64,000 nt of DNA. It comes from Amoeboaphelidium protococcarum X5 (taxonomy: Eukaryota > Fungi > Aphelidiomycota). The stretch is taken from the NCBI GenBank assembly GCA_023515725.1, contig JALDTO010000181.1:124001-188000 (forward strand), given 5' to 3'. The notes beneath the pieces were generated by a model. The model saw only the letters and a program-made list of their open reading frames with translations. It was not told the DNA's origin and searched no databases. The translations under genes and the position numbers were made by a program. Shown here one piece after another: positions 1-64,000 of this stretch. Position 1 is the stretch's first letter, and each line of letters begins with the position of its first letter.

Positions 1-1365
1 CGCGTGAAGAGCCACCAGACTTACCCCCAATAACAGGCGCACAATGAACTAACCTTCCACCAGGAGACTGATCTAAAATGTGTTAAAATGCAACTTCATC
101 GCCACAATCGCAAATGAAGCATGTGTCATTGTAAGACAGAAATTGTAGATACACTTCCAACTGTTGAATGCCTCCTAATTTGTACCACCGTACTTGATAA
201 AATGCTTCGTGTACAACTTATCCTTACTCTGCAGTCTAAGTAAGAGTCCTAGTACTACAGAGTAGAGGACTCGCCACACCAGTGCCTATGCAAAGAGAAA
301 TCCGTTTGATCCAAACATGGCCACAACGCACATTTATAACAGAGTACATACAACGGCCAAATCTTGGAATCTACACAGATCCAAATTCTGGAATACAACC
401 AGGTCACGTCGAAAGTAAGCAGACGATGATCCTGACCGTTTCCCATACAAAATCTCTTTAGATCTAGGATCAGTCTTCCAGGACAGGTCGGAGTTGCCGT
501 ATATCTTTTATATATGCGGCTCTTCCACCAGGTACAAGAATATAAACTGCGCCGAATGGGCCAGTATGGAGACAGCGAGCACTATATAACTATTGGAGAT
601 TAGCGATATGCCATAGTATCCCGCGTAGCCAATGGAGTACATGGGATGAGGTGCCATCTCAAAGACACCATCAAAGTGCAGCGTGGAGTCTAGCTGGAAG
701 AAGAAGTCACCCCAGAACCAGGCATAATCTTGAACCACTCGGTGCGCGTCCAGCTTGACCCAGATATTGAACAGAATGAGCAATACTCCACCAATAAGTC
801 TCAATAGGTCAGCGATACCAAAAGATTATATAGAAGTACCACCACCTGTCCAGCTAATAGTAAAAGACATGGCAAATACAATGTACGCCACAAAATCATT
901 GACCAAAATGAGATCTACAAGATTTCTAAAGAGCAGCCAAGCGTTATACTCTAACGGTACCTAGTCAAAGTCATAATCTGGGCCCATCTTCTTAGACAGC
1001 TCCTCCTTCATGAACGAATATAACCACTTCCTGTCCTTGTTATCGCGATCGAACAGCTAATACCGAGAACACAGATCAGTGAACCAGTTCTCATCGCTCT
1101 ACTTCTTCAACACGTACCCCAGGCCGGCATTGTACATTAGCCTCCAGAATGCGAATACCAGCAGGAAGAACCACTTCTTATCATAGAATAATGCAAACAT
1201 GATTATATTACAACCTGCAAGTCCCATAGTGCCAAGTTCTAGCACAGTGTGAGTCTTTCTACTTGGTGGCCAACTGGAGAACAGGTTAGCCAACATATCC
1301 TACGTCTTTGGCACACTGAACAACTTGCCATCTCGAGTCTTTCCCGTCTATTACACAGAATTCAT
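1..1365 (-). CDS. CHO2: Phosphatidylethanolamine N-methyltransferase (Cho2/Pem1), 3' end runs off the window
   Basis: With TAR=Gln one frame runs from ATG 1365 ([28 protein letters not shown]). It contains the Cho2 motifs [45 protein letters not shown] and [22 protein letters not shown]. Confidence 0.93.
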
Positions 1366-1686
1366 ATAAAGATCAGTAATGACTAACAAAAATATACAGT
1401 CAATGATTAATATAAACTTTGATTACGAACCCAAGCCACGCTGTAACTGAGATTAAACGGGAAGATTGGCTTTCGTTGATCGAACTGAGCCGCGCGATCT
1501 TGCGACAATTCCTCAGATATCTCCCTCTCCCTTCTCTCACACCTGCTGTTAAGAGAATACGACGAATGTCTAGTGAGCAACGCCGTCAAGTAAATAGAAA
1601 ATAGAAATAATGAAAAAAGTATCAAACTACTACTACGACTACTATAAATCTTCGTTATTTAACCCTCAAATCACGCTTTTAAAATA

Positions 1687-4600
1687 TCACTGTAAGACTT
1701 CAAATTTATTGGATGCAGATTGAGTTGAAGTCTACTCCTCGGTGATGGCTGAAATCTAATCAACTGACCCAATTGCAGGGATGGGATTGCGCTTCTTCTA
1801 TTCTGAACCAGGTGCTTGGTCTTTATCTGCCGCGTTCATTGCCTGACTCACAATGTTCTACATTGGAATTCCACGTTTACCGCTGTGAGGCGATCCACCA
1901 TGAGAGCGATGTCCACTGCTGATAGAGTCAGTTTCAATGGAGCCACTGGAATTGATACTGTGTCTAGCGGTACCTCTCAGAGCCTTGAAAACGTGTAATT
2001 GAGTTCTCACAGATCCGATAGCGTGTTGCCACTGCAAACGCTCTCTGGTCATCACCAGGCGAGACTCATCTCTTAGTCCGATAGGTACACCACAAACTAC
2101 ACAGCCATTACCTGTAGGCAGCAGACGGACAACCACACCAAGAGGCAGAACTAGCAATCCCACTAAAACTGAAGCAGCCCACATACCTCCTGTAATAGGA
2201 ACTGTCTTGAAGACACTTCCACCAAAGAACATGATGATAACTTGCACTCCGACAATAATTACCGACATTGGAAGAATAAATCGATTCTTGGTAATACCTT
2301 TGAACACATTCAAACTTCCATCAATAGTTCTGCAGTTAACCTGATTGAACAATTGCAAAAAGATGAACAGATTAAAGACAAAGGAATTCAACAACTTTGC
2401 CTAGTCTGGCTAACTGACATCAAGTCTGAAAATGGTTGGCCCAACGTACAGAGAGAACAAGTTGGCAAAGATCTAGAAGGCAGCCTGCCCCAAAATCATT
2501 TTCCACATCTCAACACTGATAAGCGGATCCTTCTTACTGTCAGGCATTCTGTTCAAAATGCTCAAATCCGGAGAATCAGTGGCCAGAGATAGCGCAGCCA
2601 GCGAGTCCATGATCAAGTTCACCCACAACAACTGCACAGCTGTCAACACACTCTTGTTGTCCGAACTAGCGACGGCACTAACAAAAGCAATAGTCACGGC
2701 AGAGATGTTGACAGTCAGCTGGAACTACAGAAACTTCTTCACTGAATCGTTAACACTTCTTCCCCACATCATAGCCTTGACAATACTCGTGAAATTATCA
2801 TCCATAAGAATGATGGCACTAGCCTCTTTACTAACTTCGGTACCTGTGATACCCATACTGAAGCCAACGTCTGCCATTTTCAGAGCAGGAGCGTCATTAG
2901 TACCATCACCAGTCACTGCGACAGTCTCGCCCATCTCCTTCAACTTACCAACCAGAATCTACTTATCACCAGGACTAGATCTAGCAAGGACCTACAGGCG
3001 CGGAATAATGGCCTCCATATCTTCATTGGACAATCTTCTGAACTTAGGACCCTCCATAACTATTCCACCCTTGGTGTAAATACCACATTTGGTAGCAATT
3101 GCCTTGGCGGTATTGACGTTATCACCAGTGACCATACGTACAAATACACCAGCAGTCTGACATCTCTTCACAGCCTCAGGTACACCATCACGCAAAGGAT
3201 CTTCAATACCGACCAGCAAGACAACGGCCAGGTTGCGCTGACACATTTTCTCCAACTTCTCTGCAGCCTCGGCAGGGACCTCTTTACCAATGTTGTCGGC
3301 GCCCACAATCTCAACGTACTCGCTCATAGGAATATCCTTGAAGGATACAACAATAGTACGCAAACTCTCATCAGCGAAATTGGATATTTTGCCTTAAATC
3401 TGATTTCTAAGCGCATCCGTCAGTGGAATGACTTTATAGCTGTTGGAGCTTTAATCTTCAAAAGCCATCACCTAGTCAGAATACTTTAGCACAATCTCAG
3501 ACGCACCTTTGACGTAGAATCTGACCGTGTCATCATTGACTTTGATTAAAGTACTCATACTCTTACGCTCACTACTAAAAGGATACACCTAAAGAACAGA
3601 GCTCTCAGCCGCCTTCTTGTAAGTAGTATAGTCGTGTAAACCAATCTTGGCACAGAATTCCAGCAGAGCAGACTCAGTCTTATTACCCACAAAAGACTTG
3701 GCACCTTTCTAGTCAACTTCCTCAAAAGCGGTAGAGTTCATAACAACAGAATCTATCAAGAGATTAACATACTGAGGACCGCTGAATGACTAGGATTACA
3801 CCTATCTATACTTTGTATCCAGCACGTCTTCCTCCTTCTCATTCAACTTCTTCTTCAGCTTGGCAATACCACTATCATTCTTAAATTCAGTCTTGCACCC
3901 AATAAATCCAGCCACCACAGTCATTCTATTCTGTGTCAATGTACCAGTCTTGTCACTACACACAGTAGTAGCATTACCCATAGTCTCACAAGCACTAAGC
4001 ACACGCACCATGTTATTGTCCTTCATCATTCTGCTGGTACCATACGCCAATGCAATAGTAACAGCCAGCGGCAAACCTTCCGGAACAGCGACAACAATGA
4101 TCACAATAGCCTAGATAACAATGTTGATGATGGATTCAAAGACAATAGCTCCCTCAGGAAATCCATCCAAGCTCTCCTGAACGCAATATTTAACTAGTAG
4201 AATGATGAGAAGCAGAATACTGATACTTGCACCCAATTTGGCAATAGATTCTGCCAGACTGTCTAATTTCACTTGCAGAGGAGTGTCTTCAGTTGGCACA
4301 CGAAGACCCATCATAAGCTTACCATTGAAAGAGTGCTCACCGACACAGGTAACCAAGAACTGGCCAACACCCTCAGTAATCTTACCACCACTCAATACGA
4401 ATGGATCGATATCAACTGCCCCTTCAGTGTACGGTGTCTTTCTGATCATGTCCGACTCTCCGGTGGCAGAACTTTCATCAGCCTTCAGATTGTGACCAGA
4501 GATCAGGATACCATCCACATTCACCACATCACCCGGCTCAAGCAGTAAAACATCACCAACAACGATATCATAGATGGACAATAACTGCACATTGCCACTT

Positions 4601-5163
4601 CTCAAACACTTCACCTGACGGTCTTCCTTCTTGGCGTTCAACTTTCTAAACTAAGACTCTTTCTGATAGTCATTGACGGACTGCACAAGCACCACAATAA
4701 TAACAGCGATAATGATAGCCACACCCTCAACCCAATGCGGATCCTTGTCCTTTGTCGTGGCACTGAGATCAATGTAAACTCCGACGACAAGTGAAACGAA
4801 CGCAGCCACACAGAGCAGAATCAACGTCTTGTCATGCAGAGCAATCCACACCAGCTCAAAAATGTTCAACTATCTCTACTCTGGCAGCCTATTAGCTCCA
4901 TAAAATTCCTTTCTAGAACTGTAATCTCCATCCTTATCCAGTCCAGTTGATGGATTGCTCTTCAGTGCTTTGATCAATCCGCTGACACCGCCCAGAGAAT
5001 GGAGATGATCAAGATTCTTGGGATCGAACATCTTCTACAACTCCTCAATAGGAACACTGAACTCTCCATCACCACCGCCACCACCACTTTACAGAGGCTT
5101 CAATTCATCCACAGGAGCAGACTCACGCTGAACTACAGGCTTCTCATCTTTAACGTCCCCCAT
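1687..5163 (-). CDS. PMC1: P2B-type Ca2+-transporting ATPase (PMCA/Pmc1-like), 1158 aa, intronless
   Basis: One frame from ATG 5163 to TGA 1687 when TAR=Gln. Motifs: [69 protein letters not shown]. Confidence 0.95.
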
Positions 5164-5235
5164 CTTTGACAGAGAGAGCGTATCAACTAATAAACGATCG
5201 GAACTAATTTTGCCACAGGTTATTCCAAAGTGGAA

Positions 5236-5258
5236 AGAGAGAGAGAGAGAGTGAGAGT
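5236..5258 (+). repeat. (GA)n microsatellite just upstream of the PMC1 start
   Basis: agagagagagagagagtgagagt seen directly. Confidence 0.7.
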
Positions 5259-5902
5259 GTGTTTGTGTTTGGGAGGAAAGAAAGGAGATGTGTGCGATCA
5301 GACAAAGGAAGAAGAATAATCCGCTCTAGTAGCCGAATACATAACGGAACGTACAAACAAACAATGAACTATAAGAATAACCGGTAACGTGGTAACTCAG
5401 AATCAAACATTGTCATCATAATCATCATTACTAATGCGTACTAAGACCATTAATCATAGCGACATATTATGGATACGATCCCTGAAGTATATCTGAAACG
5501 AAAGTTTGTATGCATGGTATAAGAGTTTAGCTATAATACTCTTATTTTATCCTGTGAATTACGTAAAGAATGAAAAAATATTAAAAGCAACATACCCGCA
5601 ACTCTAGATTCCCACATGCCGCAAGTTTGATCGATAACTTGAAGGTGTATCGTATATATGTGTAGGCGCTTTCCAGAGAGTTGATAGATAGACAGAAGTC
5701 TGATGCTCAAATGTGGCGCTCTGGATCGTGTTTCCGCAATGCACGATCACGAGAAACAGAGTTCATGTCGCCCCTTTTCATTTCAGCTTCTTTACTGGCG
5801 CCTTAGTAACGATCGCTTCACTTTGCTTTGTATTTCCATCTTCATACAATCAATCATATTAGTCATTTTTAGTATTTTATACTCGGTCAAGTCTAATACA
5901 AT

Positions 5903-6733
5903 ATGCCAACAGGTTAGAGTTCGTGGACGCTGACTCCTCAGAAGAAGGAAAGTAATAAGACCAAGTTTATTGATTTGTGTAAAGCTCCTATCGATGACCA
6001 GCTGGAGGTCTTTTTGAAGTCTTTCATCTTTGCTCTGGGGAACAATTGGAAGGAGGTTGTTACTCTGTCTAATCAGTTTAAGAAGGCATGCAAGGAGGGC
6101 GGCGAAGGTAAGGATGATCTGAATGTTGTGCAAGCTTCCGACTTTTTGTAAAAGTATGGTGTCACTCGTACTGCGTCACAAAGATCTGCCGAGGTGAAGG
6201 ATATTGATTTGAACACTGACAATCGCATTTCGTTCATAGAATACCTGTTGTTGCAGTTCAAGTCTATGGTTCTGAATGAGTTCTATAAGCGCATCAAGGA
6301 GGATCCCATTGAAGATTTGAGTGACTCTGCAATTGGTGTGACGGGTGTGGGTGAGAAGTTGATTGATTAGCTGTTCGCCGTGGCCAAGGGCGTGGATCCG
6401 GAGGTAATGAAGGCTATTGAAGAGTTCACCGCCATGAAGAAGTAGCGCGATGGAAAGATTCAAGATCTGAGTGACAAGGCTGCGCTGGGCGGTGTCAAGG
6501 GAAAAGCCGCGGCTAATGAATTGGAACAGATGAAGACTGAAGATCTGACTGATATGAACAGGATCGAAATCACTCTGAACGCGGCCAAGAGAAGAGCGGC
6601 GAAAGACTCGGGCGAGATTGCACTGAAGAAGAAACAGAAGGAGGAAGCCGATGAGAAGGCGCGCAAGTAGAAAGAGTCCCGTGATAGATTGGCTCAGCGC
6701 GCGGCTCTGTTCAACAATGCCCAGTCTCAGTGA
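5903..6733 (+). CDS. Ca2+-regulated actin-bundling protein (Dictyostelium 34-kDa/AbpB-like, EF-hand), 276 aa
   Basis: ATG 5903 to TGA 6733 with TAR=Gln. EF-hand-like DIDLNTDNRISFIEYLLLQFK and GGVKGKAAANELEQ resemble Dictyostelium ABP34 as I recall it (DVNFDGRVSFLEYLLYQYK, GVKGLGATNMLAQ). Missed by the ORF track. Confidence 0.75.
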
Positions 6734-7058
6734 CCTGTCGATCCCAACAATTGTACAGATAGCAAGAAATCTTTTTCTTATTGACTGTACCTTTAAATAC
6801 ATGCTGGTGCAAAGTATACTGTACACATTCTGATTTCTGTTTTACTTCTTTGTACTTGCCTCTTGTTGATCGCATTTTAGAATATTTTCCAATGAGCTGT
6901 CAAATCGATTCTAGCATTAGATTGAAAGTGAATTCAAGTCATGACAAAGATTTGTAATTGTGAGGCGCAAGATGGTGAATAGGCGAGTATTACTTTCGCT
7001 GACGGGTGCAGAAAGTCAAATTTCAAACCATTTATTGTTTCATTCAATGCTTATCCAG

Positions 7059-7964
7059 TCATTATTAATTCATGTCCATCTGTTTCTGGAAATGATCTCC
7101 TAGTCTTCGACCCAACTCGTCGTAAATTTCGGTCGTAAACTTAAGGCAACCATGAGCTATTGTAGTGTCTCCCAGATAGATGCTTTTTCCGCGAATGGCA
7201 TTCTCAAACTTGTCTTTAACTTAACGGGCCACCATTTGCACTTGTTCACTCGACAGCTTATCATATTTTACCAAGTCTTTCATGTGACGATGAGCAATAA
7301 GTTCTCCACTACCAGACGTGGCGTCATACACGTATTCATCCGCTTCTCCATTGTGACAATATACCATTAAGATTTTTATAGGCTTATCCTATCTGAGCTT
7401 AGACATGTCAAGTTCAGCGAGAGAACTCTTTAGCAAGCGGGATGCCTGATAAACGGCGCCATGGAACTAATTGACCGCTTGTCTATGAGGGCCAGCATAT
7501 TAACGAAGAACGTTACGACAAGCAGCATGACTGCAATCAGGGACTTGAACATTATAAAAGTCAAACGCTTCAACTACCCCTAGCTAATCACCAATGTCTT
7601 CCTTATCAAAATCGTACGGCTAATTAGGCTTATCAATCAGGTCCATCATTTTCGATACGTGCTTTGCTTAGAAATTGTTTGTATCATGCATCAACATGAT
7701 TGGTTCATCTGATTCCATATCATCATGAATCTAGGCCTACTCCAGCAGCTTGTTACCTTCACCAAGCTAGCTAAGACGAGATCTTGGAAGCTGAAAGTTT
7801 TTGCCATCGCCAGGATTATGGAAAGTGTACTTTTTATCGTCCGAGGACTACGCGCCAGAAAGACCATCGACAGGCATATCACGCGCATGCTAGTGATTCA
7901 TTGGCACAGAGACCACCACTGCTACCAAGCAGGAGACCGCGTTGAAAGCTTGCCAAATTTTCAT
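7059..7964 (-). CDS. Putative secreted protein with a BTB/POZ-like N-terminal domain, 301 aa
   Basis: ATG 7964 to TGA 7059, open with TAR=Gln. Signal-peptide-like MKIWQAFNAVSCLVAVVVSVP, then GKNFQLPRSRL...EPIMLMHD...KMMDLID...QLGVVEAFDFYNV, a BTB-like pattern judged by eye. Confidence 0.6.
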
Positions 7965-8989
7965 TTCTATTGATTTATAAGTGTTAGATATTTGATAATT
8001 ACTTGTTCTAAGTTGTATTCTTAATAAAAAAGATAAAGAAGAAGAGATATATCTAATCAGAGCCTTCATTAGAATTTGGTCTAATGTCACCCACAAAGTA
8101 TCGACAACGCTCGAAACGGTGCGCTGATTGGAGAAGATCTGGCGGTCCATGATATTCTAACACGAGTGAATTCCATGAGGTTACACAGTAGTATAATGTA
8201 TTTTGTTAGAATAAGCAAAATAGAATAGATAAAAGTCAATTAAATAGTATACGTGCCGTGTGGCTGAGCTCTATTGATCAGAGCTAAAGAAACAAAGTGG
8301 CACAGCAAATTTCTCCTTATCCGAGACGACGGTTAAGGCTAGCGGCAGAACATAAAACCCAACATATTTAAAGCTCGATGTAATGCTGCACGTTGATTAA
8401 ATGCATTTAAAAAGAGTAAGTGTTAAAATAATATACCATAACATAAGTCAGTCAGTCAAGATGAGAAAGCTTGTTCACAACAAACTAAAATTAGTAGGCA
8501 GAACCAGGTGACTGTCTTTGATAAACTACTCCTCTAACTTCTAACATCATAAAGCTCCGGATTGATTTCCTGGTTTTCAAGGCAAACGTGCATTTTATCT
8601 ATCAAAACTTCAGACGCCTTGTGCTACGTGCGCTTCTCGAACAATTAGAACTGGCAGGGACACGGGAGACACCGTCCCAATGAAGATTTTTGTCAGTCAT
8701 TGAAAACACTATTTCTAGATAAAATTATATTCAATAACTCAAATTAACTATTCAAAAAATCCTAAAACCCCACTTGTACGATAAATCTGTCAATAAAGGC
8801 GGAGCCATTGATCATCCGCAGGCAATCGACTCAATCTACAGAGATTGAGATATCCTCTACTGTTGTCAATCCATCTAACACTGAAGATCACAGCACCGAT
8901 CGCGCGTCGTTCTATGCGCCTTAACGTTTAATCTTTCTTTCCTCACCAAAAATCAATTTACTTTGTTTAACTGTTGTTGTGGAGGAATA

Positions 8990-12610
<3,621 letters not shown>

Positions 12611-12683
12611 CGCGATTTGTGAGAAGTGAAAATATTTTCAACATCTTCAGTGAACAATAAAGTTGATATAATATTTACTTTAT

Positions 12684-13613
12684 TCAGACTTTCTACAGCT
12701 TCTTCTTTTTTATGGATGCTGCTTTTACAGCTGACTTTAATATTTCATATGCTTATTAATTCCTCTCTAATGCACACTCCATTAAGTCGTTAAAAGTAGA
12801 AGGACTAGTATCTGAAGCGTTATCGTTACGATAGACACAATTCGTGACGCGTTAGAGCGAGGGCATAGATGCAAGTACAAGCTGAGAATTAACAGCACTA
12901 TCACTTCCTTTGTTAGATTAAACAAGTTGAGATATATCGCTTAACACGACACTGTCAAATCCTGAGGTAGTTAATGCCAAAGATGCCACAACCAAATCAT
13001 ATAATTAAACTTCAGCGTCAGATAAAGCGCAAGAACCAGCGACGATTGCCAGCGAAGTAATCAACTACTACAGCAATGTGGAATCTAATAATAAATTCGA
13101 GCCAACATCATCCGGCATAAATTATAGAATTTGAATATTCAAATCAATTGACGCCTTAGGATAGCGATGCAGTATAATTGACGGCACTAGAGCTTTCTGT
13201 ACTATACTAGCCACGGCTCGCGAGTATTCAGAATTTCCACTGAGACTGCGATCAACGTGTGCAAAAGGAGCAATTTACACGTCAACATTAAATTTACAAA
13301 CCGCCACGCCATCTTGAGATTGTTTTTGCTAATCACCTGTGCGACTACTATGCGAAATAAGAGAAGTGTCCTCTATAGCGTAATAGCTTCCCTCGCTGAA
13401 ATTTGAAGCACTCCGAGACCATGGTCGATGATGCGGACCGTACCCAGACGCGGCCACTTTTATTCCTAAATACTCTATATATGCAGTTCCACACGTGTAA
13501 TCGCTCATATATCCAGCCTTAATAAATACATCTCCATGTTTTTATACATTTTATTTATATTCTGAAGGCGTTAATATTGCCCTAAGCGGCACAGAGATTT
13601 ACGGAGCCTCCAT
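12684..13613 (-). CDS. MTR3: Exosome RNase PH-domain subunit Mtr3/EXOSC6, 309 aa
   Basis: Absent from the ORF track; open with TAR=Gln. Motifs: VFIKAG..GTAYIE..KVAASGYGP, VDVQIAPFA, VQKALVPSIILHRYPKASIDLNIQIL, ALSDAEVQLYDLV. Confidence 0.8.
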
Positions 13614-14024
13614 TATCACGAATGCAATTGCGATGTTGGTAATGAAAAAAACGCCCAAGAGAAAATAGTGGTAAACTAATCAGACTTAACAAACGAAATT
13701 TAGAAAGTATAAAGTAGATCGATTAAGACTGAATTGAAGCACATGTTTAAGTAAAGTCCACGCACAATTTAGTAAGAGCGTTTCCATAAAAGGGAAATCC
13801 AAAGCCACAATTCAAGAGGTCTGTTTCACAATGCTGACTAACGGTAAGCGACGGCCGTGCGTGCTGGTTGACGCGTAGAACTTTTTCAGCCAGTTTTGGC
13901 CGCTGCCGAGACCCTCTTAGCCGCTGCTGCTCTATAAAAAATTGTTTAAATCATTCCACTTGTCGGAACTGGCTCTGTTTGAACTAAACCCGCTTCATTA
14001 CTAAAGAGCACCTTGTGAGTAAGT

Positions 14025-15732
14025 ATGGTTCGGAAGATTTATGACCCAGATCATGTCACGCTACTTACTCCCGATGGGATACATGATCCAAGTTCCTCTG
14101 ATCACCAGGGTGATAATAGTGGCAATAATCTGGAAGTGCTTCTAGCTGAGTACTTTACAGCGTTTGGACAAGATTGTAATGTCTTGGAATCCTCTTACAC
14201 CTCCTAATATCATGAATCGCTCTGGAATAGTCTCCATCTACCTAGCCAAGTGCCGTCACTAAACTGGTAAAAGTATGTTATAAAGGTGCAAATCCTTCTC
14301 TTTGGTGCGATATTCAAGAAATATTATCCGCGTTTAAGCTCTCCCGATAGTGGTAACAACAACAACAAAGCTGCTGCTGTGAAGAATGACGATCCTGCGC
14401 GTGTTGTTTCAAACACGTCAACTGTGCGACGTTTGCGGTCAAATGCCTTTAACTAGTCCCTTGATGCACCGAATGTGGGTGGTGGTGGTGGCGATGTCTT
14501 TCATTCAAGATAATCTTCCGTGGATCTATGTGACAATCCTCTCCTGCTCTCTGTACCGCCAAGTAGTCGTAGTAGTTCAATGTCATCATCTGGTATTTCG
14601 ACTTGTCGTTAAAGCTCATCATGCACCGTTCGCCTACTTGATCCGATCTCTGAGCTAGTCCATACCGAACGTGTCTACGTTGAAGACATCTCCATGTTGA
14701 TTAAGGTAAGATTTAAAATCGGGAAGATAATGAGCTTATCATTGACTTAATTTTTATAATGTGTAGTCTGTGTATGAACCTCTAACAGTTGAGAATTCAG
14801 TTCTGGCACGCTCTATATTTGCCAATTTAAAAGATATACATGTTTTGCATGTTTAGATTCTACAAGAATTGGAATAAGCTGATGAATAATAACTGTCTGC
14901 ATCATGTATCGGTTCAATTTTTGAATAAAATGCATCTAGATTCAGGATATATGCTCAATACTGCTCCAACTACTCCCATGCTGTTCTCCTGCTGCAAGAT
15001 TAACCTTGCGCTGTGTTAAAGAAACTTTTGGCTGCAGCTCCACTAGGTGGTCTTAATCTGGAGAGTCATCTTCTAAAGCCTATACAGAGAATATGCAAGT
15101 ATCCTCTATTACTTACATAGATAATGAAGCAATCTTGCTGTACTCAGGAAGAATCTGAACATTTGCGACTGATTATTGCGTAATTCCATGAACACCTACT
15201 GTAAATTAATGATGAGACTAGTTAGGCCAAGAGTCTGCACAAAGTATGTGAAGTTGCCTCATCATTCAAGTAGAGCTATAGTATGGTGCAAATTGATAGA
15301 GAGTTGATAAAAGAAGGCAGGTTGATATTATCTGAACCAACGATCGGTGTCGTGATGGTGTTCCTGTTCAATGATCAGATTGTGATTGCCAGTGGTGAAG
15401 TTGGCTCATTAAATCTGCTTTATGCCATTCCCATAGACAGTGTCAACGCAGTGTCACAAATCAACTCTGGTCTGATTCTGGAGACTGTAGAGCTGGGATA
15501 CTTTACCTTTCAGGCTAAATCTCAGCAGTCATCACAGAGGTGGATTGATGCTATCATGTCTTCAACCACGTCTTCATCCAATACTTAATAGTTTAATGCA
15601 CAGTCTCGCCATTTGCCTCAAGTAAATATCAATGCCAAGACATATAGACATTCGGGAAACTATGAATAATTAATGACACCTCAGATGAACACTTTGTACA
15701 TAAGTCATAAATGGACTGGCGAAACTAATTGA
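14025..15732 (+). CDS. DH-PH Rho guanine nucleotide exchange factor (intron 14706-14766)
   Basis: DH motifs ISELVHTERVYVEDI, IFANLKDI, YAQYCSNY and LESHLLKPIQRICKYPLLL, followed by a PH domain (ELIKEG...VFLFNDQIVIA...WIDAI). Start codon uncertain. Confidence 0.85.
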
Positions 15733-15915
15733 ATGATAAACGCTCGCTGATCCAGGTGGGCTATCCTCTAGTAGTCGTTGTTAATGAGTAAAATTTACAA
15801 AGATGAGAGAAGTCTGATGAATGAATGACAAGCTGCAAATTGTATAATAGGAATGAGAACCAAGTAAATGAATTATGAATCTTATTTCTTCAATGGATGA
15901 TCACAAACTATATAT

Positions 15916-18027
15916 TCATTTTCGGCTTGACATTCTTGTGCCAGCAGTACTTTCAGCAGCAGATTACTACTTCTTAACCTTGTTTAAGCGTTCATGTAGA
16001 GTACGTTTACTACTATTCTAAGCGGTAGAACTTGCACCAGCACCAGCGGGAGCATTAAATAATCCAGGCGAATCTTTCCTATTTGGCGACCATGGAGCCA
16101 TCTTTTCATCACGACTGTAAGTAGACGGGCTCTTCAGTATACTTCCATCAGGGCCATGAGCGACACCATCACCATTACCATCAGCACGCGGACGCTTCCT
16201 CTCAGGACTGACGCAGACATTTTCAAAAGTCTATCGAAGCACTTTGGCGGCATCCAGAGGTGATGAAGACTATTAATGTGATCTACCTCGTCTCTGCTGA
16301 CCATCACCAGCTTTGAATCCATGGTCAACTTCCATCATATCGAGAACGCGTTTAGGTGATGACGGTGCAATAGGTAAGCGATTTAAAGCAGGAGATACCG
16401 GTACTGACGTTGGAATGGCCACTTTAGATAACCTGTAGTCTTGCACGTTGGAATCTTACATCTACTACTACTATGCATCCAAAGATCCATTAATTTAAGC
16501 CAATGCAGGGATTTGCTTGTTCTAATTTGAAGGAGGTTTAGAGGACTAATCTTTAGGCTCTAGAAGAAACATTGTAAACTAACCTCCACATCTGGCAGTG
16601 ATAACACGCCTTCCTTTAAGTTAAACTTTAAACGGCACAGTCTCATCTTCCATTTCTTCATTGCCCAGTTGATATGAGTGACCACTACCAAACGTGTACA
16701 GACTACCACCACCAGTGTACGCAATAGTAAATCTAGATTGAGCATCTACTCCAACTACTTTGTCTTCATTCAGTGGTGGAAGTCCGTGTTGGTCATCAAA
16801 TACAACTTGTGGTACTTCTCTCGGATATGGCTAATACTTTTACTTGTATGATGCAGTGTTATCAGCGGTCTGATTTCCTTATTATTACAAAGTTAAATTA
16901 CTATCAGCAGCACCATTCATAGCAAGTGAAGTTTCCAACTCAGTATCTCGTTCATCTCCAAACACAGGTCGATCCGCTTCATAGCCCAACTGTCCCTCCA
17001 GATTGGCACCCCAAGTAAAGAGTCGACCATCTGCAGATACAGCCACAGAATGTGACTCTCCAGCAGCAATATCAATAATAGGTGGTAGATCTATTCTGGT
17101 CTTTCCATCAGCAGCTATAGCATACTGGACGCGCTCAGGACCATTCAAATGAGAAAGTAAATCACCAAGACCCAGCTGACCACAATTATTGCAACCAAAG
17201 GCATACAACTCGCCATTACTACTGACGTACATGGTATGATAAGCACCACCTGTAATCTTCACAATCTAATGCAGAATACTCTAACGCTTGCCAAATCCTT
17301 TAATCTCATAAGGATCCAGATTATTCTTGAATCTTGAACTAACACGTCTCCCCAGCTGGTATTCATCATTAGCACCAAAAGCCCACAGCGTATCATCAGA
17401 GGTGATTGCAAATATATGATTTTCACCACTTCCCAGTGCGACCACTGTCTCTTTACCAAACGCACGCAATTTAATGGGCAAATTCTAACTCTTCCTCTCC
17501 ATAAGCTTATTAAATCCCAGAATTCCAGATGGATCTCTAAAACTTCCCCAGGCGTAAACTTCACCGGCATCACTTAGCACAGCACAAAAGGAATCAGCAC
17601 ATACCATCTGGACCACTTTCACGTCCAGTCCATCATCATCTTTAATCACAACTTTAAGTGGAGCCCAGGCTTCAGTGCCCTTTAACGGTTTCTCACCTTC
17701 ATCATCATCACTTGAGTCCTCATCATCACTCTCCTCAATAACTTCTTCATGTGTAATTCTACCAAGAGCACCTTGGTCATTTATACCCCAACTGTAGACA
17801 TTGCCATCTATGTCCAGAGCCAATGTGTGTTAACCACCACATTCCACGTCCACAATATACTTGTCGTTCAACAGCTTGACATTACCGGGCTTCCTGCGTT
17901 CATTCAACACAGCAGACAGGCCAAGCTCACCACCCACTCCAGAACCGAAGGTGAATACATGGCCAGGCTTCTATGATCGTTTAATAATCTATCTCTAATG
18001 CTTATCAGGTGAATGTTATAGCCTCAT
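15916..18027 (-). CDS. RCC1: RCC1/Prp20/Pim1-like Ran GEF with a long C-terminal tail, 703 aa
   Basis: RCC1 repeats: VFTFGSGVGGELGL, CGGQHTLAL..GNVYSWGINDQGALGR, VYAWGSFRD..GILGF, LYAFGCNNCGQLGLG, LFTWGANLEGQLG. Single frame with TAR=Gln. Confidence 0.82.
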
Positions 18028-18232
18028 AACTCGAATATAAATTTAATGACACTAGACTTAGGATACTATCACGAAATATAAATAAAGAAGAAAAAGAGAA
18101 ACTGACCAAGAAGAGAAAAGCGTTCAGATTTAAAACGCGATGAGCCGACGAGATGTCATCTTGCACTATCCGGTTTATCATTGGCGGGTATCATCACATT
18201 GATCTAAACTCATCTATATATAATACAAACAT

Positions 18233-20836
18233 TCATCGCGTATTCATCCAAGGCCGTTATCTTTTAAGAACGGTGCATATGATGAGAGCTAGAGCGTAAG
18301 TATCGCCTGCTTTGAGAATCAGCGCGTTACGTTCCACTACATTCTATCTGTAGTTGTGAAGCACTTCAGGTGACGCGTAGTTGATAGACAAGCCTTTCAG
18401 TTCACTAAACTTGAAGCCACTTATTTTAGGAGAATCGCTGTCTGCAATTTAAGCGATACCAAAATCTGACAATATAGGCACAAGTTGACCATCTCGATCC
18501 ACATCCAGAAGCACATTCTGCGGTTTCAGATCACAATGTATCACTTGCTGATCATGTAAAAATTCTATCGTCTAAGAGAGGGCAAGTGTTATTCTAATAA
18601 GACATCGCTTCGTCAGCTTGTACATCTACGACGTGGGAGACTCTTTGTAAATGTATTGAGCCAAGGTGCCCAGAGGATAGTACTGAAGGAGCATTGCCGG
18701 TCTTTAAGTGTCATCATATCCAAACACGTGGCAGATGAAAGGCGCATCCCGAAATCGCCATAAAAGACTTAGCTCTTGATAAAACGATTGCACCTCCAAT
18801 GAACTCAATTAAGTCAGTGTCATATTCCAGAGTTTAAGTATCACATCATGATCCTGCGATCGCTCAACAATATTAGAGTTCAATATTCGTGTGCGATACA
18901 ACTTTGATGTTCCACCTTTGGCCACCATTTACAATAGCTACACGTCTGTTGCAAGTTCAAACGTTAGAAATCCAGGTATGTACATAGCGTGCTGAGTCTC
19001 AACTTCCATAGTGTACCCATTTGTTTACGAAAAGGTTGTTGAGTAGACGGATTTCTTGGCGGCGATATCAGATGTGATAGTGTTCATTTCGATCAAGTTC
19101 TACTACGACGGAGGCATCAACTTAACCAGATTTCTTTTTTAACGCTTTCGTTTATAGATAACGTAAAACAATACAATACCTGCCAGAATTATCACAAGAC
19201 CCAGTATACTTAATAAAATTATAACAAGCCACGATTGTTATAGTCCGTCTGTTTATAGCGATATCCCCGGTGGCACTTAACTTGATATAGAGGACACTTT
19301 GAAGGTGGACTTTGTTAAAGTCTAATAAGAAATTGATGAAGATTAATGCCACAAAGGCGACTAGGTGATGAGCAAAGTCAAGGACTCCACAGTTGATGAA
19401 GGCTAAGCAACGGGTACTTCTGTTATCTGAGGAGAATTTTTAGACAGTGCATCTTCAACTAATGAAGATGATACTTATGCGGAATAGTTCATCGTGGTAC
19501 TGCCATTAATTATGGAATTTAAAGTGGACGCGGTGAATGAATTAAACATGCTCGGACTACTAGTGCTTTCCAAATGCGTCATTGTAGATGTACTATATAA
19601 CGTGCTTGAATGCGTGCTACCAGAATCTACAACGACATACCCGGCTCCTAGATGAAAAGCAGCAACATTTACAAAGCCAAACTAATCTACGACTATACCG
19701 AGCCCCATGTCATCGAATAGACCGCTGGATGGAGCCGTAAAGAAGCTGGCGATGTAAGTCCATCTCATAGTCTAGGGATTGACGCGCACAATGATTCCAT
19801 CTTTGCCCGAGCCAAAAGGTAAAGTGCCCACTTAACCAGCCGCCCAGCCTGTAGCCACTAAAAGGCTAGTGTATCGATCCAAAGTTATGGATTCAAGAGC
19901 ATCATCTTGCGTAGACCCATATATAAAGTTTTTATCCTACATCCAGGTACCTTCAAGATCAAATTAGGTTATCCACATATCAGACTTTGGCGCAGATGGC
20001 GATTGTGGAGTTTCTTGAATAAAGCCAGCAGAGTAAATTGAAGATCCATCCTGGGAAAAAGCCATCGAATTGATACCAGCTCTATATATAAAGGAGCTTT
20101 TAAACTGCAGCTCTTTAACTAAAGTGCCATTTACCATGACAATCTTGACAAAATAAGCGCTCAAGTCATTGCTGATCCCCCCTGCATAAATATACCCATT
20201 TGAATGTGAATCCAAGAGCAGAGATCTCAATTCACAGCCATTCTGTTAAGGCCGCTACACTGTCCACTCATGTAAGCCATTTGTAGAATATTTTGAGATG
20301 AAACATTGACTAAATGCCAATATGGACGAATTATCTTGTTAAGAGAGAGAATTTAGTGGCCCATAAGTTGATCCAACAATATACAAAAATTCATTATCAG
20401 CATCAACCTGGATATCCATCGCAAAATCGTCAGCTTTCGACCCGAAGCTGCGTGACCATTGTATAGCTCCTGTTCCATTTAACTTAAAAAGAGCAATATC
20501 AATGCCACCGATGACAGGCTGATTGGTGATGAATTGATTAACACAACGCCCCACCGTGTACACATCGCCAGACGCTTGATGAACACTCAAAGCTTCCAGC
20601 TGATTGCCCCTCTCGATACCAAAAGAGAGGTCAAATGAAATTTCTTAATATTCAGGGCGGCCTTTCGCTATATGAAAACGTCCATTTTTAGAGCCACACA
20701 CCCACTTCGCACCTTCGGAATCCAACGCTATGTCTGTGACATTAGTAGAAACAGCCAATTATTATAAACTTTATGGCGAAACTAGACTGATTTAAATAAT
20801 CAATAAAGCCAAGAACATATACACTATCGCATTCAT
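18233..20836 (-). CDS. Receptor-like kinase copy 1 (most divergent): signal peptide, SBBP beta-propeller, S/T-rich stalk, TM, non-RD kinase truncated after subdomain IX; 867 aa
   Basis: ATG 20836 to TGA 18233. Propeller repeats GGIDIALFKLNGTGAIQWSRSFGSKADDFAMDIQVD; TM WLVIILLSILGLVIILAGIVLFYVIY followed by KRKR; kinase AKGGTS, VILK, FYQE, HCDLKPQN, SDFG, YASPE; ends GDTYAL...RPWMNTR*. Confidence 0.88.
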
Positions 20837-21046
20837 TATAAGAATTCTGTGTAGAGTACAAAAATTAAGATAACCATTCAATACTAAACTGAAATATAAT
20901 ATTTAAAGATGACTAAGACGGGCGGCAAGTCTTATAAATAGATAAATGGGGCTCATTTAATCAAAAGAATTTCATCATAGAATCGCAAATTTCTTCTACC
21001 GCATGTTCAAATAGTAATTAATTTCTTCTATTAAACATCTTTACAC

Positions 21047-23983
21047 TCACTATTAATTATAACGCTTTCCATTTACAGTCCAAGGCTTTGAACGAGTCAA
21101 AATGTTGTACATTATTACCGCATAGGCATACACGTCGCCCGCTTTCAGGACTTGTGGTTACTTTTCAACGACCTGCCGCCTGAAATTCTGCAAAACTTCT
21201 GGTGCAGCATAGGTCACCGTCAAACCTTTCTACTGACTTACTTGGAAAGCTGCAACCTACAAAGCACTGTTATCAGCGATACAAGAGATTCCAAAGTCGG
21301 ATAGAATAGGGACCAGCCAATTTGCAACAGGATCAGAATCGAGCAGTACATTTTACGGCTTCAAGTCACAGTGCACAATTTCCTGACTATGCATATAAGC
21401 CAAAGTCTGAGCCAGAATCTTTAACAAAACATGAACTTAAACCTTACTATATGGAAACTCAGTAACCGCTTGGCCTTCTCGAAGAACGTACGATGACAAC
21501 GTGCCAAATGGATAGTACTTCAGTAACATCGCAGCTTCAAAAGTGTCACAGTAAGCGTATAGCTTTGTGATGTATGGAATATCTCTAAACTTCCATAATA
21601 AACTCAGCTCCTAATAGAATGCCTGCTGATCATTCACAGACATTTACCCAATTGCATGATTACACACCTTGGCCACCGCCTGCTCATTTCCGACCATATC
21701 ATTGATTTTGCGTGCCAGAATGCGGACAGCATAAATTTTAGACGTACCACCAGCAGCGACTTAATGCAATAGCTAAAAGTCAGTTCCAAAATCACTCTTG
21801 AGAAAGGCAGGAATGTAGATTGCGTAATTAGTTGATAAAGCAGTTGTCTGCGTTTGCATAGTTGTTCCACTAGGAAGGTAACCAGTTTACTGTGAAGATG
21901 AGTACGATGTCGCCATGTACACAGGCTTTGACAGAGTAGTGGCCTTAAGCAATGTACGTCTTTTATACTATCTATAAACCATGATAGCGCCTATAAATAC
22001 TGCAGCGATGATAAGAAACGCAACTATTCCCAAGATACTAGCGAGGGAGAAGAGATTAGAAGGTTACGACTAAGGAGCCTATGATCCATCATTAGGGTCA
22101 GAATCAGACGACGCAGTGGAAGTAAATTAATTACTTACATAACTAAAAGGGAACGCAAAGGTGAGCACAACAGATGTTTTATGCGACGACGTAGAGCCAA
22201 CCACGGTGGAACTATTTAAACTAACCAAAGATGACCATACGTAAGAAGACAATTCCAATGTTGTGCTCGTAAACACATCGGAAGTGGTAGATGTTGTAGT
22301 GGTAGTCGTAGAAGTAGTAGTTGTGGTAGTTGTCGTTGAGGTAGTAGTAGTCGTCGTGGTCGTCGTGGTCGTCGGAGTTGTTGTGGTAGTAGTAGTAGTT
22401 GTTGTTGTCGTAGGAGTAGTAGTCGTAGTGGTTGTCGTGGTAGTAGTGGTTGTGGTAGTTGTCGTAGTTGTCGTTGTCGTTGTCGTAGTTGTTGTCGTCG
22501 TTGCCGTTGTCGTGGTTGGAGTTGTTGTTGTTGTAGTGGTGGTGGTAGTCGTAGGAGTGGTAGTAGTTGTGGTAGTTGTCGTCGTGGTTGTTGGAGTCGT
22601 TGTGGTAGTAGTTGTTGTGGTAGTAGTTGTTGTGGTAGTAGTTGTTGTGGTAGTCGTAGTAGTCGTGGTAGTTGTCGTAGTTGGAGTTGTTGTAGTAGTG
22701 GTGGTGGTGGTAGTCGTTGTTGTTGTAGTGGTAGTTGTCGTAAAAGGCTTCGTAGCTGTCGTCACCAACTTTGAAAGCGCATGACCTAAGTCCTAGTCAA
22801 TTGCCAGTCTGCCATTTGCTTCCAATTAGCAGGCTACGTTCACATACCCATATCCATCAACTACTATTCCAAACCCGATATCATTCCAATTAGTTCCAAC
22901 GGAGTAAAACCTATATAAAGTAATCCCACTAAGAGTAGAGGGAGAAAGTCTTACATACATACCATCCTTTCCACCCTCGTTTAGCATTCCTAAGAACTCA
23001 CCTGTTGCCCAACCAGTGACCCAAACATTTCCGGTCGCAAAGTCGACAGTGATGGCCTCAAAGGCCTCTTCTGTCGAGGATCCCATTATCAAACTCTTCG
23101 GCTACCTAGTACCAGCCAAATTGAACTCAGTAACCCAGCCATCCCCCATTCCAGCCCAGGCTTTACCATCAATCGATCCCTGGATGTACCCGGCGGCAAA
23201 AATACTAGAACCAGAAAGACTAAATGCCAGAGAATTGAAGCCAGACTTTGCGAAGCCAGAGTTTAAGGTGGATGAAATTTCGCTTCCATCATGAGGACTG
23301 AATATAGTCAAAAACGCGTTTAAATTGAATACACCACCAGCATAAATATAGTTAGCATTGTTAGGCGCAACTAGAATTGATCTTATATCACATCCTGAAG
23401 TTGAAGTCTTTTGCACAGTCCAAATGTGTTGACCAGCTGCGCTATACTTTGATAGAAAGCACTACGAAATTGAGGACGACTGACTTGAGCCCGTGTTCAC
23501 ATAGCCATAAGTATTACCAGCGACGTACACAAACTAGTTGTACGAATCGACATACACCGTCTTTGGAAAGTCATTGTACTGTGAACCAAATATACGCGTC
23601 CATATAACTGTGCCGACTGAGTTTACTTTGACCAGCGCTATATCAACTCCACCAATCAGTGATTGGCCATTAAACGCGTTGCTACAGCGACCCACAGCAT
23701 AAACCTCCAGCGTAGCAGTGTCAACACTCACAGCTTCAAATTGATTGCCAGAGCCAGTGCCATAGGTGACAGTGCGGATAATCTTTCTAGTTGAAGGTTG
23801 GAAATTTATCAGTGCGTAAAGGCCATTCTTAGAGCACGAAATCCACAGCGAGTCATCGGAGATTAATTTGACGTCTGTTGAGTTATCGCAAACAATTGGT
23901 GTGTAATATTGGGCTTGAGCGAGTTGAAGCAGCAGTGCGATAATAAGCGCCACCACAGAGTGAAAGTATCTATTCAAGATCAT
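21047..23983 (-). CDS. Receptor-like kinase copy 2: signal peptide, SBBP propeller, long poly-Thr stalk, TM, truncated non-RD kinase; 978 aa
   Basis: ATG 23983 (MILNRYFHSVVALIIALLLQLAQAQ) to TGA 21047 in one frame with TAR=Gln. Kinase AVAK, FYQELS, HCDLKPQN, SDFGIS, YAAPE; ends GDVYAY...KPWTVNGKRYNQQ*. Confidence 0.9.
22285..22745 (-). repeat. Poly-Thr (mixed ACN codons) mucin-like stalk of RLK copy 2
   Basis: About 150 codons, almost all Thr with periodic Pro/Ser; mixed gta/gtt/gtc/gtg on the + strand. Confidence 0.9.
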
Positions 23984-25347
23984 AAAAAATGGATAATCGG
24001 ATTATCAACACTTTAAATACTAATGTTCTTGATGTAAAGATGACTCTACGGGTAGAAACTAACTGACAAATTAACGACTACGTCTGTTTCAGCATCGACC
24101 TATTTATAGATCAAACTATTAGCATAGATTTTGCAATCAAACGATATATTGGGGCAGAAGCGAATAAGGTTCGTTATGACGATTCGAGCAAAATCCTTAT
24201 TGGCTTCAAAATGACGTTGAACTAAAAACCGTTTTCTCGCCGATTCAAGCACTCTTTAGATCTTCTGACCGGACAAGAGTTGCAGTAACTATAGATATAC
24301 TTGTTGTAACTCATATTCACTTCAGTCTCTTACCTTACACTTAGCAGATGCAGGCTGAAACAAGAAAATAGAGGGGCAGATGAAAAATATACCAGAAGTG
24401 CAGAGGTCAAACATGACAATTCTTTGTGGTTTAACGAGTACAACTACCGTTCAGGGCTTATTTATAGAGGGCGCCACTCTGAATCTTAATCTGGTATTCG
24501 TACATTACTTACATGTTTAAGAAATAGCTTAAGCATTGAAAGCTTAACGCACAAGCAGAGCAATATGAAATGCAACAATGAGCGTACAGATTACACTTCG
24601 TTTGTTCTCACAATCCTACATCACATCCTTTGTAAGTAAGCTTTATATTTTCCAGATCAATTTCCCTAAACTTTTAAACTGTGACTCACGTTCAACACCT
24701 ACTGAAAGCTTTTCAATTGCAATACAAGTGCGCCTAATTCAAAGACAATTCGTCACAAGACACGTTGTACTCAACTTTTCGATCAAAGTAATAAACCACT
24801 GTTAAGTATAAGGTAAAATAATGAAGTAAGTATGAGATTTGACAAGAATATTTTCTGTTGTTCAACTCTTGTGTGGTAAAGAGAGCGAGTGAGTGACTGA
24901 AAACGCGTCAACACGGTTTCAACTCAACAACCACGAGGCTTTATATATGGTGAATGATTTAATGCCGATATTGCATGCAGCGAAGGAATGCCAGTAGTAA
25001 ATAGCTCCTGATGGCTTGTTAGAATTGGAATAACGGAGTCTCATTGATTGGAATGTGCTACCGTCGCTGCATTTCTTTCTGGACAGTTGAGAAGACTAAG
25101 TAGTGCATGCGTTTAAATCCCAGAAGTTTGCCCAATATTTGCCACATAGCAAATGTCTCACTAAAAAAACAGAAATTTTAATTGTACTTTACTGCATTGA
25201 GGAATTTATGTGACTTTAAGCCGTCAATGGCGATATATAGCCAATCATTGGGTCGTTGAAAGCCTTGATAACTACATCTGATAAGTTACATCATATACTA
25301 TTAGCAACCTCTTTATACTCATGTCGTTTTAACATCAATATAAACTC

Positions 25348-28050
25348 TCATAGTTTATTTTTATGCTTTCCAATTACATTCCAAGGCTTTAAACGCGTCA
25401 AAATGTTGCACATCATCACAGCATAAGCATATACGTCACCAGCTTTTAGCACTTGTGGTTATCTCTCCAAGAACTAATGTCTGAAATTCAGCAAAACTTC
25501 CGGTGAAGCGTAGGCCACCGTCAGACCTCTTTACTAACTGACTTGGAAGGCTGCAACCTACAGAGCACTGCTATCAGTGATACAAGATATTCCAAAGTCA
25601 GATAGAATAGGGACCAGCCAATGCGCAACAGGATCCGAGTCCAAAAGCACGTTTTAAGGCTTCAGATCGCAGTGCACGATTTCCTGACTGTGCATATAAG
25701 CCAGAGTTTGAGCCAGAATCTTTAACAAAACATGAACCTAAACCTTACTGTAAGGAAAAACATTAATCGCTTAGCCATCCCCAAGAACATAAGATGACAT
25801 TGTGCCAAATCGATAGTACTTCAATAACATGGCAGCTTCAAACGTGTCACAGTAAGCATATAGCTTTGTGATGTATGGAATATCTCTAAACTTCCATAAT
25901 AAACTGAGCTCCTAATAGAATGCCTGTTAATCGTTCACAGACATTTTCTCAATTGCATGTTTAAATACCTTGGCCACCGCCTACTCATCTCCGACCATAT
26001 CATTAATCTTATGAGCCAGAATGCGGACAGCATAAATTTTAGACGTGCCACCAGCAGCGACTTAATGCAACAACAAAAAGTCAGTTCCAAAATCACTTTT
26101 AAGAAAGGCAGGAATGTAGATTGCGTAATTAGTTGATAAAGCAGTGGTCTGCGTTTGCATACTTGTTGCGCTAGGAAGTTAATCAGTTTGCATAGTAGTA
26201 GAACAAGTAACGTAACCAGTTTACTGAGAAGATGAGTAAGATGTCGCCATTTACACAGGCTTTGACAAAGTGGTTACCTTCTGCAATGTACGTATTTGAT
26301 GCTATCTATAAACCATGATAGCGCCTATAAATACTGCAGCGATGATAACAAACGCAACAACGCCCAAGATACTTGCTAGCGAAAAGAGATTAGAAGGTTA
26401 CGACTAAGGAGCCTATGATCCATCATTAGGGTCAGAATCAGACGACGCAGTGGATGTAAATTAATTACTTACATAACTAAAAGGGAACGCAAAAGTCAGC
26501 AAAGTGGATGTTGTATGCGACGAAGTAGAGCCTGCAATGGTGGAACTATTTAAATTAATTAAAGACGACCATACATAAGAAGATGATTCCAATGTTGTGC
26601 TCGTAAACACATAAGTAGTAGTAGAAATGGAAGTCGGAGTAGAGCAAGTGGTGGTAGTAGTCGTTGTTGTCGTCGCCGTAGTAGAAGTGGTGGTAGTCGT
26701 TGTTGTAGTAGTTGTTGATGTAGATGTAGATATAGATGTAGATGTCGCAGTAGTCGTGGTGGTAGTAGTTGTCGTAGTAGTCGTAGTAGTAGTTGTTGTC
26801 GTCACAAGCTTCGTCCTTGTCGTGGCCAACCTCTAAAACGCGCGAGACTAACCTTATTAGACCGCCAATCTACCATCATTCACCAATTAGCAGGCCATAT
26901 TCACATATCCATAGAAATCGACCACTATACCAAGACCCATATCATCTACATTACTACTTACAGTGTAAAATGTATAGGTATTCTACTGGCTCAGAGAAGA
27001 AGCACTAACACGCACGTAGATACCATCTTTTCCTCCATTATTATTCAAAGTGCCTATATCTCCTTTTGCCCAGCCAGTGACCCAGATGTTTCCGGTAGCA
27101 AAGTCGACATTGATCGCTTCAAAAGCATCTTCAGACGATGACCCATATATCAAACTCTTAGCCAATTTTGTACCAGCCAAATTGAACTCAGTTACCCAGC
27201 CATCACCTAATCCTGATGCAGATTCTCCATCGATCGAACCCTGGATGTACCCGGCAGCAAATATAGTAGAACCAGAAAGACTAAACGCCAGAGCATTGAT
27301 ACCAGACCTGGTGACGCCGGTTACAACGGTGGATGAGATCTCACTTCCATCATCAGGACTGAAAACTGTAAAGAGTGCATTAACATTGTTAAATACACCA
27401 CCAGCATAAATATAGTTAGCATTGTTAGGCGCAACTAGAATTGATCTTATATCACATCCTGAAGTTGAAGTCTTTTGCACAGTCCAAATGTGTTGACCAG
27501 CAGCGCTATACTTTGATAGAAAGCACTATGAAATGGACAGCGACTGACTTGAGCCCGTGTTCACATAGCCATAAGTATTCCCAGCGACGTACACAAACTA
27601 GTTGTACGAATCAACATATACAGTCTTTGGAAAGTCATTATACATTGAACCAAATATACGCGTCCATATAACTGTGCCGACTGAGTTTACTTTGACCAGC
27701 GCTATATCAACTCCACCAATCAGTGATTGGCCATTAAACGCGTTGCTACAGCGACCCACAGCATACACCTCTAGCGTGGCAGTATCAACACTCACAGCTT
27801 CAAATTGATTACCAGAGCCAGCGCCATAGGTGACAGTGCGAGTAATAGTTTACGTTGCAGGAGCGTATTGAACCAGAGCATAAAGGCCATTCTTAGAGCA
27901 AGCAGTCCATAGTGAGCCATCTGAGCTCAATTTCACGTCAGTTGCGTTATCGCAAACAATCGTTGTGTCATATTGAGCGTGAGCACGTTGAGACAGAAAG
28001 GCAATGATTAATGCCAGCAGATTGTAACAATGATAGTATGTGAAAATCAT
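25348..28050 (-). CDS. Receptor-like kinase copy 3: signal peptide, SBBP propeller, short poly-Thr stalk, TM, truncated non-RD kinase; 900 aa
   Basis: ATG 28050 to TGA 25348 in one frame. Same motifs as copies 2 and 4; ends ...KPWNVIGKHKNKL*. Confidence 0.9.
26615..26805 (-). repeat. Poly-Thr/Ser stalk of RLK copy 3
   Basis: About 63 Thr/Ser-rich codons. Confidence 0.88.
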
Positions 28051-29407
28051 AAAAGGTATCTAAACGAAATATCATACTTTAATGTTTTATTATTAACAAT
28101 AAATTGACGAAAGCTGAGTTTAAATTAAGTGCTCCACTGACATGTTTTATTGTTACAACAAATGCCTATGCCTATTTTTAGCTCGTAATAAAGGCAGCAA
28201 TTCCTTCAAAATCAAAAGACCAGTGTTGCATAACATTAACCGTATGGGTTATCATTGAACTATTTCGATTCACCCTAAGAAGTCCACAAAAACATCTGAT
28301 TTATAATTGTGTGTTGATCCAAATATTCGGGATGAAACAAGAAAAGGGATATTACTTCTAAATTGGGCAAGAACTATAGGAACTGAAACACAACATGTGT
28401 CTCTTCTAGGCCGACCTACTGCAAGTACGGTCAGGGCGTTGCTTTAGCGTGAATCGTTCGTAATCTGAATTTGACTTACAATATTTTCTGAAATAGTTTA
28501 AGCTTTGATTTAAGGCTTGACCATGTTAAACAATATCATGCACATGGAGGTGCAATATTAATTCTCTGATAGACTTAATCACAGACCTTGCTAGTACCAA
28601 TGCATTTGTCTTTCAGTGCCTTGCAATGTTATCTTTGCTATCGGATGTTCCAACGTGATATACACTTAATTCCTGCAGGATTCCTTTCGCATACTGTCAA
28701 ATTGAAATTCTCTTTACAAGTCGTAATCACCATTAGAGGCTAAACTCAACAAGTTAACGTAATAGACGCGTCAAATTCGAACACGTCATCACGCTTATCT
28801 AGTTTCATGTTTCAAACACTTGCATTAAATGTTGAATCTTTGTAACTACAACTTTGCATCAAACATAAGTCCCAGCTTCGAACACATCATTAATTATACT
28901 CGTGCGACAGAATCCGAAGACTATTTAACATTCACATTTTCAATCAATGTTTAAGTAACAGCGAGGGATCACAAAGCAGCCATAATAGCGGACTCAACCG
29001 TCGCAATGCGATGAGTTATAAAATAGCACCTGATGTTGGATTAGTGCTGGACGATCAAAGCCTTATTTCTGATTCTTTTTGTTGAACGATGTCACCAAAA
29101 ATCAATTCATCCCGTGCAATCGAATTAATTGAACGTCGCACAAGTCTAATTTGCCACATTTTCATAATACAATAATTAGATACATACAGCTGAGAATGGA
29201 AAAATATATACTGTGCTGTATATAATGTAGATTGCATGTGACGTGAAACCACCAACGCGCATCGTCGAAACGAGCCTTACGACAATGGCAGAGTAGCCAA
29301 CCATTGATTGGGTCGTTTAAAAGTCTTCAAAATAAATACAACTGATAACTTAAACTTTAAACAATAAACTTCTTTATTTCATCCTATTTTAACATCATTA
29401 TCAATTT

Positions 29408-32400
29408 TCACTATTTACTGTAACGCTTTCCATTTACAGTCCAAGGCTTTAAACGCGTCAAAATGTTGCACATCATTACAGCATATGCGTAGACGTCACC
29501 AGCTTTCAGCACTTGAGGTTGTCTCTCCAGGAAATGATGTCTAAAATTCAGCAAAACTTCCGGTGCAGCATAAGCCACAGACAAACCTCTCTACTAACTG
29601 ACCTGGAAAGCTGCAACCTGCAGAGCACTGTCATCAGCGATACAAGAGATTCCAAAGTCGGACAGAATAGGAACCAGCCAATGTGCAACAGGATCAGAAT
29701 CGAGCAGTACATTTTACGGCTTCAAGTCACAATGCACAATTTCCTGACTGTGCATATAAGCCAAAGTCTGAGCCAGAATCTTTAGCAAAACATGAACCTG
29801 AACCTTACTATATGCAAATACATTAACCGCTTGGCCATCTCCAAGAACGTAAGATGACAAAGTGCCAAATGGATAGTACTTCAAAAGCATGGCAGCTTCA
29901 AACGTGTCGCAGTAAGCATATAGCTTTGTGATGAAAGGAACATCCCTAAACTTCCACAACAAACTAAGCTCCTGGTAGAATGCCTGCTGATCATTCACAG
30001 ACATCTACCCAATTGCATGATTACACACCTTGGCCACCGCCTGCTCATTCCCGACCATATCATTGATTTTGGGTGCCAGAATGCGGACAGCATAAATTTT
30101 AGACGTACCACCAGCAGCGACTTAATGCAATAGCTAAAAGTCAGTTCCAAAATCACTCTTGAGAAAGGCAGGAATGTAGATTGCGTAATTAGTTGATAAA
30201 GCAGTTGTCTGCGTTTGCATAGTTGTTCCACTAGGAAGGTAACCAGTTTACTGTGAAGATGAGTACGATGTCGCCATGTACACAGGCTTTGACAGAGTAG
30301 TGGCCTTAAGCAATGTACGTCTTTTATGCTATCTATAAACCATGATAGCGCCTATAAATACTGCAGCGATGATAACAAACGCAACTATTCCCAAGATACT
30401 AGCGAGGGAGAAGAGATTAGAAGGTTAAGACTAAGGAGCCTATGATCCATCATTAGGGTCAGAATCAGACGACGCAGTGGAAGTAAATTAATTACTTACA
30501 TAACTAAAAGGGAACGCAAAGGTGAGCACAACAGATGTTTTATGCGACGACGTAGAGCCAACCACGGTGGAACTATTTAAACTAACCAAAGACGACCATA
30601 CGTAAGAAGACAATTCCAATGTTGTGCTCGTAAACACATCGGAAGTGGTAGATGTTGTAGTGGTAGTGGTAGTCGTAGAAGTAGTAGTTGTTGTAGTTGT
30701 CGTTGAGGTAGTAGTAGTCGTCGTGGTCGTCGGAGTTGTTGTGGTAGTAGTAGTAGTTGTTGTTGTCGTAGGAGTAGTAGTCGTAGTGGTTGTCGTGGTA
30801 GTAGTGGTTGTGGTAGTTGGAGTTGTTGTTGTAGTAGTGGTGGTAGTTGTTGTTGTTGTAGTCGTTGTAGTAGTTGTCGTCGTAGTTGTTGGAGTCGTTG
30901 TGGTAGTAGTAGTTGTTGTTGTCGTCGTAGGAGTCGTGGTCGTAGTCGTTGTCGTAGTTGTTGTCGTCGTAGTAGTCGTTGTCGTTGTCGTGGTTGGAGT
31001 TGTTGTTGTTGTAGTGGTGGTGGTAGTCGTAGTAGTTGTCGTAGGGGTAGTAGTAGTCGTCGTGGTAGTAGTCGTACTTGTTGTTGTCGTGGTAGTTGTA
31101 GTAGTTGTACTTGTTGTAGTAGTAGTAGTCGTGGTGGTCGTCGTGGTAGTAGTTGTCGTAGTAGTCGTAGTAGTAGTTGTTGTCGTCACAGGCTTCGTCC
31201 TTGTCGTGGCCAACCTCTAAAATGCGCGAGACTAACCTTATTAGACCGCCAATCTACCATCATTCACCAATTAGCAGGCAATATTCACATATCCATAGAA
31301 ATCGACCACTATGCCAAGACCCATATCATCCATAGTACTGCTCACAGTGTAAAAATTATAGGAGTTCTACCAGTTTAAAGTAGAAGGACTTAGCCGCAAG
31401 TACACCCCATCCTTTCCTCCATTATTACTAAATGAGCCCGCAGTTCCTTTTATCCAGCCAGTGACCCAGATGTTTCCGGTAGCAAAGTCGACATTGATCG
31501 CTTCAAAAGCATCTTCAGACGATGACCCATATATCAAACTCTTAGCCAATTTTGTACCAGCCAAATTGAACTCAGTTACCCAGCCATCACCTAATCCTGA
31601 TGCAGATTCTCCATCGATCGAACCCTGGATGTACCCGGCAGCAAATATAGTAGAACCAGAAAGACTAAACGCCAGAGCATTGATACCAGACCTGGTGACG
31701 CCGGTTACAACGGTGGATGAGATCTCACTTCCATCATCAGGACTGAAAACTGTAAAGAGTGCATTAACATTGTTAAATACACCACCAGCATAAATATAGT
31801 TAGCATTGTTAGGCGCAACTAGAATTGATCTTATATCACATCCTGAAGTTGAAGTCTTTTGCACAGTCCAAATGTGTTGACCAGCAGCGCTATACTTTGA
31901 TAGAAAGCACTATGAAATGGACAGCGACTGACTTGAGCCCGTGTTCACATAGCCATAAGTATTCCCAGCGACGTACACAAACTAGTTGTACGAATCAACA
32001 TATACAGTCTTTGGAAAGTCATTATACATTGAACCAAATATACGCGTCCATATAACTGTGCCGACTGAGTTTACTTTGACCAGCGCTATATCAACTCCAC
32101 CAATCAGTGATTGGCCATTAAACGCGTTGCTACAGCGACCCACAGCATACACCTCTAGCGTGGCAGTATCAACACTCACAGCTTCAAATTGATTACCAGA
32201 GCCAGCGCCATAGGTGACAGTGCGAGTAATAGTTTACGTTGCAGGAGCGTATTGAACCAGAGCATAAAGGCCATTCTTAGAGCAAGCAGTCCATAGTGAG
32301 CCATCTGAGCTCAATTTCACGTCAGTTGCGTTATCGCAAACAATCGTTGTGTCATATTGAGCGTGAGCACGTTGAGACAGAAAGGCAATGATTAATGCCA

Positions 32401-32428
32401 GCAAATAAAGATAATAATACTAATGCAT
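29408..32428 (-). CDS. Receptor-like kinase copy 4 (mosaic of copy 3-like and copy 2-like parts): signal peptide, SBBP propeller, longest poly-Thr stalk, TM, truncated non-RD kinase; 1006 aa
   Basis: ATG 32428 (MHQYYYLYLLALIIAFLSQRAHAQ) to TGA 29408 in one frame; ends ...KPWTVNGKRYSKQ*. Confidence 0.9.
30645..31190 (-). repeat. Poly-Thr stalk of RLK copy 4
   Basis: About 180 codons, mostly Thr, with mixed synonymous codons. Confidence 0.9.
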
Positions 32429-33270
32429 AATGGTCTTTAAAGTTAGATAATCGATTTATCAATACTTTTAATTGTTACAGTTATTATTATTACTATTGAT
32501 GAAATATGACACCATAAGAAGATAAAGACTGTCAAACAGTTAAGTGGCCTGTGTGTTACGACATGCGCTATTTTTAGCACTCAATTAAGGACATGAGGTT
32601 ATTATGTAAAGAATTCTTTAGAAGGTAGAATATAATTGCAAATAACTGTAAAGATTATATTCCACATAACAATAAAACAATGTTATAATTGAAGGTAGAT
32701 AAAGGCGATGATATAATTCGTTAAAAGTTAGCAAAAGGCTGAAGATACCATAGAGCTGAAGCTTGAAACGGGCCGTCTTTTGCCCTCTTCCCGCTCTCGT
32801 TCTCATTGTTCTTACTGTACAGTACATCTGTCGTGCAACTTAGAGCCAAAGAGAAAGCATATGCGGACAAATAATCAACCATGATGTTGTCACAAATTAA
32901 ATTTACCTTAAAGTTGTTTCATCACCTCTTTCCTCAGTATATCCTCGCTGGCGAGTAAACGAAATCGCGTTGCATTTCTATATCTGAGTACTGGTAGTTG
33001 ACATGGTTATAGTCTTACGCGCCTATCATACTTCTTTCAAAGGCAATGGTGTCTAGCTTTCGAGAAGATACTCACTTGACAAACTTTGGCGCGATAATTA
33101 GAGATTAAATTACTGCCGTTTGACGAATTCACTGCGGCTCCTGGGTATGGTTAGAGTAATAAGGGGCAACTAGGGATCAGATGATGTGCAGTCCTCAATT
33201 TCACACACTTTGCTCTCACTCAACAACAATCGCGGAACTCCATTTAATTCTCTGACTCGAATTTTCGACT

Positions 33271-33492
33271 ATGCAGGTGCTTTTGATACTGGCACTGTTT
33301 GTCACTATTGCGGCACATTTGAATGAAGCTGCTGTGGTGTCCACGCGTAAAAGTGGCAAAGTGTCATTCGGTGGTAGTTAATCGTCTGGTAAATCCCCAT
33401 TCTCTTCGTCAGGCAGTAAGAACAAGGGCAAGAATAAGAAGATTGAAAAAGTTGTGTCGGAGCTAGAGAAGGAATTGTCCTAGGACCAGTCA

Positions 33493-33539
<47 letters not shown>

Positions 33540-34104
33540 ATAGCAGTAGTTGAGGCAAGTATCATTCGTAAGTGTACCCGAGTCTAGCTATAATAATTTC
33601 TATGCAAAGGCTTAAAAGTCTGCTAAACGTCCACACTATATGTAAAAGGACGTACCTTTTGCTGCTATATCTTCTCTCACTGCGTACGATCTGTCCTTTG
33701 ACAGTGACGCGTACGATAAGCTGGAGAATTATGCTGAAGATCACATGCAGATTTTCGGCGGTGCCTTGGACGAATTCACTTCTGGTAAAGACACGTACGT
33801 TGCGACTGCTCTATCTGTTGACGCGTTCAAGAGCGGGAATTACAAGTTCGCTCCATATATGTTCCGCACTAATGATGGTAATATCAATATTGTCCTTCTG
33901 AATGAGGACAAGTATGAGTTGATTGTAAGAGGATCGTGCGATGTCAAATAGGACGTGGATTAGATTGACTCTAACGTCAACTGGCGTGATGACGATGACG
34001 CTGCCAAGTTTGCTTGCAGCTTGTGGAATGGCTTTCGTAAATATGTCTCGTCTGGTGATCCTCAAATGGGTTATGTGCCTGCTAAGAATGCCCAGCGCTA
34101 CTGA
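33271..34104 (+). CDS. Putative secreted orphan protein with a basic patch and a poly-Gln tract, 277 aa
   Basis: ATG 33271 (MQVLLILALFVTIAAHLNEAA, signal-peptide-like), then SKNKGKNKK, Q19, and a globular C-terminal region ending at TGA 34104. Confidence 0.72.
33493..33549 (+). repeat. (TAG)15-TAA-TAG-CAG-TAG trinucleotide repeat encoding poly-Gln
   Basis: In frame with ATG 33271; TAG, TAA and CAG are interspersed in one homopolymeric codon run. Confidence 0.85.
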
Positions 34105-34250
34105 ACTTTATTACTTGATATTCTACAGCGAGCAACGTAATAATTTTGAGTCAACTGCTTGTTTTTCATTTGGTTTTAATCTTATACTTTTAGTTGACAA
34201 TTAAGAGCAAGTCAAGCCCAACGTCCAACTAAAATGCTTAAAACATTCTA

Positions 34251-36989
34251 TCAAATCTATTGAGTACACTTGTTACATGTATAAGTCTACCGTTCCTACA
34301 AACAGCTGAAATGCACTTGGTGAGAGCATTTGAGAATCGCTAAAGAATCGTCATATTGAGCAGTATCGCCGCCATTATTATAATCATTGAGTTTCTAATC
34401 GCACAATGAGCATTCTACATCACCATCACCAGCCCCTTTCCTAATCGCTCTGCCTTTCCGTTAACGCTTCAGATATAATACAAGCAGATGAAGATAATCC
34501 TCCTGATATATGACATTAGTCTCCACCAACAGATTAAGAGTAGATTTGAATTCTTTGATACTGCTAATCAATGCATCTTAAATGGCTCTAGTTAGTCTTG
34601 CATCATTGCCAATAAAACTGAGCAGCTTCAGAATATCAATCTATTCATACGCATTGACCAGTAGCTATTGCAGCAGTTCTGGCCACTGGGAACTCTACTC
34701 CATCACACGCTACCACACGTCCTCATCGTTAACACTTAGACAGAAATTAACAATGGATACCACATCTCGCGTCTGGAATAGTACATTCAATGCCCGCTGT
34801 AGATCTCCAATCTTGGACAGTATATAAACCATTTCATCAATGAGACTGTACTGTTGACACACTTTAAGAGCTTTGGACAGATCGTACGCATTACTAATCC
34901 TCAAAAAACGCAAAAGGCGATCTGGCATATATTGAGCATACAATTTTACCATCAAATCGTGATACTGTACCGTCTTTGGTGCATCAAAATCGTACAAATG
35001 GTCCAGATATATAATCAAAGCTTAATCTTGGCCAGATAAGATATCAATAATGGTGCTTGGAGATTAATAGGTGGAATCTTCGGCAAGCATATATATACAC
35101 AACTTGACACTATCATTGACCCGACTCTTGTCATAAGATAGATACTACACCAAAATCTGAGGCAAATCACGCTAAATGTTCCAAGTTATAACAAAGCCAT
35201 CACTGGATGTATCATCATTCAAAGCTAACAGACATACGCAGCAATCCAAATATCTAGCCTACCGTTCATATAGCAAATAAGCCGCTTAACAAAAATGTAA
35301 ATCATCCATCCTTTCACTAAATACATCGTCCACTAGAGACAGAATCTCTGTGTAATCAAACTGCTTCCCACTTTATACTTATCTAGATTCAGGGCTAGAA
35401 GTCAGCAGAGAAGAGATAAGCCTCAGGAATCTAGGCGTATCGTTAAGAGCACAGTATCCAAGAATGAGCTCAAGAGCATTTTACTCTAAACATAGCACGA
35501 TGTCTTATGGTATCTCTTGTATAATGCAAGAAAGCTAATCCTCTTCTACATAACGATAAATCCATTGCTCCCAGGCGGTAACTGATTAAACATTCTCCCT
35601 CAGAATCTGTGCACCATCTTCATACCTCTTCAAAGATAACAATGAATTGACGTAAAGCTGCGCAACATCCTCCACAGTATACTCTATCTATTACTGCGCA
35701 TAAGAATCAACTGATGATAACCTACCAACATCACTATTTGGATTCTATAAATCTTTCAGCAGATCCAATGCCTCTTAATACTTTGCCTCATCTAGCAATT
35801 ACTCCAAAATATCATTCTATGATTTCTATTTTATTACTATCAAATCATTTGGCGTTGACACTAACAAGTCAAAATCACTACTAGATGTTGACAGTGCACC
35901 TGCATTACCAAGATAAGATGATTCGAGTCTTAGAGGTTAACTAAAATTACTCCCAGACTAGGTGGTACTGATAAAGCTTATAAGAGTTGAAGTAACTTCA
36001 GCAAATTTCTTGGTTTCTATAATTTACAATATCGGCTATTACTAATTATTATTATCACTTCTAGTTTAAGCAGAGTATTAGCCATTCTCCATCCGCATAT
36101 CAACTGTCCGCTGTACAAGCAAAGATAGATAAGAATCACTGATAAATTACATGTCCACAATATTATAATCTAGACGTACATTCTTGACATTCTAAATCTG
36201 CTAATTATATAGATAAATGGTTTATCTCTGAGCAATATATAAGCACTTCTATAGAGCGTTATAACGCGCCACCACTCTATTGCAGATACGCCTATGATCT
36301 TCTTTATTACTCTAATTAAAATCAACATTCTATTGCTAAGAAGCATTGTGGATTAATTTAATCTATTGCGAGTCCGCACTTTAACTTGATTATTATGATG
36401 AAGACTATGCAGCAGCAGCCAATTAGTATACAAGCCCCGAGGTGGTTGTCAGAATATAAACACCACCCCAATCCTGAATAGATATTACGCTCTCATAATA
36501 CTCACCATCCACATTAAATTGATTTAAAACTGTAAATTTAGAATTACCAAGACACTTTAAAAATTTACCATCAGCAGCTGTAAATACAAATTAAGAAGCA
36601 TCCACCATGAGAATACACTTGATAGGACGTACATAGGCAAACTTTTTAAATACTCGATCCAGTTCTTGCACGATAATCTCACCATCCAGGGATGCAGATA
36701 CAATAGTGTCAGCCTGTGATGAACTAGTATAAGAGCTTATGCTGACGATCTAAGTTCTATGGAATCCTTTAAGCTAATTCTTTATCACAATCCCAGAATG
36801 ATCCATTATCATCACCCGTCCAGTCATGGTGCCAACCACAATGTACTTGTTATGAGAGGGTAAGTGAACAGAGGAGATTAATACTTCCGCATCCTTTTAC
36901 TAACAGTGATGATTATCATTGCCTCCACCATTACTATGGCTATTATGTTCTACACTCTCTGGCAGAATTCTACTAAACTGTAATTGCAT
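34251..36989 (-). CDS. VPS41: HOPS subunit Vps41 (WD40, clathrin heavy-chain repeat, RING-H2), 912 aa
   Basis: N-terminal propeller (YIVVGTMTGRVMIMD, SASLDGEI, RPIKCI); YHDLMVKLYAQYMPDRLLRFLRISNAYDLSKAL..EMVYILSKIG; C-terminal CSLC...CSHQVHFSC...CNKC. Confidence 0.88.
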
Positions 36990-37265
36990 ATTCTATTCTT
37001 ACAACAAATAAATTCAATTAAGTGAGACTGTGCGAGGGAAGTTCCAAGAAATCGCGCCAGATGAAAGAAAGACGAAGAGGTGAAAGAACAGCGAAGGACC
37101 TGAAGATCACAAAGAGCGAAAGACAGAGAGATCTTAACAGTACGTGTACACTTCCGTTTCGCTGATAAGAATTCCTCAATATCTACTAGATTATATTAGG
37201 TTTTTGAATATAGAATATTTTTGCTTGGTATAGATTAAGTAAGAGAATAATAATAATAATAATAA

Positions 37266-37936
37266 ATGTTTTCTAGTGGCGGAGGAAATGCGGGAAATAG
37301 GGGAAGTGCTACTGCAATGAGGCGATTAGTTAAAGAGTACAAAGAGCTGACACAGAACGCTCCAGAGGGAATTCTAGCGGCTCCACTCACTGAAGATGAT
37401 ATGTTTACATGGGAGGCTGTGATTAGGTAGGTATTATACATGATTATATGATTTTACTGTGATATAACTCCGGAAGATTGTTTATAGGAGTGTAGAGGTC
37501 CTAGTGGAACTCCGTATGAAGATGGTGTATTCCAGGCTATTCTAACGTTCCCGAAAGATTATCCTCTGTCTCCTCCGAAAATGAAGTTCACCTCTGCCAT
37601 GTATCATCCCAACATATATCCAGATGGTGGTGTGTGTATATCCATACTGCACAGTCCCGGTGATGATCCGAACATGTATGAAAGCGCTTCTGAGCGATGG
37701 TCTCCTGGTAGGATTCAAATATTATTTCTATGTTTGAATGTCTATAATCGCCACATAGCATAGATAACATTGTAGTTTAATCCATTGAAAAGATTCTACT
37801 CTCCGTGGTGTCGATGCTCAGTGAGCCAAATGATGAGTCTCCAGCGAATATTGACGCTGCTAAAGTCTGGCGGACGGATAGGTAACACTTTAACAAACTG
37901 GTTGATGAGACTGTTAGAAAATCTATTGGGCTGTGA
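37266..37936 (+). CDS. UBC7: Ubiquitin-conjugating enzyme Ubc7/UBE2G (introns 37427-37495 and 37708-37775)
   Basis: [56 protein letters not shown]|[11 protein letters not shown]; the conserved Q is a TAA codon. Confidence 0.95.
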
Positions 37937-38035
37937 TTACGTATAACGAATTATTGCGCGTTTAAAAGCTCTGAAAATTTTATATTATGGTACGATTCCA
38001 TTATCACATTCACCTCTAATTCAGCGTTGTCATCG

Positions 38036-40152
38036 TCACTCCTTGTTGGCTTTATCATCGTCCATATTCACCTTGAGATCGTTAAAGGATATAACACTTA
38101 GTCTGCTTTCATAAGTTCCACTGCGCTCCTTAAATGTTGCACTTTTGCGATTCTTCGCTGAAGATTTGGCAGAGTATCTATCTGAAGAAATCGCCTATAG
38201 CTTGCGTCTCAACTAAGCAGCTTCGCTCTCTTCAGCATTATCATCATCGTCATCATCAAAATCTGTATTAAGCGAAACTTCTTTGAAAAGCAATTTACCG
38301 CGATGGTCTGTAGATCCAGTTTTGGCGAACGACAATACACTGACCGTGTCATCGTTATTGCTGTCTGTGACTGATGTCTAAAAGTTTAGGTTGGCAGTTC
38401 GCTTCTTGTACCCAGCAGTTAATGCCTTGATCTCATCAGAGTTTGAGAAACGCGGGAAGCAATCCTTACGCAATATCTCATACACATGAGCAGCAGCCTC
38501 TTCATACAGGTTAAATAAGACATGTTTACTCTCATTGACATCTTGATCAGCCTTAGCTAAGGCCTACTTTACTTTGCCGCGAACCAGTGCATCGATGTTG
38601 ATTTCATGATCACTGCCTTCATTGATGTAATTAAGATAGATTTCTTGACACTTACTCTTCAATTCTGGCAAATCAGTGATGGTGTCCAGCTGCTTAACAG
38701 TCAGATAGAAATCAAGATTCTCCTACGCAAGATCCCTTTCCAGAAATTTGCGGAAGTACTTGAGACCTTCACGATCATTCATCAAGTCAACGAATCTGCA
38801 TCGCCACAGGTACACACGTTCAGGTCTTGGTAGTTCATCCTCGCTACATTAGTTGAGATAGAGGGATAGTCGAACAAATATGAGCAAATTATATAGAGCA
38901 TATATTCGTACCTTTTATCAGTAAAGTTTGAAGTCTCACTTCTACGGAATGGATTATGATCTGCCATTTGACTAATGAACGGATCATTGTCATGCCACAC
39001 GTCACAATGCTTCACCAACCTACATAAGCATCAAATCACGGTAATTTGCAAATTAAATAATTAGTAAAACTTACTTTTTGCAAAGTACTGATGCGGGAGT
39101 TATTAAATTTTGTAACTCGGCCGTCTGCTATTCGACGCGCTTCATTAATAATTCCAACTATGTATGAGCAGGTAAAGCACTGAGAAACTCTTCAAATGAC
39201 AATCTTCTCCTTCCAAGGGCCTTATCTTCTTTAATGAGCTCAGCGGCGACGTTTGATCCGGCAGAAGGATATATCACACGCCAAAACGCGTAGTCACGAA
39301 CTTCCGCAAGCTTACGATCTCGTTTATCAAGAGAACTCAGGTAAGCTTTCTATCTATCGCTACCCTGAACAATTGCTTTCCACTACGATATGGAGTTCTT
39401 TTCAACCTCGTAAAATCGCTCCGTCTCCTCCTTATTAAGCTAAAACTTTCCATCATTTTTGGCTGATCGGCGTAACAGGTGGATGGCGTAATCGAGATCG
39501 GCAACATCCATCAAGAGTGGCCGCAATAGCAAATCAGCTTGGAACGTGTAGTAGGAGTCGCTGCTGTTCTAGGCATTGAACTGCGAAACATCCAGCGGAC
39601 ACAGGTAACCAAAATCTATGAACTTTTAGAAGAGGGACATCACCTCTTCCTTATCTAAGATCTGGAATCTCCTTTACAACCATGCAAAGATCTCTGATCC
39701 AATCGCAGCAGCTGGAATGGTATCAAATAACTTTTTGCGATCCGAGAATCCAACACCATCTACAGGATCTCGCATCTCCAGCAACCACTAATCTAATTTG
39801 GCGTATGCATTTACAAGAGGCGCATACTTTCCTTCTCTACTCAATTAAACTTGCTACTCTAGATGCTAAAGCGTGTTAAGCAGCAAATTCTTCATACCAT
39901 TGTCTTTAATACTTTCCAGTTGTTTTAAGAGCATCGATTGATCCTACTTCTTACCAGTCAGCTTGGTCATGGTCGCGGGTAAGAAAACGTCCTTTCTACA
40001 GAGTAAGATCCGTTGTTGGCAATGTTATTATATAGGTAGTTTAGTACTTACTTTTCAGCCTTTACATCCTGATAGATCGACTGCGGGTTGTTGCTATTTT
40101 GATCTTTTGAGGCTACAGATGACGATGTATAAACCGATTTGAATTGCGACAT
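38036..40152 (-). CDS. R7-family-like RGS protein A (DEP-DHEX-GGL-RGS); introns 39996-40051, 39020-39074, 38844-38911
   Basis: DEP: MRDPVDGV...IGSEIFAWL...GYLCP. DHEX: DLDYAIHLLRR...RDYAFWRVIYP. GGL: LCKKLVKHCDVWHDNDPFISQMADHNPF. RGS: GLKYFRKFLERDLAQENLDFY...EINID...RKDCFPRF. Confidence 0.85.
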
Positions 40153-40563
40153 TTCCGTAATGATAATACTATTTTACTAAAATATAAGAATTTGATATCG
40201 GAATTAGAAAATCTAGCACCACACGACCGTAATCTTATCACCCTTATCGCAGCTTTAATTGTTATCGATACGTTCTAAAAATAGCGCTCGCCAGGTCCTC
40301 ACATCTCTATGATCATCCAAAGTTAAATTTCATTGCTCACAATGATGATTAATATTCACTCCCTAGATCTACCATTAATTACAGGTAATAAAATATAAAA
40401 GTTTCCGTTTTATCGCTTACGTATAGTTAGCTTTGAGGCAACCAGTAGGTGCTCCGTACCGTTGATAAGATAAACTAGATAGTAAAAGCTTTAATATAAT
40501 CCAACTCACAGTAAAGATGATAGCTTCAATTTAGTACAGTATTACTTCAATTCAGAGTATCAT

Positions 40564-42717
40564 TCATTTTTATGAAGAGTACTCTTTACAGAAATCGCTA
40601 GCGACAAACCTGGCATAACTGTCTCGCATGAGTAGCTTTTAAACATCTGCAACTGCATCGGAGAATACGTACACATCAACTTCTGAGCCTTCAATTTCAT
40701 CCACGTCCTCAAGCAGAGGATCAAAAGCACTGATCAGCTATTGCTTGGTATTATCAGATATATTTACAGGCTGCTAACAGCCAGGCTTCACGTACTAGCT
40801 GTAGATTTCAAGAGCCTTCCTCACCCAGATGATGCCATCAAATACGTTATCGAGATCTTACACTTCTACTATAAACTTTAGACTCTCCGTGCTGAACTCC
40901 TTCTCCAAGAACTTCATAAATATAACTCGGCCTCTCTTATCGTCCATCATATCTTTAAACGAAGCGTACCAAATTTCAGCATCTTCCAGAGTAAACTGCT
41001 GCAAGCCCTGATATCCATACTCTTTAGATGGCGGTTAGTTGTATGGATTGACAACAGTCTAATTGATAAAAGGATCTCTAAATTGCCATACTTGACATCG
41101 GTCAATTAAGGCCCGGCTCTCTACAGACACTTTTAGCCGACTTGTCTCATACTGAATCTAATATGTGGTGAGCCGCTTCAACAAATGATCAAGTAGCTGT
41201 CTTTTATTTAAAGTGGCTTCGTATTCGGCATCAGTGAGATGCTGCTTATCACTATCGCCAGATTCCTCAATGTCCAAATAAGGATTCTTCTGTGATTTGT
41301 GCCTTCTATGTATCCACCAAAACTTCTACTCTCTAAGCTACAAGATCTTACGCGTTGATACACTCAATTGCTTCAAAAATACCAGCTATTTGAAGGTGGA
41401 GTCTTCCATATCTTTCCATGTCTATGTCATGTACTTCCTAAAGTATTCAAGGCGTTCACTTTCCTTGCTTTCCAAAGCACTTAACCTACCAACATCAATC
41501 TTCTTATTAGCGCGTCTGTACAGATAAACAGCATAATCTACATCTGACGGCATCCAGTCATTAGACATCCACAACCTCTATGACTGGAAAATATATAGAG
41601 CTGATTCAGAGAACGGTGACTTTTCATTGTCTAAATCAATCAAATATCCCATGCAGAACATCATAGTTGCGTATTAGATAGCTTCGAACTTTTCCATGAA
41701 ATCACAGTGTGTCATTAACCAATTTATCAGCTCTTCTCCAGTACAGCAGTCACGATAAGTACGCAAATTCTTGGCTCTATGAGTCTTCAACTCTATTTTC
41801 TAATCGGACTCTAGCAGTGCGACCATTGTCCGTTCGATATGCTCAATCTACTTACCTTGCAGTTTTGTGCGTTAAGCAGACGCTTCAGATGATTAGTTTG
41901 AAGTACACAGTATCAAATCAATGAACAAATCTTCCTACTAGCGGAGATCCTACAACGAATCTGTATCTACTGCGCGACCAAAGCTGCTGGTCATGAACGT
42001 CCTCTGAGCCTTGGAGCGTTCAGACGTAAGACTGGCATTACTCTTCATGATGCTGCTGCTGCCACCCAGGCCAACAGAGGCGAGAGATTTACCGCTACCA
42101 GAGTTGGAAGATGTCTTGGCAGAGGATAGTTTTGATGCCCATCTCTTGAGGCCATTCAATGGGAATATAGATGGTGCTGCGACAGAGTCCTTTCTATCTT
42201 TAGAAGAATTCCTTGGCTAATCCTTTTTATCATTTCCAAAAATGTCATAGTCAGCAGGATTTGCGGGAGAAGGAGGCTCAGATTCTGATTGTGCTCCAGC
42301 TGGCACAGGCAAGGTCATTATTGCAAGTTTCGACGCGCTATGCATTGCAACGTTGGCTTAACTTTGAGTATTATCTTTGACTTTAAATGTAACTTCAGGA
42401 GCATTTATCTTAGGCTGCACAATACTTTGCTAGTCAGTGTCAGAGTTTCCACTATCTTATCTATTCACAACATTAGCATTCTGGTATGGGGAATCTTACT
42501 AATGCTCATAAGAGGATATGATAATAGTTTCACTATCAGTTGTCGCAGTGGTATTGACAGACATTGTCTTGCTTATTCTATCATATGCCGCTTTAGGCGT
42601 CGGGGAATTTGATAATCTCTGCTGTAAATCTTTTAGCTTCAATCCAGACAATGTATCACCTACTCCATCCATCATCTCATCTTCAAACACTATATCACTA
42701 GAATTGTCTCGATTCAT
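40564..42717 (-). CDS. R7-family-like RGS protein B (DEP-DHEX-GGL-RGS) with a long disordered N-terminus, 717 aa
   Basis: DEP: CCTGEELINWL...GYLI. DHEX: DVDYAVYLYRR...REQKFWWIHR. GGL: SRLKVSVESRALIDRCQVWQFRDPFI...NPY. RGS: FMKFLEKEFSTESLKF...PVNIS...RDSYARF. Confidence 0.85.
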
Positions 42718-43049
42718 CTCCTTCAAACAATGTTATATTTTCTGTAATTTTAACTGCTATATCAAAAGTAAATCAAAGCCAGAAATTTAAAGCAGTAGTT
42801 AATCAGTATATAAATTGCATTACAGAGTTTATTTATACTGCATCATCAAGCATCCGTCACTGGGAGGCGATAACGTTTCAAACATTCTCTTGGCAACGGC
42901 GCGGTTTTACAAAGGTGATAATGGTCAATAAATGACTTTTACTACACGCAGGTCAGTAAAAATTAAAATACAATTAATGAGTAACTACCTTAAGAAAGAA
43001 AATCCTCCAAAATGTATTAAATGATGACCTCAAAGTTCTCAAAACAGAC

Positions 43050-44331
<1,282 letters not shown>

Positions 44332-44726
44332 GATGCTGATGATTGCTGAAGTATCTAGGTGAATTCTATTGCGATAAGAATTTATGGGAAGACGGCAGAG
44401 AGGGTGAGAAATGTGTGTGAGGCTCAGCAGCGACGAGGAATTGTTTGAACCGACGGCTGTTCTCCTGATTGGCCTGCTAAGATGAACGCAATCATTAGAG
44501 CATATTACTAGAGCTGTGCGGCACATTACCGCTTGCTTTACTACTTTAAGTGTATTCTTCTTGTTCAACTCTCCAGATTGAGGCTTTTTTAAAACGCGTA
44601 ATTTTAAAAGCTATGAGCAACAATGCTTATCGAGCGTTGTTCTACCTAATCCCCTGGCCAGCCGTTGATCTTTTTCATTTCGAGCAGAAGTGTCCATCAG
44701 GTCAAAACGATCATTCGGCAGGGAGA

Positions 44727-45530
44727 ATGCGATAAATTATCTTAAGGCCAAGCTGGCGATTGTTGAGTTAGCATAAGAATATTCCAGGTTTACTATCTAA
44801 TAAAGTACAAAAACAGAGCGACGTACCAAAAGCTATAGATGACACTAATGTGAATAGCAAATTACAGAATGTGAATGACATGCGATGGGTCGAAGAGAGT
44901 GATTTTGATAAAATAGCGCGTAAACCTGTGCATAAAAGGTCGCTGCATGAACACGCCACTCAGCTGTAAAGAAATGAGTTATTAGAGTATTATAATCTAC
45001 TTAATCATCCGTCGTCTGAAAGCGATAGAATCATACAGTAGACGAAGAGTTTGGATATTGTGGAAGAAGAAGGACGCAAGCAAATAGTGTCATTAATCAA
45101 TCCACCTCAGAACCTTTCTATTTCACATCCTCATGATCGCAAGGCTGAATAGTATTTAATTGAGCAGTATTCCACCAAAGTTTTGCCTCAAAATCAGTTT
45201 GATATTCTAAAAGTACCTTACTACATGAATAAGCCGTATGTGATATATCCTATCTACGCGTATGTGGGATGTTTGATGGTTTATGTTGTGCTATTCACGG
45301 ACTGGGATGGTCTGAATTCTTACGCGAATTACAGTGAATTTGGCATTGAAGCCAGCGGTCACCATCCTCATATTTTTGAAGGCATCTAGTCGTGGTTTTA
45401 TGGTGTATGTGATCACTGGGGAATATCACATCCTTCCCGGCCTGCAGAGAATCAGATGGCCGAGGCTCTAAGTGATGAAAAGGTATTGGACGCCATGGTG
45501 AAACGATTGGACGGTGGCACGAAGAGTTGA
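44727..45530 (+). CDS. Hypothetical single-pass, probably mitochondrial, membrane protein (alternative in-frame start at 44613)
   Basis: Open with TAR=Gln. Arg-rich N-terminus MRQIILRPSWRLLSQHK; TM YVIYPIYAYVGCLMVYVVLF followed by TDWDG...HIFEGIQSWF. Confidence 0.55.
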
Positions 45531-45682
45531 CTGATTGGATGGATGATACCAAATATAGTAACACATACGATCGATCACTTGCTGATTCTTTAGCTTCTAT
45601 TATCAAAGTCTTTTCTTATCTTATTATTCTGGGGAATTTAAATTTCAGATTATAAACACACTTATATCAAAGTTACATCAAA

Positions 45683-46552
45683 ATGTCCGCGGAATAATCG
45701 ACGCAAAAGGTGAATGAGATCAAGTAGATGATTGACAAGTACAACATGCTTGTCAGAGGCATTGTGAAATATTAGAAGCGCGTCTAAACAGCTGTATCTG
45801 AAACAGAATAGTAGGATGGCACAGAGAAATTGCAGTATGTGAGAAGAGAAATTATTAAACTCGGCAAGATTATCAGGCAAGAATTGACCTTGATGAAACA
45901 ATAGAGTGCTGCCAATGGTGTTTACTAATAGCATTATCAAAATCTGGCGAGAAAATTTATGGATTGTGTTGCTGCTTATCAGTCTGTGGAGGTGGATTTT
46001 TAGAATTAAACTCGTGAAAAGACGCGTCGTTAGTATAAAATGGTTAAGCCAAATGCTACTGGAGCAGAGGTGGAGGCTGCGATTGATGAAGCTGAATAGG
46101 GTGGAGATGGCGTAGGAAATGTGTTCAGCTAAAGTCTCATGCAGTCCAGTCGAAGAGGTGAAGCTCAGGCACTGAGAAGTGAATTGGAGAGTAGAAATAC
46201 TGCATTGACCAACATTGCGCGCCAAGTTGAGGAGTTGCACGCTTTGTTTCAAGACATGGCCACGCTGGTTCAAGAGCAAGATGAACAGATTTAGATTATC
46301 GTCAATCATGCTGAAGATACCGCCACTAACACAAACAATGCTGCAAATGAAATGAGACAAGCTGTGGTGACAAAGAAGAAGAATATCAGACGAAAACGTA
46401 TGTTGATCTGCTGTTGTTTAGTCCTACTGCTTGTGATTGGTATTGTCTTGTTCATCTACTTTGGTCTGCCACTGATCTAGAAGGCGCCTTCCAGCAGTAA
46501 CTCTAATGGTGGTGATTCCAACTCTCAGCCTGCAACTCGTCGTAATAATTGA
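45683..46552 (+). CDS. Plasma-membrane-type syntaxin (Qa-SNARE, Sso1-like), 289 aa
   Basis: Habc helices, SNARE motif ELHALFQDMATLVQEQDEQI, RRKR, then TM MLICCCLVLLLVIGIVLFIYF. Missed by the ORF track. Confidence 0.88.
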
Positions 46553-46947
46553 TAATTCTGACTGTCTGGAATATAGTAATCTCTTTTTGTTCTTGTGTCA
46601 TGATATCTTTCTGAGCATTGACTCTCTCTCTCTCTTTATTGATGAAACTGCAGCAACTATAGCATCAAAACAGGTGCTAAATTAACTAGACTAAATATAT
46701 CACTCGTTTCTGTTTTATTTTACCCTTTAAAACGCGGTGAAAACTCTTGCAACGACTATTTTTTAAGGCAACAAAGGCATAGAACTTTTGCTATAGTGTG
46801 TTTGTTGTTGTTGATCGCCTTTGCTTTGTTTCCATCGCTATTTTGAATGTCCCTTTTTCTTCCATCCATCCCATTTATATTTACTGTCATAAATTATAAT
46901 AATTATACTCGCCGACTTGAGCATTATTTTGTTGGATACACTCAGCG

Positions 46948-48932
46948 ATGACTTTTGGGGAACATTTAAAGGTATCTACTTCTAGTTGTATGTTTAACAA
47001 TATCTGATTGTTTTAGTATCAGTGTAGGATCAACTGCCAGTGATTGACAAGTATACCCAAAACGGGCTGACACTTGCTCAGGAAATAAGAGACTTTATCA
47101 AGGAACGATCTCAACTGGAGAAGGACTATGCTCACAAACTTGATAGCTTTAGTAAGAGATACAGTAGCAAGAAGGAGAAGTTGGGTATGTAGTTGATGGA
47201 TGTCAGCAGTGCCGGTGGAAATGCAAACAATGTCTCGTTCGCTGGCTCCGACAAATACGGCACTCTGTTTAAAGCGTGGGATGCGATGCTATTACAGACA
47301 GAGGAATTGGCCAAAGTGAAGATTTAGTTCTCTGACAATATGATCACGCAAGTCACTGACTAATTCAAGACTTTGATACACAAGAAGGATGAGTCTAGAA
47401 AGAAGCATATGACTTTTGCTGGTAGACTCAATGAGGAGAAGGCAAAGGCGATCAACGACAAGGACAAGTCCAAGGAGAAGTATGATCATATGTGCGACGT
47501 TGTAGATCAGGCCAAGACTCGTCATGAAAAGGCTCCAGATGAGAAGACTGCGGAGAAGTTGAAGAAGTAGTGGCAGGCAGACGTGATGGAGATGAATAAC
47601 TCGAAGAATAATTACATATTGGCGGTCAAGGTGGCGAATGCGTTGAAGAAGAAGTACTACTTTCAAGATATGCCACAGCTGATGGATTAAATGCAGCAGA
47701 TGAATGAGGCTAGAGTTTCGTAGACCAAGCAGTTACTGGATGAGTATCTTAGATTGGATATTGCCTCGCTGGACTAGGCGCGTAATGTCATTGATGTTAT
47801 ACATGGAGCTGTTGAGAGTGTGAGTGCTGAGTAGGATTCTAATATCTTCATTGGCTATCACAGACCGGCTGTGGAGTGGACTGAGCCGTATGATTACAAG
47901 TTTGAGCCGACTCTGCTGTGGAAAGAGTCTGAAGATATTGAAGTCAATGATGCCGCTAAAATCTATTTGATCAATAAATTGGGTAAAGTCCGAGCCAAGT
48001 TGGAGGAGACTGTATCGGAGCTCGATGTGAAAACTAAAGAGGTTGAAGGCCTGAAGAATCTATAGGATGCGTATGTAAAGAATCCCACAACAGGTGATCC
48101 AGATGAAGTGTTGGAAAATATAATTGAAAGTAATAGAGGAGTTGTTGCATTGTAGTCATCGCAAATGAAGTATTAAGTGTGTTTAGATGTCATCAATGGT
48201 GCCATCGGGGAGTAAGATCATGGCAAGAGACATTGCCTGGTAAAGAGTACTTTTGCTATTCCGACTTCTTGTGATTATTGTCAGGATAAGATTTGGGGTC
48301 TTACTTAGCAGGGCTTGACTTGCAAGGAGTGTGGATACAATTGCCATGCTAAATGTGAAATGAAAGTTCCTCCTTACTGTGGAATACCAAAGTCTCAGTA
48401 GCCATAGCCCAGCCATACGTCTAGCAAAAAGACTACAACTGCCACGTCTCTTAGTGCAAGTCCAGTTTCTAATGGCGGTCAATCACAACCTGCCGCCATT
48501 CCCAATGTACCTACCGCCGCAGTGCCTGCTAATATCAGCAAGGCGCTAAATACTGCGCAATAACAAGTTTAAGCTCTCGTGCTTTATGATTATACTGCTG
48601 GAAATTCTGATGAAATTAGTATAACCGCAGGAGAGAGTATCAATGTTGTAGATGAAGAGGATGATGCTGGTTGGATTAAGGTCAGTAAGAATGGCAAGGT
48701 TGGATTAGCTCCGAAGAGTTATCTAGAGATTAAGGCAGCGACCATCGCCTCCAGTAGTAGTAAGCAAATGTTTAAAGCTATTTATGATTATGAGGCCTAG
48801 ACTGCTTAAGAGTTGTCTATTAAAGAAGGTGATTTAGTGGAGGTTGCCAAGTAAGGTGACGATGGTTGGTGGTATGGATTCGTTAATGGACGTAAAGGTG
48901 AATTCCCTGGAAGTTATGTTGAACCAGCTTGA
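46948..48932 (+). CDS. BZZ1: Bzz1-like F-BAR, C1, 2xSH3 protein (intron 46972-47027)
   Basis: MTFGEHLK|DQ..FIKERSQLEKDYAHKL (FCH); C1 HCLVKSTFAIPTSCDYCQDKIWG...CKECGYNCHAKC; SH3 LYDYTAG..GWIK..GLAPKSYL and IYDYEA..GWWYG..GEFPGSYV. Confidence 0.9.
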
Positions 48933-49416
48933 ATGTTATAAATCTCTATGATTTGAAAGTTATTTCCTTGATTCTTAGATGGAATCTTTTATCATTATGC
49001 TAATACTTTCGCTGACTAAACCAAATGCTACGAGGCCTTAAATTTGACCAGCTCATATGAGGCGCTGCAACAGCTTTATCAAATCTATTAACTTTCCTCT
49101 TACGAAACTGTTTCACATTTCTTGATTAGATTTAATCGATGACAGGACATTGGGTCTCATCTCTATTTTCAATCCACAGAGTATAACAGCACCAGATAAT
49201 GAACAACTCTTGTCGAAATAATATACCTGCTCCGTAACTTCCTCGCAACTGGCAAATTAATTTTGCACCATTGATAGCTGAAGGAGATCCTTTGGTGTCT
49301 GTGCACATTTGTGACGCGATAAAGGATGAGGAGGCGCTTTGTAGCATGCGTAACAAGGCTCCTGGCGTTGATGATAATCTGGTAGCCTCTGCATCATTGC
49401 TTTGTCAAAAAATCAA

Positions 49417-49800
49417 ATGGCACATTTAAATGCTAAAAATGCTTTGGATTAGGCTCCTGCTTGGTTTGCTCTAGCAGTTGAGGCTGCTCTGCGTCGCGTA
49501 ATGCGCGTTGAGCTGAAACCAATAAAAACCACGCAAGCATGCGAGTATAATCGCATACGTCGTGATGGATTACTCGAGCCTTTCATACCTGTGCCACTTG
49601 CCGATGGATCCATGCCGGATGAGAACGATCTACCTCCGATAGTGAATTTACATTCAGTGTCCGAAATGAATCATGAAACAGTCGCGAGGTATTTAAGCTT
49701 GTATGGGATCATTGATGATGATTAGCCAATTAGTTTAATGGACAAGAAAAACTTGCTATTGACTCAAATAGGTTTATTTCAAGGTTACCGCATTGAATGA
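49417..49800 (+). CDS. Mug135-like C-terminal domain protein; probably extends up to ATG 49199 across a 1-nt frameshift
   Basis: APAWFA...N...DG..PFIPVPLADGSMP...LPPI...YLSLYGI...KKNLLLTQIG matches the Mug135_C pattern as I recall it. Confidence 0.6.
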
Positions 49801-49994
49801 TTAAAGTTAAAGAGCCAATTAAGAAGGCTGCTTGTATTATGAGTGATGACAATCGTGAAGAAATAAATGCATTTCAAATCTTGTTTCCAAACGCGCGTCC
49901 TTGTGTGAAATTATCGCATTGAAATCTAATAGATCAATTTGGTCTTAACCCGTTGTTGGTGAAAATAATACATTTCAAAAAAATATACAACATA

Positions 49995-51011
49995 ATGAGC
50001 GTCTTATTGGAGACTAGCGTTGGCTAATTAGTAATTGATCTGTACTGCGCAGAATTCCCGGATGCTTGTAAATAGTTTTTGCAGTTATGCCACGACAGGT
50101 TTTATGATTATGCTATTGTGAAGCGAATAGAACCTGGATTTATCGTTCAATTTAAGATTGCTACCACTGGCCATCCTATTGCTTATCATAAACTAAACTT
50201 GCAACGTAAGCCACTCACTCTAAAACATAATAAACGCGGTCTGGTGTCCATTAATTGTGCATCCAACAATGGCGAATATATCTTGTAATTTGATCAGTTC
50301 TTCATTACGCTGGGCGATGATTTGGAGTATCTCGATGATGGTAATCAAATCATTGGCCGGATAGAAGAGAATATTGAAATCCTGGATATACTAGAGTAGT
50401 CACTGGTTGACGGGAATTGCAAGCCTTTAGTTCCTGTGGCTATAAGCCATGCACATAAATTGCTCAATCCTTTTGATCCTTAAGTTTAACGCGTCGCATA
50501 AAATAGGTACAATTTTAGTTTACCACCTCCTGAACTGCAGGGGCTCTTCGTTACAGAATATCAATAAAATAATGGATCAGCCCATATTGATGTGATTAAA
50601 GATTCCAGACTCATTGAAGAGATTCATATTGGTGCTCTGTTGACTTAGTACGCAGATAAATATGTGGACGATTTAGATGAACAACTAGACCCCAAAGTGC
50701 TGTTTGTGGGTAATTTAAATCAGGCGACATCAGAACGGGATCTGCAATAGTTATTTCAACGATTTGGTCCTGTTCGATTTTGTAAATTGGCCACTGATAA
50801 GCTTTCTCGGAAGTCACTTGGATATGCCTTTGTAGGATTCCGAAGTAATGATGTCGCATTAAAAGCTAAGCAGTCCGCAGATGGAATCCGATTAGATGAC
50901 AAAGTGCTGCGGTTGAATTTTGCTCGCGTTAAAGCACAAACTTAAGCAATTAAAAAATAGAGCAATCCAGCCTCAGCTAAGGATTTCGCAGGATATAGTC
51001 TTCTACTTTGA
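49995..51011 (+). CDS. PPIL4: Cyclophilin-RRM protein PPIL4/Rct1 (divergent), 338 aa
   Basis: MSVLLETSVGQLVIDLY...FLQLC, LKHNKRGLVS, QFFITLGDDLEYLD; RRM VLFVGNLN...FQRFG...KSLGYAFVGF...DGIRLDDKVLRLNF. Confidence 0.82.
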
Positions 51012-51097
51012 ATATAGATGATTAAGCTTTAAGATAAATATGGCGATATCAATTGTACAAACAGGAAATATATTTAATCATCATTCGAAATCAAAAT

Positions 51098-52357
51098 TCA
51101 AAAATGCGTGCGCATATAGGACGAAGCAGATCGTAGTGTCATAAACGCGCTTTTACCATTGGATCTCTCGCCAAACAAATTTGCCGATGAGACATTCAAA
51201 AAACTCGCATCAGGACTACTAATAGCTGAATGAGTCTTAAGATATATAGAATTGGAAGCTTCAGAAACCAGTTCACTGTGAGGAGGACTAATTTCTTCTG
51301 CTGATGGAGTATTAAACGAAAAATAATCCATTTCATCTGGAGCCAATCTCAATGGTGTCGGGTGCGCCAGTTTTCCACAATTTCTAGGATATGAGAGCAA
51401 GTGGAACGATCCATTAGACTTTGGAGACAGCAAACAACTATTTGAAACAACTTCCTTGCGAGTAAAATTGCCTTCTGTACGTTCAGTTAACTCGTCCTCT
51501 CGAATGTTCTTGGAATGTCCAATCCTTTCCCCAATTGTCATCATCTCAATATCAGGAGCGTCAGGCTACAAACAACACACATTAAAATCTATCATATGAG
51601 AGTAGCATGTAAGACTTACTCGATGTGCCGAATGTCTAAATAAGCCCATTTTCCAGGCAATTTTCTGCATCATATCATCACACATGTCATCAAACGACTA
51701 TATAGGCGTTTCCTGGGCAATAGTTTCATAAAACAGCGATTGGTCAACATCTTCCAAATCTGCCATGCAGATATCAGTCTGAGTTGATTAATTACGTCTA
51801 GTGGCATTAGAATCGCATTAAGTCTTCTTTGATCCTGCACTCCAAGTGGTGTCGCAGTGTGCAGCAGATTTATTATTACTAAATGAGCTTTTCTTGTTTG
51901 TTTCAGCTCGGAGGAACAACGCGTCGCTGTTTCGAGCCTCGCGGCGACAATCAGATTCTGCATGAGCCTCTATAGCGGCAGACTCAGTACGGCTCTGTAC
52001 AGCCATTTCATCAAAATCAACATTATCAGCGCAAAAATCTTGTGAGTGGTAAATTTTAGTTGATGATGAAGGATTAGATTCTTTGAGCACAGCAGACGAT
52101 GTTTGCATGGAGTAAGCTTAGCATGCTTTGTCGTCAACTGTTGAAGTTCCACTCATGTTCTAACTGAATGTAGAGAGACCTTTTCTACCATTACCATTTA
52201 TACTTGCTTACTACTTTTTCTTATTATAATTCATTAGTATTAAGCTATTATAGGCCACTATATTGCAGTATTGAATAGTATGTATGAATCTTCCAAGTGT
52301 ATAGCAGTTGTTTGAAATCTACACCATCAAACAAGAGATGAGAGATGATTCAATCAT
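51098..52357 (-). CDS. Hypothetical Ser-rich low-complexity protein (intron 51566-51619); 5' end uncertain
   Basis: Long TGA-free frames joined by a GTAAGT...TGTAG intron; no recognisable domain. Confidence 0.45.
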
Positions 52358-52905
52358 AAAAACTCAAACAATAAATTACCTATGGATGCCAGACAGATAT
52401 TTACCAACTAATAACTTCTTGTACAGAAGTGGTAGATATCAAATATGCTCTCTTGACACTATATAATTTAGAGCACTGATGGTTAGGAAGATGGATTTGA
52501 ATAAAGAGTGCTCGCGTGAGATTTCAAACAATCAAAGTTCCCCGCTCAAAGCTTTGAACTCCAACCTCTCTCGAGTGTAGTATTGAGTCCGAAGTGCTTG
52601 AATTTAGAATACTTCACTGGGCTGTCTAATAAGAGTACGTATCCATTTGATTAATAATATAACGGAAGTATTCCCTAATTGAATATAAACTCAGTTATCA
52701 TTTGACAGTAAGTCATGATTTTGTGCCGCCTTTCGTTTTGATTATCGAGCTTTCGGATGTATTCAGATTGATTACGTTTCCAGGATCTTCAACAAAACCC
52801 ATATAATTCAAAGCAAAACTTCAAAGATATCAATTTTTAAAGAATTTAGTTTTAGTTTTTATATTTGAACAGCAGGTCACCAAACATTTCACCAATTCGC
52901 TGATA

Positions 52906-55515
52906 TCAACCTCTCACTTGAGAACTATTTTACACTTGCTCCAGTATCTCAAGGACCCATTTCATCTAGAGCCTTGATTGCGGCTCGTCTGCCCAACATT
53001 GAACCATAATCTCACAAAGTCCTCGAACTTTAGCATCGGTTTACTTTTATAATAAAACTTCCTCCGTGAGAGCTGGTCTTTCACCTCCAATAACAGCTTT
53101 AAGAATTTACTTGGCAGTCATCGAACGTGGCCAAGGTAGCCGGCGCGTAACGAGCTCGTACGCTACCATGGCAAACGAATACACATCAGTCGCTTTAATT
53201 TACTCGGCATAACTAGACTCTGAATCTCGCGCAGAGGACTCTTATGGATTAGCAACGCGCCTAAGAACTTCAGGTGCAGCATATGCAACACTCACACCAT
53301 CAACCTTAGACATTTGGAACGCGTCAACGATAGGCACGTTAGTATTAACAATCCTGGAAATACCGAAATCAGACAATACAGCATATAGAGACTTTTCATC
53401 TTCATCAATCAGAATATTAGCGCTTTTGATGTCACAGTGAGCAAAACCAGAATCGTGCATCTCCTTTATCCCGGTGGCAATGTCCTTCATTAGGCTAAAC
53501 TTCAGATCCGATGTCCAATTGACATACTTGGCCGATTCGGGATTGTATAAAATGGCAGACAGCGCTCCTCTTGTATATTTCTTCATTATGATCATTGGTG
53601 GATTATCTGTAAATCCAAGCAACTTTGCGAAATTCCGACTGCTCCTAAAGAACCACATCATGGAAATCTCCTACGTGAACGATGCAATCTCGTCCCTTTC
53701 ACTGATATCACTATTCAGGATCTTGACTACACAACGCTCCATCCCTTCAGCTCTGTTTTATAAATCTGATGACAGAATCTTAGCCGTGCAAATTCTAGCA
53801 GCGCCACCTTTGGCAATCTCAGCCTCTATGGTGAAGTCATCATTCTCTGTATACTGGAGAAATCCAGGAATCGCAAGCTCGCGTTAGTTCACTATAACAG
53901 TATTATTCAGAGTAAAAGAATTTGAGGTCTCCGAGGTGGTAGTATTCTCAATACTGACAGGAAGTTGAGTGAAGTTAACAGAAACATTAGTAAGACCAGT
54001 CGGGCGCAATCTACTCTCAAAACTCTTGTACAAAGCTTCAGGCGTTATTAACGCACCAGCACCATTTCTATTCATAGCCATAGACGTAACAACCCTTTAC
54101 TGAACATTAGGATTCATTTGAGCCTAATATTATTGTGACTACTAAAACTGTTAAGGAGCATTGATTCCAACAGAAGGATAAGGTTGTTGAGCTTATAACA
54201 TATCGCCTGGGTTGCCACCGATAGTTTACTTTTATACAAATTTTCTAATGACAGATTGTGGTGCATCGCCTTGACCAGCGTTGTCAGCTCTCGATGGATC
54301 CTCTACAAGAACATGCAAAACTGGTTATTACACACGCATGGCAGTCTTGATACTCTGCAATTATTGCGGAGGTATATTCGGAGCCTGTACTGCATAATTC
54401 TAATACTGCGGCATTTACTGCTATTATTGCTACTGCGGCTGGATCATATTAGCAGGAGCAACCAAAGGACGATCACTGTTCACTCTACCTCTCATGCTAC
54501 CAAAATGCTAAGGCATAGGAGGTGCATTCAGAGGAATGAAATTTCCATCTTCGGCTTATATTAGATTAGGCTATGATTTATTACGCGGTCTCATGAGTTC
54601 TCCGGGGGCATTCTAGATATCAATCAAAGTGGGAACATCTTCTGAGGCCAGAAAGGGGAGCTGTTTCTGAGACTAAACTTGGCGCGAACTTCGCTTTACT
54701 GTACCTTCTCTCACCAGATGATTATGCTGTATCTTCAACTTGGCAAGATAGTCTTCGTACTGACTCCTTGCGCCAGATTATTCACCCAAATCTCGCTAAT
54801 TCTACGAGCTTCCTTTAGAAATGGAATTGAACTTTGATTGATCTTGGATATCAGCTCGCTGTATATTGCTCACAGATCTCAATCTTTCCACTGTTTGAGG
54901 AGTGACATGAGTAGGTGGCACAGTTTCCAGAGACATGCCACTTTGAACATCTATAGGACTACTTCCTTTCTCACCATATTGCTACGGGCTATTCTGTAAT
55001 CGCATAGCAGTATCCGAAGGCAGATCTCGTCTGCTCTTACTCATCTACATAGTCAAGGGCTACTGCTGTTACGACTACTGAACCTTTCCGTCATACTTAT
55101 CACGAGTGGTTGCAATCGGGGCGCTAAAAGAACCAAAATTCTAAGTAGACTGAGGAGGATTGTACGCCAACTATGAGGTGGCCTGTGGTGCAAGATTATT
55201 TTGACTATTAGCTCCTGCTGCTTGAGGCGCCTGATTACTTCTTGCTTTTTTCTAGGCGATCATTGCCGATCTCTGAGCAGATCGTTTGCGTACGGCCAAG
55301 CACACTGTGGCAATCACCGCCACTCCAATTAAGGCGCATACTACAGAAATTGCTACTACAGCTGCAGAAGGTCCCGGTGTTGAGTTACTACCACTGTCTT
55401 ATCTCTTCTCTAATCTAATAATTTATGGTTGCATCTCCTATCGCCGATACCCAAGGGCTCTTTCAACGAAGATCATGGTTAGAATATACATCCACTTGAT
55501 CATCTAATGAGCCAT
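52906..55515 (-). CDS. Single-pass kinase of the same family as the RLK array: signal peptide, roughly 25-aa ectodomain, TM, long Q/P-rich linker, complete non-RD kinase; 869 aa
   Basis: MAHQMIKWMYILTMIFVERALG...LEKRQDSG; TM AVVAISVVCALIGVAVIATVCLAV followed by RKR; IPGFL, AKGGAA, CVVK, FTQEISMMWFFR, HCDIKSAN, SDFGIS, YAAPE, TDVYSF..LPW..GERP..MVQCWADEPQSRL. Confidence 0.88.
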
Positions 55516-56530
55516 TATAAGTCTCGGGGTCGATATTCTTTATAATAAAAATCAAAATGTTATATCTCTTATAAAATATGTACTTTTTTCAACAATAAAG
55601 AAGCTGAGAGGGAACCTGGAGGAGGGACTTATTTTTAGACAATGGAATCTGATGTTTTCTGTTGCCATGCTGCACACATTACTGATCACTATGAGTATGT
55701 TTAGATCTTGGCTTGACTTGCGGAGGAGAGTCTTTTCCAGTCTGCTATGACTATTTAGATGATGATGATTACTTCTATTATGACTGCTAAGACTTTATAA
55801 ACGAATTGCTATGGTGAGTTCTAGGAGGTGGTATTGGAGGAGTTGACATTTTTAATCACAATATGATAGTCAAGTGCAAGGTAACAGTAGATCAAACAGC
55901 TATAAACAGATAGCAAATATCAAAAGAACTTTAAGCAATAATATCAAACGATAATTCTTTAAATTTCAAGCCAGCAATGAAGCCAGATAAAGGAACTATT
56001 CAACGAAAGTTTGTTAACTTCAAAGCTGAGTGAGACTTTGTTTGAGGGAAGGTATAAATGATCGACTGTCAAGAACGATTGAAAATTGCGCCGTTTCATC
56101 TTTACGGTATTGCTTTCATTGTTAGTAGGTAAGTGATGTAGATTTAGATTATCTGAAAGTTAAAAAAATTCTTACTCTATTTAGCTTTCCGTATTGTTAT
56201 TTTGAAATAGAGCAAGTTTGAAGTTTAATTTAAAGAACTCTGTATGCAAGTTCCAATATGTTGAGACCATTGCTTTAAAAGGCTTATGTAATTTGACGTT
56301 CCTTAATATCAGATACTTCCTTAATTCATACAGACCAATGTAGATTATTTACGATTTAATTCTATGCATTTTGACACGAACGCATTCATGCTTGGACAAA
56401 GCGTTTCAGAGATTTTAAATTGACTCGCACAAGGGGCCAACTGTTTTCACACGTTTTCAATGTGAAACGACGCGTGTTTCTCTTTGCAAATCCAATTGTT
56501 TACAATACAAAGAATTTGAACGCTATCAAT

Positions 56531-57451
56531 ATGACAAGACGTAGTAAGAGAATAAAGGGGTCTAAACTTGATGTTGTTGTTAAGAAGTAGAGATCGGGCT
56601 ACAAGACTTCATTGAAATTATTTGTGTGCCAAGTCTTGCCATTGGTCATTCAGCATCAATCCGATATTGTAAACTATAATGGTATAAAGCGCGGTGACAA
56701 TCTACTAATACTGTTACTGAAGTGGAAGAATGATAATTGCTGGTTGGCTTCAAGAATTGTCAGCAATCTCATTTCAATGTATTCTTCCCTGAATTTCATT
56801 AATGACTTTGCCACTTTGAATAATGCCATACGATTTTGCTAAGTTTATAAAAAACAATTCAGTAAGACTGCATTTGACGTGATGACAGGTTAATTCAATG
56901 GAAAGAGCCTGTGTAATTTGCTAATGTTGTTAGATATCAAATCTGTTCGTCTTTGTATTCAAAAACTCGGATATGATCCTTCCGTATCAATTGATGATGA
57001 ACAAGTTTAAAAATTTATTGTAAAATTTGCTGCGATCCTTCAAACTCCTCTGTACTAAGGAATTGCCGCTGCGATTATAACGGAGATGGAAGCTTTTGTT
57101 TATGTTTACGATCATTTCTTGTAGAGCGCGGTCAAGAGCAACGTAAATTTGTCGGTTCAATCTATTCTGCTGGACATTGTTTATAATGGCAGTTGTGCCG
57201 GGCGTTCTGAAGATTTGCAGCTTGCATTGATCAAGATGTGGCTGTTGCCAATTATTCGTTATGAATGCAAAGTACGCGGAGATTATGCACACGTTCTTGT
57301 GGACTCAGTTTGGGAAATTGTGAGGGATGACTTAATGGCTGTTAAAGATTAGTTAACTCAGAAGAATAGCGTAAACAGGGTCGTCGGTGATTGTATTAGA
57401 CACGCTGTCACATGCAGCAAGGCTTGGACTAATGAAGTTGGCGGTCGTTGA
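56531..57451 (+). CDS. Orphan protein A, paralog of 59247-60668, basic N-terminus; 306 aa
   Basis: ATG 56531 (MTRRSKRIKGSK) to TGA 57451, open with TAR=Gln; shares motifs with the downstream paralog. Confidence 0.7.
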
Positions 57452-57868
57452 CCGGTTGTTTGAGAATTATGAATATTTGATTATTAAAGAATACTAGTTT
57501 AAATTAACAATATCTCTCTTTAATTTATTTCGTTCATTTAGCAGAAGTTGTGGCAATATTAAAGTTGAATTATTTGGACGCCTTTAGTTGTTTACGCAAT
57601 ACATCTCTCACAATCTTTGACGCGTTTTTGTTCAAGTCCAGACTTTACGGATGGTAACGCATGATGCTCGTTGAAACTAAAGAAGATTGATGAAGATGAA
57701 ACCAACTGTAAATCATGAGTCTTTTATATGAATACTAATGTTAAACATTACAATCATATCATAAAATGATTTTAATTTAACAGCTATTTAATTCGCTTAA
57801 ATGTGTAATCTTAAGTCAGGCGTCATAGTCGAGAATCATATTCCAAAGCATAATCTGAATAATCAGCT

Positions 57869-59002
57869 TCATACCTTATGCGTAATCAACTCCTAAAGCT
57901 AATCTAATGTTGGCTTCTTTGTAATATTATGTTATAGAACGAAACTAATGGCATTTGATGCAGGAACAAGAACTTAGGCGCCATCTAATTCAACCTTCCT
58001 AAATACTTTATCAGGAATAGAACGCTCCAGGTCCTTAACTTTTAAAGTATTATTTATAATCAATTTCTTTTCCTTATCAAACAGCATCAATATTTCTTTC
58101 ATATCATTATCCTTGGTCTAATAATCTTCAACAATCTCGATTGCAGCTAAAATTTAATCACACAATTGATCACCAATGACCTGACGAGCGTTAAGACCAT
58201 TCTGCAGAGCATTCTCAACACTATCCCAAAGCATCGCGTAATTAGATGGAACTCCACCAAGCACAGCAAAGACGGTATCTTCCAAGCCGGCTTCTGTGAT
58301 ATGTCTAAATAATACTTCAAACTGCTTAAGTTACAATACCATGTCCCAGGACATTGGTTTTACAACACAAACTCGCTGACGTCCAGTTCGAAAAACGAGT
58401 CGCTTAACGAGTTTAGCGGTCCGTCCACAATGTATCACAGCTTAAACTCATCAGCCAAAGTGGGGACAGCACCAGTCAGACCAGCATAACGGTCGCCAGG
58501 TTCACGTTCGGTAGCATTGATGACGACGATTGGTGGGCTTCCGAACGTGAACAAGCGATGCCAAAATATAACGCGCTTGGCACTGCCCATAGGACGAAAA
58601 AAATCCAACTAGGTAGATACGCGTTAATTCTTTCAGCGTGTTATGAACGATATCGTCCTAAGTATGATTAGGCTAAGCTTGCAAAGTAATTACACCGGGC
58701 ATCTTACTGGTGGCAGTTCTAAGTAAGCAAGATTTTCCAACTCCCTTCTCACCAGTAACCACTAAGTACCTTTCTTCAAAATCCTTCTTGACCAATCTGC
58801 TTCTGAGATATTGTATTTCTGCCTTCCGAATGGACTCGGGTACAGGCTTGAATGCAAAACGCGAACGCAGCGCTATCCAAGCAGCTCTTCATGGTCCGAC
58901 ACGCGGGACCAGTCCAGCAGCAGCAGACACAACCGTTCCACCGATAGTAAAAAGAGGCAATAATTCTTTGATACAAGCAGACAGATCGTAAAAAATTGAC
59001 AT
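57869..59002 (-). pseudogene. Disrupted P-loop NTPase (AAA/STAND-like)
   Basis: Walker A YLVVTGEKGVGKSCLL and a later VLGGVP motif. Two in-frame TGA codons (GGA CCA TGA; AAG CTG TGA) and about three frameshifts must be crossed to keep a protein-like reading. Confidence 0.65.
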
Positions 59003-59246
59003 TTTATGAGTATCAGCTTTTATAGTACTGTAGTAAACGAAGGAATAGTGAAGCGCAATAGCGTGGTTGGTAGTGTTGTATCAATGCCGCAATTCCGTAA
59101 AGAGTTGGATAAAACATTAAAAACACTCCACGATCATTGTTGGAAGAAAGTCAATCAACGAAACGAGAACTTGGTACGTTCTTGCCCCACTTACAATACA
59201 TCCCTCTACTCCCGTTTCCTTTTACCACTGAGACATAACATTAACC

Positions 59247-60668
59247 ATGACAAGGAAGAAGACTAAAAAGAAAGCTAAGAGCAAAAGTAATTCAAATTTA
59301 AAAAGTAAATAGTCATAGTCAGAGTCAGAGTAATCAATTGAGACTGAAATAAATGACGCGAACGTTGATAATAAGAGTAACATTGATCAAAGTGAATATG
59401 ATCTCGAATTACCAGAGTTGGTTGACGTTCCTGATGCTCCTCCGTCTTAACAATTATTCAGTCAGCGTACTTTATTGGATATTAAATAGAATTAATCTGT
59501 ACGTGATATAAACGAGTCTCCTCAAAATATTTAAGTGAAGTCTGATGCATCTCCTCGATCGGCGTCAACTAGCAAAAAATCCAGTTCTAAGTATCGTTTC
59601 TACTACAAAGAGCCTTCATCGCCTGCCGAATCTGATGCACAAGAGACACCTCAAGATTAAGAATAAAATTCTTTAGCGACTGATGTCGGTCATGCAGTAA
59701 AGATACGTGTGTCCTACGATATTGATTAAGTCCTGGAAACTAATTCAATCGCTCCTCATAAGATCGTCAATGTTAGAATGTGGAGCGTGTTCTTAAAGTA
59801 AGTTCTGCCTTTAATTGTTAAATGGAAATGCTAAAGAATTCAAGACAATGGATATCAAGCTGGACTAGTTTTACTCTAGTTGATGCTCAACATCAAGAGG
59901 GAATCGTTTTATTACGAACGCGTATTGATGCAACTATCCAAGAGTGATTTGCGAGACGTTGACTTGTCCAATGCGTTTGGTACTGAGGCTTTTAAAGTTC
60001 GGTTCATCAAAGAGTTCTTTCTGCATTATAAGCATTTGGCAACGAAGCGCTTCACGTTCTCATGCAATTATTATGAGATTGATGAGTGTACCGAGTTTTT
60101 GCCTTATCTATATACTGTCCAGCTGATTTTGAAAACTAATCCGTCCATTGGTCGGGCTGAACATTAAACTGAATATCCTGAAGATTTATTTGACAAGATT
60201 ATTAGCAAGTACGAGTCTGATTGTAAGCAAGTGGCTGCCAGCAAGAAGCCGTACTATTTCTACATGCTGTTCTGTGCTGCACATAATCTATATGGCAATG
60301 AGTATCCACCAGTGTGGAATAATCCGTACATAATCATTTAGAAGTTGCAGAATGGCAAAATTGCAGATTAGAATGTTTTGAAGGCTATATGTTGGTCAAT
60401 GCTGAGACCATTTGGTCATTACGAGTGTCGATAGGCAGGTGTTGATGATTCTGAATTAGTTGGCGTATATCTGTAAGATTTTATGGATCTATTTTGGGAC
60501 GGTGTGAGTATTAATTTGGAAAAGGTATCTAACAAGTACACGATTGCAAAGGCTGTTTAGGACTCCATTCAATCTCTCATCCCAGCTTACAAGGATTGGA
60601 TCATTTAAACGAGCAAGTCTGACAGCGATTCTGGTTCTGATCTTTAAGTGGAAATATAGAACGAATGA
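59247..60668 (+). CDS. Orphan protein B, paralog of 56531-57451, NLS-like N-terminus and disordered linker; 473 aa
   Basis: ATG 59247 (MTRKKTKKKAKSK) to TGA 60668, open with TAR=Gln. Confidence 0.7.
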
Positions 60669-61226
60669 ATAACGCGTATATACATAGAATTTATATAACA
60701 TTGATTTACTTGCGCGTAAATAAGGTAGTTGATTAACGGCACTGAGCATCAATTGCTTCCTTTAAACTCAACTGACATCTCAATTGTTTCAAATTTTATC
60801 GCGTTTAATGCACAACTTTCGAAATCTTGCTCATAAATATACCGAGAGGGAGGGACACGTCGTCACTTCTATCGCAGCGAGTCAAAAAAGCAACTGCCAC
60901 GTCAAAGAACGTTGGAATATACTTTTTGACCATATTGTACTTATATAGAAAAATAATGCCTTATATATATTCGTTAAACCCATGTCTTTAGTTGAAACTT
61001 TGTACATTGACTTGGATATTGTCAATGCAAGAAAATGTCAGAACGCGTCAGTAAATTGATCAGCTTTCATTGAATGCATCTTTTTGCCAATGATTAAGAG
61101 GCGTAGTACACAAGATGGTAGACTCTCGGAGGTAAACTCCTGCAATAATTGAATAATAGAGGCGCAAAACACAGATAGTTAAATGAGAAAATGTATTTTA
61201 TGCAATTAACTCAATCTTAATCTGTG

Positions 61227-62699
61227 TCAGTAATTGTCTCGCATTAAAGATGGAGTCCAGTTGAGTATGGGGTGAGTTTATGGTGTGGCGTTAGGATCTT
61301 CTTTCCAAATCTTGATCAATTTATCAGCTTCTCCTGTAATCAGTCTTGAGCCGGTAATATCAAAAGATGAGCAGAAAATCCCAGCGTCACTCTCAACATT
61401 GTCGATTCCTATCTTGGTTCTTGTCTACTAAAATGAGTACCCAGATTTATAATCCCAGAATTACATCGAGCCATCGTCACCTACACAAAACTAAAAGTTA
61501 GCATTGGAGTGTAATTTCAAACAAGGATACACTCAAACTTACCTCCGCTAAAGAGCACATTATCTTCATTTATGGAGACTGTGTTTAACAATGCATTGTG
61601 GCCTTACAAATTCTACAGTAACTTTCCATCATATCCTCTCCATTACTTGATGCCATCCTATGACGCGGAGCAAAACGAAAACTCCACAGGATTGCTAGCC
61701 AGAGCTCTTACACCTTTCTTGTGATGAGTAAGAGTGGTCATAGTCTTTCCTGCAGCCAGATCATATATTCGAACTGTAGAATCCATAGAGCCAGATATGA
61801 CCTGAGGGTCCACTTCTTAACAAAGGAGAGAGGTGATGGTATGAGAGTGACCGCGCAGAATATGAACACAATCACGCGTTCTGATATCCCAGCATCTAAC
61901 AACCGAGTCTCTGCCACCTGTAAAGCACAAGTCTAATGTCGGATGTAACGATAAGGAATATACTCCACTACTATGCCCATGATAATGTCGTATCACCTTA
62001 TTCACTTCCAGATCCCAGCACTTCACCTAATTGTCTTCCCCGGCACTGAACAAATACGGCGAACGTTTAGATATGCCCAGTGCACGAACAGTAGAGATGT
62101 GTCCGGTGAGAGATAACTTTAAGGTACCGGATGCCAAATCCCAAATCTTGATCATTCTATCCGCAGAGCCTGTGGCAAACCATTCATTGGTGTGATCAAC
62201 CGCAATGCATCGCACCCAGCCAACATGACCTCCAATGACACGCGCCAACTTCCATGGAGCATGCCACTCTGGTCTAGGTACGTCTCTACGTTGAAACTTG
62301 ATTAGAGACTCTTTGGTAGGTAATTCAAAATCCTAAGTGAGAACCCCGCCATTATCGCTCAAAGCATGATCCTGCCAATCTCGATGTACATGCGTTATAG
62401 AACGCTCACGGGTGTTATCCTCATTCTCATCATATTAAATGTCAAAAGTCTGGCTCTAAATAGAATCAGTGGATTACAAGGCTCGAAGTATGATGGCATC
62501 GACATCTCTACACTAAATCAAATTTGGTCAATCAGTGTGAGTTTAAATCATGGCTTGTGTAAAATACTTACACGCTAAAATCTAAGGAGCTTTCATCACC
62601 GTATAATACATCAGTCAATTTGGAATTCTCCTTCAGTAAATCAGTAAGATCAGCCTTATTGAGCTGCTACTCTGTTAAGTACGACTCAATATTGTCCAT
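61227..62699 (-). CDS. PRP46: Pre-mRNA splicing factor Prp46/PLRG1, WD40 (introns 62508-62571 and 61481-61542)
   Basis: [78 protein letters not shown]. Confidence 0.96.
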
Positions 62700-63005
62700 T
62701 GTGCGTGTAATTGATCAGTTTTAGAATTCGATGAAAACAGAAACTAAGACGGGCAAAGTCAAGACGCGTTTTCAGATATAGAGATCTTCATTGTAATGCA
62801 AGTCTAACACACTCCAAATATTTATATCAGTTTACAATTTAAGTCTGTTTAAGAAATAAGTTGTTTCTATAAATCTTTTAATATGATCATCATTATACTA
62901 CTGTTTACATATTTGGGCGCTAAGACACCAAGTGTGCTATTTTTAGAACTTTTAATCACCCCATTATCTCAGGCTCTTGATTAAAAAGATATTATACTTT
63001 CAGAC

Positions 63006-64000
63006 ATGGAATTCTCCTCCAAATTTAAATTTACTCTCATTGTTAAGGAAGTCCGTTCAATCGAAGCATAAATATGGAGTTATAATAATCAGTCTAGGTG
63101 TAAGAGTTAATCATTGTTTCATATTTAACAACAACACTTAAAGATAGCAACTGTGTAGTAGTGACAACTAAAGCTAAAATGTCCTTCCTGCGGTGCAGAG
63201 GCTATCGATGCTGGTCAAAGTTATTCTTCCACAAGGACATACAACTTTAATTCAAGTTACCGAGGATAATACCGTTGAAGATTTACTTTTGATGGTGTGT
63301 TAGCGCAAAGTGTTGGTTGCAACAGATTTTGATGTGCTGATAAAATCGCCGTTATCAGATATTGAAACAATTGCCCCATTAGATTCATAGTTTATCGCTT
63401 TTGGCGTAAAAGAGATAAAGCTTCTAGATAAGAGGGGTTAAGAGACTCCAAATGGAAACTCAGACTCATAATTAAGTACGCCTATTAGTAAAGGTAGAAG
63501 GTAGTCTCAGATTCGGTTGGTGAAGCATGAAGGGGCGCGGATGGCAGCAATTGAAGTCCCTCAATCAGTGATGACGAAAGTTGATGATCAAAGCACTGAT
63601 AAGAGCGATAAGAGCAAGCGTAAATCTAATCCGCTGTAAAGCTTGGCTTAAATATTCAAGGATAAGAAATTTGGCATCAGTCTTAGTAATACTAGTGCCA
63701 GTATACTGCCGATAGTTGAGCGGCCAGATGTAGTTGTTGCTGATGTACCGGACAAGAAGCCATTCTCCCATTAAAGCTCGCGAGTATCTGACGACACACT
63801 AGAGCACGACATAGCAGAGTCTTTCACCACATCTAAACCCGGCTCCACCATTTCCGATAGTCGAAGCCACGTGCCTGCTGATAGTGTAGATGATTTCGTG
63901 GACATGTACGACGATGTCAGCTAAATGGCTCCGACATCGCCCGGACCTGTTAGTCCAGTTGTTTTCGATAGAAAGCGCGCGTAGTCGACAGGCAGGGCGT
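63006..64000 (+). CDS. Partial gene with an RBD/ubiquitin-like domain followed by a disordered region; start and first intron uncertain
   Basis: Frame open from about 63160 to the window end: MLVKVILPQGHTTLIQVTEDNTVEDLLLMVCQRKVL resembles Raf-like RBD domains. Probable intron ending GTGTAG near 63157. Confidence 0.5.

Follow-up and report, generated by a model that had tools for sequence, protein, structure and literature searches.

The window analyzed here is a stretch of 64,000 nucleotides from the genome of Amoeboaphelidium protococcarum, an algal parasite and fungal relative that belongs to the aphelids, the sister group of Fungi. In this genome TAA and TAG encode Gln, leaving TGA as the sole stop codon, and the genes were translated accordingly. 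Read in this way, the minus strand carries an array of four uninterrupted open reading frames, each closed by TGA, which encode receptor-like kinases: copy 1 (867 amino acids; 18233 to 20836, TGA at 18233-18235), identical to the database protein P0003; copy 2 (978 amino acids; 21047 to 23983, TGA at 21047-21049); copy 3 (900 amino acids; 25348 to 28050, TGA at 25348-25350); and copy 4 (1006 amino acids; 29408 to 32428, TGA at 29408-29410). A full-length relative of 869 amino acids lies farther along the same strand (52906 to 55515) and has a short ectodomain, a single transmembrane segment, a long linker rich in Gln, and a kinase domain that is complete.

The four array proteins share the arrangement by which receptor-like kinases are recognized, namely, a hydrophobic N-terminus, an ectodomain, a single hydrophobic segment of 23 to 26 residues (minus strand; 19166-19234 in copy 1, 21977-22054 in copy 2, 26311-26388 in copy 3, and 30338-30415 in copy 4), and a C-terminal kinase. 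The stalk before the membrane is Thr-rich in copies 2 to 4 and Ser/Thr-rich in copy 1, and the ectodomains of homologues from the family contain WD40, Kelch, or SBBP-type propellers. Each protein would comprise a putative signal peptide, a beta-propeller-type ectodomain, one transmembrane helix, a conserved IPxFL juxtamembrane motif, and the kinase domain. We predict that the family consists of single-pass receptor-like Ser/Thr kinases with a TKL-like kinase domain; so far, it is confined to aphelids and unnamed environmental relatives.

The kinase domain itself is shortened in all four copies. It occupies positions 21050 to 21826 in copy 2 (C-terminus KPWTVNGKRYNQQ), 25351 to 26127 in copy 3 (C-terminus KPWNVIGKHKNKL), and 29411 to 30187 in copy 4 (C-terminus KPWTVNGKRYSKQ), all on the minus strand; in copy 1, the corresponding minus-strand segment from 18236 to 18991, delimited by sequence and an AlphaFold2 model, includes the juxtamembrane motif in the form IPGFL and ends in RPWMNTR. 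A preliminary description of this DNA had claimed that these kinases end 4 to 10 residues past the PW that follows helix F, that they keep their catalytic residues, and that subdomains X-XI are absent, and our analysis bears out each of these points. The stop codon stands 4 to 10 codons past the PW, with the C-termini as described, and all four genes retain the beta3 Lys, the helix C Glu (FYQELSLLW), HCDLKPQN, SDFGI[SA], YA[AS]PE, and the helix F Asp. Matching against Pfam, for which P0003 and stop-free pieces taken from copy 4 and from paralogues served as input, gave copy 1 a score of 77.5 bits with Pkinase (PF00069; cut-off, 31.7), and the pieces pass too. The Pkinase matches end at model position 197-199 of 263, 1 to 4 residues from the C-terminus, and those to PK_Tyr_Ser-Thr (PF07714) end at or before position 200 of 258. 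Other kinases with a PF07714 match ending near position 200 proved to be ordinary full-length kinases; the truncation is peculiar to this receptor family. The relative at 52906 to 55515 does have the full C-lobe attributed to it earlier: past its LPW follow 74 residues of subdomains X-XI (52909 to 53130, minus strand; they include CWADEPQSRLQM) that are missing from the array genes, and this tail carries the CW..EP..R motif of subdomain XI. In terms of classification, the array kinases fall with the eukaryotic protein kinases (EPKs) by profile, by catalytic residues, and by a DFG-to-APE activation segment anchored to helix F, but they lack the helical GHI subdomain (Hanks X-XI) and the ion pair between the APE Glu and an Arg, both likewise expected of EPKs.

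Several observations indicate where these genes end. In all 27 intact genes of the family in this genome, the stop comes 1 to 13 codons past the motif; under the single-stop code an open frame continues for ~64 codons on average, and the stop position is therefore not a matter of chance. In 12 of the 27 genes a back-up in-frame TGA follows within 3 codons, where ~1 would be expected by chance. Comparison of the two diverged genome copies reveals high identity and hardly any gap columns before the stop, and gaps and a drop in identity that start at the stop itself; the post-stop DNA is conserved over only ~12 nt, and the spacers between genes are unconserved. The public version of copy 1 (P0003, NCBI) stops at this TGA too; in a genomic relative with the standard code, the gene ends at TAA with a convergent gene 17 nt away.

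The short end could nevertheless be an annotation artefact if a hidden 3' exon or read-through of TGA provided subdomains X-XI. The motifs GTAAAT and GTAATT, previously put forward as possible splice sites, are indeed present after KPW in copies 2 to 4, and some paralogues have 69 to 121 open codons past TGA. As splice donors, however, these motifs are rejected because they are not conserved (the contig C137 copy reads GTTACT at that site, and other subfamilies differ) and deviate from the pattern GTAAG[TA]...TGTAG of the two introns that were read in the genome. Searches for a tail point in the same direction. A subdomain IX-XI profile derived from 18 full kinases of the genome matched helix F and nothing else in the forward frames of the 2 kb downstream of 29 loci; BLASTP of the full paralogue's tail against the six code-6 frames of 17800-32600 gave no match; and Smith-Waterman comparison of the read-through frames with the full tail gave z < 2 for all 29 loci. 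At three loci (L005, L002, and L007) the sequence behind TGA looked helix-G-like by eye, but a decayed C-lobe is rejected there on account of these z values and by the shortness of the post-stop conservation.

The spacers of the array are also informative. The preliminary description had seen little room before the next gene, and the 210-bp intergenic stretch from the copy 2 stop to the copy 1 ATG (20837 to 21046, minus strand) contains no subdomain X-XI match and is too short to accommodate an intron and a 65-aa exon. The spacer after copy 3 (23984 to 25347, minus strand) has only ~70% identity to its contig C137 counterpart, and none of its forward frames contains a match to the kinase tail. 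The one after copy 4 (28051 to 29407, minus strand) aligns with other spacers over its first ~110 nt only, which are likely to be 3' UTR, and also has no kinase-tail match. Further, at least eight transcripts of Paraphelidium tribonemae end 1 to 2 residues past the Trp, so that a related genus has transcripts with the same end point as the genomic copies, and no downstream exon of the kind that the preliminary description had allowed for was found. With these transcripts and the standard-code relative weighing against it, an artefact appears very improbable; as judged from sequence, the truncation of copies 1 to 4 is a real gene end, where a genuine stop codon follows helix F within a few residues.

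The truncated form is by no means restricted to the array. At least 27 intact paralogues in the genome, down to ~40% identity, share the end point; the same truncation is present in A. occidentale homologues and in more than 100 environmental protein clusters (50% identity, public data). Its presence in all genome subfamilies, in A. occidentale, in Paraphelidium, and in environmental relatives, along with the selection data, strongly supports the earlier suggestion that the truncation is old and maintained. A tree uniting all truncated members in one clade is not rejected by the AU test (p 0.758), which is compatible with a single origin of the truncation before the split of Paraphelidium and Amoeboaphelidium; against this stands the free tree, where the full-length paralogue falls, weakly supported, within the truncated clade. 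The dN/dS check on neutral evolution gave values of 0.045-0.20 in the kinase region for the 17 truncated-gene pairs with estimable dS, and the truncated form has thus been kept under purifying selection rather than evolving neutrally. One could still regard the array genes as pseudogenes decaying from a premature stop, as family loci broken by an in-frame TGA or reduced to fragments do occur in small number (L010, L011, and L018). But all four array genes have an intact frame of 867 to 1006 codons, and the same end point recurs in ~40%-identical paralogues and in three species; given these conservation data and the dN/dS values, this reading is refuted and has a negligible probability.

An AlphaFold prediction of the monomer had been suggested as a check, and the AlphaFold2 model of the copy 1 domain is folded confidently (pLDDT 93.5, pTM 0.90), although a confident model is no proof of the stability of the truncated domain. 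Helices are present at 214-221 and 229-249, helix F is the final element, and residues 14-258 superpose on BRAF 449-660 (Z 21.6, rmsd 2.3 Å), ending before helix G. The retained part, consisting of the N-lobe, the catalytic and Mg loops, the complete activation segment including APE, and helix F, is predicted to fold alone. A homodimer prediction for the truncated domain scored 0.02, which counts neither for nor against dimerization.

The best structural matches to the model are TKL and receptor kinases (RAF, IRAK4, RIPK2, and CTR1, along with the tyrosine kinases RET and EGFR; Z 20.6-21.6, rmsd 2.1-3.0 Å over ~200-217 residues). The aphelid proteins resemble them in joining a cytoplasmic kinase to a single-pass receptor, with a catalytic loop of the Ser/Thr type (HCDLKPQN), and the subdomain XI motif CW..P..R typical of this group is present in the full-length sister gene. 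Unlike them, the aphelid domain breaks off at the position of BRAF residue 660, without helices G, H, and I and without the Arg that pairs with APE. None of the top 50 structural matches is a solved structure cut at the same point.

Parallels are also suggested by kinases with reduced C-lobes. According to Taylor and colleagues, the GHI subdomain and the Glu208-Arg280 pair separate EPKs from eukaryotic-like kinases (ELKs; PMC3415842). The aphelid domain resembles ELKs in having a catalytic core without a conserved GHI subdomain and this ion pair (PMC3415842); however, ELKs lack a long regulated activation segment and have other, unrelated helices past helix F, whereas the aphelid proteins have the full DFG...APE segment, have nothing past helix F, and are clearly EPK-descended. 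OspG, NleH1/2, and SteC are natural examples of a kinase fold that is shortened yet retains kinase function; for SteC, the literature speaks of a minimal kinase domain (PMC13395416). All are bacterial proteins secreted as effectors, with the fold cut at an earlier point, so that the activation segment and the helix F region are missing (OspG and NleH lack subdomains VIII-XI; PMC12756638), whereas the aphelid proteins are endogenous eukaryotic membrane receptors that retain subdomains VIII (APE) and IX (helix F) and have lost X-XI only; no sequence relationship between the two was seen. The atypical kinases Bud32/PRPK and RIO are likewise small and have reduced C-lobes. In contrast to the Bud32/RIO type, with its own best profile match and no classical activation segment, the aphelid proteins match only Pkinase and PK_Tyr_Ser-Thr in Pfam, possess APE and helix F, and group with the full-length EPK paralogue. 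Several environmental family members bear the label "Bud32" in the automatic annotation of JGI.

Whether such a domain would still transfer phosphate can be considered from its residues. Pseudokinases usually lack at least one of the Lys, the catalytic Asp, and the DFG Asp, and such a loss is not what we find. Among 65 diverse members, spanning more than 60 clusters that share <50% identity, H158, D160, N165, D182, G184, P214, and D236 are invariant, and the beta3 Lys and the helix C Glu are each present in 63. Other positions are more relaxed: the APE Glu is replaced by Asp in 13 of the 65, DLG replaces DFG in one subfamily, and the window copies have a degenerate glycine-rich loop (AAGGTSKIY). 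The activity of PKA drops strongly when either partner of the Glu208-Arg280 pair is mutated (PMC3415842), and by extension the loss of the entire GHI block might abolish catalysis. The domain could then be a pseudokinase or nucleotide-binding switch, which folds and may bind ATP but transfers no phosphate, and which serves as a scaffold or ligand-binding co-receptor. The expected harm from losing GHI and the Arg partner of the APE Glu (PMC3415842), together with the Glu-to-Asp changes and the degenerate loop, favors this idea, but the constancy of the catalytic His, Asp, and Asn and of the DFG Asp, and the near constancy of the Lys and Glu over so divergent a set, argues against it, and we consider it unlikely.

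Another alternative is completion in trans, wherein a separate protein packs where helices E and F are exposed and contributes the missing GHI function or a docking surface; the candidates would be the full-length paralogue at 52906 to 55515, a second receptor copy, or an unrelated partner. OspG depends on a bound host protein. The bacterial precedent of OspG and NleH as minimal kinases without subdomains VIII-XI (PMC12756638) and the presence of a full-length, membrane-anchored relative 20 kb away in the same window lend this proposal some appeal. Yet no neighboring gene is conserved, as what lies downstream is an RCC1-like gene, another array copy, or a convergent kinase, and we hold the proposal to be distinctly doubtful. 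Completion in trans is compatible with the explanation that we prefer.

That explanation, which we regard as fairly probable, is that the array belongs to an old, selected receptor kinase family with a genuine end after helix F, devoid of the GHI subdomain and catalytically competent. "Minimal kinase" is the best reading of the array kinases, with activity predicted from the retained residues. We propose that the core resembles that of the simpler eukaryotic-like kinases and that, once the ectodomains are engaged or clustered, signalling might proceed by autophosphorylation or by phosphorylation of nearby substrates, needing neither the GHI docking platform nor the APE-Glu/Arg ion pair. Near the C-terminus, a conserved Arg (R250) and a conserved Trp (W254; numbering as in alignment A1) may serve to cap helix F on its exposed side.

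Together, the GHI subdomain and the buried APE ion pair are regarded as the hallmark that sets EPKs apart from simpler kinase-like enzymes, and also as a docking and allosteric hub (PMC3415842). A selected family without GHI offers a natural experiment on the need for this subdomain, on how helix F is stabilized, and on how substrates are recruited without the platform. There is perhaps an even chance that aphelids use a large, diversified family of receptor kinases in which an EPK-derived domain is stable and active without GHI or the Glu-Arg pair, a natural reversion to the minimal core with the full activation segment kept. We found no mention of a GHI-less aphelid receptor kinase family in the literature searched, and the family points to a previously undescribed aphelid receptor repertoire. 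Across the family the ectodomains range from SBBP-like, WD40, and Kelch propellers to Cys-rich repeats, a variety that may bear on the sensing of algal hosts by these parasitoids.

The four receptor-like kinase genes of the array, all on the minus strand (copy 1, 18233-20836; copy 2, 21047-23983; copy 3, 25348-28050; copy 4, 29408-32428), share a layout: behind a hydrophobic leader come a propeller-like ectodomain and a stalk (Thr-rich, but Ser/Thr-rich in copy 1), then a single transmembrane segment, the conserved motif YAIYIPAFL, and a kinase domain. The kinase domains end, respectively, in RPWMNTR, KPWTVNGKRYNQQ, KPWNVIGKHKNKL, and KPWTVNGKRYSKQ, with TGA as the next codon. All retain the beta3 Lys, helix C Glu, HCDLKPQN, DFG, A/SPE, and helix F Asp, and the Pfam Pkinase match ends at model position 197-199 of 263, 1-4 residues short of the C terminus. 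The preliminary description, of kinases that stop after subdomain IX with their catalytic residues intact, is right in every detail, and the full C-lobe that it ascribed to the related kinase at 52906-55515 (minus strand) is borne out by 74 extra residues with a typical subdomain XI. The architecture of this full-length paralogue is very unlike that of the array genes, with ~50 extracellular residues, one transmembrane helix, a Gln-rich linker of ~480 residues, and then the kinase.

In this aphelid, UAR is already known to encode Gln (PMC5304391). The window contains many in-frame TAA and TAG codons, and reading only TGA as a stop gives long unbroken ORFs; in kinase matches across the assembly (346 contigs, 23.6 Mb), in-frame TAA/TAG is common and TGA almost never occurs. 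The RCC1-repeat gene (15919-18123, minus strand), which begins ~200 bp past the stop of copy 1, is a clear local instance of the code, the Gln of its GGQHTLAL repeat being written TAA. The majority of loci are present twice in the assembly, with DNA identity of 88-95% and dS of ~0.25-0.35, and the second copy of the window region lies on contig C137. The array there (C137:44000-62999, fetched as L001 and L021) has three genes, the counterparts of copies 1, 2, and 4; copy 3, the remaining gene of the four in the window, lacks one.

A genome search with a 96-residue piece of copy 4 recovered ~37 loci at ≥40% identity, of which 24 regions were fetched for gene reading. All 27 intact genes in these regions, from at least five subfamilies, end 1-13 codons after a common (K/R)PW, VW, or AY position, and the full-length gene and its counterpart on C137 are the only ones to run on past it. 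Where TGA alone is a stop, a frame would by chance stay open for ~64 codons, yet all of these members stop ≤13 codons past the motif, and in 12 of the 27, against ~1 expected, another in-frame TGA follows within three codons. The stop context is conserved among the 27 genes as TGAATGAA or TGATGA (e.g., window 18233-18235 and the fetched loci L012, L017, and L019), and together with the tandem TGA it may represent a general termination signal of an organism with one stop codon.

The alternative, that a hidden exon downstream supplies subdomains X-XI, finds no support in the flanking DNA. When the two diverged genome copies are compared, their 600 nt upstream of the stop align nearly gap-free at 84-99% identity, whereas in the first 100 nt past it gap columns arise and identity drops; conservation past the stop extends only ~12 nt, and the 1.3-kb spacers after copies 3 and 4 are ~70% identical to the C137 counterpart or not alignable. 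A tail profile (subdomains IX-XI) made from 18 full-length kinases of the genome was run against the 2 kb that follow 29 loci, in every forward frame and also with TGA read through; it matched nothing beyond helix F, and the read-through peptides showed no likeness to the full tail (z < 2). P0003, the public NCBI protein for copy 1, stops at this gene's TGA as well; a standard-code relative ends at TAA, and a convergent gene has its 3′ end 17 nt on; and in Paraphelidium, the proteins encoded by at least eight independent transcripts end 1-2 residues past the Trp. The GTAAAT/GTAATT splice donors suggested earlier are GTTACT in the C137 copy and missing from other subfamilies; the two introns read in the genome (60-90 nt) run GTAAG[TA]...TGTAG. 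The copy 2 stop (21047-21049) is TAA (Gln) in its C137 copy (L021 335-3355), where the frame extends three codons (…NQQQVQ) to the next TGA; the truncation point is retained, and the precise end shifts by a few codons.

When the last 135 residues of one paralogue were searched exhaustively with HMMER against 1.84 billion representative proteins, >100 clusters were recovered of proteins of 400-1500 residues, in which the kinase match reaches within a few residues of the C terminus. Hits with a named source belong to A. protococcarum (two locus-tag series), A. occidentale, and the Paraphelidium tribonemae transcriptome; others come from ENA, JGI, and Logan assemblies. The A. protococcarum protein KAI3637384.1 is 91% identical to a family member. 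Several environmental members (the JGI metagenome proteins P0216, P0223, P0227, P0230, P0236, and P0237) are auto-annotated as “tRNA A-37 threonylcarbamoyl transferase component Bud32,” presumably because of the short kinase domain. Ectodomains differ (SBBP-like, WD40 and Kelch propellers, Cys-rich repeats) around a constant cytoplasmic part. In an alignment of 65 diverse members, 64 have 0-13 residues beyond the conserved Trp; the sole long extension, a 50-residue Gln-rich tail in P0053 (A. protococcarum MP228_009842), is not recognizably GHI-like. No paper in the literature searched describes the family.

In trees, the truncated proteins and the full-length paralogue form a well-supported clade separate from the genome's other kinases. 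Monophyly of all truncated members is not rejected by the AU test (p 0.758), the constrained tree being even slightly better than the free one; hence, the data are compatible with one loss that preceded the split of Paraphelidium and Amoeboaphelidium. Kinase-region dN/dS is 0.045-0.20 in the 17 pairs of truncated genes with estimable dS, including copies 1, 2, and 4 against their C137 counterparts and copies 2, 3, and 4 among themselves, at odds with the neutral evolution considered earlier. With this low dN/dS, and with the truncation common to paralogues, A. occidentale, and Paraphelidium, its initial reading as old and maintained is supported.

AlphaFold2 modeling of copy 1 residues 610-867 with the 65-sequence alignment (pLDDT 93.5, pTM 0.90) gave a normal N-lobe, helix E, catalytic core, and activation segment; no structural element follows helix F (residues 229-249). 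The closest structures are those of RAF, RET, RIPK2, CTR1, EGFR-family kinases, and IRAK4. Residues 14-258 of the model can be superposed with BRAF 449-660 (Z 21.6, rmsd 2.3 Å, 209 residues); as the BRAF kinase domain extends to ~residue 717, ~57 residues (helices G to I) lack a counterpart. H158, D160, N165, D182, G184, P214, and D236 (alignment numbering) are invariant in the 65 members; 63 have the beta3 Lys and 63 the helix C Glu, and the APE Glu, its Arg partner gone, is Asp in 13.

The GHI subdomain has been lost family-wide from an EPK-type receptor kinase, in an old and selected loss that fully kept the catalytic and activation machinery, a finding of real interest for kinase structural biology and aphelid biology. 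We infer that the truncated domain would be an active minimal kinase. Such activity would be surprising, since Taylor and colleagues single out the GHI subdomain and the Glu208-Arg280 pair as what sets EPKs apart from eukaryotic-like kinases, and report PKA to be strongly impaired when one or the other member of the pair is mutated (PMC3415842); a pseudokinase role, or completion by a partner, is possible. Natural precedents for a working minimal kinase are the shortened folds of the bacterial effectors OspG, NleH, and SteC (PMC12756638, PMC13395416), although these are unrelated and cut earlier.

At the Mg-binding loop, DLG replaces DFG, with the Asp kept, in one subfamily and L016 (L003-L007 and L016; contigs C212, C264, C192, and C146). 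Three members, L010 (C264:1654800-1663100), L011 (C264:1759400-1767700), and L018 (C245:110700-119000), are broken by an in-frame TGA or a frame shift within the kinase region and are probably pseudogenes beside intact genes.
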